From NCBI GenBank assembly GCA_016839805.1, contig JAEOTO010000009.1, forward strand, positions 1 to 64,000: a stretch of 64,000 nucleotides of DNA. The letters run 5' to 3'. A model generated the notes under the pieces. That model worked only from the letters and a program-made list of their open reading frames with translations, did not search any database and was not told the DNA's origin. The stretch comes from Candidatus Hermodarchaeota archaeon (GTDB lineage Archaea; Asgardarchaeota; Hermodarchaeia; Hermodarchaeales; Hermodarchaeaceae). Below, in pieces: positions 1 through 64,000 of the stretch (positions are counted from its first letter, which is position 1; each line of letters begins with the position of its first letter). Position numbers and translations under genes: made by a program.

Positions 1-2
1 TC

Positions 3-218
3 ACCCTCACCAACTTCGCCAACGCCACCGTCCTCGGCACCCAACACTTCGCCAACTCAGTAGTGACTGGATTTCAGAATCTAGCCAACACCATCGCCCG
101 CGGCTTCCGCCCACCCCCACCCCGAATCTCCTCCAGAAGCTCGTTTAGCGGCCGGAGCTGCGCTTGCGCATGCGCGTGCGTTTCTTGCGCTTGTGCCTGT
201 GCAGGTGGGGGTAGGTAA
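3..218 (+). CDS. 3' end of a gene truncated by the window edge; ends in a Cys-Ala repeat tail (SCACACACVSCACACAGGGR*)
   Basis: Manual translation of frame 3: TLTNFANATVLGTQHFANSVVTGFQNLANTIARGFRPPPPRISSRSSFSGRSCACACACVSCACACAGGGR, stop TAA at 216-218; absent from the ORF track because the start lies outside the window. Confidence 0.85.
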   Translation, partial: TLTNFANATVLGTQHFANSVVTGFQNLANTIARGFRPPPPRISSRSSFSGRSCACACACVSCACACAGGGR

Positions 219-267
219 ATGTGGGTTATATTTATTAGAGTGATTAGTTAATATCATTTCGATAGAT

Positions 268-1509
268 ATGTCTGATGAATGTATGATGAGTGACCGGACT
301 GAGGATGAGGGTCAGGATATTAAGACGGTCCAAACTTTGAAACGAAGGCTTAGCAGCTATTATTTTTTCGAAGGTGTTCGTAATTCTTCATTGTTCTCGA
401 AGCGTATGAAAAGGTGTCATCATTATTTCTTCACTCTTCGAGAACTTGCAAAAGGGCGGTCACCTAATTCTATTGCAAAGGAGTTAGGTCTCAATCACTC
501 TGTACCTCTCAGGTGGTCACATGGCCAACTACCAGATTTTGTCCGACTGGCAATCCAAATTCCTTTTCATGCACCAAAATCCCAACATAAATGGTTACCA
601 CTAAAGTTTGTGGGAAAATTTACACCATCAAACTTTGTAGAGGTCCCAGTAAAAATCAGTTCTTTCGAACAGATAGCAGCTGTGGTGGCTAATCTTGATT
701 CCTACCAGATAACAAGAAAGAACCGAGTACAAATTTCTAAAATCGAAGCATTTGCATACATTCTCGGTTTATTAGTTAGCCATTCAGAAAAACAAGGTTC
801 CCCTGATTTTCCAAGTAAAATCATGATTTCGCTTTCGAAAAAATACTCCTGGGCTAAACAAGCAGGAGAAACTATTTGTTCACTTTTGAAGATATTAGGA
901 ATTCGAGTGGATGAAGTTCGAGGATCTGGAGCAAAAGAAATCGCTGAACGACGATTTAGTTGGCGAACAGGACGCAGCTCATTAATTTCATGGATGCTAA
1001 AATCCGTTCTTGGAATCAAAAAGATAGGTGATTTCTCTCATTTTTCACAATATTCTGCGTGGCTTCTCAAAGCTCCATTTAGGGTTCGTTTAAGATTTAT
1101 TCACGCCTTGTTTGATGGTTCAGGATCAGCAAGCGTTTCCAGTCAAGTCGTTAGCCTTACATGTAGGGGTTATGAACGGTTTGCCATGAACCTGTTAAAA
1201 TCAGTTGGAATTGAATCAGGAGAGGAAGGACATCAAGTGCGAATCCGCAAAACAGAAGCCATAAACCGCGCTGCCGGTTTACCTGTTTTTTGGTTAGCCA
1301 CAACACGGCAAACCAATATCGAAAAGTTAGTTAAGATGTTGGCCGCACGTCGCGGAAGAGGACGAAAAGCATATTCTCCCCAAATTATTAGTCGCATTCG
1401 TGAACTGGCAGAACAGGGCTTGGCATTTGGTGCGATTGCAGAACAGCTTTTTGACGAATCAGGCATCTCTTTACCAAAAACAACTGTAAGGCGGTTAGCG
1501 ACGAAGTAA
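268..1509 (+). CDS. HTH + double LAGLIDADG-like protein, catalytic residues degenerate
   Basis: LAGLIDADG-like helices AYILGLLVSHSE and FIHALFDGSGS; HTH-like segments at both ends; paralog of 1524..3188. Confidence 0.75.
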   Translation: MSDECMMSDRTEDEGQDIKTVQTLKRRLSSYYFFEGVRNSSLFSKRMKRCHHYFFTLRELAKGRSPNSIAKELGLNHSVPLRWSHGQLPDFVRLAIQIPFHAPKSQHKWLPLKFVGKFTPSNFVEVPVKISSFEQIAAVVANLDSYQITRKNRVQISKIEAFAYILGLLVSHSEKQGSPDFPSKIMISLSKKYSWAKQAGETICSLLKILGIRVDEVRGSGAKEIAERRFSWRTGRSSLISWMLKSVLGIKKIGDFSHFSQYSAWLLKAPFRVRLRFIHALFDGSGSASVSSQVVSLTCRGYERFAMNLLKSVGIESGEEGHQVRIRKTEAINRAAGLPVFWLATTRQTNIEKLVKMLAARRGRGRKAYSPQIISRIRELAEQGLAFGAIAEQLFDESGISLPKTTVRRLATK

Positions 1510-1523
1510 TTCCTCGCAACATC

Positions 1524-3188
1524 TTATTGGTCAGGTTGTTCAGTCTTGTTGAAAATTCGAATATGATAAGATATGCTACTACGATCATAGGATATACCAA
1601 AATGATTGAAAATATATTCAGCAATGTATCCCGACGATTTTTTCCGATTATGGAGTTCTAGAATTAGTTTTGAAATTTCTTCAGGTATGAATCGTTCTTT
1701 CTTCTTTTTTCGGGCTTTCATCATTTCAGCAAGCTTTTCTGAATTTTCTTTTCTGGATGTCGCAAAGCGAAATAGCGGAAGTTCAGCAGCGATAATAATA
1801 CACTTCTGCCTTCGGAATCGGACACGCTTTCGGTCAACTGTTGATTCAATCTGAAAACTTGCAAGAAGGTCTTGAATGAGAGAAATGTTGGGACCAGCAT
1901 AGATTCCTATATACTGGCTCTTAGTATCTGCCCAACCGTCACCATCGGAAAGCCCCTGTAGGAAAGCTAACCGTAAGTCATCAGGAGCGGTTCGGATCCA
2001 GTCAGCTTGTATTGGATGGTATGTTGTTCGTTGGTGGGGTTGAAGGCCTATACAAGTTCGAATTATCCAGGTGAGGAGGGGGCTTTTTTGGGTGCGCCAT
2101 TTGTGACACATGCCTTTGCCTGCGGATGAATCGTAGGGGTTGCCTTCTTCGGAGTGGATACCTAGTTGTCCGAAGTAGTAGGAGGCCGCTTCGCCGACTT
2201 GTTCACTCCAGGTGTAGTTTTTGGAGAGGTTGAGAGTGAGTTCGGTGGAGGAGACGCGGGGGCGTTGTTTTTCGTAGTCGCTGACAATGAGTCCGAGGAG
2301 ATAGTAGAAGGCGTCTTCGGGGTTTGGTGGACCGAAGCGCTGTTTCCATTGGTGCATTGCATTGTTGTCTAGGGGCTGGGATTGGTTAAGGACATTGGTG
2401 ATTTGTAAATATTGGGTGATTTGTTCTGGAACGGCGATGAAGTCTGTGGGGACGAAAGCACGTTCAAGGTTGAGGGGAAGCCATTTTAGGTCTCGTCCTG
2501 GTGGTGTGTGGGGGATGTGGCGGGTGAGTTCGATGTAATTAGGGCGGCGTCCGTTGAGCCAGTGCATGACTTGTGAGTGGTGGATTTTCAGTTGGCGGGC
2601 TACGTCGAGGTAGGCGCCGCCGTCTTGTAGGAGGTTGAGGGCTTGGAAGTAGAGGGTGCATTGGTGGAGGCGTTTTGGGAGTTGTTTTGTTTGTTCATGA
2701 AGTGGGGTGAGATAGTAAGTTTGAAGACGATCTATGACATCCTCAGTGGAACGGAGGCCATTGTTTTCTTTGTGGAGTTGGGTAATGGTTTTTTGGGCTT
2801 GTGTTTTTGACAAGATGCGCTCGAGTTCGTAGTATAGGCGGGGCTTTCGAGCTTCTTGGGCCCAGGCGGTGAATTTCTGGCGTCCAATTCCGAGTTCGTT
2901 GCCGAGGCGTTTGCGGTCGCCGCGTTGGAGGTGGGTTTGGTTTTTGAGGTGGGTGATGAGGGTGAGGTGGGTTTCGGCGTCGTGGAGCCAGGTTTTGTAG
3001 TTGGGGTTGCGTTTTATTCCTGGGTAGTCGGTGTTGAGGAGGTGGTGGAGTTGGTGGATGGTGGTGATGGGTGTGGTGTTGATGGTGGGGGTCCAGAAGT
3101 GGATGGGGGCGTGGTCGCGGGGTTTTGGGGGCTTTGACATGGGGTGTGGCTCCAGTAGTGGTATTAGTAGGGGGTAGAAGAACTCCAC
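1524..3188 (-). CDS. Free-standing HTH + LAGLIDADG homing-endonuclease-like protein
   Basis: YYLLGLIVSDYE and AFLQGLSDGDGW motifs; several HTH-like segments; start may be ATG at 3140. Confidence 0.8.
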   Translation of the reverse strand: MEFFYPLLIPLLEPHPMSKPPKPRDHAPIHFWTPTINTTPITTIHQLHHLLNTDYPGIKRNPNYKTWLHDAETHLTLITHLKNQTHLQRGDRKRLGNELGIGRQKFTAWAQEARKPRLYYELERILSKTQAQKTITQLHKENNGLRSTEDVIDRLQTYYLTPLHEQTKQLPKRLHQCTLYFQALNLLQDGGAYLDVARQLKIHHSQVMHWLNGRRPNYIELTRHIPHTPPGRDLKWLPLNLERAFVPTDFIAVPEQITQYLQITNVLNQSQPLDNNAMHQWKQRFGPPNPEDAFYYLLGLIVSDYEKQRPRVSSTELTLNLSKNYTWSEQVGEAASYYFGQLGIHSEEGNPYDSSAGKGMCHKWRTQKSPLLTWIIRTCIGLQPHQRTTYHPIQADWIRTAPDDLRLAFLQGLSDGDGWADTKSQYIGIYAGPNISLIQDLLASFQIESTVDRKRVRFRRQKCIIIAAELPLFRFATSRKENSEKLAEMMKARKKKKERFIPEEISKLILELHNRKKSSGYIAEYIFNHFGISYDRSSISYHIRIFNKTEQPDQ

Positions 3189-3264
3189 TACTGGCTGGGG
3201 GGCGGGATTTTGGTTGGTTTATAGGCGTTGTGGTGGGGTCGGGTGTCTGATGGCATGGGTTGTG

Positions 3265-4797
3265 TTAGTCGGTTTGGGGGTATTGTGGTGGTGTTCTTTT
3301 TCTGAAGTGGTAGGCGAGGATGACGGCGAAGATGATGAGGATGGTGAAGCTGATGATCATGCCGACCAGGAAGGCTTGGGTGATGTTGTGGTGCATGCTG
3401 TAGTACAGGATGTAGGACATGATGGGGATGTCTTCAACCTCGAGGAGGCAGGCATCCATATCGTTGGTGGGATATGGATATGTATGCACGGCATATCCCA
3501 CGATTATTAAATCGCCGTCGGTCATTTGGAGAATGGCCGTTCCCCCCTCATCGGTGCCATCTCCCCCATAAATGTTTGTCCAAAGGCTCTCACCCTGCGT
3601 GTCGGTGCGAGTGAGGATAACGTTAGTGTCTCCAAAGCCGTGTCCCCGAGTGAACTGACTGCACACAATGGCGAAGCCGCCATCATGGCATTCAATGAAT
3701 CCAGGGCTCCCGTATGCCGATAGTCCCATCCATCCTGTCTCCCAGAGAATATCGCCGTTGGCTGTGATGCCCGTAAGCGTTAGCCTATCCCGTAGCTTCG
3801 TATCTCCAGGATAAGGGCCCGAGCCATATCCTCCTCTGATGACATAGTCACCTGAACGTGTGGCGATGATTTGGTCAAAGAATTCATTTCTCCGCTCGCC
3901 ATAGGTGCAGTTCCACAGTAAGGTGCCATCCGTGTCAGTGCAGACCAGATAGCCGTCGGAATGCGTTTCGGTGGTGGTAGAATTTTGTGTAGTGCCCACT
4001 AAGAGGAAGCCTGAATCTGTTTCGATGAGATCTGAGGCGCCATCGGCGTCGGGTCCGCCATAGGTGTGGTTCCATTCGGGCGTGCCCGTTGAATCCGTTT
4101 TGAGGAGCCACGCATCAGAAGATCCTGCGCCATAGCTGGACGTCTTGCCGGCGATGGCGAATCCGTCATCGTCGCATTGGATGATGGCCTCTGGGTAGTC
4201 GCCTTCGGGTCCCCCAAGTGTTTGGCTCCACAGCTGGTGTCCGGCTGCATCGGTCCGAACTAAGAGGACATCCGCGTCGAAGCTTCCGGATTGGTTGACT
4301 AGCGTATAGCCGGCGAGTGCGAAACCGCCATCGGAGCATACGGCAAGGGCTGGTGTCCCTTCGGTTCTATTGGTGCCATACGTGTGGTTCCATAGGACTT
4401 GCTTCCCGTGTCTCCTTAAGCGGACTAACCAAAAATCGAAGGGTGCATCTGGACTGCCTCCGAGTCCCCAGCTCGCTGTACGTCCTGCGGCGATGCATTC
4501 TCCATCTTCCAATTGAAACAGCGATTCGATTCTATCTTCTTCCGGTCCACCAAAAATTTCTCCACTGAAGGTGCCCAGCTGCGGCATGGGAAGCGTGAAC
4601 ATGTACCCTAGTCCAACGTAGGAGACACTGAATACGATCAGTGATGCGAGTCCCAGGGCTATGAGGTGGGTTTGATTGAACCTGATAGAACGGGTGGTGA
4701 GTGGTTGGTGAGGATTATCAATCACGGGTTTGGGAGATTTAGGACAAGCCTCGGTGATGGAGGTTACTTCCCTCCCCGGTCTTTTTTGTCGTGCCAT
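3265..4797 (-). CDS. Membrane-anchored beta-propeller-like repeat surface protein
   Basis: ~50-aa repeats W.xTYG(G)..D.....DGGF..AG.T....D.WL...D..G; N- and C-terminal hydrophobic helices. Confidence 0.75.
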   Translation of the reverse strand: MARQKRPGREVTSITEACPKSPKPVIDNPHQPLTTRSIRFNQTHLIALGLASLIVFSVSYVGLGYMFTLPMPQLGTFSGEIFGGPEEDRIESLFQLEDGECIAAGRTASWGLGGSPDAPFDFWLVRLRRHGKQVLWNHTYGTNRTEGTPALAVCSDGGFALAGYTLVNQSGSFDADVLLVRTDAAGHQLWSQTLGGPEGDYPEAIIQCDDDGFAIAGKTSSYGAGSSDAWLLKTDSTGTPEWNHTYGGPDADGASDLIETDSGFLLVGTTQNSTTTETHSDGYLVCTDTDGTLLWNCTYGERRNEFFDQIIATRSGDYVIRGGYGSGPYPGDTKLRDRLTLTGITANGDILWETGWMGLSAYGSPGFIECHDGGFAIVCSQFTRGHGFGDTNVILTRTDTQGESLWTNIYGGDGTDEGGTAILQMTDGDLIIVGYAVHTYPYPTNDMDACLLEVEDIPIMSYILYYSMHHNITQAFLVGMIISFTILIIFAVILAYHFRKRTPPQYPQTD

Positions 4798-5252
4798 TTT
4801 AATCGTCTCATGATTGTTTGAAACAACAAGATTGCTAAATCAGTGGGAGCAAGATCCGGTGGGGGGTCAATGTCCCATTCCTGTGCTAAGGTGGTGAGCG
4901 TGGCCTCACATTTGGGGTAGTCACTGCAGCCCTTGCATTCTCCTTTGTGGGCAAACCAGGTTTGGAGCCCGATTTGGGGTGAGTAGATGATGTAGACGTT
5001 GGTTTGTGAGGCGGAACAGTAGCCGGTGGCAATGCCGTAGTGGGGGCTGATGTTGTGGATGGTGATGCGGTTGGTTGCTGCGGTGTGTTCGATGAGTTTT
5101 TTGATCCGTTGTTCGGCGATGCGTTGTTCTTTGCTGATGAAGGGGCGTGAGACGTTGAGTTCTTCGGCGAGGTCGGAGGGTTTGACGTTCCGTCGGCGTT
5201 GGGACCAGATCCAGTTTTGTTTGGCCGATGGGTATCGGAGTGAGGTAAACAT
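4764..5252 (-). CDS. HTH transcriptional regulator with C-terminal Cys/His metal-binding motif
   Basis: PSDLAEELNVSRPFISK HTH; HKGECKGCSDYPKC; overlaps the downstream gene by 34 bp. Confidence 0.7.
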   Translation of the reverse strand: MFTSLRYPSAKQNWIWSQRRRNVKPSDLAEELNVSRPFISKEQRIAEQRIKKLIEHTAATNRITIHNISPHYGIATGYCSASQTNVYIIYSPQIGLQTWFAHKGECKGCSDYPKCEATLTTLAQEWDIDPPPDLAPTDLAILLFQTIMRRLKWHDKKDRGGK

Positions 5253-5315
5253 GGAGATTCACCGGGGTCTGATGTTAGCAATTTCCCTCGTGTAGTCAGT
5301 ATTATGCTCTCCATA

Positions 5316-5343
5316 GTATAAAAATTAACCGGTTTCTGGTTAA
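5316..5343 (-). promoter_or_regulatory. TATA box plus palindromic operator (TTAACC-N7-GGTTAA), copy 1
   Basis: GTATAAAAATTAACCGGTTTCTGGTTAA; TTTTTATA on the minus strand ~65 bp upstream of the 5252 start; 27/28 identical to 7420..7447. Confidence 0.7.
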
Positions 5344-5421
5344 CTAATTATCTAAGCGTAAATCGTTTACCTCCAATCACCAAGTCACACCACTAACAAA
5401 CCAAGGAACTAGGATGTGAAC

Positions 5422-5503
5422 CAAATCATCTTTCACATCAATCATGAGAAATCACAATTACGTCTTTGAAATCCAATTGAATGGCAAATAACGGCATGGA
5501 AAA
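5422..5503 (+). repeat. Diverged direct repeat, left copy flanking vapBC
   Basis: 61/82 ungapped identity to 6347..6428; first 19 bp identical (CAAATCATCTTTCACATCA). Confidence 0.75.
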
Positions 5504-5612
5504 TGGCTTGCTCGAACCTTAAAAACCAGATTCGACTAAATATTCAAGTGTCGATATTGATGTTTTTAGCTTCAGATAAGTACGGTACTAATATTTGACA
5601 AAAATGTTATAT

Positions 5613-5635
5613 TGCCATAATGCCATAATGCCATA
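5613..5635 (+). promoter_or_regulatory. Tandem TGCCATAA x3, probable antitoxin operator
   Basis: TGCCATAA-TGCCATAA-TGCCATA just upstream of the antitoxin ATG and just after a TATA-like TTATAT. Confidence 0.55.
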
Positions 5636-5653
5636 TAGGCAGATTGAGTAACT

Positions 5654-5911
5654 ATGACGATTCGTATCACATTGAGTGAAGAGGAAGAGCAGGAGTTTCG
5701 AAAACTCGCTATGCGACTATACGGGTACAGGAAAGGGGCATTGACCAATGCAGCACGCGATGCGTTACTTGAATGGATGCGCCGTTCGCAGGCATCCACG
5801 CCAGTCAAAGAACCTACAAAATCACTTCGAGGATTATTACAAAAGGTCTCCCTATCCAGTGTCGAGTTACAACACGAAGCTACAAAACTCTTCACGCCTT
5901 CACAGAGGTAG
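5654..5911 (+). CDS. vapB: RHH/CopG-type antitoxin (VapB-like)
   Basis: MTIRITLSEEEEQEFRKLA...ALTNAARDALLEW ribbon-helix-helix pattern, directly upstream of a PIN gene. Confidence 0.75.
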   Translation: MTIRITLSEEEEQEFRKLAMRLYGYRKGALTNAARDALLEWMRRSQASTPVKEPTKSLRGLLQKVSLSSVELQHEATKLFTPSQR

Positions 5912-5916
5912 CTGTT

Positions 5917-6333
5917 ATGTTCTTCCTTGATGCCAATATCCTTTTGGAAGTAATGTTAAGCCAAAAGCAAGCAGATGAGTGTGTCAATTTTCTACAGAAG
6001 CTGGAGAAAGGTCCACCTATCTGCTACTTATCCGACTTCTTACTCTACTCTATGCTTTTAACGATCCTGCGCTACGAATCACCCAAAACTGCACAAAAAT
6101 TCCTCTCAATAATTAGCTCCTACGAACGGCTTCTCATATATCGACCAACACTTCTAGATCTTGAGACAACACTCACAAAGATGCCCCAACTAAACCTCGA
6201 CTTTGATGATGCACTCGTCATTACAATAATGCAACAAACCAGCACCGATACGATTGTCTCCTTTGACCACCATTTCGATTCCATCCCCCAAATAACCCGA
6301 ATGGAACCCAAAGACGCACACGGGCTCCTCTAA
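5917..6333 (+). CDS. vapC: PIN-domain ribonuclease toxin (VapC)
   Basis: FLDANILLE, LDFDDAL and SFDHHFD PIN motifs; true start at ATG 5917. Confidence 0.88.
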   Translation: MFFLDANILLEVMLSQKQADECVNFLQKLEKGPPICYLSDFLLYSMLLTILRYESPKTAQKFLSIISSYERLLIYRPTLLDLETTLTKMPQLNLDFDDALVITIMQQTSTDTIVSFDHHFDSIPQITRMEPKDAHGLL

Positions 6334-6346
6334 AATCATTGGGAAA

Positions 6347-6428
6347 CAAATCATCTTTCACATCATTAGTAAGAAACAGCGTCTAAGTCTTCGAAATTAG
6401 AAAGAAAGGCAAATAACACCCTGGAAAA
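6347..6428 (+). repeat. Diverged direct repeat, right copy flanking vapBC
   Basis: 61/82 identity to 5422..5503. Confidence 0.75.
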
Positions 6429-6451
6429 GCTTCGTCGCAATAAAAGAGGAG

Positions 6452-6522
6452 CGAAGGAAGTGATGCGACTTCCTTCGGTGACGTGCCGCTGAAGAAAGAA
6501 GAGAGGGTCGCCGAGGACCCTC
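6452..6522 (-). terminator. Two GC-rich hairpins between convergent genes, putative terminator(s)
   Basis: CGAAGGAAGT-N6-ACTTCCTTCG (6452-6477) and GAGGGTC-N6-GACCCTC (6503-6522), the latter followed by a pyrimidine run on the minus strand. Confidence 0.5.
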
Positions 6523-6526
6523 ATCG

Positions 6527-7336
6527 CTATTGAGCTGTTCGTCGTCGCCTCAGGAACACGATTACTACCACGATGACAATGACAGCGACGACGACGCCTC
6601 CAATGACAAGCAAAATCCCAGTTGGGTCCTGTAGGATTAGAACCTCATCGTCGACTACAATGTTGTCAATCATTTGCCATGTTTGGAACCACAACCAACA
6701 GGTCTCAGGTGTGGTGGTGTCTGTGTCCTCTACCTGTATGATTGGGGTTGGATTGCGGTTGTGGTATACGGTGAATATACCCTCTGGAGTCCTAGTAACA
6801 TCGATATGATGCCAACCTGGCACAGGTACAGGGCTACTACTGGCGATGGGTGTCTGGGTAGTACCAGTATGCTTGTAAAGACGGAAAGTGATTGCATCGC
6901 CTGATATTGAACTACCACATGTAAGGCGGAACGAGTCGATCTCGAGCTCATTATTCAAAACATTGACATCGTTACTCATGAAATTGAAACCCACTATTAG
7001 TGTAGTGGGATCAAATTCAGTTAAATTGAATTGGATATCAAAACTCCATGTCCCCGATGCTACAGCACTGGGACGACTTATTATACCCCAAGTGTGTTTT
7101 GATGGGAGCATTTGTAGATAATTATTGGTAGCTGACCAATTTGAGCCACTCCACCCGAATGTTCCACTGTATACGTTGGTGTTGTTAACGATGGTCCATT
7201 CAGGCTCATAGGTGCCATCGTTGAAGTCATCAGTCCAAATCACTGCGCTACGACATGGTTGGGGACAACAGGTCATCCAACAGAGTAGAACCAGGATTCC
7301 GAGTCCCACTAGCTTGTAATCCAGTCTCTCGACCAT
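6527..7336 (-). CDS. Cell-surface concanavalin/LamG-like beta-sandwich protein with C-terminal TM anchor
   Basis: Signal peptide, WTDDFNDG...GTWSFD...WHHIDVTR...IDNIVV, C-terminal TM plus RRRR; paralog of 14809..15549. Confidence 0.7.
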   Translation of the reverse strand: MVERLDYKLVGLGILVLLCWMTCCPQPCRSAVIWTDDFNDGTYEPEWTIVNNTNVYSGTFGWSGSNWSATNNYLQMLPSKHTWGIISRPSAVASGTWSFDIQFNLTEFDPTTLIVGFNFMSNDVNVLNNELEIDSFRLTCGSSISGDAITFRLYKHTGTTQTPIASSSPVPVPGWHHIDVTRTPEGIFTVYHNRNPTPIIQVEDTDTTTPETCWLWFQTWQMIDNIVVDDEVLILQDPTGILLVIGGVVVAVIVIVVVIVFLRRRRTAQ

Positions 7337-7419
7337 AGTGAATACACCTCCGATCTTCGGTCCTTTTCGGATCTAAACTGAATTTAGAAACCAGGCCGAT
7401 CTTTATCTTGGGTGAAGTT

Positions 7420-7447
7420 GTATAAAAATTAACTGGTTTCTGGTTAA
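7420..7447 (-). promoter_or_regulatory. TATA box plus palindromic operator, copy 2
   Basis: GTATAAAAATTAACTGGTTTCTGGTTAA upstream of the 7336 start. Confidence 0.7.
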
Positions 7448-7623
7448 TTTCTGTTTTACTGACAAGCCCCAAGATTTCCTAATTACTGAAAGTGGGTAGG
7501 GAGGGGGGGTCTGATATACAGAATTTGGGTCGTTTTTGGGGTTGGGACTTATCATTGGTTTAGTATCGAGGATTTTTCCTGATTTTTTCAGGCTTGGAAT
7601 AACCAAATGAATCAGAAATTGGG

Positions 7624-8421
7624 TTATAGGAGGGTGATGAGTATTCCCCATTGGCCGATACTTAGCTGGAGTTCATTTCTGAATTCTTTGGCGTATCCTT
7701 CTTCGATGCGAATGGAGGTGTTCTCTTTTACTTGCCTAATCTGTTCATTCCATAGGACGAGTTTGATTGAGCCTGTATCATTGGTAAGTGTTGCATCGGC
7801 TACTTTGAGTTCTTTACCGGTCTTCTTCGAAATCACGGTGCGTGGACTGGAGAAATGATCCACTCTTCCTTCAACCAGAACTCTTTGTTGACCGTGCTGA
7901 ATGTTTGCAATCTGTGACATGGCTCGGGGAAATTTATCTGTCAGTCTTTTTTCATAATAGATGCCGTTCCATGTAGGATTGTCATGGGTTGTCCCAATTT
8001 GGACAAATCCAAGTCTCTTATAGAACGGATTTGTTCTTACATTCCACTCAGGAGTGCCTGCCACCCAAAGATCTGCGGATGGGTATTTTTCCCAGACACG
8101 TTCGAAGGCGTTCGTAGCAATGCTCTTTCTCATATAATCAGGGTCGACCCAGATTCTCTCACACACTTGATACCCTGGACCCCTATTCCCAGCAATGAAT
8201 CCTCCAACAATTTTAGAACCAAACAGAATCTTTCGATATTGCAGCCATTTGTTCTGAATTATCTTGGTGTTCCATTCAATAGAGTCATACCCTGGTGGAC
8301 CACCAGGACCAGGAGCACCAAACTCCGAGTCTGAATCAAACGCCCTTCTACACGTTTCTGTAAGAATCTCAACATCTTCAACCTCTGCCTTCTGAAGAGA
8401 AACATCATTAGGTTGATTCAT
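7624..8421 (-). CDS. GNAT N-acetyltransferase fused to a C-terminal SSB/RPA-type OB fold
   Basis: GNAT: IWVDPDYMRKSIA, NPFYKRLGF; OB: VADATLTNDTGSIKLVLWNEQ...IEEGYAKEFRNELQLSIG. Confidence 0.82.
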   Translation of the reverse strand: MNQPNDVSLQKAEVEDVEILTETCRRAFDSDSEFGAPGPGGPPGYDSIEWNTKIIQNKWLQYRKILFGSKIVGGFIAGNRGPGYQVCERIWVDPDYMRKSIATNAFERVWEKYPSADLWVAGTPEWNVRTNPFYKRLGFVQIGTTHDNPTWNGIYYEKRLTDKFPRAMSQIANIQHGQQRVLVEGRVDHFSSPRTVISKKTGKELKVADATLTNDTGSIKLVLWNEQIRQVKENTSIRIEEGYAKEFRNELQLSIGQWGILITLL

Positions 8422-8541
8422 GATAAGCACCAAGACGTTCGAGATAACACCCTAGTATCTCTGCTTCTCTCAATGATAGCAAGCTAAGGCTAGGGCCATC
8501 ATAAAAATCCTCTACTTCCCACCACAACCCACTCAACGCTA

Positions 8542-9639
8542 TTACAGTATCATCCAACTCGCTGCCTTGATCCCACGTTCCAGCGTCTCAACGCTGCCCG
8601 AAAAGGAAGCCGACTCGTCTGGGAGAAAGGTCTGTTGATTGTGTTGCCATTCAACCAAACTGACGAAGATGGTTCCGATGGAGAGGGTTAGTTCGATGGC
8701 GAGAGCTTGGAGGGGGAAGCTTGGAATACGGGGGACGGTGAGTACGGGGATGGGTTCGAGGGGGGTTACCTGTCCGAGCCATCGCATGGCTTCGAAGAGG
8801 AGGGGGTATTCGGAGTCTTCGTCGGTGGGTTCGGGGAGGTATTCGGGGGGGAATTGCCAGCCGTCGCGGTCGCTGCCTTCTTCGATTTCTGCGTGGGGTC
8901 CAATGAGGAAGACTCGGCCACTTCCGTAGTTGCAGGACACTATTGCAGGGTCACCAGTTAGGTCATATGTGCCTAAAACGGTGTAATCTGTATCGTCGTA
9001 TGGTTGGATGTAGGGGCCACCAACATAGAGGATTTGATAGGCTGCAGGCAGCGAATCGGTAATGGGGTGGGTCTGGTTGATGATGTTAATTTGGGTCATC
9101 GCATACCCGGGTTCAGGTCGATCAGCGATTTCAAAGATGGGTCCCCAGGCGACGCCTGGAAAGAGGTCAAGGTTCAGTTCGTCGCCTTCCACCTTATAGT
9201 TTGGTGGCGGAAAGTTGGCGTCGTCCATCCAGACCATGTAGTCACAGGCATAGTAGGCACCGGCGCAGATGCCAAAGTAGCCGCCGCCGTTGGCGACGAA
9301 TTCTTGGATCTTAGTTTTTCCTTCGAGGCCGACTTCTTCCCAATAGGCCGGGTAATGTCCGCCCGGCCAGATGAGCACATCAACATCGGTGAGGGCTCCG
9401 GCTTGGATGTCGGATCCACGAAGGGTCGTGAATTCACAGCCTATCCACGCAACGAGGTTAGGAATGATGATATCATCGACGGACCAGGCGCCCTCCCCAT
9501 TATAGTAGGCCACGCGGAGATCCTGCATTCGTCGACCAGAAGAAAGATAAACAAAGTGCGTGTACAAAACCGGGATCCCGATCACGACGATTAGGCTCAA
9601 TCCTAGGACAACAGCTACTACCCTAGTCCGTTTCCTCAT
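8542..9639 (-). CDS. Membrane-anchored BPL-N / class I glutamine amidotransferase-like hydrolase
   Basis: LIWPGG, GGGYFGICAGAY nucleophile elbow, GPHAE triad; N-terminal TM. Confidence 0.8.
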   Translation of the reverse strand: MRKRTRVVAVVLGLSLIVVIGIPVLYTHFVYLSSGRRMQDLRVAYYNGEGAWSVDDIIIPNLVAWIGCEFTTLRGSDIQAGALTDVDVLIWPGGHYPAYWEEVGLEGKTKIQEFVANGGGYFGICAGAYYACDYMVWMDDANFPPPNYKVEGDELNLDLFPGVAWGPIFEIADRPEPGYAMTQINIINQTHPITDSLPAAYQILYVGGPYIQPYDDTDYTVLGTYDLTGDPAIVSCNYGSGRVFLIGPHAEIEEGSDRDGWQFPPEYLPEPTDEDSEYPLLFEAMRWLGQVTPLEPIPVLTVPRIPSFPLQALAIELTLSIGTIFVSLVEWQHNQQTFLPDESASFSGSVETLERGIKAASWMIL

Positions 9640-9767
9640 TGAATTCGCCCCGCTTCTAATAGCCTTCAGGACGGTATAAATGCTTCAATCGGGAAACCTC
9701 CTGAGGAATGGGACAGGTTATGGTTGCTGCTGGTCTGCGGATAGGCGAAAAGTCTGCAAGGATTCTT

Positions 9768-11214
9768 TTATTTTGGTGGTTTGTAACTTTCGGCTTGTTT
9801 TCTGGCTAAATCATGTGGTGGTTTCATATCCGCAGGAAGAGGAGATTTGTAGGTTTTGTCTTTCATGCGGTGTTTAAACTCGCCTTGGACCTTTTTGAGG
9901 GCTTCAGGTTTGGTCAGTAGGTCCAGGGCAGTGGTGGCTAGTGTTTTCGCAGAAAAGATGAGGGATTTGTGACCGATGCTCATGCCACAATGGGCAACTG
10001 TCCGCCAAGAATGAAAGGGGTCTACGATTGCACTTGTGGTTGTGTTGAATTCAAGGGCTGGGGCTTTCCAGCTGACGTCGCCGACATCAGTGGAGCTAGG
10101 CCAGACGATGCCTTCATCCCAGGGGTCTTCGACGGTGTTGCAGAGTGTCACGTCCATGAACTTTTCCCATTGGGGGTGTTTTAATGCTTGTAACATCATG
10201 CGTTTTTCTTCTAGGGTTATATCTTGAATGATGGTTTTGCTGAATTGGATTTCTTTGGCATCATATTGGGGTGCTCCGATTTCGCGCATGTTGGCAACTA
10301 TGAGGGCGCTGAGTTGTTTGTTAGGAATTACATTATGACAGCCAATCTCTTGTTCAATGGTGTGTGTGGTACCTGTCATTAAATCGGCGCCATCGGCAAT
10401 TTTGAGGATTCGCTGGTAGATCTGTTCGAGTTGTTCCATTTCTGGAGCCCGAACAAAATACCAACTCCTGGCATACTCAGGAACTATGTTTGGTTGGGTT
10501 CCTCCTTGTTGGATTACGTAATGAATGCGGGCTTTGTCAATGATGTGCTCGCGCAGGAAGTTTACCCCGATATTCATGAGTTCCACTGCGTCAAGAGCGC
10601 AACGTCCAAGTTCCGGAGAACCGGCGGCATGAGCACTTTTTCCATAAAAGTGGAATTTATAGGACTTGATAGCATTGGAGCTCCCAATGAGGGCAGAGTT
10701 CCAAGAATTTGGGTGATGACTGAGAACGGCATTCACATCATCGAAAAACCCATCCCGAACCATGAATAATTTCCCTCCATAATTTTCTTCTGCAGGCGTA
10801 CCATAGAAACGGATTGTGCCTTTGATGTCATTTTCAGCCATTGCAATTTTTGTGGCTATGGCGCCTCCTAGGCCTGAGGTTCCATGGATGTTGTGTCCGC
10901 AGCCATGACCTGGAGCGCCTTCTATAACAGGCTCTTTCGTTGGAACAGCCTTTTGTGATAACCCAGGGAGCGCGTCATATTCGCCCATAATACCAATAAT
11001 TGGGTGTCCTTTCCCGTAGTTAGCGATAAAGGCGGTCGGCATATCTGCAATGCCACGTTGCACCTGGAAGCCATGTTCTTCTAGTGTATCTGCCAATAGG
11101 GCAGCGGACTTGAATTCCAAGTCCCAGTTCAGCATACTCCCAAATTTTGTCGCTTATTTCGATGAGTCGTGTTTTGTTCTTCTCTATCCAGTTAATCGCA
11201 GTTTGTTTGACCAT
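9768..11214 (-). pseudogene. M20 amidohydrolase (AbgB-like), frameshifted near codon 33
   Basis: N-terminus MVKQTAINW...WEYAELGL (ORF 11020..11214) continues as EFKSAALLADTLEEHG in another frame; 2 nt missing versus the paralog (CTT G GAA TTC vs CTT GAA GAA TTC); GEYDALPGL, GHGCGHN, PAEE motifs. Confidence 0.75.
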
Positions 11215-11321
11215 AAACCATACCAGAAGACCACTATTATGCCCTATTAGCTTAAATATTCTAAATTCAGGATAGAAATGCCTGCATATGTGCCAGCGGA
11301 GGGTGTTGAGGGGGTGTCACA

Positions 11322-12320
11322 TCAGCTGGTGTTAGGGGGGTGTTCTTGGAGGATTTGTGCGAGTTTTGTTGAACCGATGTTGCCGCCTGAAACGATGCAA
11401 ACGATGGTTCCTGTTCCCGCTTGACCGGAAAGTGCCGCAGCAACAGATACAGCGCCGGCACCTTCGGCAATAATTGAATTGCGATTGGCGAGGAGGCGAA
11501 CGGCGTGGGCGGTTTCTTCGACGGTAACAACGAGGACGCCATCGAGTAATTTTTGGGCGAATTCCCACATTTCTGGTAAAAGAAAGGGATATCCAATTCC
11601 ATCAACGAAACTGGGCGTATAAGGGATTGAGGTGGGAATGTGTCCTAACTTGAAGGCGTCAGCTAAGGGTGAACAAGATTCCACTTCTGCTGCGAAAATT
11701 TTCACTTGTGATTTAAGGCCACGCAGGGCTGATGCAATACCCACCGTTAACCCGCCACCCCCCCATGGAATAATAACCGAGTCCATATCAGGCAAATCTT
11801 CAATGAGTTCTAATCCGATGGTTCCATTCCCCGCCATGACCGCGGGATCAAAAAAAGGATGGACAAACCGACCTTTCATCTCCTCATAGCTTTGCGATAT
11901 GAGGGCTTGAAGGCCTTCTGGAATCGGTACGGTGATAGTTTGTGCACCGAATCGATGAATGGCATCTACTTTTGCTTGAGAGATGCCTTCGGGCACTAGA
12001 ATTGTACAGTTGATATTGAGGTTCTGCGAATGCCAGGCTAGAGCTTGAGCAAAATTTCCGGAGCTCACGGTCCATATCCCTTCCTTTAGTTGTGACCTTT
12101 TGGCTTCTTTCAAAGCGTTACTCGCTGCACGAATTTTAAACGACCTAACAGGTTGGAGATTTTCTAATTTCAGATAGATTTGAGCGGGTGATTCATCAGT
12201 TTTGAGGCGTACAAGCGGTGTTCGAAGAATGTCAGATGAAATCCGTTTCTGGGCGGTCTTAATGCTTGAAAGGGGTATTGGAACTGATGATTTATCAGGT
12301 CTTTTTGACATCTGAATCAC
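11322..12320 (-). CDS. PLP-dependent threonine/serine dehydratase (fold type II)
   Basis: LKLENLQPVRSFKIR, SSGNFAQ, GGGGL, SGGN. Confidence 0.88.
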   Translation of the reverse strand: MIQMSKRPDKSSVPIPLSSIKTAQKRISSDILRTPLVRLKTDESPAQIYLKLENLQPVRSFKIRAASNALKEAKRSQLKEGIWTVSSGNFAQALAWHSQNLNINCTILVPEGISQAKVDAIHRFGAQTITVPIPEGLQALISQSYEEMKGRFVHPFFDPAVMAGNGTIGLELIEDLPDMDSVIIPWGGGGLTVGIASALRGLKSQVKIFAAEVESCSPLADAFKLGHIPTSIPYTPSFVDGIGYPFLLPEMWEFAQKLLDGVLVVTVEETAHAVRLLANRNSIIAEGAGAVSVAAALSGQAGTGTIVCIVSGGNIGSTKLAQILQEHPPNTS

Positions 12321-12463
12321 CTATACACGGAGAACTAGAGTCCTCGATGGTTATTGGATAATTAGTTGATAAGACCGATATAAGCGAAAGGGATTGTGAT
12401 CTAAATTCGTTTGAGATAAAGGATCACAACAGATTTTTTTTCTTTAAATCTAATTTCATCACA

Positions 12464-13261
12464 ATGAAAAACTATCCTCGGATGATAACCCCATCCACAG
12501 AACCTTATGATCCGATTCAGCTAGCAGAAGCGACACAACAGATTGTATGTCGTCCTGAGGACTACGCACGAAAATATACGAGTGTGTATATCGCAGGGGT
12601 CTATGGTGGAATTGCGACGGCGTATGCTGTGGGCTGTCCGTTGCGGTGTACTTTTTGTTGGGTGGATGATTCGCGGGAATATCCGGAGCGCCGTGGACGA
12701 TTTTACACGCCCGAAGCATTAGTGGATGCCCTCTGGGATGCCGTGCGTGAAGGGTATATTCGGAAGGCTCGTATTTCTGGGGCTGAACCCACCCTGTGTA
12801 AAGCGCATTTATTAGCGGTGTTACCGCTCATTGAGGACTCGTTGTTTGAAACCTTTATGTTGGAGACGAATGGCATATTGTTTGGAGCGGATCCAGATTA
12901 TGCAAAACGGGTGGCGCAATATGAGAAGGTGCATATTCGTTTGAGTTTGAAGGCGGCTACACCCGAGGGTTTTCAGAAGCGGACAGGCGCTCGAGGTGAA
13001 AGTATGGAATTACCGTTCCAAGCGATTGAGAATCTCTTACGGGCAAAGGCCAGTTTTCATGTGGCAGCTATGACGGATCCACGGTTAATGCCACAAACCG
13101 AACGGGAGTTACTAATTACCCGGCTGGCTGACCTGGATATGATGTTGGCTGAAAATCTGGAAGAAGAACAATGTGATCCTTATAAGGCTACGATTCGTCG
13201 ACTTGATGCTGCGGGCGTCGATGTTAAAACTTTCTTTTCGAATGCTGGGTTGGACGTTTAG
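12464..13261 (+). CDS. Radical SAM protein (archaeal Fe-S oxidoreductase family)
   Basis: GCPLRCTFCW, RISGAEP, LETNG. Confidence 0.85.
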   Translation: MKNYPRMITPSTEPYDPIQLAEATQQIVCRPEDYARKYTSVYIAGVYGGIATAYAVGCPLRCTFCWVDDSREYPERRGRFYTPEALVDALWDAVREGYIRKARISGAEPTLCKAHLLAVLPLIEDSLFETFMLETNGILFGADPDYAKRVAQYEKVHIRLSLKAATPEGFQKRTGARGESMELPFQAIENLLRAKASFHVAAMTDPRLMPQTERELLITRLADLDMMLAENLEEEQCDPYKATIRRLDAAGVDVKTFFSNAGLDV

Positions 13262-13294
13262 GGTTTTTATTCTATGAGTCGCTAGTGGGCATAC

Positions 13295-13690
13295 ATGAGT
13301 TTCCTTTTGGACCCGTTTTTGTTGGTATTGTGTGGGGCAGTCATTGTATGGTTGCGGAATCGCTGGTTGTACCGGGTGACACCGCATGCCACGAAGGTGC
13401 TCGGCGTTATGACAGTTCTGTTGTTTTGGGTGGTGGCGGGGTCGTTGTATTTGAACTTGGGGTGGTTTGATGGGATCTGGTTGTGGACGGGTCGTGCGGT
13501 GAATGGGCGAGACTTCATGATTAACAGTGGCTTGTTCCAATTTGAGTATGTGTACACGATAGGGCTGATTGATGCGATTGCCCTCATTTTATTCGGGCTC
13601 TATCCGCTGTGGCTGTATTGTGGAGTGTTTCTGGGATATTTGCTGTTCGGTCGTCATGAAGGACAAACCGGGATGGTCGGACTGCTTTGA
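13295..13690 (+). CDS. Small integral membrane protein
   Basis: Three hydrophobic helices; operonic position between radical SAM and epimerase genes. Confidence 0.65.
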   Translation: MSFLLDPFLLVLCGAVIVWLRNRWLYRVTPHATKVLGVMTVLLFWVVAGSLYLNLGWFDGIWLWTGRAVNGRDFMINSGLFQFEYVYTIGLIDAIALILFGLYPLWLYCGVFLGYLLFGRHEGQTGMVGLL

Positions 13691-13712
13691 ACCCTACGGA
13701 GAGGAGCGCAAG

Positions 13713-14717
13713 ATGAAGAGACGAGTGTGTTTGGTAACAGGGGCGTGTGGGTTTGTTGGAAGCCATTTCATTGATCAGTTACTCCAACATCCCGAATATG
13801 AGGTTCGGGGAACCGATTTAGCGAGCGCGGATCAGACCTTCTTGAATCCTGACGCAGAATTCATGCCCGGAGATCTTAGGGACCCAACAACTTTTGCTCC
13901 CATTGTCAAAGGTGTTGATTTCATTTTTCATGCAGCTTCGCTATTTCGCTACTCTGCATCTTGGGATAACTTGTCAGCGGTGAATGTTGAAGGCACTCGA
14001 AATCTTTGTAGTGTTGCAATGAAAGCAAAGGTTTCGAAATTTGTGCTCATTAGCAGTGCAGGTGTCTATGGAATTCCCTGCTCAATACCTGTTCGAGAAG
14101 AGGATTCTCTCCATCCATCAAATCCATATGAACAATCAAAATTAGACCAGGAACAGGCTGCACAACAGGTCTGTGAAGATGGAAAACTGGGTCTAACTAT
14201 TCTCCGTCCCGCTCCCATTTATGGACCTCGAAATCGTTATGGGATTGGCACTATATTGCGGATGGTGGCTTATGGACAACTCCCTATCATTTCAGAGAAT
14301 GTCAATACCTTAGTCCCATTGGTCCACGTTGCTGATGTGGTTGGCGCTGGCCTGCACTTATTAACTCATCCTGCAGCAACTGGTCAAATCTTCAACGTGG
14401 TCGATGATACTACATACCGCAAATACGAATTATTTTCTTACATAGCTCCACTACTGAATACTAAAATTTACCACACACGGGTTCCACTTCTACCCAAGTG
14501 GCTTCTTAAAGCTGTAGCCTCATGGTCGGAGTGGAAGGCTCGGAATATCACACATGACCTGCCTAAGATAGAAAAGGCTACAATTGATTTGATGTATCAT
14601 AACTATTGGTTTAGTAATGCTAAACTCAAAGCTACCGGCTATCAACTCATCTATCCTGACTCGCGCTTTGGATTAAAAGATACCATTGACTGGTTTAAAC
14701 GCCATGATTGGCTCTAG
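13713..14717 (+). CDS. NAD-dependent epimerase/dehydratase (extended SDR, 3-beta-HSD-like)
   Basis: VTGACGFVG, YEQSK, LRPAPIYGP; GAGGAG RBS before ATG 13713. Confidence 0.88.
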   Translation: MKRRVCLVTGACGFVGSHFIDQLLQHPEYEVRGTDLASADQTFLNPDAEFMPGDLRDPTTFAPIVKGVDFIFHAASLFRYSASWDNLSAVNVEGTRNLCSVAMKAKVSKFVLISSAGVYGIPCSIPVREEDSLHPSNPYEQSKLDQEQAAQQVCEDGKLGLTILRPAPIYGPRNRYGIGTILRMVAYGQLPIISENVNTLVPLVHVADVVGAGLHLLTHPAATGQIFNVVDDTTYRKYELFSYIAPLLNTKIYHTRVPLLPKWLLKAVASWSEWKARNITHDLPKIEKATIDLMYHNYWFSNAKLKATGYQLIYPDSRFGLKDTIDWFKRHDWL

Positions 14718-14808
14718 CGACATGCTGTTGCTAGGGCATTTATTGATGGTTCTATGTACTTGAAGCGATTTTAAGGAACAGCTGACTGGATTGTAGGGTT
14801 AGGTTCGA

Positions 14809-15549
14809 TTAAGACTGGGTTCGTCGGCGTCGGAGTAAAGTGATGCCTACAGCCGTGAGGACTCCTACCACGATGGCTGCGATGGGGAAGCCAGGGATTG
14901 GTGGTTGAGCTAATACTCCATCTGTACCGCTGACAACGATATTGTCGATACCGTAGCCGTGGGGGGCACTTCCCAAACTGAAGTAATTAGAGGTAGTATA
15001 GGTGTTGTCTAAGGCCGTGAGGTATAGTGAACCTTCGACCCGGACATAGAAGGTGCCATTGGCGAGTCGGTCGATTTGGATGTCCTTCATACCGTCTGCG
15101 GGAGCGTAGGTGGCGCTGTCAAGTATGATTTCAGTCGTATCTGTTGATTTGATTAAATTGATGTGTGTGTTATTCAGTTCAATAAGATAGCCTTCCATGG
15201 TGGTATCAAAAATTGATGTGGTTTTGACATTGTGCATGAACCCGACGATGCCTTTTGTACACGTGGAGATGTAAAGCAAGTCGAAGGTCCAGGTGCCATA
15301 GGATGCATCGCTAGCTCGGTAGATATGCGCCTCGTGTGGGAAACCGGTAGAGCTTGTTGAGCGCAGAATCCCGACACCGGCTGCAAATCCCCCAATTGTG
15401 ACGTTCCACTCTGGGTAGAAGCTTCCATCGGTGAAGTTGTCTGTCCAATAGACATCGGCGGCCGCACAGGGTGGGATGGTTGAAACCGCTACATTCAATA
15501 TCAGAATTGATCCTATTACAAATGCTAAGAGGAGATGTTGTTTTTGCAT
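14809..15549 (-). CDS. Cell-surface beta-sandwich protein with PGF-type C-terminal sorting signal
   Basis: Signal peptide; WTDNFTDG...GTWTFD...IDNIVV; PPIPGFP-TM-RRRR tail. Confidence 0.75.
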   Translation of the reverse strand: MQKQHLLLAFVIGSILILNVAVSTIPPCAAADVYWTDNFTDGSFYPEWNVTIGGFAAGVGILRSTSSTGFPHEAHIYRASDASYGTWTFDLLYISTCTKGIVGFMHNVKTTSIFDTTMEGYLIELNNTHINLIKSTDTTEIILDSATYAPADGMKDIQIDRLANGTFYVRVEGSLYLTALDNTYTTSNYFSLGSAPHGYGIDNIVVSGTDGVLAQPPIPGFPIAAIVVGVLTAVGITLLRRRRTQS

Positions 15550-15683
15550 GTATTTTCCCTCGATGCAAGCGGTTCCCCGGACTCTTTCATGCCACGTTCG
15601 TAACGCAGGTTCCAGGGAATAGTTACTTGTTGCTTCAATGTTGTTCTTATAATTATGTTTTCAGTCCGTCTATGCAGCGGTTG

Positions 15684-17291
15684 TTAACTGGTTGGTGCTA
15701 GTGTAATCTGTTTTTTCGCATATGTGATAATGATTGGAATTACTACTAGTTGGAGCTGGAGTTTGGGTGGACAGGAGTTGTGGGTTGTTAATCCTGTATA
15801 TTCGATAGTTAGCCAGAGGATTGACTGGGGAGGGAAACGGATGTTTGTGTCACTGAGTTGTCCACTGGTGGGTGTTAAGCTAGTAGAGGGTGTCCAGCCG
15901 TTGTATTGCAGAATTGACATATTGGACAATTCCTTCCCGTAAATCTGATACGGTCCACCAGGAGCCCCTAAAAGGGTGATACGGCAAGTTGTGGAGCGTA
16001 TCCCATGGTTAACCACGAGAACCGTGTAATTATTTTGCCCAGCTCCTCGTGTTACAAGATACGTGAGAGGAGGGGGGAAATAGCCTAAGAGGGTGAGTGG
16101 ATTAATGGCTGCTGGGAGCACAGGATTTTCTGTTATTGCCACGAAGGGTTTCAGGGCATGGAAGCTGGGTTTTGCTGTGGTAGGGTTCCGAGTGAGAAGA
16201 CCAAAGTTGGCTTCGGGACCGAAGAGTATCCAAGTGGGTGGGGGCATGGGTGTGTCTTTGGTTATTGAAAAACATGCAATATCAATGCCATTATCTGCAG
16301 CTCCGATTAAGACGGCAGTTGCATGTAGCGCTGCTTGCATTGTCCCCCATTGTGTATCCGATGAGAGATCTTGTCCCCATTCATCAAAGACCCGTTCGCA
16401 ATCATAGAATCCATTGTCATCTAATAGCGTTGTGACAGTGTGTATTGCATGAATCACTTGTGCAGGGTTATCCCAATATGCATGCCATGAGAAAAAGTCC
16501 AAGGGGACTCCATGAGTATTGACAGTAGACAATACGTTTGTCGTCCATTGGGTGAGATTGATATCAGCTAAACCTGGTCCACCAATCTTGAACGATACCC
16601 CTAATTGGGTTAGTCGAGCTGATACGACTGTATACAAGTTAAGAAACTCCGACATGGAACCATTCCAGAATGCGGAGAGGTTCGGTTCATTTCCAATTTC
16701 AACATAATCAAATGAGTAACTATGTCCGGTACCTCCAGGCCAGCCCTGTGTATAGTGCATCAACACTCGCGCCACCACTTCTGAATACGCCGCCAAATCT
16801 AGTGGCGGCTTATTAGGTGCTCCATCTCGGGCTAGAGAGCGCGGACATCCCGTGAAGGTCAAAATGGGTTTGGCACCTGTTTCGTTGACAACTTCGAAGA
16901 GGAGGTCGAGGTAGGTCCAGTTATAAAATTGTGGATTTTGGGCATCTGCTAACGACGTTCCATTAAATATTGTATGATACCATCCCCATCCAAGCCCTGC
17001 CGCAAGCTGCGCGCCAAACTGACACCAAACACGCATCCGTTGTAGCCCTAAACTGCGGAACAGGTCATAGGCAATCTGGTCCCCATGAACTTCCGTAACA
17101 TCCGGACCATAATCGTTGACACCCACTAGCTCGTGAACCGCCTCAAGTTCTTGTTGGGTCTGTACAAGAAGCTCCAGATCAGGACCTAACACACCAAAAT
17201 AACTAAGCACAAGCCAACTACTGATGCCTATAAGGAAAATCACACAAATAATAGCTACTGCTTTTCTTTTACGCATGTTTAGACCTGCCAT
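15684..17291 (-). CDS. Membrane-anchored GH39-like glycoside hydrolase
   Basis: YNWTYLD, EIGNEPN acid/base, DFFSWHAY, FDEWG nucleophile; N-terminal TM. Confidence 0.8.
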   Translation of the reverse strand: MAGLNMRKRKAVAIICVIFLIGISSWLVLSYFGVLGPDLELLVQTQQELEAVHELVGVNDYGPDVTEVHGDQIAYDLFRSLGLQRMRVWCQFGAQLAAGLGWGWYHTIFNGTSLADAQNPQFYNWTYLDLLFEVVNETGAKPILTFTGCPRSLARDGAPNKPPLDLAAYSEVVARVLMHYTQGWPGGTGHSYSFDYVEIGNEPNLSAFWNGSMSEFLNLYTVVSARLTQLGVSFKIGGPGLADINLTQWTTNVLSTVNTHGVPLDFFSWHAYWDNPAQVIHAIHTVTTLLDDNGFYDCERVFDEWGQDLSSDTQWGTMQAALHATAVLIGAADNGIDIACFSITKDTPMPPPTWILFGPEANFGLLTRNPTTAKPSFHALKPFVAITENPVLPAAINPLTLLGYFPPPLTYLVTRGAGQNNYTVLVVNHGIRSTTCRITLLGAPGGPYQIYGKELSNMSILQYNGWTPSTSLTPTSGQLSDTNIRFPPQSILWLTIEYTGLTTHNSCPPKLQLQLVVIPIIITYAKKQITLAPTS

Positions 17292-17470
17292 CCCCTCTTT
17301 TAGTCCCCTTCTTTCTAATTAGATTAACCTGCGCCAACAAGAATGAGATTTGTTAATGGAAGTATGGAAATAAGTGGGTTTTAAGCAATAATTTCAGGAT
17401 TTTTATTCGGAGAGAAGACCAATATAATAGAAAGTATACATTTGTCTTTATTCCCATATAGGAGGGATCA

Positions 17471-18064
17471 TTGGTGGCAACACCAAGTCTAACGGGTCGA
17501 AAAGCCGAAGTATTATGGGCACTCCCCTATCTTGTAGATTTAGCCAAAGACGTATTGTCTGAAGAAGAGTATATTGAAGCTGAAACCACCGCGGTCTATT
17601 TGGTCCGAACTAAACAGCTGAATGACGCAGCAATGAAACGATTAACAACCTTAGTTGCACCACCACCCAAACAACCATTAACAGAGGCCCAACAGGCACT
17701 CAAAGCGTTGCCAAGATTTACCAGAGAAGCCATTCGGTATTTAGCTGACTATATCGAATTGTTAGTTCGCGCATGGAGTTTCGAGATTACCGGTGATGCC
17801 ACCACCAAAACCAGGTCACTAGGCCATAATGTCCGACGGTTGATACCAAAGAAATTCGGACTACCCACTGATCTCATCGATCACCTGAAGCGCTACAATT
17901 CATTCCTCTTTACACCCACAAAACATGATTTCACCATCTTCAAAGGACAACGACACCGCTTTACATCACGAGAGGTTGTCCTGATCGCTTACATCACCAT
18001 GAAACTAGCTGAACGAATAATTGAGTTATCTCCCGCTGCACGCCTCCAAGCCATCGCCTTCTAG
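17471..18064 (+). CDS. Hypothetical helical protein (possibly HEPN-like)
   Basis: 197-aa ORF with GGAGG RBS; SLG...YN...PTKHD pattern only weakly HEPN-like. Confidence 0.55.
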   Translation: MVATPSLTGRKAEVLWALPYLVDLAKDVLSEEEYIEAETTAVYLVRTKQLNDAAMKRLTTLVAPPPKQPLTEAQQALKALPRFTREAIRYLADYIELLVRAWSFEITGDATTKTRSLGHNVRRLIPKKFGLPTDLIDHLKRYNSFLFTPTKHDFTIFKGQRHRFTSREVVLIAYITMKLAERIIELSPAARLQAIAF

Positions 18065-18075
18065 CTTGCCAGAGG

Positions 18076-18735
18076 GTGATCATCTTCACATATTTTGATG
18101 AAGAGTTCCGGGCTGCTCGATTAGCTTGGGAAAAGCAGTACGAAAAGGGATACTTTCTTGACCAGCCAATCCAACCTGAAATGCCAAATATGGCCCAACA
18201 CTTCAAAATCCATAAGGTAAACCGCATCTTGGATTTAGGATGCGGGAGTGGACGTCACACAGTTTATTTGGCTAAACAAGGCTTTGAGGTCTTTGGTTTA
18301 GATATTGCCCCATCGGGTCTTAGTGCCACAATCCAAAAACTTGCCATCGAAGGATTAACCGGTCACGTTACACTTGCAGATATCCTTCAGCTGCCTTATG
18401 AAGATGGGTTCTTTGATGCCCTAATCAGTGTACGTGTCATTCATCACAATCGGATTGCAGTTATCCGAAAAACCGTTCAAGAAATGTGGCGTGTGCTAAA
18501 ACCACAAGGGCTTGTTTGGGTCACAGTTCCGGTTCCCACGGGCCATGGATCAAAACATGGACGGGAAATAGAGCCTGGCACTTGGGTACCAAGCGAAGGT
18601 TGTGAAAAGGGGCTCCCTCACCATCTGTTCACAGAAGATGAATTAAAAGAGCTTTTCCAACACTTTACGATCTTAGAATTACGAGTCTTCTCGATGAGTC
18701 ACTATTCACTACTTGCAGAAAAACCAACAAGATAA
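18076..18735 (+). CDS. Class I SAM-dependent methyltransferase
   Basis: ILDLGCGSGRH, GLDIA, LKPQG. Confidence 0.88.
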   Translation: MIIFTYFDEEFRAARLAWEKQYEKGYFLDQPIQPEMPNMAQHFKIHKVNRILDLGCGSGRHTVYLAKQGFEVFGLDIAPSGLSATIQKLAIEGLTGHVTLADILQLPYEDGFFDALISVRVIHHNRIAVIRKTVQEMWRVLKPQGLVWVTVPVPTGHGSKHGREIEPGTWVPSEGCEKGLPHHLFTEDELKELFQHFTILELRVFSMSHYSLLAEKPTR

Positions 18736-18844
18736 CAAATTAAACGAATACAGATTTTTTTGTTAAGCCGAATTGTGTGTGGTTGATGAAACACAATTAA
18801 GGTTTAATTTAATGAAGATGTGGCGGTTAATGAAGGTGGGTTTC

Positions 18845-20287
18845 TTGAATAAAGAGAAGGCTTGGAATTGGATAACCAAGAATGAAGGACGAATTATCGA
18901 AATCAGTGATAAAATCTGGGAGTTCGCCGAACTGGGACTTGAAGAATTCAAATCATCCGCATTATTAGCTGATACATTAGAGGAACATGGATTTCATGTA
19001 CAACGTGGCATTGCAGGAATGCCAACGGCGTTTGAAGCGGTGTATGGCAGCGGTAAGCCTGTAATTGGAATCATGGGCGAATATGACGCACTACCCGGAT
19101 TATCTCAGAAAGCAGTTCCCTACAAGGAACCGGTCAAAGAAGGTGCTCCAGGTCATGGCTGTGGTCATAATATACATGGAGCTTCAGGAATGGCAGGAGC
19201 CATCGCAGCAAAGGAGTTTTTGGAGCAGACAAAGCTGAAAGGCACTATCAAGTTCTTTGGTACGCCAGCTGAGGAAACCTACGATGCAAAAGTCTTCATT
19301 GTCCGTGCCGGCCATTTTGATGACGTAGAAGCCGTGCTGAGCCACCACCCCTATAAGATGAATGTCGGGCATCTGTACAGCACATTGGCAATGAACATGG
19401 CAAAGTTTCACTTCTATGGCGTCGCGTCTCATGCCGCCTATGCTCCCGAATATGGCCGTAGTGCCCTCGATGCAATCGAACTCATGAACATCGGCGTGAA
19501 CTACATGCGCGAACATATCATCCAAGAAGCACGGATTCATTACGTCATTGAAGAGGGGGGCGGCCAACCTAACGTGGTTCCCTCTTATGCACGGAGTTGG
19601 TACTACATCCGTGCACCAGAACGCGACCAGGTAGACCAAATCTATGAATGGATTCTCAAGATTGCAGATGGTGCAGCCCAGATGACTCGAACCACTCATG
19701 CAGTAGAGCACCTGACGGGCTGTTGCAATATTATTGCTAATAAGGGCTTAAGCGACCTAGTGATCGCTAATATGCGTGAAATTGGTGCCCCACAATACAC
19801 GAAGGAAGAACTAGCCTTCGCTAAGGAATTGGCGAAGACAATTACGAAAGAAGAAAAAATTAGTTCTCTCCGGATAACAAAGCGTCCAGGATGGGAAGCC
19901 CTCATTGATGTATTAATCGACCAAACGATTCCCGATGCATGGGACGAAGGAGAAGTACTTCCAGGATCTACGGATGTATCTGATGTTAGTTGGAAAACCC
20001 CCACCATGGAATTCACGACGGCAACTTGGGTCTTAGGAACCGCACCTCATTCCTGGCAAGCTGTCGCACAATGTGGCATGGGTATTGGCCACCAATCCCT
20101 TCTCTTCGCTGCAAAAACCATATCTGGAGCTATCCTCGATTTATTAACTAAGCCAGAATTATTAAAATTAATTTCCGACGAATTCCTCCACCGCACCAAA
20201 GGAAGAGAATACAAGACGCCTATTCCCACAGAAATAAAATCGCCCCTCGAAATTGTTGAAAAATCACCAACGTTCATCAAGCGCTAA
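18845..20287 (+). CDS. M20 amidohydrolase (aminobenzoyl-glutamate hydrolase subunit B-like)
   Basis: GEYDALPGL, GHGCGHN, GTPAEE, GSTDVSDVSW; start TTG 18845 (or ATG 18830). Confidence 0.88.
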   Translation: MNKEKAWNWITKNEGRIIEISDKIWEFAELGLEEFKSSALLADTLEEHGFHVQRGIAGMPTAFEAVYGSGKPVIGIMGEYDALPGLSQKAVPYKEPVKEGAPGHGCGHNIHGASGMAGAIAAKEFLEQTKLKGTIKFFGTPAEETYDAKVFIVRAGHFDDVEAVLSHHPYKMNVGHLYSTLAMNMAKFHFYGVASHAAYAPEYGRSALDAIELMNIGVNYMREHIIQEARIHYVIEEGGGQPNVVPSYARSWYYIRAPERDQVDQIYEWILKIADGAAQMTRTTHAVEHLTGCCNIIANKGLSDLVIANMREIGAPQYTKEELAFAKELAKTITKEEKISSLRITKRPGWEALIDVLIDQTIPDAWDEGEVLPGSTDVSDVSWKTPTMEFTTATWVLGTAPHSWQAVAQCGMGIGHQSLLFAAKTISGAILDLLTKPELLKLISDEFLHRTKGREYKTPIPTEIKSPLEIVEKSPTFIKR

Positions 20288-20313
20288 CGTCATTAAGCGT
20301 AAATTTAACTTGT

Positions 20314-21375
20314 TTAACTTCCTTTGAAAAATCGGTGAAACGGCCGTGGTAGCCTCGAGAAATCAATTTGGCTAGCAATATCTGAGAGGTTTACAGAATT
20401 TAGAGTGTGCCAGTATAAAATAGGTCCTTCGTTTCCTTTACGGAGATAATCAATTACTCCTGCAAGGGTTTTTGCCGTGTAAGTGGGGTCCAAATTAAGC
20501 TGTTCGAATTCTAATGCCATATTAAGGGCTTCACTTCCTGCTTTGGTCGGATATCCATACCCTCTTCCGAGGAATTCATTGGACAATTCAAAACGAGGTT
20601 CATAGTGGAATTTTCCCACTTCAATTGTAGGTGTTAATAATCGAAGCGTTTTGCGCACCAGGGTCTTCACACGGTCTCGATTGAATCGTGGATTACTCGT
20701 CACTTGAATTCCCATGACGCGTGAGTTTAATCCGGTTAATTGTAATCCTAATTCAATTCCAGAAATGGTTCCGACACTTCCCGCTGCCACAAAAATCAGC
20801 CGTGGTTCTGGCAGTAAACCAGCTTGAATTTGATTTCGTAATTCAAAGATAGCATTGAGGTATCCTAAGACACCAACAGGTGTGCTACCTCCTGTGGGAA
20901 GCCAGTAGATGTTTTTCCACCGTAAACGGTCGATAAGATTGAACCGAAGAGCTGTTCGCCACTTCGTTTTTGTATAAATTAATTCCGCCCCATAGAAGTA
21001 CATGAGTTTCAGATTCTGGAGAACATTGGGAGTCACGGGTTGGTCTTCAATATAGATTCGCGTATGGAGGTTCTGTGACCGACCATGAATTGTAGTAGCT
21101 AATCCATGATTAGTTCCCAACCCACCCATAGTGACAATCATGTGCTTGTCCTGGTGAAGAGCATCAGCTAACAGAAATTCTAATTTGCGCACCTTATTTC
21201 CACCATACGCTTTCGACGTGAGATTATCAAGCTTCACCCACATCGCTTCTTTGGTTTTCAATGCTTTCTGCAAGTTGGTCAGTTGTCGAACGGGAGTCGG
21301 GTTTTCCAGAATTGAAATCCATGGAATACGGTCTTGAAGCGCGCTATACGCTTCAAACAGGGCTGGTTGCTTCAT
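20314..21375 (-). CDS. D-cysteine desulfhydrase / ACC deaminase family PLP enzyme
   Basis: GGNKVRKLEFL, PTGGS, LDPTYTAK. Confidence 0.88.
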   Translation of the reverse strand: MKQPALFEAYSALQDRIPWISILENPTPVRQLTNLQKALKTKEAMWVKLDNLTSKAYGGNKVRKLEFLLADALHQDKHMIVTMGGLGTNHGLATTIHGRSQNLHTRIYIEDQPVTPNVLQNLKLMYFYGAELIYTKTKWRTALRFNLIDRLRWKNIYWLPTGGSTPVGVLGYLNAIFELRNQIQAGLLPEPRLIFVAAGSVGTISGIELGLQLTGLNSRVMGIQVTSNPRFNRDRVKTLVRKTLRLLTPTIEVGKFHYEPRFELSNEFLGRGYGYPTKAGSEALNMALEFEQLNLDPTYTAKTLAGVIDYLRKGNEGPILYWHTLNSVNLSDIASQIDFSRLPRPFHRFFKGS

Positions 21376-21492
21376 GAATCAAATAGCTCCGAATTCCATT
21401 GGTTTCACTGTTGTATAATAAACATAGGGGTATTCACAGCATAACTTTTTATGACTCCATTTGGCTAGGGGCGTTAGTGCGCGGGTGGTTGG

Positions 21493-22629
21493 TTGAGGAC
21501 CCTTTCTCTGAGAGAAATTGTTGGCTTATTCATCTTTGGTCTGCTTGGATTTCTGCTTTACCTGTTCGGAGTCGGTTTGATACACAAAGCGTGGACCTAT
21601 TTAATCGCGCTGATTGAAACAGGAAGTTACCCAACAGAACTCCTGCAAATGCTCTTCATACAGACGAATCCATTCGGTATTGCCGGATTACACGATGTCG
21701 GTATCTTCTTGGCATCTTTAGGAATTATCCTTCTCTACGTTATCTATTTCGTGTGGCTCCTACCACTAGGAACACCAGAACGCAGCAGACGTGGCTTCCA
21801 ATATATTCTGGGATTTCTTCTGGTATTTGCAGCCTGGATTGGAATCTGGATATGCATGCACCGGGCATTCCTCCTGTTCCTTGAGTTTTGGCGGGGATAT
21901 CTACCTGTTCCCACCTGGGTTATTGGTATATTCCAACTTACTCCCTCCACACTTCACAGCCTTGGATTAGCATTGGTTGGCCTATTTCTCTTGGGAACAC
22001 TGCTCGTCATTCTCTACAAGGCTTACACACTCTTTTTGGCATCAGAAACTGAATCGGATGCAACAGTCGAATATTCAAATATCACAACAGGTGGAACCAG
22101 CGGTTCTGAAAGCATCGAGTGGCCAATTCCTTTCATCCAAATAAAGAAAGACTGGAAATTCTACTTTCTTGCCTTCCTACCCTACTTTTCGGCAGCATTC
22201 GCCATTTGGATCCTCCTCTTCGAAGGCTTCATTGCTTCACTATATGGAATCCCAATCCTCTGGGCCCTACTTCCATGGATTCCATGGACACCAAATCACT
22301 ACATGATATTCGGCGCTGGATTACTACTCCCAAGCATGCTAGCACTTTGGGGAATCATCGTCTTCATCCGACGGGCACCAGTAACAGGAATGCCAGGGAA
22401 CAGTTGGTGGTGGCGAGGAGCACGACGCTTCCTCTTCGTGATTCTAACCATAATAGTCATCATATCCCTCTCAGCAGGGCTATTTATCCTCATTTGGACC
22501 TATTTACAGCTGGGAACACTTACTACATCTACTGCCTTACTCTGGCAACAGATCGGTGAAACATCAGTCCTCATTGGGCTAATAACGGCATTCATCATCA
22601 TTGTAGGGGAACGAGCATCCGAAGCCTAA
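21493..22629 (+). CDS. Polytopic membrane protein, unknown function
   Basis: About 8 hydrophobic helices, apparently in two halves. Confidence 0.7.
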   Translation: MRTLSLREIVGLFIFGLLGFLLYLFGVGLIHKAWTYLIALIETGSYPTELLQMLFIQTNPFGIAGLHDVGIFLASLGIILLYVIYFVWLLPLGTPERSRRGFQYILGFLLVFAAWIGIWICMHRAFLLFLEFWRGYLPVPTWVIGIFQLTPSTLHSLGLALVGLFLLGTLLVILYKAYTLFLASETESDATVEYSNITTGGTSGSESIEWPIPFIQIKKDWKFYFLAFLPYFSAAFAIWILLFEGFIASLYGIPILWALLPWIPWTPNHYMIFGAGLLLPSMLALWGIIVFIRRAPVTGMPGNSWWWRGARRFLFVILTIIVIISLSAGLFILIWTYLQLGTLTTSTALLWQQIGETSVLIGLITAFIIIVGERASEA

Positions 22630-22664
22630 CTTATGCTATCCAGCCATCCAAATTTTCATTGAGA

Positions 22665-23102
22665 CTAAGTAGTATACCGTGGAACGTTGTCACGAAACCA
22701 AGGTGGAACCACTGCTTTGTCAACTCGATCTGAGGAAGGCATATAGGGCTTAATATCAATCACTGGCGTTCCATCGAAGGCATCGATTTGATCAATGTAA
22801 ACACGATGCATATCATTATCAACTTTCTCGATGGCGACAATAGACAAGCCAATGGGTGTCGGTCGGGCAGGTGACCGACTCGCGAACACTCCAGACAACT
22901 TAGCATCGGCTTGTGGGGGATAATCTTGGAGGTTTGAACGGTAAGTAATGGAGTCACGACCTGTTATCCACCATAGCACAATCATGTGCGAAAACTGGTT
23001 CAGTTGGAGCACACCATCCCAGTACTGATCTGCGATTTCTATGTAAAGCTGATCCTCAGCCGGTTTCTTGACATGACCAATTATGTTAGCGCGGAATTCC
23101 AT
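22665..23102 (-). CDS. tsaA: TsaA/TrmO-family tRNA m6t6A37 methyltransferase-like protein
   Basis: GVFASRSPARPTPIGLS, IDAFDGTPVIDIKPY. Confidence 0.85.
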   Translation of the reverse strand: MEFRANIIGHVKKPAEDQLYIEIADQYWDGVLQLNQFSHMIVLWWITGRDSITYRSNLQDYPPQADAKLSGVFASRSPARPTPIGLSIVAIEKVDNDMHRVYIDQIDAFDGTPVIDIKPYMPSSDRVDKAVVPPWFRDNVPRYTT

Positions 23103-23340
23103 AAGGATAATTAGAAACTTTTATGGAAGAAGTTTACTCTCACAGTAACTTCGCAATAGACTTTCTCCCTGTGCGCTGTACTCCCCGAGTTCAGTGTTTA
23201 TGACTCCACTAGGGTTATTTCTCATTAACCGATACGTTTAAATATTATTATAATAATATATTCTCACGCAATAAGAAAATTATCTAATCCAACGAGGTGG
23301 ATTAGAGTCTCAAAATGGTACATCAAATTGGTGGTAAAAA

Positions 23341-23439
23341 ATGAATATACAAAAAAGAAATGCGCGAGATCAAACTCGTAAGGTTCCAAGTCGTTATGCT
23401 TATTCAATTGTCTTAGCTCAGCAATTGAAGTGTAACTAG
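23341..23439 (+). CDS. Putative 32-aa small protein MNIQKRNARDQTRKVPSRYAYSIVLAQQLKCN
   Basis: GGTGGT SD-like motif 5 nt before ATG, upstream AT-rich promoter region, downstream terminator; no homology recognised. Confidence 0.4.
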   Translation: MNIQKRNARDQTRKVPSRYAYSIVLAQQLKCN

Positions 23440-23473
23440 AACCTGTCAACATCCTGTAAGCAGGACACTGCTA

Positions 23474-23514
23474 GAGGGTTACATCCATGATGTAGCCCTC
23501 CTCTTCCTTTTTTT
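23474..23514 (+). terminator. Hairpin plus T-tract terminator
   Basis: GAGGGTTACATC-CAT-GATGTAGCCCTC (12-bp stem, one G-U) then CTCTTCC-T7. Confidence 0.65.
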
Positions 23515-23629
23515 AGTTTCTACCTCTCTTACTGCTTTAATTCTAAACGCCTTGTTGTGGGGTTTAAGTTCACTAAAAATTTATACACAGATAGCTAGTA
23601 TAATGGAAACGTAGGATATACTGGCTGGT

Positions 23630-23896
23630 ATGTTTATGGTAAAAAAAGTTGAGAAGAAATCTGGTGAGGTTGAACCATTCATCCGTGAAAAAGTCGTCGT
23701 TTCCTGCTTGAAAACAGGGGCACCCTTGAGCGTTGCGCGTGAGATTGCTGATATGGTGGAGGCATCGCAGATGGAATCGATGACCTCTAAAGAGATCCGC
23801 GAAAATGTTCTTGGTGAACTTGAAAAATCAAATGATGAATACCGACGAAACTGGATTATGTATGATCGAGAAAAAGGGCGAATCACACCCGAATAA
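23630..23896 (+). CDS. Stand-alone ATP-cone domain protein
   Basis: VEKKSGEVEPFIREKV...TSKEIRENVLGEL. Confidence 0.8.
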   Translation: MFMVKKVEKKSGEVEPFIREKVVVSCLKTGAPLSVAREIADMVEASQMESMTSKEIRENVLGELEKSNDEYRRNWIMYDREKGRITPE

Positions 23897-24159
23897 TCGG
23901 GATTATAGTACCTATAGTTGAGGAGGAGCTGACTAAGTCATTATTAGAGCAAACACTCACCATTGGTTTCTTTACATTCTTTAATCCATTTGTCAGCATT
24001 CGGTTTCTAATTGAGTGTTGTGATGAGAACTGAGGTATAATTCCGTTTCTCCTGGATATCACTGCTCTTCCCCAATATTGACCTATAAAAGTCATGATGC
24101 AAAGTTTTAAACGCCTCAACTTTGAGCATTTCATAGTAACTTCTAGAGGAATTGATTAT

Positions 24160-24699
24160 ATGGCTGATGAAGGAACTGCATCAACTCTGGTGTTAATTGC
24201 TGGGATAATTCAGCTTATCATCATGTTCATCATTGCGGGACTAACTGGATTATTCGCTATCTTGATTCCACTTATCCTAACATTACCACCGTCTGAATTA
24301 CCACCCGAATTAACAATGGCTGATTTACAAATGGTAGTCAATTTGCTGGGTATTGTGGTTAGCGTTCTTGTTGTTATCACCATTTTGACCCTTATCTTTA
24401 GCATCCTTTGGCTAATGTGGCGGAAAGATCCGATAAAACACCGGGCAGGTTTAATTGTCACTGGCATCTTAGCTCTGATCTTTGGTGGCGTTCTTCCCGG
24501 GCTTTTAGCTCTCATTGGTGGCGCAATTGCGAAGCCCGAACCCGAATATAAACCACCCACCTTCCCAAGGACTCCATCGACTACTCCTGCTGAACCGACT
24601 GTGAAAGCTGCGGCTGGTAAATATTGTCCGGCCTGTGGTAACCCCATTGCCAATCCGAACGCTGAATTCTGCGGCGTGTGCGGTGCAAGTCTAACTTAA
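24160..24699 (+). CDS. Membrane protein with C-terminal zinc ribbon
   Basis: Three TM segments, Pro-rich linker, CPACG...FCGVCG. Confidence 0.78.
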   Translation: MADEGTASTLVLIAGIIQLIIMFIIAGLTGLFAILIPLILTLPPSELPPELTMADLQMVVNLLGIVVSVLVVITILTLIFSILWLMWRKDPIKHRAGLIVTGILALIFGGVLPGLLALIGGAIAKPEPEYKPPTFPRTPSTTPAEPTVKAAAGKYCPACGNPIANPNAEFCGVCGASLT

Positions 24700-24767
24700 G
24701 GATATTAAAAAACCAACAAGAGTCCAGTATCGAGAATCAAGATGCTGTGAACATGGTGTTAGAGCAC

Positions 24768-25583
24768 CTAGAAGGGAATCGACTCGCCAACGGGCTTAAA
24801 GGTTATTGCATTCTCAGGACAGTAACGTTGACAGACACCACAACCAAAACAGGCGTGCGACTCGATACTGGCTAGATTATTTTGAGAATCAATAGTTGGT
24901 ACACCAAATGGACACTTAGTTTCGCAGATTCCACAGCCCGTACATTTACTGACGTCAACTTGGGCTCGTTGATGAGCTTTGTAAATGGGAGAGGTTATTT
25001 CCAGACGTTTTCGAAGTAAGTAGGGTCGACATACTGGCATATCACAATTACACAGCATACCTAAGTAAGGAACCCCCAGAGCCGACATGGCATGAACAAC
25101 TGGACCAGTTTTAATCAACGCTTCGAGGGTTTCTTGGGCTTCTTCAGCGCTTACGTATTGGTGTGCTCCTCCACAATATTTAGGAAATCGGTGGGTATAC
25201 TCATCAGTAAAGGCAATTCCATAACAGCTGAGGTTGGGATCAGATCCATAAGCCGAATACCGGCATATGCAGGGGAGGAGAACGACAGCACGTTCACTTT
25301 CATCCGTCTGATAACTAGCAAGTTTCAAGATAGATAGCGCTTCGTCTGTGCTAATCACCTGATGATGGAGATACTGCATGTAACGGTGATTTTCTTTCTG
25401 CCGTTCTTCAACAGTAATAGGTCCTGAAGGAAGTAACTCTTTTGCACCTGGGGTAATTTCCCGTCCAAAGAAGCTCTCACAGAATTGCTTGACCTTCTCG
25501 CTGTGAGCGAGGTCCTTTGAATAATTACGAGCATTGAGATACCATTTTTTCCCATGTCCATGTTGAACACAATACTCACACAT
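24768..25583 (-). CDS. 4Fe-4S dicluster ferredoxin-domain protein
   Basis: CTGCGICETKCP and CFGCGVCQRYCP plus CEYC, CICR, CNC. Confidence 0.85.
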   Translation of the reverse strand: MCEYCVQHGHGKKWYLNARNYSKDLAHSEKVKQFCESFFGREITPGAKELLPSGPITVEERQKENHRYMQYLHHQVISTDEALSILKLASYQTDESERAVVLLPCICRYSAYGSDPNLSCYGIAFTDEYTHRFPKYCGGAHQYVSAEEAQETLEALIKTGPVVHAMSALGVPYLGMLCNCDMPVCRPYLLRKRLEITSPIYKAHQRAQVDVSKCTGCGICETKCPFGVPTIDSQNNLASIESHACFGCGVCQRYCPENAITFKPVGESIPF

Positions 25584-25707
25584 AGAAACCACTCTGAACG
25601 AATAGTGAATCCTTCCACTTTTTGATTTTTAGGTTATTAGCCGCTAAGGGGGAAGTCTCAAAAAGAATCAATACTAATAAATATAGGTTTAAGGAGGCTG
25701 AAAAACA

Positions 25708-26094
25708 TTGATTCAATCAGATGCGATTCGTCAGGCACTCCGGGAAAAGCTGGAAAATGGCATCACTCTTAAGACAACCGGAGGTACTGAATTCCTCGTC
25801 GAGTCAATTAACCCTACAGAAATTGTATTTCGTGTTGGAGAAAAGAAGGTGCGCGTCGCGGTTATGTTAGATGCGGTCGACGATCTTGTCAAAGAGTTCA
25901 AATTCATCCCTCCTGGTGGTTGGATGCGAATTGGAGCCGTAACTGGTGAACCCAAACCAGGAACTCTAGCAGCAGTGGTTCGCGCACATACTCAAGGCGC
26001 AAGCTCAGCAAGTCAGTTTGCTGCAGTATTAGAACATATCCAAGTAGCAGAAGTTAATCCCACCCGGCCTGCAAGAATACGCCTGACTGTTTAG
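25708..26094 (+). CDS. Hypothetical protein
   Basis: 128-aa ORF, AGGAGG RBS, TTG start. Confidence 0.65.
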   Translation: MIQSDAIRQALREKLENGITLKTTGGTEFLVESINPTEIVFRVGEKKVRVAVMLDAVDDLVKEFKFIPPGGWMRIGAVTGEPKPGTLAAVVRAHTQGASSASQFAAVLEHIQVAEVNPTRPARIRLTV

Positions 26095-26099
26095 ATGAA

Positions 26100-28064
26100 C
26101 TAGATCTTTTTCAAATGAACCCGAGTTGAATTAAACACGGAACCATTTCCAATGGGCTGAGGTGTATCCGGAGTTAGGATATTTTGTGGTTTGCCTTTCT
26201 TTCCAATAAATTGCCGTGGTGACCATAATATCCCCGGAGGCACCGTTTCAGTTATGTGGGTATGCACTTGAATTGCGCCTTGCTCATTGTAGAGTTGGAT
26301 TTCATCACCATCTTTTATCTTCAAAGTTTTTGCATCAATGGGGTGAATGTGCACGATTGCAGGAATATCGCCGTAGATTTCCTGAAATTGTGTGTGAGTA
26401 TAATTTCGGAGTGCACTGTTCAATAGTTGAAATTGGCCTGACTCCTTCTGAAGAATAGCCTGTTTGGGAATTGGGGAGATTCCATGCCTTAATGCTATGG
26501 AGGATGCAAACTCAATTTTTCCTGAAGGTGTTGAATATTCATCCAAGGAAATGGAATTTAGTTTTAACCGGTTTCCATTGAGAAGATCATTCAAGTTCGG
26601 GGTCGATAAAGCGTTATTCATTGCCACCTTTATTGCTTGCCAAGGTGGCTGGTAGAGCCATTCGTCTTTTAGGTCTAATCGCTGCGCTAATTGTTGCATG
26701 ACCCAGATTTCACTTCGGCTTGCATCATCTGGTTGAATAACTCGATTTGATTTCTGGACATAATGATGGCTCCACGGGATAACTAAGTCCTCTTTTTCAA
26801 GATAGGTGAGTGCAGGTAACACAATATCCGCGTAACGTGTAGTTTCGGTCCAGTGTGTCTCATGGACAACGACAAACACATTATCCCGTAATAGTCCTTT
26901 TCGGAAGGCGGCTTGATTGGGCAATGTCAGCGCGGGATTCATATTATAGATATAAAGAAACTTGAATTCTCCATTCGCTAGATGCCTTCCTAACTGAACT
27001 TGGCTAACAACTTTGCTGGACTTTGAAGTAAGACTTTCTCCAGTCAAATATTCATAATCTATTGGATAGGCTTGTCCATTACTATAGAAGAATCCTCGAT
27101 GCAGACCAATTACTGCGGGGAGGAGACTAATAGCTCGTACGGCTTCAGCTCCGTTCGAACTTTTTTGCATTCCCAGTCCAATTAAAATGATACTTGAACG
27201 TTCTGTGCCATAGAGCCTTGCAAATTGCTCGATTTTTGCCGGTTTAAGTCCAGTCAGTTCTTTTAAGCGGTCAGGAGTCCATTTTTTACTTTCTGCACGA
27301 AATTGCTCAAAACCGACTGTCCATTCTTCTAGAAATACTGAATCCGTTAATCCTTCTTCAATGAGATAGTTCGCAAGCGCATAAGCTATTGCCACATCAG
27401 TTCCAGGTTGCGCCTGAATGTGAATGTCGGCTTTCTTTGCCGTTTCACTCACCCGGGGATCAATGACTATTATTTTGGCTTGGTTCTGATCTTGGGCTTT
27501 GAGGGCAAGCCTCCACAAATGGGGTGAACTCACAGCCGCATTGAAACCCCAGAATATGATGAGTTTTTGGTTGATGAGGTCTTCGGGCTGGATACCGTGG
27601 CTGGAACCATAATGCAAGGCAAGCGCCTCATGACCGGACTTACTACAAATGCTATTATCGGTCTTGGATGCTCCCAAGTTATTCCAAATGCGATGAGGAA
27701 AGTATTCGGTTAAGAGACCCATATTTCCAGCATATTCAAGGTGTAAGATCGCTTCTGCCCCTGCAATGAGTAACGTATCCTTCAACTTATCTGAGACAAG
27801 TTGAAGAGCCTTATCCCACGTGCACTTTTTTCCGAACTTATCCGGCTGTTGTTTATCTCGAATGTATGGAAATCGAACACGCTGAGAAGAAAAGGTACGA
27901 TCTAAGTCTTTTGCCCCTCGTGGACAAGTAAAACCTTGAGTGATCGGGTGAGATGAATCACCCTTGAGTCTAAGGCGTTGATTGCCATCTGTAAATTCGG
28001 CTATCAGGTGACAGCTATCATAGCAATCCCGAGGACACACGGTGTTAATCTGTTTTTTAGACAT
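26100..28064 (-). CDS. Molybdopterin-dependent oxidoreductase, catalytic subunit
   Basis: CPRDCYDSC...TCPRG Fe-S motif, TETTRYADIVLPA, TPSGKIEF, C-terminal dinucleotide-binding domain. Confidence 0.9.
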   Translation of the reverse strand: MSKKQINTVCPRDCYDSCHLIAEFTDGNQRLRLKGDSSHPITQGFTCPRGAKDLDRTFSSQRVRFPYIRDKQQPDKFGKKCTWDKALQLVSDKLKDTLLIAGAEAILHLEYAGNMGLLTEYFPHRIWNNLGASKTDNSICSKSGHEALALHYGSSHGIQPEDLINQKLIIFWGFNAAVSSPHLWRLALKAQDQNQAKIIVIDPRVSETAKKADIHIQAQPGTDVAIAYALANYLIEEGLTDSVFLEEWTVGFEQFRAESKKWTPDRLKELTGLKPAKIEQFARLYGTERSSIILIGLGMQKSSNGAEAVRAISLLPAVIGLHRGFFYSNGQAYPIDYEYLTGESLTSKSSKVVSQVQLGRHLANGEFKFLYIYNMNPALTLPNQAAFRKGLLRDNVFVVVHETHWTETTRYADIVLPALTYLEKEDLVIPWSHHYVQKSNRVIQPDDASRSEIWVMQQLAQRLDLKDEWLYQPPWQAIKVAMNNALSTPNLNDLLNGNRLKLNSISLDEYSTPSGKIEFASSIALRHGISPIPKQAILQKESGQFQLLNSALRNYTHTQFQEIYGDIPAIVHIHPIDAKTLKIKDGDEIQLYNEQGAIQVHTHITETVPPGILWSPRQFIGKKGKPQNILTPDTPQPIGNGSVFNSTRVHLKKI

Positions 28065-28190
28065 TAGACCGCTTCCATAATTTAAATTCACAGCTCTAAG
28101 TTTCGAGCGCTCGCTGCGTATTTAGTCGTAGTGCATTAATAATAGGAAGGTTCTTATCTCCTCCGACTTGAGAAGTCTACCGATTATTGA

Positions 28191-28721
28191 GTGGAAACGA
28201 TGAACATGACAGATGCTTCAAAGTCTAAAGGCGAAAATAAGCATTGGAAGCAGACTATCTATGACTGGTTGGCTGAAGAGGGAATGTTCCGCAAGGACGT
28301 CGATGACCCCAAGGCAGCATTCCATTTTGGGATAAATTTCCCCGTGAATTCTCCATATCACATTGAGGTAGTGAAACCTCGTGATATGAAAGATGGTATT
28401 CTAATTGTCTCGGTGCTCCGTGTTGCTCCCTCACATCGTACGGCCCTGGCAAAACTGCCCGTAGAGAAACGAAAATCCTTGGTACACGACTTAAAAATCC
28501 AACTGCTAACACGGCGACCAGGCTTCTCATTAAAGGGGAATGAAGGCGTGTGGGATGCTGTGCAATTCCAGGTCCGACTTCTCAACGACAATTTATCTAA
28601 AACAACGCTCCTTGAAGCCATCGATGATGTATTCCGAAGTATGCTCATAGTCATCTGGACCTTCGGACACAACTTTGGTGTTCCAACAGACCAGCAACAA
28701 CAACCAGGATTCTACGCCTAA
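28191..28721 (+). CDS. Conserved archaeal protein (DUF2299-like)
   Basis: IYDWLAEEG...FHF..N.P pattern. Confidence 0.65.
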   Translation: METMNMTDASKSKGENKHWKQTIYDWLAEEGMFRKDVDDPKAAFHFGINFPVNSPYHIEVVKPRDMKDGILIVSVLRVAPSHRTALAKLPVEKRKSLVHDLKIQLLTRRPGFSLKGNEGVWDAVQFQVRLLNDNLSKTTLLEAIDDVFRSMLIVIWTFGHNFGVPTDQQQQPGFYA

Positions 28722-28802
28722 ACTCTGGTAATCTCACTTCTTTTGATTTACCTGAAAACTTTAAGAAGATAGACTCTGAACATAGAGCCAAGGTGGCATC
28801 TT

Positions 28803-29129
28803 ATGAAAACCTGTGATGCATGTGGATATGAAAACGATAGCGATGCCGATTTCTGTGCCCGCTGTGGGGCTCATCTCGCCGCTGTGAAAGCCAAACCCGC
28901 TGAAGTAGAGAAAGAAGACGAAGACTGCTATGGAAAAGAAGAAGACGAATGTTTTGGGCTTCCACACGGAGGAGCAATATGTGGAATGCTCTTCGGATTG
29001 ATTATCATCGTTTGGGCTCTTGGTATTATCTTTGGGTGGAATATTTGGGATTACTTCTGGCCACTCATCCTCATTGTCATTGGTGGACTTATTGTTGTTG
29101 GTGCAATCTACACTATGCGTCGTCGTTGA
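28803..29129 (+). CDS. Zinc-ribbon membrane protein
   Basis: CDACG...FCARCG, ECFGLPHGGAI, two TMs with FWPLILI. Confidence 0.8.
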   Translation: MKTCDACGYENDSDADFCARCGAHLAAVKAKPAEVEKEDEDCYGKEEDECFGLPHGGAICGMLFGLIIIVWALGIIFGWNIWDYFWPLILIVIGGLIVVGAIYTMRRR

Positions 29130-29143
29130 TAAGATCAAGAAAA

Positions 29144-29887
29144 TTAACTCTCTGATAGTGGACATCCGAGGATTCCGCATTGGGTACATATTCGTCGATG
29201 AGCCCGTCGAGACATGACTATTCGAGTAAAAATCCAATAACAAATCAGTGATAATAGGTAAACCGCAAGAAGGATATTATTCGTGAGTTGAATAACGTTT
29301 GATAAGATTAGAAAGGATCCTACGACGAATAATACATTAATGATTACTCGGACTCCTCCCTGATGTACTCTTAGGAGTCGATAGAATGGGTGCTGCAATA
29401 GACCAATACCTACAAAGACAAATCCTAGCCAGAAAAAGGCTTCAGGGAAAATGAATTGAACACCGAAGAAGAAAAAGAGCGCCGTTCCAATAAGTGCAAT
29501 TACTGCCCCTGTGACCAGGCCTGTACACCCAGCACAGTAAACCTTTTTTCTGAATGAAAAAACGTGGCTAGCATATGGATTACAGGTTGGATGGTGACCG
29601 CGTTTCTGAATAGGATGAAGTTCGTCTGTAGTTTGTGCGGGTTGGTTTCTGTGTTCTCCTTGAGAGGTCTTTTTTCGTGACGGTCGTCGGCAATGTGAAG
29701 GTGATACACCAGCAATAATACCAAGGATGCATATAGTGGTGAAGGCGATTCCGATTAGTTGATTCTGCCATAGGACTACTATCATGGGAGGAGGGTTAAG
29801 GAGTAAGAATGGCAGTAGACCAAGTCCAACCAATGACAAGAAAAGGGAGATAAGAGCAAGTTCAGAACCTCGGGTTGATTGCGTCAA
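29144..29887 (-). CDS. Cys/His-rich polytopic membrane protein
   Basis: About 6 TMs; GHHPTC, YCAGCTG, CTQC...CP; 4-bp overlap with the radical SAM gene. Confidence 0.7.
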   Translation of the reverse strand: MTQSTRGSELALISLFLSLVGLGLLPFLLLNPPPMIVVLWQNQLIGIAFTTICILGIIAGVSPSHCRRPSRKKTSQGEHRNQPAQTTDELHPIQKRGHHPTCNPYASHVFSFRKKVYCAGCTGLVTGAVIALIGTALFFFFGVQFIFPEAFFWLGFVFVGIGLLQHPFYRLLRVHQGGVRVIINVLFVVGSFLILSNVIQLTNNILLAVYLLSLICYWIFTRIVMSRRAHRRICTQCGILGCPLSES

Positions 29888-31302
29888 AATCGAAAAAGCC
29901 CCTTCAAAGTAGCTAGAAATCCCTTCCGCATCATATGCCGGTAGTAAGTCCGTTTCACCTTATTCTTGGCAAGTACCCCAGATATCCGGCGTCGCCATCC
30001 ATAATACGCCCGGTAAGTAGCATAAAGCTCAGTTTGCACCTCTTCACGTGTGAGGTGTTCCGTTGGCATAATCGCATGAACCATATCGAATCTCTCCCAT
30101 CGGGGATCCTCAATCCAGCCACTCGCTAAGGCTTCTTCATACTTCGGCGTACCGGGGTATGGTGTCATCGTCATAAACACTGCAACATCAGGGTCAAGGT
30201 CATTAATCCATTTACGAAACGCTTCAATGGTTTCATGAGAATCTTGGCGGTGTCCGATAATCGCCGTTGTTTGGGCAAGAATCTCATTTTCCTTTAACAA
30301 TTCAATGGCTTCCTTGCCCATCCCAACCTCAATGCCCTTCTGATATTTCTTAAGCATTTTCGGGTCATGACTCTCTAATCCCGTCATTATCCACTGCATT
30401 CCAGTCTCTCGCAACTTTGGAAGTAAGGTTTTGCCAGCAATGATTTCATCTACCCGTGTCTGGAAAAACCACATTAGATCCTCGGTAATCCCCCGCTCAA
30501 GTAACTCATCACACAAAGTTTCCATCCAGTTGTCCAATTGAATATAATCATCTGTAAGCCACAGAAACCTACTGCCAAACTCCTGGTATATATATTCAAA
30601 CTCGTCAGCAACGCGTTGTGGTGATTTTCTGCGGCACTTTCCCCAATACCGCCATTGAGTACAAAAGGAGCATGAATGGTTACATCCTCGTCCACCTTCT
30701 ACCAAAGCATAGGGTAAATCCTTCCCTGCAGGGAACCGATAGTTCAACATATGCTCCCGCACAAAGTGATAACCTGGAAAAGGAAGCGTGTTTAAGTCTT
30801 TAATTAAAGGACGGTTTGGCGTATATACAATCTTTCCATTATGGCGAAATGAAAGTCCCTTCACCCGTGTCAGCGAGCGCTTCGATTCCAAGGCTTGGAT
30901 TAACTCCAAAAGCGTTTGTTCCCCTTCACCCCGGACAATAAAATCCAGTTGCGGAACCCCCGCCAAAACCTCCTGAGCCAGCACCGAAAAATGCTGACTT
31001 CCCACAACCGTGAAAATTCGCTTATCAATCTCTTTAGCCAATACCACTGTCCGAAGCGTTATCTCAGCATTACAAGACGAAACCGTGCTTGGAGCCACAA
31101 GATCCGGTTGAAACGCCATAATTTGCTTCTCGACATCATCCCACTCCGCTTCCTCTGCCTGACAATCCATCACCTGAATTTCTATTTCAGGATCATGAGC
31201 TTCCAGATAGCTTGCCAAACACAACAACCCTAACGGTGGCGGAATATATTCACCCATCACAAACCAGGGCTGTTTCGGAGGCTCAACGAAGAGAATTTTC
31301 AC
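29884..31302 (-). CDS. Cobalamin-binding (class B) radical SAM enzyme
   Basis: PPLGLLCLASYL B12 domain, GEGE, RGCNHSCSFC, TPYPGT. Confidence 0.9.
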   Translation of the reverse strand: MKILFVEPPKQPWFVMGEYIPPPLGLLCLASYLEAHDPEIEIQVMDCQAEEAEWDDVEKQIMAFQPDLVAPSTVSSCNAEITLRTVVLAKEIDKRIFTVVGSQHFSVLAQEVLAGVPQLDFIVRGEGEQTLLELIQALESKRSLTRVKGLSFRHNGKIVYTPNRPLIKDLNTLPFPGYHFVREHMLNYRFPAGKDLPYALVEGGRGCNHSCSFCTQWRYWGKCRRKSPQRVADEFEYIYQEFGSRFLWLTDDYIQLDNWMETLCDELLERGITEDLMWFFQTRVDEIIAGKTLLPKLRETGMQWIMTGLESHDPKMLKKYQKGIEVGMGKEAIELLKENEILAQTTAIIGHRQDSHETIEAFRKWINDLDPDVAVFMTMTPYPGTPKYEEALASGWIEDPRWERFDMVHAIMPTEHLTREEVQTELYATYRAYYGWRRRISGVLAKNKVKRTYYRHMMRKGFLATLKGLFRF

Positions 31303-31651
31303 GAATTCACATTCCAACCAAATCGTGAATGCGCTTTCCCCCACCTTGAGATTTAACCCTTTGGTCTCTTCAGTACAAAAACACTGGAGAAGAAGAGGGG
31401 AACGGAGCTATGGCAATTCAGGCACCTCCAAAAAGGACACAATTGGAGGGGAGAGGGAATGGTTTCTAGGGGAGTGGAAGTGCCTAAATATTTGCCACTC
31501 CGGTCCGGTTAGTATTCCGGTTCCCCAGGTATTGCCAGGTGGAATGGCTTATTAAAACTTCTCATTAACAACTTTTAGTTATTGGAATTTTTTGGGTTTC
31601 CCCAAAATCTTAAGAAGAGAAAGGTTGCTACTGCTGGGTGAGGTGTTCCTC

Positions 31652-31999
31652 ATGGTTTATTGCCATAAATGCGGTGCAGAAAACGCAGAGGATGCTGACT
31701 TCTGCAAGAAATGTGGTGCTCCGCTCGCTCCCAAAGAAGATATTGGTAAGAGAATGGGTGTTTGGGGGCGACGTTTCGGTGAACGTGCTGAAGAAGAGTG
31801 CTTTGGCGTCACTGGTGGAGGAGCCATCTTTGGCATCATTATTGGCATCATCATAATTGGACTTGGGTTTTCTTTGGTCTATGGCTTACCGTTGTGGCTT
31901 TTGATTGGTCCCATTGTGGGAATTATCATTGGAGTACTCATTATTGTCTGTGCGTTGAATTCGATTCGTAGAAAGCGTTCCTTGAGGAAACAAGAGTGA
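31652..31999 (+). CDS. Zinc-ribbon membrane protein, paralog of 28803..29129
   Basis: CHKCG...FCKKCG, EECFG..GGAI, two TMs; GAGGTG RBS. Confidence 0.8.
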   Translation: MVYCHKCGAENAEDADFCKKCGAPLAPKEDIGKRMGVWGRRFGERAEEECFGVTGGGAIFGIIIGIIIIGLGFSLVYGLPLWLLIGPIVGIIIGVLIIVCALNSIRRKRSLRKQE

Positions 32000-32002
32000 A
32001 AA

Positions 32003-32485
32003 ATGGAGGTTGTTGTTGTGGGTAAAAAAATGCCTGAAGGACCGGATATCCTGGGCGGAGTCACTGCGGGTCTCATCATTATCTTGATAGCGATACTCTT
32101 CGTTTTGACACCTTTCTTACTCGGTCATTTGTTCAACTTTATCACAAATTTTGCCTGGCAAGAAGTGTATCCTGGGTTTATTTGGTGGGCTCCACAGAAT
32201 CCCCATCCTGTGGTCTACAATACACTGTTTCTCTTCTTCCTCGGAACCCTGGTAATTAATGTCATAGTTCTAATATTACGGGTTATCTTCAGGGACTCTT
32301 ATCGACGGCAAATTGAATCCATTGGCGGAATTATCGTCAGTATCGGTATTTCCTGGGCAGCATACAACCTAACCCTGAATAACAATTTCACAGCCTTTGC
32401 AGGTTGGACTATCGTCTTCATTGGAGTAAGCATCATTATCTCGAGTCTAGGCTATTTCGCTGTCCGATCAAAAATAGCAGAGTAA
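32003..32485 (+). CDS. Membrane protein
   Basis: Four hydrophobic helices. Confidence 0.7.
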   Translation: MEVVVVGKKMPEGPDILGGVTAGLIIILIAILFVLTPFLLGHLFNFITNFAWQEVYPGFIWWAPQNPHPVVYNTLFLFFLGTLVINVIVLILRVIFRDSYRRQIESIGGIIVSIGISWAAYNLTLNNNFTAFAGWTIVFIGVSIIISSLGYFAVRSKIAE

Positions 32486-32560
32486 CTGCTTCATGCAATG
32501 TGAACATCCTTCGGATAAGAACCAGAGAAAATAGGCTTTCTAAGTAACACAGTGCAAAGG

Positions 32561-34471
32561 CTACTCTCGCTTCATCGGTCTTTTCATGGGAGAGTCTGCT
32601 GGATTCTTTGCCTCGGGAGAAGTTTTCGCCAATTCTTCTTGAGCACTTCTCAGGGCTTCTTCTGAGATTTCTTCCGCTGTTTGGTGTGCATAGTAGGTAT
32701 CATAAACAGCTTTGTACCGCCCACCTAGAGCTAATAGTTCCTCATGTGTCCCTTCTTCGACTATCTTGCCAAGGTCAAATACTAATACACGAGATGCGTT
32801 GGCGATTGTAGTTAGTCGGTGAGCGATCACGACCGTAGTTCGGTCCGAGAACAGTTTTTCTTGAGCTGCTTGAACCAGGGATTCTGAATAAGCATCCAAC
32901 CGACTCGTCGCTTCATCGAGAATGAGGATTTTGGGGTTTGCCAGCATTGTCCGTGCTATTGAAATCATTTGAACTTGTCCAGCACTTAGATTGCTTCCTC
33001 CTTCGACTAACATGGTATCGTATCCTTGAGGCAGAACCTCGATGAAATCATTCGCTCCAATTAAAGTGCTGAGACTAAGGATTTCGTCATCAGTTGCATC
33101 TGGTTTTCCGTAACGGATGTTTTCGAGGACGGTATCATCAAAAAGGTACGGTTCTTGCGCAATCAAGGCAACCATCTCATGAAGGGACTCAAGTGATATA
33201 TCCCGGATATCTTGGTTCCCAATTAGAATCCGACCACTTTGTGGATCGTAAAACCGGTTTATGAGGGCTGCTACTGTGGTCTTACCAGCTCCGGTTGCAC
33301 CCACAATTGCCACTAACTCTCCAGGATTGACTTTGAAATTTACTTCCTTGAGAACTTCAGTTTTCTCGATATATGCAAAAGAGACGTTTTCAAAGGTAAT
33401 TCCATCACTTGTTGGTTGAAGGGGAACTGCAGTTTCATTATCGATGATTGAGGGTTCAGCTTCTAATATGTCCATTAAACGATCCATCGAAGCCGTAGAC
33501 GCTTGGAACTGCGTTGCCATCATGCTCAGAGAAAGTAAGGGCCAAAGGAATCGTTGAATTAGAATTGTTCCCAGAAACACTTCACCAATTGTAAGTAAAG
33601 GTGCGGTCCCTGCGGCCAGACTACCTGCTACAAATAGGACTGCGGCTACGGCAGCGATCCCGGTTGCTCGGACGAGGGGCTGCATTAGTGTCATCAACAT
33701 CATGAATCGAAATCCATGGCGATACGATTCCTGGTTTAATTCGCTTAACGTTGCAGCTGTTTCATCTTCGCGATTAAACGCTTTAGCAACATGAATGCCA
33801 CTTAAGTTTTCAGCAATCTGTCCGGAAACATAACCGGTAGCGCGTTGTGCGGCTAACATGGTTCGCTGACCGACGGTTCCGAAAAGAATGACAATAAGGA
33901 TTACCACGGGAATTACAACTAAAGCCGTTAATGCGACTAATGGAGAGGTTAACCACATTAGACTAAAGGTTGCCAGCAGTAAGAGCATTTGACTAGCAAA
34001 ATCAATGACGATCTGAATCCCTGCCGCGAGATTATCTGTATCGGTGGTGACTCGGGATGTGATATCGCCGCTTTGTTCTGAGGTATGATAAGACAGGTCG
34101 GCACCAACAAGTTTCTTATAGACGTCCTGTTGGAGAGATCGTACAAAACCAGCTTGAGCCCCTGATAAAATCCAAGTATTCAGTGATTGCAGAGTCCAAC
34201 TTACCAGGCGAAGAATAACGTATAAGATGCCGAGATAGAAAATACCAAGCAATGTACTTCCTGGAAGTAGTACTAAGTTGATTCCCGTTGACAATACCAG
34301 AGGGTCAACGGCGCGAAAAATCGTGGCGATTACTGCTAAAACCGCTGCAACAACGATTAATTTTCTAAATCGACCCAGATACCTAAACATGCTCCCTAGA
34401 AGAACACGTAATGGGCGGCTCCGTTTATGTTTGTCGCGAATCAATCCAGTGGGTCCACGGCGAACTGCCAT
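32561..34471 (-). CDS. ABC exporter TMD-NBD subunit (heterodimer partner)
   Basis: GATGAGKT, LSAGQ, ILDEATS, IAHRL. Confidence 0.92.
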   Translation of the reverse strand: MAVRRGPTGLIRDKHKRSRPLRVLLGSMFRYLGRFRKLIVVAAVLAVIATIFRAVDPLVLSTGINLVLLPGSTLLGIFYLGILYVILRLVSWTLQSLNTWILSGAQAGFVRSLQQDVYKKLVGADLSYHTSEQSGDITSRVTTDTDNLAAGIQIVIDFASQMLLLLATFSLMWLTSPLVALTALVVIPVVILIVILFGTVGQRTMLAAQRATGYVSGQIAENLSGIHVAKAFNREDETAATLSELNQESYRHGFRFMMLMTLMQPLVRATGIAAVAAVLFVAGSLAAGTAPLLTIGEVFLGTILIQRFLWPLLSLSMMATQFQASTASMDRLMDILEAEPSIIDNETAVPLQPTSDGITFENVSFAYIEKTEVLKEVNFKVNPGELVAIVGATGAGKTTVAALINRFYDPQSGRILIGNQDIRDISLESLHEMVALIAQEPYLFDDTVLENIRYGKPDATDDEILSLSTLIGANDFIEVLPQGYDTMLVEGGSNLSAGQVQMISIARTMLANPKILILDEATSRLDAYSESLVQAAQEKLFSDRTTVVIAHRLTTIANASRVLVFDLGKIVEEGTHEELLALGGRYKAVYDTYYAHQTAEEISEEALRSAQEELAKTSPEAKNPADSPMKRPMKRE

Positions 34472-36252
34472 TAATTGACTCCCTCCTTCTTAGATAGATT
34501 CTTGACATAGGGTAGGGCTCCTGGTAGTCTTTCAAAGATTCGTTGATAATGTTCGGAGGTTTGAAGCAGCTCATCATGAGTACCCTTTGCCACGAGGTGT
34601 CCCTTATCAACAATTACGATGAGGTCTGATTCAAGCAGTGTTCTAAGCCGTTGAGTGACAGTAATGCTTGTTCGATTTTTCATGACCTCGTCTAAGGCTT
34701 TTCGAAGTGAATATTCGGTTTGAGCATCAATGGCACTGACTGAGTCATCTAATAACAGAATCTTGGGGTCCTGCACAAGGGTTCGGGCAATCGCTAGACG
34801 TTGACGCTGCCCACCACTCAGGGTCATTCCCCGTTCTCCGATAATGGTGTCGTATCCTTGGGGTAATCTCTCAATGAACTCATGGGCCTGTGCCTTTTTC
34901 GCTGCATCCACAATTTCTTCTTCACACGCATCAACACATCCAAAGCCTATGTTATCATTGATGCTCATTCGAAAGAGAAAAATATCCTGCTCAACTAGCC
35001 CAACAACTGCCCTGACATCACGAGTACAGACATTGTGAAGATCCACACCACCAATCAAAACACGGCCTTCTGTCGGATCATATAACCGTAAAAGAAGTTT
35101 CAAAATAGTGCTTTTTCCGCCGCCAGGACCACCGATAAGAGCGACACGCGAACCACTGGGAATGGTGAGATTAATGTTTTTCAAAGCGTAGGAATTTTCT
35201 TGTCCATTCTCAGTGAGATATTGGAAACTAACATTATCAAAAACGATGTCCCCAGTCCAATCCACTGTAGTGATGGGCTTCTCTGGTTCTTGAAGTGGAT
35301 CTTGCCAATTGAGCACGTTGATGATTCGTTGGGCATTCACGTGTCCTCCACGAATCACTAAAAGAAAGCGTGGGAGCATAAAGCTGAAGGTATCAACTGC
35401 GCCGAGAAGGCCCAGGATTTGAACGAGGACACCAACGGTAAATACACCAAGTAGAACCTGATACGCACCATAGAAAAACGCAGCGGTGGTAATTCCAGTT
35501 AAGATGAGTGCTGGGATGTAAAAGGCTGCAAGGCGGCCTTCTCGAGTGGTAAGCTGTTCATACTCTGCTGCTACATCGTTGAATTTTTCTTGTTCACGTT
35601 CTTCTGTTCCAAAGGCTCGGACTACCTCAATGCCTCGAAAAACTTCTTGGCTTACTGCCGTGATCCTTTCGTTTTGTTCAGATCGTGCACGACGAACCGG
35701 CTCAACCTTCACGGCATAACGATAGGCAAAGTAGAGGTATAGCGGAGCCCCAATTAACATGATAACTCCAAGCCACACATCAATTAGGGATAACAAGAAC
35801 GCTGAAATGATTAGGGTTCCAATTGCTGTGATGATGTTTCTCAGAGCAGGATTAAGGGAGAACCGGACCCATCGGACATCCTGCATAGCGACGGCTAGCA
35901 ATAGTTTGCTATCAATCTGATCGTGGAATGTCATACTATTTTCCTGGACGAGTTCAAAGAATTCTTGCCTAGCATCACGTTCCCAGCGCAATGTGATTAC
36001 GGCAAACGTATAACCCACTAGAAGAATCGTGATGAAGAGTGCAGCTGCTATTAGCAGAATAAGAAAAACCTGGTTAATGAATGCCTGGGTGAAGCCCTGT
36101 GTCTCCAGTATATCAATGGCAACACCTAACACTAAGGCTGGTAATGTCGTCAGGTACGCACCAAGCAGGGCTAATCCTGTTGCAATAATGGTTACACCAG
36201 GATATCGCCGTAATGCGGCTAATTGATAACGTGATGCACTCTTGTACTTCAC
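34471..36252 (-). CDS. ABC exporter TMD-NBD subunit with degenerate catalytic site
   Basis: GGPGGGKST, LSGGQRQ, LLLDDS, H-loop replaced (VTQRL). Confidence 0.92.
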   Translation of the reverse strand: MKYKSASRYQLAALRRYPGVTIIATGLALLGAYLTTLPALVLGVAIDILETQGFTQAFINQVFLILLIAAALFITILLVGYTFAVITLRWERDARQEFFELVQENSMTFHDQIDSKLLLAVAMQDVRWVRFSLNPALRNIITAIGTLIISAFLLSLIDVWLGVIMLIGAPLYLYFAYRYAVKVEPVRRARSEQNERITAVSQEVFRGIEVVRAFGTEEREQEKFNDVAAEYEQLTTREGRLAAFYIPALILTGITTAAFFYGAYQVLLGVFTVGVLVQILGLLGAVDTFSFMLPRFLLVIRGGHVNAQRIINVLNWQDPLQEPEKPITTVDWTGDIVFDNVSFQYLTENGQENSYALKNINLTIPSGSRVALIGGPGGGKSTILKLLLRLYDPTEGRVLIGGVDLHNVCTRDVRAVVGLVEQDIFLFRMSINDNIGFGCVDACEEEIVDAAKKAQAHEFIERLPQGYDTIIGERGMTLSGGQRQRLAIARTLVQDPKILLLDDSVSAIDAQTEYSLRKALDEVMKNRTSITVTQRLRTLLESDLIVIVDKGHLVAKGTHDELLQTSEHYQRIFERLPGALPYVKNLSKKEGVN

Positions 36253-36418
36253 TTCAAACCCATAGAATTGATGATTTTGTTAGCGTCCAGCACTCTGAAC
36301 TTGCTTTTAGAACCATCGGTCTTTCCGGAATGAAAAGGAAGTTATGTGATGGTGTTGAATTTCACACCAATTCATATTTGAATTTAGGATACGAAAGAGA
36401 TACCCAGAGTGGTATGGA

Positions 36419-37561
36419 ATGGGCACTCAAAATCAGCATAACCGTTATTTGCGTGCATTCATTATTGCCTGTTTTGGCTGTTTTCTGATTGGGTACAGCC
36501 TGGTGTATCCAATCTACTACGCGACGAGTCCCTCAAGCATTTATGGATATGGAGGTAGGCGTTATGCTGGTGTGAAACCATACTTTGGAACTGTTTCTGA
36601 AAACGATACGGATTTCTATGCTGATATTGATGCTAATTTAGATGATCCCTTTTATTATTATGAGCTGACTCTTGAGATTCGAAACTTCTATACCAATAAT
36701 ACTCCCGTAACTCTTATCCTTTCAACATATTTTACGAACCAGACAGTATCAAATTTCTATAATCTCACAGCAGAACCCATCAACTATGAATTCCAAATTT
36801 GGGATCCTACTCAATTTTATCTCACAATTCAATACAATGGAAGCGCCTCAGCTTTCTCATTTTGGGCAGTAGTTCATGGTGAACTCCCGCTACATCCTAT
36901 ACCACCACCTCCAATTTTTCCTCTTGTAATGACCGGATCGGGTTTTGTAGTGGGAATAATCCTACTTGTCATTGGTTTATACGATTACAGGGTCCAAAAA
37001 CGGAGCCGTCATTCATATAATCTGGATCGGGCTTTGATTTTTTGTTGTTTGGGTCTGCTCCTCGTCACTTTGAGTTATCCGTCACTAGTCCGACCCCACT
37101 ATACTCTCTATTATCATCCCCAGGAATACATCGATTTTGGTTTATTCTCTGGAACTGTTAACCAAACAGTCCCCTATGTCAACATGACCCTATGGGGTAT
37201 TAATGAAAGTGTCGTGGAGATTCGAACATTCTTCGTGAATAATGCGTCTGTTACAATTCATGCATACCCCATCGACAGATCGACGAATCGCACATGGAAT
37301 TATGTAAATTCCCGATACCCGGGATATCAGGATTTTGTGTTTGACACAACAGGTGATACGGTAATCGAGGTAGAACGTGAAACTGAGGATACAGGATTTA
37401 GCTGTTGGGTGTTGGCTAATTTTCGAGAGGTAGAGGTCCGTCAAAATTATGCTGGAAATTACGCCCCATATGCTACAATATTTCTTATATCTGGTGTACT
37501 CTTACTTGGATTAGGGCTCTATTCCGCTTCTAAAGGCTTCAGAGAGATTCCCAAGCTATAA
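36419..37561 (+). CDS. Membrane protein with two extracellular beta-rich domains
   Basis: TM-domain-TM-TM-domain-TM layout, internally duplicated (FGTVSE / FSGTVNQ, EIRNFYTNN / EIRTFFVNN), many N-x-S/T sequons. Confidence 0.7.
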   Translation: MGTQNQHNRYLRAFIIACFGCFLIGYSLVYPIYYATSPSSIYGYGGRRYAGVKPYFGTVSENDTDFYADIDANLDDPFYYYELTLEIRNFYTNNTPVTLILSTYFTNQTVSNFYNLTAEPINYEFQIWDPTQFYLTIQYNGSASAFSFWAVVHGELPLHPIPPPPIFPLVMTGSGFVVGIILLVIGLYDYRVQKRSRHSYNLDRALIFCCLGLLLVTLSYPSLVRPHYTLYYHPQEYIDFGLFSGTVNQTVPYVNMTLWGINESVVEIRTFFVNNASVTIHAYPIDRSTNRTWNYVNSRYPGYQDFVFDTTGDTVIEVERETEDTGFSCWVLANFREVEVRQNYAGNYAPYATIFLISGVLLLGLGLYSASKGFREIPKL

Positions 37562-37610
37562 TTGGAATTCAATAAGCTAAAGGGTGAAATAGCAGGAGCA
37601 CTCATGAAAT

Positions 37611-38516
37611 GTGACGACTATGCTACAACTCACTGACCCGATCCAAGTCATTATTGAAGGGCTGATTCAATTCTGGTTGATCTGGGGACCATGGATTATC
37701 CCAATCCTCGAATTAGTACTGATTTGGGTTGCTCTGCTTATTATCGCAGGACTGCTAACCGGGTTTCTTCGGCGAAGGGCTGTGCGTGTGGGCATCCCGC
37801 CGGATGCGGTTAATGGGTTAATATTAGCAATCCGGTTACTTTTTCTCTGGTTCGGGATTGTCACCTTGGCTGCATTTGTTCCGCCATTATGGGACTACGC
37901 TGTAGCTATCGTCGGCAGCGCTTCGGTGATCATCGGGTTAGCTGTTGGGCTTGCGATTAGTCTGGCTATGCGAAATATCATCGCTGGATTGTATGTGATG
38001 TTTAGCGATCCCTTTGATGTCGGGGATTATGTACGCATTGGAACCAACGAGGGCATTGTCCTCGAAATCAGTATGAATTACACGAAATTACGCCAAATAG
38101 ACGGCTCCATCACCCTCATTCCAAATAATAATGTCATGAATTCATCAGTAACGAATTTCCGATTTGATCGCAAACGCAAAGCTAAAGCAAAGACCGATGC
38201 CGAAACTGCTGAGACTGCCTCATTGCCTAAACGGATATGGAATGTCATCAGCAAGGTGATGGATACTACCGATCTCATCCAATATACCTTCGAGTTGAGG
38301 TTTCCTGTCAAGGATCCCCACGAGAAATATGATAAAATCCTTAATAGCGTGTGCAAAAAGTGGAAGGCAAAATTTGGCTTCGAACCCGTTTACGCGCTAA
38401 CAAATATTTCTCATATAGCCTTTACTTATGCATTCACCATTTTCGTTGAAAACCCTCAGCTTCTTCTTGAACACCGATCTGATTTTATCGAAGATATTGG
38501 GCGAGCCATCTACTAA
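37611..38516 (+). CDS. mscS: Small-conductance mechanosensitive channel (MscS family)
   Basis: GLA...RNIIAG...PFDVGDYVRIG..EGIV..I....T.L...DG....IPNN. Confidence 0.88.
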   Translation: MTTMLQLTDPIQVIIEGLIQFWLIWGPWIIPILELVLIWVALLIIAGLLTGFLRRRAVRVGIPPDAVNGLILAIRLLFLWFGIVTLAAFVPPLWDYAVAIVGSASVIIGLAVGLAISLAMRNIIAGLYVMFSDPFDVGDYVRIGTNEGIVLEISMNYTKLRQIDGSITLIPNNNVMNSSVTNFRFDRKRKAKAKTDAETAETASLPKRIWNVISKVMDTTDLIQYTFELRFPVKDPHEKYDKILNSVCKKWKAKFGFEPVYALTNISHIAFTYAFTIFVENPQLLLEHRSDFIEDIGRAIY

Positions 38517-38654
38517 GACCATAATAGGGCACATTAAACCTACATTCTGAAATTTCAGGAGAAGAATTAGTGAAAAAATCGTTATTAAGTAGATAACAAT
38601 TAGTTCGAATACTATATCAGCCAATAATTCTATCCTTTCTAATCAAACTGACAT

Positions 38655-39485
38655 TTGTATGTGATCCAATCTATGCCTCAACAACCCGTCGCCTATGATT
38701 TACATCTTCATACAGAATTCAGCCCCGACTCCACCACACCAATGGCTGTTTATGCCGAAGCTGCTAACCAATTAGCTCTTCACATTGGATTTCTGGATCA
38801 TTTTGAACTGGCGTTTCTCGACCGCACTGACTTCTTGAACTATGATATGGTTCCCCAGCTTCTTGAAGCATTTGACTGTGTACACACAGATTATCCTCAA
38901 ACATCAATTGGGCTAGAAGTCGATTTCTATAGTGATTTGAAATCAAAAGTCGCAGAATTCTGTGATGACTATCGCTCTGATTTTGATTATTTCATAGGTG
39001 TTGTTCACACTGTTGACCGGTATGCGGTAACGGTTCTTGAAGAAATGGAAAACCTCGTCGCACAATTAGGTCTCCGTGAAGTTCTTGAACGCTACTTCAA
39101 TGAGGTGGAAGGTGCCATTCAATCACGCCTCTTTAGCGGCATTGCTCATATCGATAGTGTAATGCGTTTTGTCCCCCTTTTTCCTGGAAGTACAGAATTA
39201 ACGTCCCTTTGGTACACTCGCACAAAGGAATTATGCGTACTTTGTCAGAAGTTAGGTGTGTTAATTGAAGTAAATTTACGTGGATTAAATCATCCTTGGA
39301 AACAAATTCATCCGGCACCTTCCCTGATTAATGAACTTATTCCAGGTAGAGCTAAATTCTACGTGGGATCAGATAGTCACTCCTTAAGCGAGTTCCAAAC
39401 AGCAATACCAACTCTTATGCAGATGCATGCGTTTCTGGTTGAGCACGATAGCCTTGGGCTTCCAGAGGCTTTGCAAATCGGCTAG
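38655..39485 (+). CDS. PHP-family phosphatase (histidinol-phosphatase HisJ-like)
   Basis: DLHLHTEFSPD, LDH, GLEVD, AHID, GSDSH. Confidence 0.85.
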   Translation: MYVIQSMPQQPVAYDLHLHTEFSPDSTTPMAVYAEAANQLALHIGFLDHFELAFLDRTDFLNYDMVPQLLEAFDCVHTDYPQTSIGLEVDFYSDLKSKVAEFCDDYRSDFDYFIGVVHTVDRYAVTVLEEMENLVAQLGLREVLERYFNEVEGAIQSRLFSGIAHIDSVMRFVPLFPGSTELTSLWYTRTKELCVLCQKLGVLIEVNLRGLNHPWKQIHPAPSLINELIPGRAKFYVGSDSHSLSEFQTAIPTLMQMHAFLVEHDSLGLPEALQIG

Positions 39486-40087
39486 ACCCGGAAAAGGAAT
39501 TCCAGTAGGATAATGGCCACTGCTGTTGCTACTCCAGCTCCCAAAGTTTGGAGACCATAGAACCAAGGATTCTGTTCTGAAACGCGTCCAAGGAAGATAC
39601 CCAATAAGAATAGCAGGATAAAGCCGGTAATTGCTGATATGATTACAGCGAGTTCCCATGGAATAGGGATTCCAACACCGATTACGAAGAATGGGACTAG
39701 AAGAATTAACCCCGCAATGAAAGGGGCAAAACCATCAACGAATGATGACACTATAATGGCAAAACGTGATGCTTTCTTAACCACGGTATCATCCAATTTA
39801 CGAAGCATAGCGCGTTCCATTTCACGAAATTCCCGCTCTCGTTCCGCCTTTTCAGCAAGATATGTCCCCGCTAATCCTGAAAACATCATAGCCAGACACG
39901 CACCAATGCCTGCTGTAACAATGGCTTGAGCATCAAAATGGGCAGCGAAATGTGACGCTAGAATAATTCCCAAAATGGTGAGTGTTCCATCAAACGCATT
40001 CATGGCAAAATACCGTCGGGCAATCGGTCCGAGTTCTGAGATCCGGGCTAGTTGTTCCATTTTTTCTATTCGTGACATAATCATCAA
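39482..40087 (-). CDS. VIT1/CCC1 family membrane transporter
   Basis: RRYFAMNAFDG, GTYLAEKAE, five TMs. Confidence 0.82.
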   Translation of the reverse strand: MMIMSRIEKMEQLARISELGPIARRYFAMNAFDGTLTILGIILASHFAAHFDAQAIVTAGIGACLAMMFSGLAGTYLAEKAEREREFREMERAMLRKLDDTVVKKASRFAIIVSSFVDGFAPFIAGLILLVPFFVIGVGIPIPWELAVIISAITGFILLFLLGIFLGRVSEQNPWFYGLQTLGAGVATAVAIILLEFLFRV

Positions 40088-40244
40088 CAGCTGCTTTCAT
40101 TCATTCGCAAGTGTACCCGAAAAGCCTTATGAATCCACTGCGAAGAAAGGCAAAATCTGAATTTCATGAAAAGCACTCACTCTTCGATAGACTTTTGTTG
40201 ATGGTACGAAAAGAATGAGACAAGAGTAGCAAGGAGCGGTACGA

Positions 40245-41573
40245 ATGGAGTCCAAAAGTGATAAGATTATCTTTGGAAAAGGTGAACTTGAAGGTCATCG
40301 GTTTCATCTTCGGAAAGATCCGAAGGGTGGCACAATTGTCATCGACGCCTCACGATTACTATTCTTGAATGAAACCGGTTATGACTATGCAACTGCTGCA
40401 GTCGAAGGAAAATCTGAAGATGAGGTAATCGCACTCATTAAACAGAAATATCGGGGTGCAAAACCAGATGCGATTCGTGCTGATTATGATGAATTAAAAG
40501 ACAAAATATTGTCGTTCATTGCACAGCCGGATGTTTCTCCCATCGAAACTTTTGACTTTGGTGAAGTCGAACCTTTCTCCCATGACCCCCAAGCACCATA
40601 TCGCATCGATCTAGCACTCACATATCGCTGTAATAACAATTGCTCACATTGTTATGTGCCCCCAGAACGGCGTGGATGGGATGCTACCCGGGAAATGGAT
40701 ACTAGTAAATGGAAGCAAGTTCTTGACAAATTACTGGATTTGGCCATCCCTCATGTAACCTTCACAGGTGGTGAACCCACCCTTCGTGACGACCTAGTAG
40801 AGCTTATTCAGTACAGTGAAGACATCGGCATAATCGCAGGACTAGTGACAAATGGACGGCGCCTCACCCAATCTATGGTGGATGATTTGGTCAACGCTGG
40901 AATAGACTACGTTCAAATTACCTTGGAATCACATCTCCCAGACATTCATGATCAAATGGTAGGAATAACGGGTGCTTGGAAGGAGACCATGGCTGGTTTG
41001 AAGCGATTCATCGCCACCGATATCTATACCATAACCAATACCACACTAACCCAGCTAAACCGATCAACAATCACAGACACCGTCGCATTTCTCGCGAAAT
41101 TAGGTCAAACTAATTTTGCTATGAACGGTCTCATCTACTCAGGAAGTGGTCGTGATGTGGCTGATAAACAAGCGATTCCCGAGCAAGACCTTGACGAACT
41201 CATCACTGATATTCTCGCTGAAGCCAGTGAACATGATATGAGGCTTATCTGGTATTCACCCACCATGTATTGTCATTTTGATCCAACAGAATATGGGCTA
41301 GGTCCACGACGTTGCAGTGCAGCCTACTCAAGCCTTGCTATTGAGCCTAATGGGAACGTCTTACCCTGTCAAAGCTACTTTGAATCATTAGGGAATATTC
41401 TCAAAAATTCTTGGGACACCATCTGGAACCATCCTACTGCCAAAGCGCTCCGTGGACATACCAAAGTCGCTGAGGAATGCCTTTCGTGTGAGCTCCTCAA
41501 GAAATGCGGTGGCGGCTGTCCCCTCTTCACAGAATACAAAGAGGTTTGTTGCCATCACAGTCTAGGCGGTTAA
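40245..41573 (+). CDS. PqqD/RRE-domain radical SAM/SPASM protein (peptide-maturase-like)
   Basis: N-terminal LNETG...EDEVIALIKQKY...IRADY RRE pattern; CNNNCSHC; TGGEP; SPASM C..(GNVLPC)..CLSC.....CGGGCP. Confidence 0.85.
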   Translation: MESKSDKIIFGKGELEGHRFHLRKDPKGGTIVIDASRLLFLNETGYDYATAAVEGKSEDEVIALIKQKYRGAKPDAIRADYDELKDKILSFIAQPDVSPIETFDFGEVEPFSHDPQAPYRIDLALTYRCNNNCSHCYVPPERRGWDATREMDTSKWKQVLDKLLDLAIPHVTFTGGEPTLRDDLVELIQYSEDIGIIAGLVTNGRRLTQSMVDDLVNAGIDYVQITLESHLPDIHDQMVGITGAWKETMAGLKRFIATDIYTITNTTLTQLNRSTITDTVAFLAKLGQTNFAMNGLIYSGSGRDVADKQAIPEQDLDELITDILAEASEHDMRLIWYSPTMYCHFDPTEYGLGPRRCSAAYSSLAIEPNGNVLPCQSYFESLGNILKNSWDTIWNHPTAKALRGHTKVAEECLSCELLKKCGGGCPLFTEYKEVCCHHSLGG

Positions 41574-41623
41574 CATCTTATCAACTCTTCAAAAACAGAG
41601 CCCCTTATTGAGAGGGTCAAGCG

Positions 41624-42337
41624 GTGGAACTCTACACGACCCATTTTCTATGCAACCAAGCCCACCGTACAGCTCCAACCCGACAATTCTTCTATACGCA
41701 AACAAACTGGAAAACAGCACCTATCAGCCTAGATTTAGGCTGTGGAACCGGAGTAATTACATCCGAACTTACCTTCTCCCATGCCCAAGCAATTGGACTC
41801 GACATCAATCCCGACCTCCTGACTCAAGCAGTTATGGATAACCGTCCCAATAACTCCGTCCACCTCGTTCTTGCAGATGCTACTTCTCTACCTTTTCGAT
41901 CATCTATTGTCTCCTTTGTACTAAGCCACTTCACTTTAATGTGGATTCACAACCGTGAAACTGCCCTTGCTGAATTAAAGCGAATCCTCCGACCCGGGAG
42001 CCTTCTTGCGGCAATTGAACCAGATTACACGGGTCGAATTGAAATCCCCAAAAACGCCGAATACACTTCTCACTCTCCCATCATCGATTATCTAATATTT
42101 CGAGGGGCTGACCCCTTCATTGGTGGGAAACTCCCTTTTGAACTTCAAAATTTTGACTTCACTGAAGTGCAGTTTGGGACATTATCTTGGGAATATCATC
42201 CCGAAGCCGCCCAAACAGAGATTCAAGATGAAGCTACCCTCCTGCAAGCTAAAGGGATTCACTGGAAACAACCGGTTTTCACTTACACTCCAATTTTTTG
42301 GGTTATCGCATTCAAACGAGAAATTCGCTCAGAATAG
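41624..42337 (+). CDS. Class I SAM-dependent methyltransferase
   Basis: LDLGCGTG, GLDIN, ADATSLPF, LRPG, EPDY. Confidence 0.85.
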   Translation: MELYTTHFLCNQAHRTAPTRQFFYTQTNWKTAPISLDLGCGTGVITSELTFSHAQAIGLDINPDLLTQAVMDNRPNNSVHLVLADATSLPFRSSIVSFVLSHFTLMWIHNRETALAELKRILRPGSLLAAIEPDYTGRIEIPKNAEYTSHSPIIDYLIFRGADPFIGGKLPFELQNFDFTEVQFGTLSWEYHPEAAQTEIQDEATLLQAKGIHWKQPVFTYTPIFWVIAFKREIRSE

Positions 42338-42407
42338 ATTAACTTGGACTGGGAGAAAAAAGGAGACGAGAAGGGACGCCCCTAAGATTGGCTCCCTTCT
42401 ACAATGG

Positions 42408-42839
42408 CTATGGACCGAAGAGCCAAATGAGCAATAAGACTATTACGAAGACAAGAATGAACGCTATAATGATCATGAAGATGACGTACAGTAAGCCAAC
42501 GGCGATAGCGCCGAGTATTCCGGTATCAAAGAAGTGCATAATTAGCCAGATGTAAAGAATGAAGACAACAAGCAGTGGTATGGCTATCGCTAGAATTTGA
42601 CCAATTAGTCCAGGTGGCAATAATGGTGCGACAAATGTATCTATGACCCAACCTAAGATTTCGTTGAGAATAGCGCCTAGGAGAGAGATCCAGAGTGCGT
42701 CCGTGAATTTGGCATTTTCAGGTCCTGCAACTACACGACCTGCGATCCAGAGAATCAGTGATCCTAATAACCAGACGATGAGGAAGGGAATGATTACCAA
42801 TACGATGAATTCTATAATTTGCATTACGAGTACTCCCAT
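42408..42839 (-). CDS. Four-TM membrane protein
   Basis: Hydrophobic 143-aa ORF. Confidence 0.7.
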   Translation of the reverse strand: MGVLVMQIIEFIVLVIIPFLIVWLLGSLILWIAGRVVAGPENAKFTDALWISLLGAILNEILGWVIDTFVAPLLPPGLIGQILAIAIPLLVVFILYIWLIMHFFDTGILGAIAVGLLYVIFMIIIAFILVFVIVLLLIWLFGP

Positions 42840-42988
42840 ACTGGTTTGTTAGTGGGATGTCTGAGGAATTCTATCCTTAATATGTTATGGGAGCATTGTT
42901 TTTGTAATCACATCTACTCAAAGAGGGTGTCCTGAAAAATCGGGGATTATGGATTATATTTTGGATACGGCTTCAGACATTCTGCTTT

Positions 42989-43383
42989 TTAAAATGGAAT
43001 GGGTACAAACAAGATGAACGAAAGCGTCGTCACAACGACGTCAATTATGAAGTAACATACCACAGCTAACATTGTAAGGGCTAACGCACTAAAAATCCCC
43101 ATCTTCTGGTATAAAACGAGCAAAGCCAGCAGCACAATCATCGCGACAATAAGGGCAATGAAATTTACCGGAATTGGGATGCTGAAATACATAATCCACC
43201 AACTGATTTCTTTCATTACCACGCTAATAATCACAATAATGAATGCTTGTCTGAAAGTAAATCCTTCTTCAGTTACAATTGGCTAGCAAAATAAAACGCA
43301 ACAAAAACAACAAGAAACGAGAGAAAAAATCGGGAAACTGCCTGAACTATCAATGGTAATAAGAATGGTTCAATTTGCAGGAT
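42989..43383 (-). pseudogene. Frameshifted membrane protein, probable paralog of 42408..42839
   Basis: ILQIEPFLLPLIVQ...FYFASQ joins IVTEEGFTFRQAFIIVIISVV if one A is added at ~43280; no in-frame ATG found. Confidence 0.5.
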
Positions 43384-43577
43384 GTAGTCGCCTTCAAAAT
43401 ATTCTGTAACGCATCAGTAGCTTACTCATCACCCATAAATTTTCTCTTAATCAGTGAAATCAAGTAGATTTTCACAGTCGAAGTTAGGTATTGGGTTTGT
43501 TTACTTATCGTGTCGTGTGAGTTAGGTTTAAAGGGGCTAATCCAGGTCTGTGACTCATATAGTGGGGCGATGGTCCA

Positions 43578-44915
43578 ATGCCACATTTTCTCGATCTATT
43601 CCTTCAAGAGTTACAAGAAAAACGTGAAGCCTTCCGTCGGAGGTTAACAGGTGAAGAAGCCTCAGAATTAGATGGTCTTTTGAAGAAGTCGTTTATCAAG
43701 GAATGGCGAGAATTGCCTTCACCTAAAACAGAAGACCTTCGTGTAATTGCCGTAGACAGTGGACGTTCCATGCGAGAATACGCTGCAGGCTCACTCATGT
43801 ATATTTGTCGGGCTAGTGCATACACTTCGTGGGGAAAACAATATCGGCGAGTCGTTTCAAACGCGCATATGATTAGTTCTCCACGGGAACGCCTTATTGA
43901 CCTTGTGAGTCTGCGATCAGAGCACTTAGAACACCAAGTGGCTCTTGAAGCAGTGCAGGCATCATCGGATGTTGATTTGGTGTTACTTGATGGATCTTTG
44001 TATGGTCGGATTACGCATGTCCCAATCTCGTTCAATTATCCTGGAGAACGGGATTTGTATTTACGTTTCATGCAGACTTTTATTCGACTTCTTGAAGAAT
44101 GTCGTAAACGGAAGATTCTGATATTAGGTATAAGCAAGGATTCGGTGGCTCGGCATCTTACACGCCTGCTCTTGGAAACAGTCAAGGTTCAAGTATTGCA
44201 GAGCTTCAAGCAGATGCTTTCTTCCTCCGATTTCGAACAATTACACGAATATCTTGAAACCGAGGAGAAACAATCGGTTTCTGCTATTCGATTTCTACGG
44301 GATTTATCACTTAGCGACAACCAAGAACAATTGTTATGGGATTTACTCTATGAGCTGCGACGCCCACGACCTGACTTTGCCCTAATTCAGGCCTGGACTG
44401 AAACTGCGGGGTATACAACACCAATTGAACCCTATCCAGATGTGCCACTGTTCAAATATGAGTCAAAAGATCCCGCTGATTATGTTCGACGACGGTTTGT
44501 AAACGCCTACAAAGATTATCAGCAAGAGGAAGATTTTGAGAACTGGGCGATTCCAGTGATGCGGGGTACTTTCGAGCTCCCCACCTTCGTGACGTTTTGT
44601 GCAAAACTTGCACATAATGATACCCCGATGCGTATTGATATGCCTGCCTTTAATACAGGTTTACCAACCCGTATTTCACAGATTTCTGCGGCTCGAATGC
44701 TCGATCCAACTCCTCAGCGGGTAATAGAGGTCTTACAGCTGCTTCAAGGGGAATATGGTGGACCTGAACTCTACAACGTCTTTCTGGTCCGTGCAGACCA
44801 AGAAGCAAGATTACCTATGAGCGATGTGACAACCCTTTATGAACCATTGGTAGAAAAGGAATTGAAAATACCCCTAGTACCTAAACGTCGAGACAGGAGG
44901 ATACGATATGTCTAA
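43578..44915 (+). CDS. nurA: NurA 5'-3' nuclease
   Basis: IAVDSG, LLDGSL, GISKDS; operon context. Confidence 0.88.
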   Translation: MPHFLDLFLQELQEKREAFRRRLTGEEASELDGLLKKSFIKEWRELPSPKTEDLRVIAVDSGRSMREYAAGSLMYICRASAYTSWGKQYRRVVSNAHMISSPRERLIDLVSLRSEHLEHQVALEAVQASSDVDLVLLDGSLYGRITHVPISFNYPGERDLYLRFMQTFIRLLEECRKRKILILGISKDSVARHLTRLLLETVKVQVLQSFKQMLSSSDFEQLHEYLETEEKQSVSAIRFLRDLSLSDNQEQLLWDLLYELRRPRPDFALIQAWTETAGYTTPIEPYPDVPLFKYESKDPADYVRRRFVNAYKDYQQEEDFENWAIPVMRGTFELPTFVTFCAKLAHNDTPMRIDMPAFNTGLPTRISQISAARMLDPTPQRVIEVLQLLQGEYGGPELYNVFLVRADQEARLPMSDVTTLYEPLVEKELKIPLVPKRRDRRIRYV

Positions 44916-46539
44916 AACCCAACAAGATGAGCCAGTAGGATTCATTGTTGAAGAAGCCCGAGCTACAGAATTCATATTTGCTAGTGACCGAAAACGGTAT
45001 CCAGCGAAATTCGAATATCTCACCGTAAACTCAGAAGAATTGGTAGATAGGACACTCAAACCCGTCGAAGTTCTTGCTCAGGTTGAACGGATCACTTCCC
45101 AAAGCCTTGCCCTTCGTCGCAGTCTGGACATTGAAGCAATCTATCGGATTAAGGAAGCAGGAATTGATGATGTCAAAACCTGGGGAATTGCACGGGTCCT
45201 AGGCTATCTAGTTCCTACAACCAAAGGACAACCTCCACGAATTCTCCTTCCTCGCCGCGCAGTGACTCCAGGAAACGCGATTTATATTGCACCAGATAGT
45301 CTTCTTGCCAAATTCTATGCCTATCCAAAAGAAGAGAGTCTTTATGTTGGAAATCTAATTTCTCGACCTCAGATTCCCGTGCATTTACGCATTAACGGCT
45401 TTCGACGGCATGTCGCCATTCTAGCCCAAACGGGTGCTGGTAAAAGCTATCTTACAGGTGTATTAATCGAAGAACTCATGGATCGGGGAGCCACTGTAAT
45501 TATCATCGACCCTCATGCTGATTACGTATTCTTAAGTCAAAGTCTCAAAGGCGACAAACATGGTTTCTCAGACCGTGTAACTGTGTTCCAAAATCCCGAA
45601 AGCACCGGTCGATATAGCAAGAAAGATATCGGTGGAGTAGAATCCTATACCGTTCGATTAGCTGATCTTGACTTCGACGAATTATGCGGAATCTGCGGCA
45701 TTGGCGAAAAGTATACCAATATCCGGGCAGGTTTAGCGACGGCTCTAAAACAACTCCAAGAAAGAAATGTCGTCTATCTAACTGAGGATATCGAAAAGGA
45801 ACTGAACACAGTAGCCAATACTGAGGATTTAGATAAATCCATCCGCTTCGGTGCTCTCAACGCAACAAAATATGTTAGACGCCTTCACCGCCTTCGCGTC
45901 TTCTCGCGCAGCGGCGTACCTATAGAGAAAATCATCAAACCCTATCATTCGTCGATTATCGATTTATCCGGACTTGGCAATCGCAGCACAGATTACATCG
46001 TCAGTCGGCTGCTAAAAGATGTGTTTGAAGCTGTGGCCACCGATGCCTTTGCATATCCCGTTTTTGTAGTCGTAGAGGAGGCACACACCTTTGTCCCCCC
46101 TGAATTCCCCACCTATTCTGCGAATATTATTCGACGAATTGCTCAAGAAGGACGAAAATTCGGTGTCTTCCTTCTCCTAATTAGTCAACGACCTGGGCGA
46201 ATTCATCCAGATAGTCTTAGCCAATGTAATAGTCAGATCGTCCTCAAAATTACTAATCCTCGTGACCAAAACGCCATTGCTCAATCATCTGAACGGTTAA
46301 GTGAGGACCTTATCTCCGATCTACCCGGCTTAAATGTGGGCGAAGCTGTTGTAGTCGGTGATATTACTCGGACACCTGTGATGATTAAGGTTCGACCCCG
46401 TAATACGCGAGAGGGCGGTGCTGATATTGACGTCGTCGCTCGGCTCAAACAAGCCCGAAAAGCTGCAGGAATTGATGCCCAACTCGTTCAGGAACGTAAG
46501 CAAGAAAAGAAATTGAAGGGAGCGTTCTCTGAGGTGTAA
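44908..46539 (+). CDS. herA: HerA helicase/translocase
   Basis: N-terminal HAS barrel, RHVAILAQTGAGKS, DPHADY, VEEAH, EGRKFG, SQRP. Confidence 0.92.
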   Translation: MSKTQQDEPVGFIVEEARATEFIFASDRKRYPAKFEYLTVNSEELVDRTLKPVEVLAQVERITSQSLALRRSLDIEAIYRIKEAGIDDVKTWGIARVLGYLVPTTKGQPPRILLPRRAVTPGNAIYIAPDSLLAKFYAYPKEESLYVGNLISRPQIPVHLRINGFRRHVAILAQTGAGKSYLTGVLIEELMDRGATVIIIDPHADYVFLSQSLKGDKHGFSDRVTVFQNPESTGRYSKKDIGGVESYTVRLADLDFDELCGICGIGEKYTNIRAGLATALKQLQERNVVYLTEDIEKELNTVANTEDLDKSIRFGALNATKYVRRLHRLRVFSRSGVPIEKIIKPYHSSIIDLSGLGNRSTDYIVSRLLKDVFEAVATDAFAYPVFVVVEEAHTFVPPEFPTYSANIIRRIAQEGRKFGVFLLLISQRPGRIHPDSLSQCNSQIVLKITNPRDQNAIAQSSERLSEDLISDLPGLNVGEAVVVGDITRTPVMIKVRPRNTREGGADIDVVARLKQARKAAGIDAQLVQERKQEKKLKGAFSEV

Positions 46540-46544
46540 ACACC

Positions 46545-47708
46545 GTGCCGATTACTATTCTTCACACCTCAGATTCACATTTAGATATTCCTGCCATTAA
46601 ATTTGGTTCTCGGCGCTATGAACGAAAGAATGATTTTCTCAAATCCTTTGATACCATAGTTTCAACCGCTTTAGAAAAGAAACCCGATCTTTTTCTCCAT
46701 TCTGGCGACCTTTTTGACGGACTGAATCCGCGAAATCCGGTTCGAGCCCGAGTCATGGAAGCCTTTAGAAAACTACACGAGAAACAGATTCCCATTTACA
46801 TTATCAGCGGAAACCATGATGTTCCTCGGGCGCGTCGTCATGGAGTAGCCCCCCTATTAGAATACGCCCGTACAGGCTTTGTCAACTTTTTTCCTGAATG
46901 GGAAACAATACAATCTAGCACCATCAATTTGCATGACCTTGAAGTTGAAATCTCAGGAATTTCTTTTAATCCCACATTAGGACCTTCAGAAGATCCCCTT
47001 CATCAATTATCCATTCCGGGAAAAGGTGATGTTAACATCCTTCTAGCCCACTATAATGTAGAAGGACTTCGTGGAACCTTTCCCTATGAACCCGATATCC
47101 TACTCAAGTCAATACCCAAGAATCTGACATATCTTGCTGCAGGTCACAACCACGAATATCAAAAGCAACAAGTTGGAAACACAACAATCTGTACTCCCGG
47201 AAGCACAGAGCACGTAACCTTTTCTGAGGAATCTCAAAAGAAGGGTTTTGTCTGGTTAGAAATCGACACACATGCCGTACAAAAACTCCAATTCTTCCCC
47301 ATTGAAACCCGCCCAATGCAAACACAGGATGTCACGATTCCCGCTGATGTTAATATCAATCAAATGCTTATCAAAGAAATCGATCGTCTGCGAAATCCCC
47401 AGCTTATCCTCCGGTTTCGTCTTCAGGGTGTCATGACGATTAAATCAGCTGAACAGTATCGTCGAACTGAAGTCGTACGGCATGGGTTTGCGAAATGCTT
47501 CTCCACTGAAATCGTGGACGAACTCGAATACATCAGCCCCGATCCAGATTTTCTTACTCCTGAAACTGAATTGAAACCACCAATCACCGAATATCGTGAT
47601 TATGTTAATGCGAGAGTAAAACAAGAGAAAGACCTAGAAAAGAAGGCATTACTCCAAAAAGCATTAGATCGCGGGCTAGCTCTTTTAGAAGACTCAGGAG
47701 GTTGGTAG
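46545..47708 (+). CDS. mre11: Mre11/SbcD nuclease
   Basis: DSHL, SGDLFD, GNHD, AGHNH, PGSTE motifs. Confidence 0.92.
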   Translation: MPITILHTSDSHLDIPAIKFGSRRYERKNDFLKSFDTIVSTALEKKPDLFLHSGDLFDGLNPRNPVRARVMEAFRKLHEKQIPIYIISGNHDVPRARRHGVAPLLEYARTGFVNFFPEWETIQSSTINLHDLEVEISGISFNPTLGPSEDPLHQLSIPGKGDVNILLAHYNVEGLRGTFPYEPDILLKSIPKNLTYLAAGHNHEYQKQQVGNTTICTPGSTEHVTFSEESQKKGFVWLEIDTHAVQKLQFFPIETRPMQTQDVTIPADVNINQMLIKEIDRLRNPQLILRFRLQGVMTIKSAEQYRRTEVVRHGFAKCFSTEIVDELEYISPDPDFLTPETELKPPITEYRDYVNARVKQEKDLEKKALLQKALDRGLALLEDSGGW

Positions 47709-47712
47709 GGGA

Positions 47713-50079
47713 ATGGTCGTTTTACAGCAACTAGTGGCTCGAGATTTCAAGCACTTAGATCTTGATATCAACTTTCCTCAAGGCATCCTCGCGATTAGTG
47801 GTCCAAATGAATCCGGAAAATCTTCAATCTTTGAAGCAATACTCTTTGCCTTCTTCGGACGGACCCATAAAGCACCCTTGGGACAAAAAGACCGCCTCAT
47901 CAATTACGATGCGGATAAACTATTCGTACGTTTATTCTTTGAAGTTGAAGGTACCCAATACCGAATTACTCGACAAATCCATCGAAAACGTCCCAGTACT
48001 GCCCAACTCCACAAAATCGCTCGATCTGGACAAGCTTCTCTTCTAGCAACAGGGGTCAAAAATGTCGAAGCTGAAGTGAGCACTCTACTTAATGGAGTGG
48101 ATCTGAATGACCTACTGGCAAGCAATATCGTACTTCAGAAAGATTTAGACCGTCTGGCACAAATGCCGAAAATGGACCGTCGACACGTTATCAATGCAAT
48201 GATGGGACGCGAGTGCTTTTCACGCGCTGATAATAAACTAGCAACTGAACTCCGACCCTTAAGAAATGCCCTCAAACCAACAGGAGAAACTCTCAAAGAG
48301 CTGCGGTTCCGTAAAGACGCGTACCTAGAACAGACTCAGGAATTAGAAGCAAAGCAAAAAACTTTGACTCAAATTGAGGGTCAATTAAAAGAAATTAATC
48401 AAACATTTGCTCAAAGTGAGAAGAAATACAAGGCTGTCAAGGCTTACAAGATAGCAAAAGATGAACAAAAGGATTTAGAGCGTGAAATTAAGTTCCGACT
48501 AGAAACTCAGGACCGCTTGGAAAAGCAATTAGCGAATTTGGATAAACTTCAGAGGCAACAAAAGAAACTCCGTGGGCAAGCGAAACAGCTTGACTATCTT
48601 CAAGATGATATGACCATCTTTGAACAATTGCAAGACGCATCTGAAAAGCTCAAAGCTACTGTAGACGAACTACAAATGACGACCGAAGTTATTTCATCAC
48701 TTGAAGGCCAAGTGGGCGAGTTAAGTACACTGCAAGACGTTGTAACAGAGTATGAACAAATTAAGAATCAGCGAATCAGTATCGAAGTCAGCCAAAACCA
48801 GATTCTCTCACCTCTCCTTTACATTCCTTCGATTGGACTTCTTGCCGCTGGAATTATGGCACTCTTCTTCAATCTAATCGTAGGGATAGTTTTTCTCCTA
48901 GCATCCATTCCCTTTGTAGCTTATCTCATCAAGAATTATTTCAATTATAGTCGCCTTGCAGCCAAACTAGATCAGATGCGAAGAAAAGAAGAGGAACTGA
49001 GTGAACAGGTAGCAAAGTACCGGACCAAAGAAACTTTTGAAGAACAACTTCAAGACCGCCTCAACCGAGATAAAGAACTAACCAACCAAATCACGCAGCT
49101 CTCAACACAAGTTCAGAGTCAACTCAAAAACCTCTCAACGACATTATTAGAAGGGGTAAAACCACCAAAGGACTCTGACGCACACACTCTGCGAGACACT
49201 GTAAGAACCGTAGAACAAAGACTTTTGGAACTTCAAGCAAGTCAGAAATCAGTTACTGACCAGTTACAATCAATTGAGGGACAATTAGCAGATCTTCGTG
49301 AAGCAAAAGCAGATCTTACACGAATTGTGAAAGAAATTACTACCCTACGAGAACAACTTTCTTCAATGACTCTTCCCCCACTTCCCGAAGAAATTGCCGA
49401 GTATACCGAAGCGTTGTATGAGCAGCTCGACCAGCAAATCAAGACAATGGGTGAAGAAAAAGCGACTATACAAGAGAGTCGGAGAAATACTGTTCAGCGT
49501 ATTAATGAACTTTCAGTTCTTCTAAAAGAGAACGAAGGAGTTCTAGACGAATTCACAAATAAAGAACGGGAATTTTTCCAGCTTGATCAGAATATAAAAT
49601 CTGGTGAACTCACGATTGAATTAATACGTGAGGTCGCGGAACAAGGTCGTGAACAAGTACGTCCACGCGTTGTACATGTCATGGAACGTATATTGGCAAC
49701 GATTACTGATGGAAAATACCGGTTTCCTAAGCTAAGTGAAGACTATAGCCTTAAGGTCTATTCGGCAACAGCTGGTGAATATGTACAAGCAACACTCTAC
49801 AGCGGAGGAACCGAAGATCAATTCCTCCTAGCTCTCCGTCTTGGATTTGCTATTGCATTGCTTCCCCAAGGCCGTGGTGCGACGCCCCAATTCCTTCTAC
49901 TCGATGAACCCTTCGGAGGTTCTGATATTCAACGCAGGGATAATATTATTCGTCTACTGAAAGATGAATTATCTCGCACCTTTCAACAAATTATTGTCGT
50001 GAGTCATCAGTCGGCTGTCCTCTCAGCTTCTGAACATCAATTTCGAATGATCAATGGACGAATTATTCATTCGGATTAG
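47713..50079 (+). CDS. rad50: Rad50/SbcC-type SMC ATPase lacking the zinc hook, with a central hydrophobic hairpin (YhaN/SbcE-like)
   Basis: GPNESGKSS, Q-loop VLQKD, YSGGTEDQ, LLLDEPF, VSH; coiled coils; only one Cys; hydrophobic aa 364-406. Confidence 0.85.
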   Translation: MVVLQQLVARDFKHLDLDINFPQGILAISGPNESGKSSIFEAILFAFFGRTHKAPLGQKDRLINYDADKLFVRLFFEVEGTQYRITRQIHRKRPSTAQLHKIARSGQASLLATGVKNVEAEVSTLLNGVDLNDLLASNIVLQKDLDRLAQMPKMDRRHVINAMMGRECFSRADNKLATELRPLRNALKPTGETLKELRFRKDAYLEQTQELEAKQKTLTQIEGQLKEINQTFAQSEKKYKAVKAYKIAKDEQKDLEREIKFRLETQDRLEKQLANLDKLQRQQKKLRGQAKQLDYLQDDMTIFEQLQDASEKLKATVDELQMTTEVISSLEGQVGELSTLQDVVTEYEQIKNQRISIEVSQNQILSPLLYIPSIGLLAAGIMALFFNLIVGIVFLLASIPFVAYLIKNYFNYSRLAAKLDQMRRKEEELSEQVAKYRTKETFEEQLQDRLNRDKELTNQITQLSTQVQSQLKNLSTTLLEGVKPPKDSDAHTLRDTVRTVEQRLLELQASQKSVTDQLQSIEGQLADLREAKADLTRIVKEITTLREQLSSMTLPPLPEEIAEYTEALYEQLDQQIKTMGEEKATIQESRRNTVQRINELSVLLKENEGVLDEFTNKEREFFQLDQNIKSGELTIELIREVAEQGREQVRPRVVHVMERILATITDGKYRFPKLSEDYSLKVYSATAGEYVQATLYSGGTEDQFLLALRLGFAIALLPQGRGATPQFLLLDEPFGGSDIQRRDNIIRLLKDELSRTFQQIIVVSHQSAVLSASEHQFRMINGRIIHSD

Positions 50080-50991
50080 TTATATCAGTTTAATCAGAAC
50101 TGGGCGAGTTTCTTGGTATTGATATCCTTGAGTTTCAAGGAATCCGTATTGATTTTCACGGGAAAATACTGTCAATTGAGTTACACCGTTTGTTTTACTC
50201 AAAAACTCAGTAACTGGTAATACAGTTGCCAAGAAGCTGGAGGCTTGGCTAGTTTTAGCTAACCAAATTCTTACATAGTGATGGTCAGTGGATAAGGCTT
50301 CATCATTTTCTTGACGTAGCAACCAAAGATTAGGACGTGGTATGTCGGTTTCTAGTAGTGTGTATAATCGATTCATGTTACGTAAATATGCCCAGGTATA
50401 CTGTGAGGAGTAATTAATTCCCAGCCCTGGCTCAAAACCCATTGGTAGTTGTTTACGTGGTGCCCATTGTAGAGGAATTCTTTGGATACTAGATTTGGTA
50501 GGGAGAAGAGATTCGCGTTTTAACGACTTGGTGAATTTGGCTTCGTGTCCTGAAAGGTTAAAACCATTAGTGCAGAAAAAATTGACGGCTTCATCATCCT
50601 CAGTTATCGTAGTTACTTGTGTACAGCCCTTCGCCTGGCTAATTTGGCAAGCATGTTCTAATAGAATTGAGCCAATGCCTTCATGGCGATGCTCAGGGTC
50701 AACAATAATCCATGCGATATTACCTTGCTTTGTGGTCGGTGATATCTTCTCAAAAAGAAGTTCGACCTCTCCCAGGATAGCATCTTTGGTACGGGCTACT
50801 AGAATGATTCCACCTGCATCTTCCATTACCTGTAGATGAAGGTTGAGTGTGTCAGGGTCAACCCAAGGACCTTCTTGCTGCCAGCGCTCCCATTTAGAGA
50901 GCCCTTCTTCAGCAAAGGTGCTTCGATTTAGGGTTACTAGGCCTAATAGGTCCCGTTTTACATTGGCTTCTTGCACTATAACTTCATTCAC
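50080..50991 (-). CDS. GNAT N-acetyltransferase
   Basis: IVDPEHRHEGIGSILL, AVNFFCTNGF. Confidence 0.82.
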   Translation of the reverse strand: MNEVIVQEANVKRDLLGLVTLNRSTFAEEGLSKWERWQQEGPWVDPDTLNLHLQVMEDAGGIILVARTKDAILGEVELLFEKISPTTKQGNIAWIIVDPEHRHEGIGSILLEHACQISQAKGCTQVTTITEDDEAVNFFCTNGFNLSGHEAKFTKSLKRESLLPTKSSIQRIPLQWAPRKQLPMGFEPGLGINYSSQYTWAYLRNMNRLYTLLETDIPRPNLWLLRQENDEALSTDHHYVRIWLAKTSQASSFLATVLPVTEFLSKTNGVTQLTVFSRENQYGFLETQGYQYQETRPVLIKLI

Positions 50992-51086
50992 GATTTTTGC
51001 TGAAGGGTATTAGTTAAAATAAAATCTTCTCTAAAGCCATATCAATCTCTATTTTCTAACCCCAAAATAGATAATAGTAGGTTTAT

Positions 51087-52469
51087 ATGCTATTCACGAC
51101 GGAGACACCGGAGAATATAGTCATGAGCGATTCAGAACTTCATCGTTGGCAAAAAGCCTTCCCCCTAGCAGGGTTCAAACCCGCACTCAACGCACCAACA
51201 AACGAAGAAAAACGGATCGCACAGCAATTTTGTCCAACCATCTATGCCGACTTAGAATTGGTTAAGGAGGAGCAAGCGGATTTAACAAAGAATCTTGGAA
51301 TCGATGGAAAAGCTACCGGCTTCTTCGCATCACTTAAAGAACGAGTGGCAAGTAAAGACTTTGCAGGAATTGCGGATACCCTGTTTTTGTTCTGTCTTGG
51401 CGATTTCCCCAATAACCTCGCTGGGGCAAAACTCGCGATTCTTGGAGTCGAACTCCCTGAAAGTGAAATCCCTTGGGATAAAGAAATGCGCAAGGTATTA
51501 GATCAACTTCGTGAAAGGCTCCAATCCGAATACTCACAACAATCTCGTGACTTTATCACCAATCTCTTCCACATGATTCTTCCCACTGAGCAAACACCAA
51601 CTTGTGTACTCAAATACCAGGTCAATAAAGATCCCAATGATCCTAATATCTACTGCATTCAGTATTTTGCTTATTGGCCAATTCAGCTGTTTCCTCGCCA
51701 CTTGTATGATTATGAGCCGATTTATGTCATTGTCCGTAAAGAAGGCAAAACGTATCATCCACTGATAACCACTTTTAATGCTGAATATGGAGCCCGACCC
51801 TTACTGAAAGGAAAACGACCAGGTCATATGATTCGAACGTTTTTCAATTGGGATAGTAAAGACCTGCAAATCTCTCCTGATGATTTCAATCCAATGGCAG
51901 ACTATATGACCAAAGCCTTTGGGGGGAGTTACTTTTATGAGAAAGTGCCTAGCGATCGCCGTGTGAGTCACATAGAAAACCTCCAATGTGGTGCTCATAC
52001 CATCGCTTTACATGTCCCTAATCGGTGGCATTCTTATGATCTTTGCACTGCTGATGTACGCCGGGATAAGACAGCACTTCCCTGTAACCTTCACCCACTC
52101 AAAACACAAGATTTGCTTCATATTGAATGGAACATCCTGAACCCTTTCCAAGCACCCTTTCTTTATCCCAATATCGGAAAGAAAAATGCCCTTATGCATT
52201 TCCCGCTGGATGCATCCACACTCTGGAAGAGTGAAATCTATCGTCGATGGAGTGACTATGCAATGGTGGAGTTTCATATCAAACACGGACGCCCATCTCA
52301 AACGGTATCGAACATGTATGCGTACCAAGTAGGGCTTTTCATCGATTTGTTCGGAGAAATTACTGGGGAAAGCATGGGATTAAGTATGTGGCCATTAATC
52401 GAGGCACGCGAACGCGAAATCGAAGGAACTCTCTCCTTTATCAAACGTTTACGGCGACCAAAGAAATAG
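51087..52469 (+). CDS. Hypothetical protein (weak NPP1/Vps62-like motif)
   Basis: 460-aa ORF; IQYFAYW...HLYDYEPIYV. Confidence 0.65.
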   Translation: MLFTTETPENIVMSDSELHRWQKAFPLAGFKPALNAPTNEEKRIAQQFCPTIYADLELVKEEQADLTKNLGIDGKATGFFASLKERVASKDFAGIADTLFLFCLGDFPNNLAGAKLAILGVELPESEIPWDKEMRKVLDQLRERLQSEYSQQSRDFITNLFHMILPTEQTPTCVLKYQVNKDPNDPNIYCIQYFAYWPIQLFPRHLYDYEPIYVIVRKEGKTYHPLITTFNAEYGARPLLKGKRPGHMIRTFFNWDSKDLQISPDDFNPMADYMTKAFGGSYFYEKVPSDRRVSHIENLQCGAHTIALHVPNRWHSYDLCTADVRRDKTALPCNLHPLKTQDLLHIEWNILNPFQAPFLYPNIGKKNALMHFPLDASTLWKSEIYRRWSDYAMVEFHIKHGRPSQTVSNMYAYQVGLFIDLFGEITGESMGLSMWPLIEAREREIEGTLSFIKRLRRPKK

Positions 52470-52472
52470 GAC

Positions 52473-52934
52473 GTGATAATACTGATGTTGAATCAAGCTA
52501 CTGAGGCGACTCCGTCAATCGCCGAGCGTGGGTCCCACCAACGATTTTGGTGGGCTCTTCTAGTCACACTTTTTGTAGTCTTCTTCATCTGGGGATTCTT
52601 CCAACCCTACCCATTAAATCTTATTTTATGGGCTGTTGGTCTCTTTTTTTTGGTTATTTTTCTTATTCTAATATACCGAAGTGCTCGTGCTCCTTCAAAG
52701 ATAGAGCTAGCTGAGATTCGACGGCTAATAGTATGTGACAAATGCGGTGTTGAAACAGAAGGACCTTATGAAGCAGGGGACCATGTTTTTCGTGAAATTG
52801 GACCCTGTCCGCGTTGTGATGGACGTCTTTACATTAAGGCAATTTATAGTATTGAAAAGAAAGAGCCCCTCAAACGCCAGCAACCCCAAAAAGAAACTAT
52901 CGTTGAAAATGAGGTTGTTAAAGACGCAGGCTAG
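52473..52934 (+). CDS. Two-TM membrane protein with zinc ribbon
   Basis: CDKC...GDHVF....CPRC. Confidence 0.72.
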   Translation: MIILMLNQATEATPSIAERGSHQRFWWALLVTLFVVFFIWGFFQPYPLNLILWAVGLFFLVIFLILIYRSARAPSKIELAEIRRLIVCDKCGVETEGPYEAGDHVFREIGPCPRCDGRLYIKAIYSIEKKEPLKRQQPQKETIVENEVVKDAG

Positions 52935-52937
52935 CGT

Positions 52938-53861
52938 CTAGTGTTTTCTCATCAGTCTCTGAATGTTGTCAGAAAATAGTTGTTTGAGGTCTTCCATGGT
53001 TACTTTTAGTCGTTGGAAGATTTTCAGTTGTTTTTCTAAAATATCATACCGAAAGCCGCGAGGGAACATTGAACTATCTGTTCCAAATACAATTCGCTTT
53101 GGTCCTCCTGCTTCCAATGTTCGTTTCATAACGCCCTCTAAATCTGAGGGATATGGAATATACCGCATCCAAATATTGGATCCTGAAGTATCCACATAGA
53201 CGTTATCCGTTTGATAAAACAACAGAAGGGTTTCTCGGAACATTCCTGCTCCTAAATGGGCAATCCCAAATTTTACATCAGGGAAGTCACGTGCTGGAGG
53301 TTGCAAATCTAGCGGATTACCATAACGAAGATCTACACCTGCTCCTACAGAAATCCCAAAATGATGGAGGACTGGAACCTTAAGGTCATCTGCGATTTGA
53401 TAAATCCTATATGCTTCTTTGCTGTGTGTATAGAACCCATGAAGGACGGGATAGAGTTTGTATCCATGAAATCCAAGTTCTCGAATAACATGACGGGCCT
53501 GATCTTCAGCTTCAGGTAACAGGGGATTGATATTCGCGTAACCATAGAAGCGGTTAGGGAACCGTTTGAGTGCGTCTGCAAATTCGTCCCATGATTCAGG
53601 ACCCACCATCATTCCAATTCGAGCTATTCCATATCGATCCAGTTCGGTAACCCATTTTTGGGCAAAATCCTCATCAGGACCTGGCTGGTCAACTGAAGTC
53701 ATATCGGTTCGAGTGCGAATTCGTCGCTGGATAGCCTTGGAATCAACTTGCCAGGACTGGAAAGTTTTGTAAGAAAGATAATGGGAGTGACTATCAATTA
53801 CTGATAATCCCAGTTGTTGATGTAGGTACTTTGTTGTCTTGGAGGTTTTTGACATGAGCAA
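52938..53861 (-). CDS. Amidohydrolase-2 family metal-dependent hydrolase
   Basis: IDSHSH, GYKLYP, IAHLG, VYVDTS, FGTD. Confidence 0.88.
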   Translation of the reverse strand: MLMSKTSKTTKYLHQQLGLSVIDSHSHYLSYKTFQSWQVDSKAIQRRIRTRTDMTSVDQPGPDEDFAQKWVTELDRYGIARIGMMVGPESWDEFADALKRFPNRFYGYANINPLLPEAEDQARHVIRELGFHGYKLYPVLHGFYTHSKEAYRIYQIADDLKVPVLHHFGISVGAGVDLRYGNPLDLQPPARDFPDVKFGIAHLGAGMFRETLLLFYQTDNVYVDTSGSNIWMRYIPYPSDLEGVMKRTLEAGGPKRIVFGTDSSMFPRGFRYDILEKQLKIFQRLKVTMEDLKQLFSDNIQRLMRKH

Positions 53862-54029
53862 TCTCCAATAAGGTGACTGAAAACAGGGTTTAAGAATCTG
53901 ATGCAGTTCTGACCCAAATCGCAGCTACAACAAAATCGAAACAAAAAGAGTCACGAGGAACGCAGGTTTAAAAGCCTGTGATAGTTTCGAATCAATGACG
54001 TTCAGCAATCGCTGGAGATGTGAATCCAG

Positions 54030-54716
54030 GTGTTTGACTCTACCAATGAATCAAAAGCCGATAAGGAACCGGTTACCATTGAGGTTGGTGAAATAGCCCT
54101 TGAAGGGATTCTCGAGCTTGTTGAAAAAGATCAACAACCGGGTCTTGTTCTTTGTCATCCTCACCCACTATTCGGGGGCAACATGGATGATAGTCGACTT
54201 CTTGCTTTGAGCAATGCTGCTGTCAATAAGGGCTTTAACATTCTTCGATTCAATTACCGTGGAGTCGGTAAAAGTCAGGGAAAATTCGGACAAGGAATTG
54301 GCGAAATCCAAGACACAATTGCTGCATTGAGCTTGCTCCGTTCCCATCCTCATACAGATGATTCACGGATTGCTCTGCTTGGCTACAGTTTTGGAGGCAG
54401 TATCGCGATTGCAGCAGCCATGGATGCGAATCCAGCTGCTCTCGTTGCGATAAGTGCGCGCTATCGAATGCCTGATTTGGACCCAAACCTTGTCACTGAA
54501 GCGATTCGTTACGTTAACTGTCCAAGTTACATTATTCACGGGCGGGATGATGCAACCGTTAATTATGTAGAATCTGAAGCAATTTATGCGCATTTACAAG
54601 TCGAAGAGAAATATCTTCGGTTGATAAAAGGTGCCAACCATTTTTGGACTCGAAAGCTTGATTCAATCATACTAATGATACTTACGTTCCTTAAGGACAA
54701 ATTACAATTAAAATAG
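54030..54716 (+). CDS. Alpha/beta hydrolase
   Basis: CHPHPLFGGNM, RFNYRGVG, GYSFGG, HGRDD, GANHF. Confidence 0.9.
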   Translation: MFDSTNESKADKEPVTIEVGEIALEGILELVEKDQQPGLVLCHPHPLFGGNMDDSRLLALSNAAVNKGFNILRFNYRGVGKSQGKFGQGIGEIQDTIAALSLLRSHPHTDDSRIALLGYSFGGSIAIAAAMDANPAALVAISARYRMPDLDPNLVTEAIRYVNCPSYIIHGRDDATVNYVESEAIYAHLQVEEKYLRLIKGANHFWTRKLDSIILMILTFLKDKLQLK

Positions 54717-54811
54717 GCTGAACTTTCTTTATCCCACTTTTTTGCTTAAAATTTTCTTAACAATAATGCTTAAGTGTAGGCTTGTGGTGCTAAGGGCGCG
54801 AGGTTGCCCGA

Positions 54812-56155
54812 ATGGTCAAAGTCTATGGAAAAGCTGCCAAAGAAGTGACACGTCTATTACGAAAGGGTGATGTAACCATTGATCTGGTCGGCATAGGAAA
54901 TATGGGACTCCCTGTTGCAGTATCTTTTGCCAAGGAAGGAGCGAAAGTCGTGGGAGTCCGAAGAGACCCGATAATCGTGGACCGAATTAATCGGGGTGAA
55001 TCTCCTCTTATTGGCGAACCAAAATTTTCAGATCTTTTGCGTGATGTAGTGAAGGCTGGGAAATTTAAAGCCACAATAGATGGCGCGGCTGCTGCGAAAG
55101 AGTCAGATGTAATTGTAATTCTTGTCCCTCTGCTTGTCGATGATAGAGGGCAGGAAGATTACTCGATCATTCGAGTTGCTGCTGATGTAGCAAGTAAAGG
55201 TATTGAGAAAGGTGACCTCGTAATCACTTCTACAACAATGCCTCCTGGAGCGACTGAACAAGTTGTAAAACCCGTTCTCGAAACTGGAAGTGGATTAGTT
55301 GCAGGTACAGATTTCGGCCTTGCTCATAGTCCTGAACGCCTTATGGTTGGTCGAGTAATGCGGAATCTCTACAAGTTTCCGAAAGTTGTGGGGGGTATCG
55401 ATAAGGCCAGTACAGAAGCGGCTGCAGGGATCTATGGCGTCTTCGGCGAGGTGGTACAGACTTCTTCACTGATTACGGCCGAACTAGTTAAAGTGGCTGA
55501 AGGAACATTTCGAGATGTAAACATCGGTTATGCGAATTTTCTTGCAAAACTATGTGAACCATTGGGGATAGATGCCTGGGAGGTAATAACTGCAGCAAAT
55601 AAAGACACGGGGGAGCACTGCATGATTCATCGTCCCAGTGCTGGTGTTGGTGGTCATTGTATCCCTGTATATCCTTGGTTCCTCATTAACAAAGCAATGG
55701 AAGTGGGTGAGGATGCAACACTCCTACGTCAAGTCCGATACATCAATGATAGCATGTCAATTCACACAGTAGATTTGGTCATCAGGTGTCTCAATAGTCA
55801 TTCTCAAGCTGTTAAGGAATCTCAAGTTAGTCTCCTAGGAATTTCCTTCCGAGCTAATGTCAAAGAAACACGTTTTGCAGCAAGTCTCCAGATTCTTAAA
55901 CATCTCAAAGAATATCAACCCAAAGTGATTCAAGCTTATGATCCATACTTCTCGGCGAAAGAACTTCAAGAGCTCGGATTTACTCCCGTTTCCTTCGAAG
56001 AAGCGCTAAAGGCAGACTGTTGCATTCTAATTGCCTCCCATCAGGAATTCGTCAAGGCGAAGGCAAAACTAGAGGCCATTAAGAATCGGTTAATTGACAC
56101 CACTAATCTTTTGTCCGAAGCATCATGGAAAGTGGGTCGTGTTCCCGTTCACTAA
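54812..56155 (+). CDS. Nucleotide-sugar dehydrogenase (UDP-ManNAc/GlcNAc DH, WecC-like)
   Basis: VGIGNMGLP, SPER, GVGGHCIP. Confidence 0.9.
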   Translation: MVKVYGKAAKEVTRLLRKGDVTIDLVGIGNMGLPVAVSFAKEGAKVVGVRRDPIIVDRINRGESPLIGEPKFSDLLRDVVKAGKFKATIDGAAAAKESDVIVILVPLLVDDRGQEDYSIIRVAADVASKGIEKGDLVITSTTMPPGATEQVVKPVLETGSGLVAGTDFGLAHSPERLMVGRVMRNLYKFPKVVGGIDKASTEAAAGIYGVFGEVVQTSSLITAELVKVAEGTFRDVNIGYANFLAKLCEPLGIDAWEVITAANKDTGEHCMIHRPSAGVGGHCIPVYPWFLINKAMEVGEDATLLRQVRYINDSMSIHTVDLVIRCLNSHSQAVKESQVSLLGISFRANVKETRFAASLQILKHLKEYQPKVIQAYDPYFSAKELQELGFTPVSFEEALKADCCILIASHQEFVKAKAKLEAIKNRLIDTTNLLSEASWKVGRVPVH

Positions 56156-56238
56156 CTGGAGTATTAAAGACCTAGTAAGAAAATAAACAAATTCTACTTC
56201 ATCTGAAATAGTGCAATCCTCCGAGGAGGGCAATTCCG

Positions 56239-57153
56239 ATGGATGCAATCGATAAGGGTATTCTCAACCATATGGCGAATAATTGTCGTATCACCTACCG
56301 TGAGCTTTCTTTGAAATTTGACATTTCTTCCAGTGCAATAAAAAAAAGGGTGAAAAAACTCGAAGAGAGTGGCATCATCGAAGATTACGGTGTAAATCTA
56401 TCCCGAGCAATGACAGGAACGAACTTGCTCTTTGGGTTTCTAGCAACGGATGGGTCCCAAGATGAAGAAGACTTTGTCACTACACTTGGGAACCAAGAAA
56501 TGTTAGTCGCCGCAGCTTCCTACACAGGAGGCCATTATGCACTCATCGCTGAATACCGGAACTCCCAAGATCTATGGGAGATTGGTGCTTTCCTTCGTAA
56601 CTTTGATTGCGTAATAAACATCGAAACCCATCAATTGCTGAGCCTTCAGGGGTCTACGATGGAGCTTACGAAATTGCACCTGCGTGTCATTAATGTGCTC
56701 CTCGATGATCCACGTATGTCAATTGTGGATATCGCACAAAAAACAGGATTAACATCACGAAGAGTTCGAAGATTAGTGAACGAACTGGTCGAAGGGCAAG
56801 CAGTCCTTTTTCGTTCCTTTAACGAACTTGGAGCAGCTGGCAGCATTCCTTTCTTAATGTGGATAACTTGGAATGAAAAAGAGACGGATCACAACGCTAT
56901 TCGGGACTGGCTGGACAAGACATTCAACCTCTCCCTCTGGGAGAGCTTTATTTCCGCAGAAGCTCCTATTATGATTTGCCTCCTATCGGGTGAAGATCTC
57001 ACTGAAGTAGATTCCATTGCTCGAACAACACGACAGCACCCACATATACCCACAGTCACTGTGCAAATATCGAAACATCACCAGTATTTCCCCGGTTTAA
57101 GCTACCGAATTCTCCTCAAAACCCTGGAAGAAGCTGGGGTCCGCAAGTCATAA
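56239..57153 (+). CDS. Tandem Lrp/AsnC-family transcriptional regulator
   Basis: Two wHTH units (MDAIDKGIL...RVKKLEESGII and LLDDPRMSIVDIAQKTG). Confidence 0.85.
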   Translation: MDAIDKGILNHMANNCRITYRELSLKFDISSSAIKKRVKKLEESGIIEDYGVNLSRAMTGTNLLFGFLATDGSQDEEDFVTTLGNQEMLVAAASYTGGHYALIAEYRNSQDLWEIGAFLRNFDCVINIETHQLLSLQGSTMELTKLHLRVINVLLDDPRMSIVDIAQKTGLTSRRVRRLVNELVEGQAVLFRSFNELGAAGSIPFLMWITWNEKETDHNAIRDWLDKTFNLSLWESFISAEAPIMICLLSGEDLTEVDSIARTTRQHPHIPTVTVQISKHHQYFPGLSYRILLKTLEEAGVRKS

Positions 57154-57172
57154 GTTCAAGATTAAAACACCC

Positions 57173-57994
57173 TTACATGAAATCGCTTCGTTTGTAAATG
57201 CGCTTTTTATACCGATATTCATCAACGCTAAGCGAATCCATCACGGTTAATGGCTCCTTTTTAACTAGATTTCGACATGCTCGATATGCAATCCAATAGG
57301 AATTCGTATCTCCATTAGAGACAAGTTCCTTTACTATGGTAATGACGAGTTCTGGGAGTCGTCGTGCCAAATCGCTGAGGTTATTTCCAACAGATGTCCG
57401 AGGATAAGCTAAGGGTTCTCGAAACAGTAATCTAAGAATGGATAAAGAATACTCAGGCTTTCTGTATATCCACTGGTTCTCTTGCACAGGACGCAGTGTT
57501 TCTGCAACAAAGCGACGATGATTCGGATTATCAGATTTCGCTAACTTACACAGAAAGGATTTGACCTCCATTGGATACTTTTGGGTGAGCTTGCGGAAAA
57601 ACATCTGAGCAAATTCTCGGATTTCCCAATCCTCTCCTGCAGCTGTGAGTTCAAAATAGGAAAACACGCGTTGATATTCCTCTAACCCATAATAGGAGAG
57701 GATGCCCAGGGCGACGCCCCTACTTCGAGCCTCGCTACTCAATTCAAAAATTCGTGACGCAACATCATAGACGGGCAACTGGGCATCCATGAATTGACTG
57801 TATAGATATTTGCTAAGAACCTTAATCGTGTACACTCGACCAAACGAACTACGACGCTTATCCGGAATGTTCGTATACAGCTTATCGAGAATAGAAGGTA
57901 AGTTAATTATTGCTGAATTAAAGTCCCCATGCTGAATTGGATGAAGGATTCTGTCAGTTATGGTGCTCTTGATGTGCAAATCTAGGATGTCCAT
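57173..57994 (-). CDS. HEAT-repeat DNA alkylation repair (AlkC/AlkD-like) protein
   Basis: WEIREFA, RRFVAETLRP, SVGNNLSDL; start at ATG 57994 avoids overlap with tfb. Confidence 0.75.
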   Translation of the reverse strand: MDILDLHIKSTITDRILHPIQHGDFNSAIINLPSILDKLYTNIPDKRRSSFGRVYTIKVLSKYLYSQFMDAQLPVYDVASRIFELSSEARSRGVALGILSYYGLEEYQRVFSYFELTAAGEDWEIREFAQMFFRKLTQKYPMEVKSFLCKLAKSDNPNHRRFVAETLRPVQENQWIYRKPEYSLSILRLLFREPLAYPRTSVGNNLSDLARRLPELVITIVKELVSNGDTNSYWIAYRACRNLVKKEPLTVMDSLSVDEYRYKKRIYKRSDFM

Positions 57995-58096
57995 CGAAGC
58001 CACAGATTCCCTTTGAAAAGTTCGTGGTTTATAAGTGGGAGTTGATGTTTTTGGTGCTATTATTGCGGTGCTATAAAAAGCCGCTAGCGCTTTTCT

Positions 58097-59044
58097 TTGG
58101 GTGAGGTTAAAGGCTTCTTGACAGTAGAGTATAGCAATAATTCGGCAGTCGCAGCAAAACATGCTGATGTAACGCGCTGCCCAGATTGTAATTCTCAAGA
58201 TATTGTCCATGACCCACAACGGGGTGAACTTATCTGCACGGGCTGTGGAATGGTTCTTTCCGAAGCATTGATTGATCCCCGCGCTGGGGTTCGAGCATTT
58301 ACACCGGAAGAAAAAGCACAGCGAAGCACGAATGGGCTTCCGCTTTCTCAAATGCTTCCTGATTATGGTTTATCCACGAAAGTTTCCAAGCGTATAAATG
58401 GGAATGGCGTGTCTGCTGAACGGGCAGGTCGCCTTGAACGAATCTTGCGATGGAACTCCCGGTCAACCTGGCGGAGACGAAACTTCACGATTGCATTCAC
58501 CGAGATTCGACGAATGGCAGAAAAGCTAAGCATTCCCGGACATATTCGAGAAACCGCAGCTATTTACTACCGAAAGGCTTACAAACACGATCTCTTGCGC
58601 GGTCATAGTATCAAAGCTATGGTGGCGGCCTGCGTGTTTGCTTCTGCAAAAACCTGTGGTTTCCCCCTAACGTTAGAGAATGTTTTGAAAACTTCAGGTG
58701 AAGAAGATCGCGTCATTAAACGCTGTTATGTCCTGTTGGTGAAAACGCTAAATTTGAAACCTAAGCGCCAGAATCTTGCATCTATCGTCCCACGCTTCGC
58801 TAACCACCTCGGCCTATCAGCTCCGGTAGAGCAACGGGCAATAGAAATCCTCGGGATAACATCGGAGAAACTTCAACTATCTGGCAAAGACCCGAAAGGC
58901 TATGTTGCCGCGGCTATCTATCTTGCAGCCAAACAACTTGGTGAAACCCGCTCTCAACAAGCCGTTGCTTCGGCTCTTGGAATAACCGAAGTCACACTAC
59001 GCTCACGACAACGTGAGATTGCTAAGATTATCACATTCAATTAG
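58097..59044 (+). CDS. tfb: Transcription initiation factor IIB (divergent paralog)
   Basis: CPDC...CTGC zinc ribbon, two cyclin repeats, GKDPKGYVAAAIY, TEVTLR. Confidence 0.9.
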   Translation: MGEVKGFLTVEYSNNSAVAAKHADVTRCPDCNSQDIVHDPQRGELICTGCGMVLSEALIDPRAGVRAFTPEEKAQRSTNGLPLSQMLPDYGLSTKVSKRINGNGVSAERAGRLERILRWNSRSTWRRRNFTIAFTEIRRMAEKLSIPGHIRETAAIYYRKAYKHDLLRGHSIKAMVAACVFASAKTCGFPLTLENVLKTSGEEDRVIKRCYVLLVKTLNLKPKRQNLASIVPRFANHLGLSAPVEQRAIEILGITSEKLQLSGKDPKGYVAAAIYLAAKQLGETRSQQAVASALGITEVTLRSRQREIAKIITFN

Positions 59045-59162
59045 TGGCCTCAACGACCCTAGTTTATGACAGAAACATTTCCCAACAAGTCTTAAAACAC
59101 CCAAGGGTATTGCAATTCTACATGTTGATTCAAATACTGAGTCAACAGAACATTTCGACCTT

Positions 59163-60542
59163 GTGGTGCGACATTTGGCAGGTACCTCTTTGGATTCGTT
59201 ATTTCAACCAAAGTCTATTGCAATTATTGGGGCCTCCGATAAACCTGATCGCATTGGGTTCCAAGTCATAAAGAGTCTCCAATTAGGAGCGTTTCAAGGA
59301 ACAATTTATCCTGTAAATCCACGACTCAAAGCGGTACTCAAATTTCCTGTCTACGCATCGATAGAAGCGGTACCGGGAGAAATTGATTTAGCAATCATCG
59401 TGCTACGCAAAGATCGAGTATTAGATGCTATTGATGCCTGTGGCCGCAAGGGTGTTCGATCTGTCATTGTAATGAGCTCAGGCTTTAGTGAGTTGGGAGA
59501 TGATGCTACAGAGCAAGCCCTAGTACAACAAGTGCATCAGTATGGCATGCGAATGCTGGGTCCTAATTGTGCAGGATTTGCTTCAACATGGGAAGGAATC
59601 TATGCCAGTTTTGAAAATCGGTTACAAAAGGGTCATGTGGCATTTATTTCACAAAGTGGCGCCATGTGCGCCGTTATCCTTGCTCTAGCGCGAGCTGTTG
59701 GGCTAGGATTTAGTTTATTCGTCAGTTATGGGAACCAAGCGGATATTGGTCCTGAAGAAATTCTCCAATATTTAACTGCTCATACTCCTACGAAGTTAAT
59801 TGGCTGGTATCTTGAAGGTATTACTACTGCGCATCAGTTTATTTCGAAGGCAAAATCTCTTTCACGTCAAAAACCTTTAGTTGTGTTAAAACCTGGAGAA
59901 ACGCTCCAAGCTACCCGTGCTATCCGCTCACATACAGGTACAATAGCAGGGGAACAGGCAATATATGCTGGTGCATTTCGGCAATCAGGGATTCTCCAAG
60001 CAACTAACCTTGACGAGTTTATCGACGCTTGTCAAATCTTAGCTACACAGCCTTTACCAAAGGGGAATCGAGTTGGAATTATTACAAACAGTGGCGGCCC
60101 TGGGGTGCTAGCAGTAGATGCTTGTGCACAAATGAGGCTTGATGTGACACCTTTTCCTGCGCCACTGATCACAAAACTTGAGGAAGTCTTGCCTCCCTTT
60201 TACCCAATGGTGAACCCTGTCGATGTAGGGCCAGAAGGAACCCCTGAGACCTACCAGCATATAACCAAACTTCTCCTGGATAATTCAGGTCTTGATATGG
60301 TGTTAGTATTGTGTGTTCCAACAGTCTTTTCGTCAATTCATTCGATCTCGAAAAGCATTATTTCAGCAAAAAAAACTAACTCGAAAAAACCCTTAGTTAC
60401 GTGCTGGTTAGCCGGTGATATTGTTGAAGAAGGACTACCTCTTCTCATACAAGCTGGTATCCCTAATTTTCCAACTCCTCAACGAGCCGCGAAAGCATTA
60501 CAATTTTTACACCATCGTGCTAACTGGCTTCGTTCACATTAA
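59163..60542 (+). CDS. acdA: ADP-forming acyl/acetate-CoA ligase alpha subunit
   Basis: PKSIAIIGAS, GPNCAG, SQSGA, SHTG, TNSGGPG, NPVD. Confidence 0.88.
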   Translation: MVRHLAGTSLDSLFQPKSIAIIGASDKPDRIGFQVIKSLQLGAFQGTIYPVNPRLKAVLKFPVYASIEAVPGEIDLAIIVLRKDRVLDAIDACGRKGVRSVIVMSSGFSELGDDATEQALVQQVHQYGMRMLGPNCAGFASTWEGIYASFENRLQKGHVAFISQSGAMCAVILALARAVGLGFSLFVSYGNQADIGPEEILQYLTAHTPTKLIGWYLEGITTAHQFISKAKSLSRQKPLVVLKPGETLQATRAIRSHTGTIAGEQAIYAGAFRQSGILQATNLDEFIDACQILATQPLPKGNRVGIITNSGGPGVLAVDACAQMRLDVTPFPAPLITKLEEVLPPFYPMVNPVDVGPEGTPETYQHITKLLLDNSGLDMVLVLCVPTVFSSIHSISKSIISAKKTNSKKPLVTCWLAGDIVEEGLPLLIQAGIPNFPTPQRAAKALQFLHHRANWLRSH

Positions 60543-60619
60543 CCCTATTACGTCTCATCTAGTGTGCCCATAAGACTAAAATTGTGAAGGTGTGTCGGAA
60601 CTCGTGGAGGATTCCTCAA

Positions 60620-62422
60620 ATGCGTATTGCTGTATTAGACCCTCGAGCCTGTAACCCTGCAAAGTGCACTAGAGAGTGTCAGCGTTTCTGTCCTCCTCAG
60701 CGAATGGGGGATGAGGTGGTCATATTTGATAAAAAAAAGAAAGATAGCCAGCCACGTATTGTGGAACTCCTCTGTACTGGCTGTGGAATCTGTACTCGGA
60801 AGTGTCCCTTTAGAGCTCTCCGAATTATTAATCTCGCCGATGAATTAGACACGGACACCTCTCATCGCTATGGTCCTAACAGCTTCAAACTTTTCCGCCT
60901 GCCAATACCTACACCTGGTTCCGTGACGGGGTTAGTAGGAGCGAATGGGACAGGAAAATCCACTGCGCTCAAAATTCTCGCTACCCAATTACGCCCCAAT
61001 CTTGGTAATTTCGAGGAACCTCCAGATTGGCCAGATATAATTCGCCATTACCGTGGATCGGGTTTACAGCCCTATTTTGAACAAGCCTCACATGGTGGCC
61101 TTACTGTTGCCTACAAACCGCAGAATGTCACATCAATCTCTGAAGCCTATCAAGGTTCAGTGCAACAACTCCTTGAGGCTACAAATGAACGCGGTAAACT
61201 ACGAGAACTCCTGACTCAACTGGAACTGAAAAGCGTTCTACAACGTGACGTATCTGTCCTCAGTGGTGGAGAACTACAACGGGTGGCTATCGCTGCTGTA
61301 ATGGCACGCGATGCCGACGTATATCTAATTGATGAACCCACTTCTTACCTGGATGTCTATCAACGTGTTCGCGCAGCCCGTGCCATTAGGTCACTAGCAC
61401 AGGAAGGAAAAATGGTCATCAGTGTTGTTCATGACTTAGCAGTGGCTGACTACATCTCCGATTATGTCTGTATTTTCTACGGTGAACCCGGAGTATATGG
61501 AATTGTGTCTAATCCCCATGGTGTTCGCGAAGGTATCAATATCTATCTCAATGGTTATCTCCCTGACAGTAATGTTCGATTCAGAAATGAAGAAATTCGG
61601 TTCGAAACCCGACCACCAGCCGCTGAATATTGGGCTACCGTAGAAGTCCTTTTAGAATATGAGGCTATGACTAAATCCTTTGAAGACTTCTCACTTCAAA
61701 TCATGCCCGGACAAGTTCACCAAGGTGAAGTCATTGGTGTCCTGGGTCCCAATGGCATCGGAAAAACAACCTTTGTCCGACTTCTAGCAAAAGATATGAA
61801 GCCTGATGAAGGTGTCCTCCCTGAAACCGATCTCAAAGTTAGTTACAAACCACAATATCTAAGCGGTGAAAGTGACGCCACGGTGATCAAGACCCTAGAA
61901 GAAGTTGGAGGGGCTAGAGTCATTACCAGCATCTTCAAATCCGATGTCTTACGACCCCTAGCACTTGACCAACTAAAGGACCGCCAAATTAACGAACTAA
62001 GCGGTGGCGAACTTCAACGAGTTGCTATTGCAACCTGCTTAGCTCGTCCCGCAGATCTCTTTCTCTTTGATGAGCCATCAGCCTTTCTAGACATTGAACA
62101 ACGTCTTGCAGCAGCTAAAGTCATTCGCTCCATTGTCCACGACCAGGGTAAAGCCGCCTTCGTTGTCGAACATGACATGGTTACCATCTCCGCTTTTGCA
62201 GATACTATCTCCGTTTTCACAGGAAAACCTGGTCTAGAAGGGTTCTGTCAAGCTCCCATTGACCTACGGATGGGCATGAACACGTTTCTCAAGGAAATGG
62301 GGGTTACATTTCGCCGCGATCACGCCACTGGTCGACCACGGGTCAATAAAGAAGATAGTCGCCTTGATCGGGAGCAAAAGCAGCGAGGCGAATACTATTA
62401 CATTAGCACTGAAGCTGAATAA
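60620..62422 (+). CDS. rli: ABCE1/RLI ribosome recycling ATPase
   Basis: N-terminal Fe-S cysteines, HRYGPNSFKL, two NBDs with LSGGELQR, TFRRD...RPRVNK. Confidence 0.96.
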   Translation: MRIAVLDPRACNPAKCTRECQRFCPPQRMGDEVVIFDKKKKDSQPRIVELLCTGCGICTRKCPFRALRIINLADELDTDTSHRYGPNSFKLFRLPIPTPGSVTGLVGANGTGKSTALKILATQLRPNLGNFEEPPDWPDIIRHYRGSGLQPYFEQASHGGLTVAYKPQNVTSISEAYQGSVQQLLEATNERGKLRELLTQLELKSVLQRDVSVLSGGELQRVAIAAVMARDADVYLIDEPTSYLDVYQRVRAARAIRSLAQEGKMVISVVHDLAVADYISDYVCIFYGEPGVYGIVSNPHGVREGINIYLNGYLPDSNVRFRNEEIRFETRPPAAEYWATVEVLLEYEAMTKSFEDFSLQIMPGQVHQGEVIGVLGPNGIGKTTFVRLLAKDMKPDEGVLPETDLKVSYKPQYLSGESDATVIKTLEEVGGARVITSIFKSDVLRPLALDQLKDRQINELSGGELQRVAIATCLARPADLFLFDEPSAFLDIEQRLAAAKVIRSIVHDQGKAAFVVEHDMVTISAFADTISVFTGKPGLEGFCQAPIDLRMGMNTFLKEMGVTFRRDHATGRPRVNKEDSRLDREQKQRGEYYYISTEAE

Positions 62423-62440
62423 TTTCTTTCTCCCACATGA

Positions 62441-63382
62441 TTATGTCTTTTTTAATGGACCTAAGGGACCCTGATGGTTGACCAGCACCTTCACAACATT
62501 TCGTCCTTTTGGTACGCCCAATGATCGTGCAACCGGCTCGCATTTCGTTCGAAGCAGGTGCGCCGTTGGTGCTGGTAAAGTAAATTCAGGAAGGGTTTCA
62601 TGATGCCCCATACCTTTAGCAATTACCAAGTCAGTAGTCTTGAAACGGTCGAGAAACTCCTGTGAGCACCACGGGGGTAAAACACCAACAGATCCTCCTC
62701 CAGTTGTAATAACCTCTGTGATGTCCACTAATCCTCCTGTATTCGCATCCTCAAGCATTGCATCGTTTAATACTGGTGCTCCTTTAACCGTCACTGTGAC
62801 TTCAGTACCCAACTCAATTAGGGTGTTAACTAATAGACGGTCAAACACGACTTCACCTGCATTATCAGTTAAATACAGTGTAGTTTTCGATTTTTTGGCT
62901 CGCTGATAAAGCTGATCAATCTGGTCAATCGCCAAGTCCCCTTCAACTTGAGAAATTAGTTCAGCCATATTATCCCAAGGAATTTCATGCCCTGCCACAC
63001 CATACTCGATAATATTTCCTAGTGACGCAGCCATACAAGCTCGACGAAAACGCTGTTTAAGATCTTTGACTTGAGTTACAAAGTCCTCAAGGAAGGGAAC
63101 AATCTTTAACGCAGTTTCATTTGACTCCTGCTTCAGTCTTGCGTAAGGATCGGGGCACCCTGTGATTTGTTGAATGGAATGATCCCGCAGCGTTCCCACA
63201 TAAGCCGGAATCTTCTCCATACGTCCTCCCTTAGTTAGGGAATTATAGAGGATTCCAACAACTTCAGTCATAGCTTCTAATTGCAGATCAAGGTTAGGTG
63301 TTGCTAACTCAACCTCTTGAAACGCTCGAGAGATAAGACAACTCACACACTGCGAATCAATTTGCAAAAGCTTGCCTCCCAA
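62441..63382 (-). CDS. ARMT1-like / DUF89 damage-control phosphatase
   Basis: CVSC, DPY..LK..SN, GNIIEYG, DNAGEVVFD, AKGMG. Confidence 0.88.
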   Translation of the reverse strand: MGGKLLQIDSQCVSCLISRAFQEVELATPNLDLQLEAMTEVVGILYNSLTKGGRMEKIPAYVGTLRDHSIQQITGCPDPYARLKQESNETALKIVPFLEDFVTQVKDLKQRFRRACMAASLGNIIEYGVAGHEIPWDNMAELISQVEGDLAIDQIDQLYQRAKKSKTTLYLTDNAGEVVFDRLLVNTLIELGTEVTVTVKGAPVLNDAMLEDANTGGLVDITEVITTGGGSVGVLPPWCSQEFLDRFKTTDLVIAKGMGHHETLPEFTLPAPTAHLLRTKCEPVARSLGVPKGRNVVKVLVNHQGPLGPLKKT

Positions 63383-63465
63383 CGATGTGAGATTTCTAGC
63401 AGGAATAGCAGTTTTAAGCCTTTTAGATACGCTACGGTTATCATTTCGAAGAGATAATGAAGTAG

Positions 63466-63539
63466 CGGGCCCTCAGCGATTTGAACGCGGGACCTCCAGA
63501 TTCGGAGTCTGGCGCCATATCCAACTAGGCCAAGGGCCC
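63466..63539 (-). tRNA. tRNA-Arg(CCG)
   Basis: GGGCCCT/AGGGCCC acceptor stem, D-loop AGTTGGATA, anticodon arm CCAGA-CTCCGAA-TCTGG, GTTCAAATC T-loop; no intron, no encoded CCA. Confidence 0.93.
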
Positions 63540-63669
63540 TTGCTTCTCGAGTGAGAAATGGAAGTCATATGTCCTATTAAATACGTTTAGGCATTTATCG
63601 ATGGAAATGGGTCCCATACGATAGAGATTTAATTCAACTACACAGGATGATACAACGGAGTTCTCTCTA

Positions 63670-64000
63670 ATGCGTTTAGACCGTGCACAGCGGGTTATGA
63701 CCCGGGAAGAAACGAGTGGCATTCTTCTTTTTAATCCCTTTAATATTCGTTATTTAACCGGGTATAGACCTGCATGTGTACACGGGATCTCAGTAGCTGT
63801 TTTAGGTCAAGATACCGAACCCTGGCTAATTTTGCCAGAGGCGGAATTAGATCTTGCTAATGCACAGTCTTGGTTTAGCCAAGTCCACTCCTATATACCA
63901 TCACAAGGTGAAGGATCCACCCAATCAACACTTCTTAATTGTATCCAGGAGGCAATTGAAGAACATAATTTCCAATCTGTTGACATCGGCATAGAATTAG
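63670..64000 (+). CDS. Xaa-Pro peptidase / creatinase N-terminal domain protein (truncated by the window end)
   Basis: MRLDRAQRVM...ILLFNPFNIRYLTGY; open to the window end. Confidence 0.75.
   Translation, partial: MRLDRAQRVMTREETSGILLFNPFNIRYLTGYRPACVHGISVAVLGQDTEPWLILPEAELDLANAQSWFSQVHSYIPSQGEGSTQSTLLNCIQEAIEEHNFQSVDIGIEL

Follow-up and report, generated by a model that had tools for sequence, protein, structure and literature searches.

A predicted membrane hairpin in place of the zinc hook in the Rad50 of an Asgard archaeal nurA–herA–mre11–rad50 operon

Main

To our knowledge, Rad50 is treated as defined by its zinc hook, a feature regarded as near-universal, and DNA-end sensing by the ring-to-rod model depends on arms that are joined at their tips. 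What, then, would take the place of the hook in a Rad50 that lacks one? The question is raised by a 64,000-nt stretch of DNA (the window) from a Hermodarchaeia (Asgard) genome, 87% complete, in which positions 43578–50079 hold an intact nurA–herA–mre11–rad50 operon. An original prediction, made from the letters of the window, proposed that a membrane hairpin has replaced the hook of this Rad50 and that the operon is either an archaeal resection operon with a recruited YhaN-like SMC or a second system for incoming DNA. Here we examine the operon, the apex of its Rad50, the history of the cassette and its standing in the genomes that carry it.

An intact four-gene operon

All four genes lie on the forward strand: nurA (43578..44915; 445 aa) encodes a 5′–3′ nuclease (PF09376, 6e-18), herA (44908..46539; 543 aa) a hexameric DNA translocase (PF01935 (DUF87) and NF040819), mre11 (46545..47708; 387 aa) an Mre11-type metallophosphoesterase nuclease (best match NF041031) and rad50 (47713..50079; 788 aa) a Rad50/SbcC-family SMC ATPase without a zinc hook. 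The ORF coordinates bear out the tight junctions first noted, an 8-bp overlap followed by gaps of 5 and 4 bp. A GNAT acetyltransferase gene (50080..50991, reverse strand) abuts rad50 convergently; it is a conserved neighbour across Hermodarchaeia and lies outside the operon.

Judged by their residues, the four enzymes are catalytically intact. The acidic residues D60, E118, D138 and D407 of NurA are invariant within this operon type; HerA has a Walker A K179, a Walker B E390/E391 and an arginine finger R416; and Mre11 has all seven metal ligands (D10, H12, D55, H91, H169, H201 and H203). The split ABC ATPase head of Rad50 is complete in Walker A, Q-loop, signature, Walker B, D-loop and H-loop, with Walker A at aa 30–37 (47800..47823, forward; G30, N32, G35 and K36 invariant) and the C-terminal head motifs at 49801..50010 (forward), comprising the signature SGG at 697–699, Walker B/D-loop at 728–738 and the H-loop H765.

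Pfam and NCBIfam scans identify NurA, HerA, an Mre11-type metallophosphoesterase and SMC/Rad50, all scoring under the cut-offs of the named equivalog families. The canonical archaeal NurA–HerA–Mre11–Rad50 system (Sulfolobus, Pyrococcus; NF041034, NF003034) has the same four coupled genes, catalytic motifs and Rad50 head fold, but scores against its families fall far under the cut-offs (133 versus 1000; 129 versus 700), and the window Rad50, unlike the canonical one, has a hydrophobic hairpin and no CxxC hook. Its nearest named relative, from a genome labelled Hermod_104, is 88% identical.

A membrane-type hairpin at the Rad50 apex

A single Cys (C168) leaves the window Rad50 without a CxxC hook, and its ABC motifs are intact, both as first noted. 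The hydrophobic stretch is likewise confirmed at aa 364–406 (48802..48930, forward), an apical helical hairpin with K/R-rich flanks that is predicted to be transmembrane (TM). The full run without D, E, K or R extends over 48 residues (aa 359–406), is centred at 0.49 of the chain length and reaches a Kyte–Doolittle 19-mer maximum of 2.68. AlphaFold2 (pLDDT 83.9), which contains no membrane and was given a 40-sequence alignment, models the run as a helix at 367–386, a one-residue break at N387 and a helix from 388, corresponding to predicted TM helices 367–386 and 388–407 around a turn at N387. A long antiparallel coiled coil (helices 167–364 and 408–664) flanks the hairpin in the model, whose best PDB matches are Mre11–Rad50 complex structures. 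Pro367, at the hairpin start, is conserved in 79% of 39 sequences. Prediction of an apex complex from two copies of aa 300–475 scored 0.23, below the 0.42 mark.

Several comparisons bear on the nature of this apex. First, hairpin and hook almost never occur in the same protein. The hydrophobic stretch lies at the coiled-coil midpoint in 107 of the top 107 homologues, none of which has a CxxC, and all 139 new library representatives of at least 550 aa have a hydrophobic apex and no CxxC. Among 380 distinct full-length proteins, a set collected from TM queries whose counts are not population frequencies, the hairpin alone is present in 323, CxxC alone in 41, neither in 15 and both in one, making the two practically mutually exclusive. 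The mid-protein Kyte–Doolittle maximum ranges from −0.27 to 1.41 in the 41 hook-bearing relatives and from 1.81 to 3.38 in the 323 hookless proteins, the boundary of the TM-apex class (1.8) being our own classification cut-off, which no hook protein approaches. Because these ranges do not overlap, the hydrophobic apex is not a matter of chance.

Second, the hairpin columns (364–405) contain one D or E among 40 sequences of 20–69% identity, and residue identity within them is low, as lipid-facing helices would show. Third, both flanks are basic, with a K+R:D+E ratio of 1291:330 (3.9) versus 16114:19549 (0.8) in the arms of 247 proteins, in keeping with the positive-inside rule; in the same proteins the apical uncharged run has a median length of 42 aa and sits at 0.49 ± 0.02 of the chain. 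Fourth, a mean hydrophobicity of 0.78 and a low moment (0.12–0.15) indicate helices that are hydrophobic all round rather than amphipathic.

Two predicted helices of ~20 aa, poor in charge and bounded by basic flanks, thus support a membrane-type hairpin in place of the zinc hook. The ABC head has to be assembled from both ends of the chain, so the apex would have to make an even number of bilayer crossings, or else dip into the membrane. From these sequence marks we infer a hairpin that passes through the membrane twice and leaves both arms cytoplasmic. A frameshift or fusion artefact is ruled out by the identical architecture of hundreds of independent proteins.

An old branch beside YhaN/SbcE

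We placed the window Rad50 with a maximum-likelihood tree of the heads (74 rows, with eight long or duplicate rows omitted; 318 head columns, without apex and arms; LG+C20 PMSF). A 99/96 branch separates all hook-bearing proteins, E. coli SbcC among them, from a set made up of the archaeal TM clade and bacterial orthologues of YhaN/SbcE from Bacillus, Listeria and elsewhere. The suspected kinship to YhaN/SbcE is therefore real. Support is 100/100 for the YhaN clade, 92/71 for the TM Rad50s as a whole and 99/98 for the subclade that includes the window Rad50. An AU test on a subset of 36 rows, run with a simpler model that is more prone to false rejection, rejects a single group of archaeal TM proteins and canonical archaeal Rad50 (p=0.0002).

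Kinship does not amount to recruitment of a YhaN-like SMC into an archaeal operon, as one version of the original prediction had it: the window Rad50 is sister to YhaN rather than nested within it, and the Mre11s of TM loci form a clade of their own (96), as do nearly all of their HerAs (93). These matching clades, which set the TM cassette apart from the canonical archaeal system, indicate that it evolved as a unit, an old parallel operon and not a recently inserted gene. In two Asgard loci (L149 and L153) a HerA of the TM-locus type is paired with a hook Mre11–Rad50, which shows that the HerA and Mre11–Rad50 halves are exchangeable. One Thermoproteota bin (L190 and L200) combines a membrane-type apex with heads and an Mre11 that are canonical in type; the AU test on the same 36-row subset rejects a group of its proteins and the other TM proteins (p=0.0002), so its hook-to-hairpin switch is apparently an independent second origin or an apex swap.

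The nearest precedent for a hookless hydrophobic apex is the centre of Bacillus subtilis SbcE. SbcE (YhaN)/SbcF (YhaO; PF13514) likewise comprises an SbcC-like SMC without CxxC, whose hydrophobic centre has a conserved proline and whose gene adjoins that of an Mre11/SbcD-like nuclease. The paper defining SbcE describes this central domain, in Gram-positive bacteria, as hydrophobic, insoluble and CxxC-less with a conserved proline, and neither names it transmembrane nor mentions archaea (PMC2811018). The first reading had credited YhaN/SbcE with TM segments and similar motifs. The former holds for the Bacillus and Listeria apices, which are membrane-type; the latter does not, because the Walker B and SGG signature of the window Rad50 are canonical, whereas YhaN of Bacillus and Listeria has a DD-type Walker B and no SxG match. 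The window Rad50 is also shorter (about 790 versus 900–1000 aa) and matches PF13514 with 25 bits over aa 16–99, versus 82–95 bits over the full length of Bacillus and Listeria YhaN. Finally, it is archaeal, coupled to NurA–HerA and the only Rad50 found in sister genomes (below), whereas SbcE is an extra beside SbcC. On its sequence, then, the TM Rad50 is predicted to be Rad50-like in function but lacks the hook, and shares the ancestry and architecture of SbcE while standing outside the SbcE family.

Lamassu LmuB and other SbcC-derived defence SMCs are likewise DNA-end sensors derived from SbcC/Rad50, some of them hookless (PMC12663957). They differ in that no membrane segment is reported for LmuB, which partners the LmuA effector rather than Mre11 and HerA–NurA, and the window proteins match the LmuB model only partially. 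Membranes go unmentioned in a survey of SMC-related proteins of archaea (PMC9389158), and our literature search, in which coverage of subscription papers was thin, turned up no account of a Rad50 with a transmembrane apex.

The hook operon is the extra one

Is the TM operon the main resection system or an additional one? A search of the source genome for a second, hook-containing rad50, suggested along with the original prediction, found a complete hook-Rad50 operon on another contig (C43). The first impression from this contig, that the TM operon is accessory to the hook operon, was reversed by the sister genomes. The class is a single family of 19 genomes, the 18 sisters being 72–91% complete. 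All 19 carry the TM Rad50 gene at a fixed locus with conserved downstream neighbours. The hook Rad50 and its HerA were found in 0 of 18 and 0 of 17 sister genomes, respectively, which at this completeness counts as 'not found'. Family-level searches of the 18 sisters recovered condensin SMC, an SMC5/6-like protein and the TM Rad50 as the only SMC-type ATPases. The TM form is thus the only Rad50 found in 18 of 18 sisters, and it is unlikely that a shared hook gene was missed in every one. A 966-aa SMC on contig C10 was ruled out as a hidden Rad50, having no Mre11 neighbour and SMC-type best matches.

The ends of C43 overlap two other contigs, C21 (127 nt) and C38 (76 nt), at 100%, which places it on the chromosome of the source genome. 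Direct repeats bound the first 14 kb of C43, and relatives run on into different sequence at this site. Its place in this variable stretch, which the sisters lack, makes the hook operon look like a more recent acquisition; it is the extra operon of the source genome. Contamination is ruled out by the exact end overlaps, ordinary tetranucleotide composition and flanking genes common to congeners.

The same status recurs at a distance. In three single-contig Thermofilaceae genomes (1,781,889, 1,750,259 and 1,611,988 bp), no SMC other than the TM form is linked to Mre11; each also has a second SMC-like gene, without Mre11 beside it, which resembles arcadin-4 in two of them and is a fragment of 372 aa in the remaining one. 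Being the sole Rad50 found in 18 sisters and the sole Mre11-linked SMC in these three genomes, the TM form points to housekeeping repair rather than to a spare defence or uptake system, and the proposal of a second system for incoming DNA is not upheld.

Outside the class, the genomes sampled include 232 from other Asgard lineages, about 8 of which have the TM-Rad50 operon, and 201 from Thermoproteota, 17 of which do. It often accompanies a canonical operon in the same genome (G142/G252 and G279), and TM Rad50 also occurs in bacterial-looking metagenome loci. The nurA–herA–mre11–rad50 order recurs with TM Rad50 in Infirmifilum and further archaea. Wherever flanks are available, TM Rad50 lies beside an intact Mre11 gene; the suggested survey of such loci found all four genes in 12 of the 22 distinct loci with enough flank and mre11 only in the other 10. 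Some loci (L006 and L008) have defence-type neighbours, DrmB and a Mokosh-like helicase. We count the patchy spread, the frequent canonical operon alongside, the occasional defence neighbours and the lack of nurA–herA at about half of the loci (10/22) against a main repair role.

Proposed mechanism

We lean towards a membrane-anchored Rad50 at the core of the main DNA double-strand-break resection system of this lineage, a DNA-end-processing machine that probably works tethered to the cell membrane. In the established pathway, Mre11 clips the DNA end, HerA–NurA resect it and RadA recombines. In E. coli Mre11–Rad50, an end is recognized when the coiled coils, joined by the hook, close from a ring into a rod, a change that two DNA strands in the ring prevent (PMC12624138). 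In the archaeal complex, each Rad50 of an Mre11(2)–Rad50(2) assembly would be suspended from the membrane by its own hairpin, with heads reaching ~25–30 nm into the cytoplasm (~200 helical residues per arm at 0.15 nm). The bilayer would assume the topological job of the hook, with the two hairpins keeping the coiled-coil ring shut at its far end, and lateral diffusion of the two anchors would still permit ring-to-rod closure. DNA ends would be caught and clipped by Mre11 at the membrane and then passed to HerA–NurA for 5′–3′ resection, after which RadA would take over for homologous recombination. Linear DNA that enters through the membrane would be processed at this step as well, as in the transformation role of SbcE.

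Both repair and the processing of incoming DNA are supported by the roles of the sister family: SbcE acts in double-strand-break repair upstream of RecA and localizes to the cell pole, and its loss lowers transformation 20-fold, SbcE being recruited to the uptake pole (PMC2811018). In the 87%-complete source genome, ComEC has no family match and DprA nothing above cut-off, making uptake the weaker reading there. SbcE–YFP foci also form on nucleoids and move from pole to pole within a minute (PMC2811018); we count these foci, which a fixed anchor does not require, against membrane-anchored resection.

If the mechanism is right, double-strand-break resection would be placed at the cell envelope, in a class among the closest relatives of eukaryotes, and the unexplained 'central domain' of SbcE would gain a function. 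Organisms with only a membrane-hairpin Rad50 would show that the hook does a topological job, one for which a bilayer can substitute. A wider proposal, which might equally hold or fail, is that a second ancient Mre11–Rad50 branch, comprising bacterial SbcE/YhaN and many archaea, closes its ring with the bilayer, has wholly replaced the hook Rad50 in Hermodarchaeia and Thermofilaceae with resection at the membrane, and arose through at least two switches. The present analysis itself addressed the head phylogeny with its AU tests, the joint evolution of Mre11 with HerA, the second origin that is apparent in the Thermoproteota bin and the placement of the source genome's hook operon in an island.

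Alternative explanations

A membrane-anchored Rad50 could instead be a gatekeeper mainly for incoming DNA, in virus or plasmid defence or import processing, rather than for chromosomal breaks. The scatter of the operon outside Hermodarchaeia and Thermofilaceae, its coexistence with canonical operons and the defence-type neighbours at L006 and L008 would suit such a role, as would the 20-fold loss of transformation and uptake-pole position of SbcE (PMC2811018) and the sensing of viral DNA ends by SbcCD-derived Lamassu (PMC12663957). We nevertheless regard it as unlikely, given a sole Rad50 at a fixed locus with conserved neighbours in 18 sisters and the ComEC and DprA results in the 87%-complete genome. 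Against PADLOC models, moreover, NurA and Mre11 have no match and HerA and Rad50 have generic ATPase matches only.

The hairpin might also lie outside the membrane, as a metal-free hydrophobic dimerization tip in which two hairpins form a four-helix bundle replacing the hook. It occupies the exact position of hook dimerization, small residues (G/A/S) recur in its helices, and hookless SMC-like proteins are known, such as the short Lamassu LmuB (PMC12663957). A soluble bundle, however, needs a polar outer face, and helices with a moment of 0.12–0.15 offer no charged face; no interface identity is conserved, both flanks are positive-inside and the length fits two bilayer spans, which together make a soluble tip very improbable.

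Compared with membrane-anchored resection, a chromosome-to-membrane tether for segregation or nucleoid organization, with resection secondary, has little to commend it: an SMC-type arm with a membrane anchor suits tethering, and Rad50 offshoots such as arcadin-4 have been repurposed in archaea (PMC9389158), but TM Rad50 always adjoins an intact Mre11 where flanks are available, and HerA–NurA too in half of the loci, and condensin SMC–ScpAB and an SMC5/6-like complex are already encoded in the genomes of the class.

Hook-type operon and its variable region

In the genome of the window, the complete nurA-herA-mre11-rad50 operon of the hook type, whose Rad50 carries the canonical CxxC zinc hook, sits inside a variable region of ~14 kb on contig C43 (L004:128–14121), bounded at both ends by a direct repeat of 35–42 nt (copies at L004 99–138 and 14080–14121). 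This operon was found in 0 of the 18 sister genomes of the same class, and no integrase was recognised among the scanned ORFs of the region.

The core of the repeat is the 3′ end of a ~220-nt intergenic element at the end of contig C21 (L254:6100–6322, overlapping L004:1–127), which congeners keep at 87–98%; beyond the core, the DNA differs between strains. In two congeners, the element directly abuts the homologue of window 7610–8634, and the window itself has a degenerate core copy on its minus strand at 8600–8634. RNase P RNA, which is located on contig C22, was ruled out as the identity of the element, and an Rfam scan of it gave no match. The element is possibly an unknown ncRNA that doubles as an integration hotspot.

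Module exchange, an apparent second switch and genomic context

Two Asgard loci, L149 (G239) and L153 (G194), couple hook-type Mre11-Rad50 with NurA-HerA of the TM-operon type, the type in which Rad50 has a predicted membrane hairpin instead of CxxC; their gene pairing reflects modules exchanged between the two operon lineages. An apparent second, independent hook-to-hairpin switch occurs in the Thermoproteota bin G343, where two near-identical Rad50 copies (L190:1456–3870 and L200:1444–3870) have heads and Mre11 of canonical type but a membrane-type apex with CxxC missing.

In some genomes, the TM operon stands in a defence-island context (L008:9555–16174 and L006:9786–16325), where it lies beside either genes resembling those of DISARM (DrmB at 1.8e-177) or a Mokosh-like helicase together with a PLD nuclease and cas6.

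Other variants and loci

At L234:1988–4264 (G279) and L239:1562–3841 (G426), the Rad50 in the canonical position (~758 aa) lacks both CxxC and a hydrophobic apex, and each host also possesses the TM operon. Five loci (L097, L104, L110, L122 and L123) encode short TM-apex SMC proteins of 580–670 aa, kin of the TM-Rad50 clade; Mre11 was not detected in their neighbourhood. At L040 and L041 (Asgard G130 and G235), the gene adjacent to mre11 encodes a very short Rad50-like protein of 428 aa that lacks hook and TM, and matches of about this length repeat across that Asgard family.

Within the window, two minus-strand ORFs rich in Pro/His/Thr (1524–4797) coincide with strong GC skew (0.35 at 2001–4000). 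Contig C22 holds a further nurA-herA pair without mre11-rad50 (L044:15476–18204), ~9 kb from smc-scpAB; most sisters hold a second nurA of similar length.
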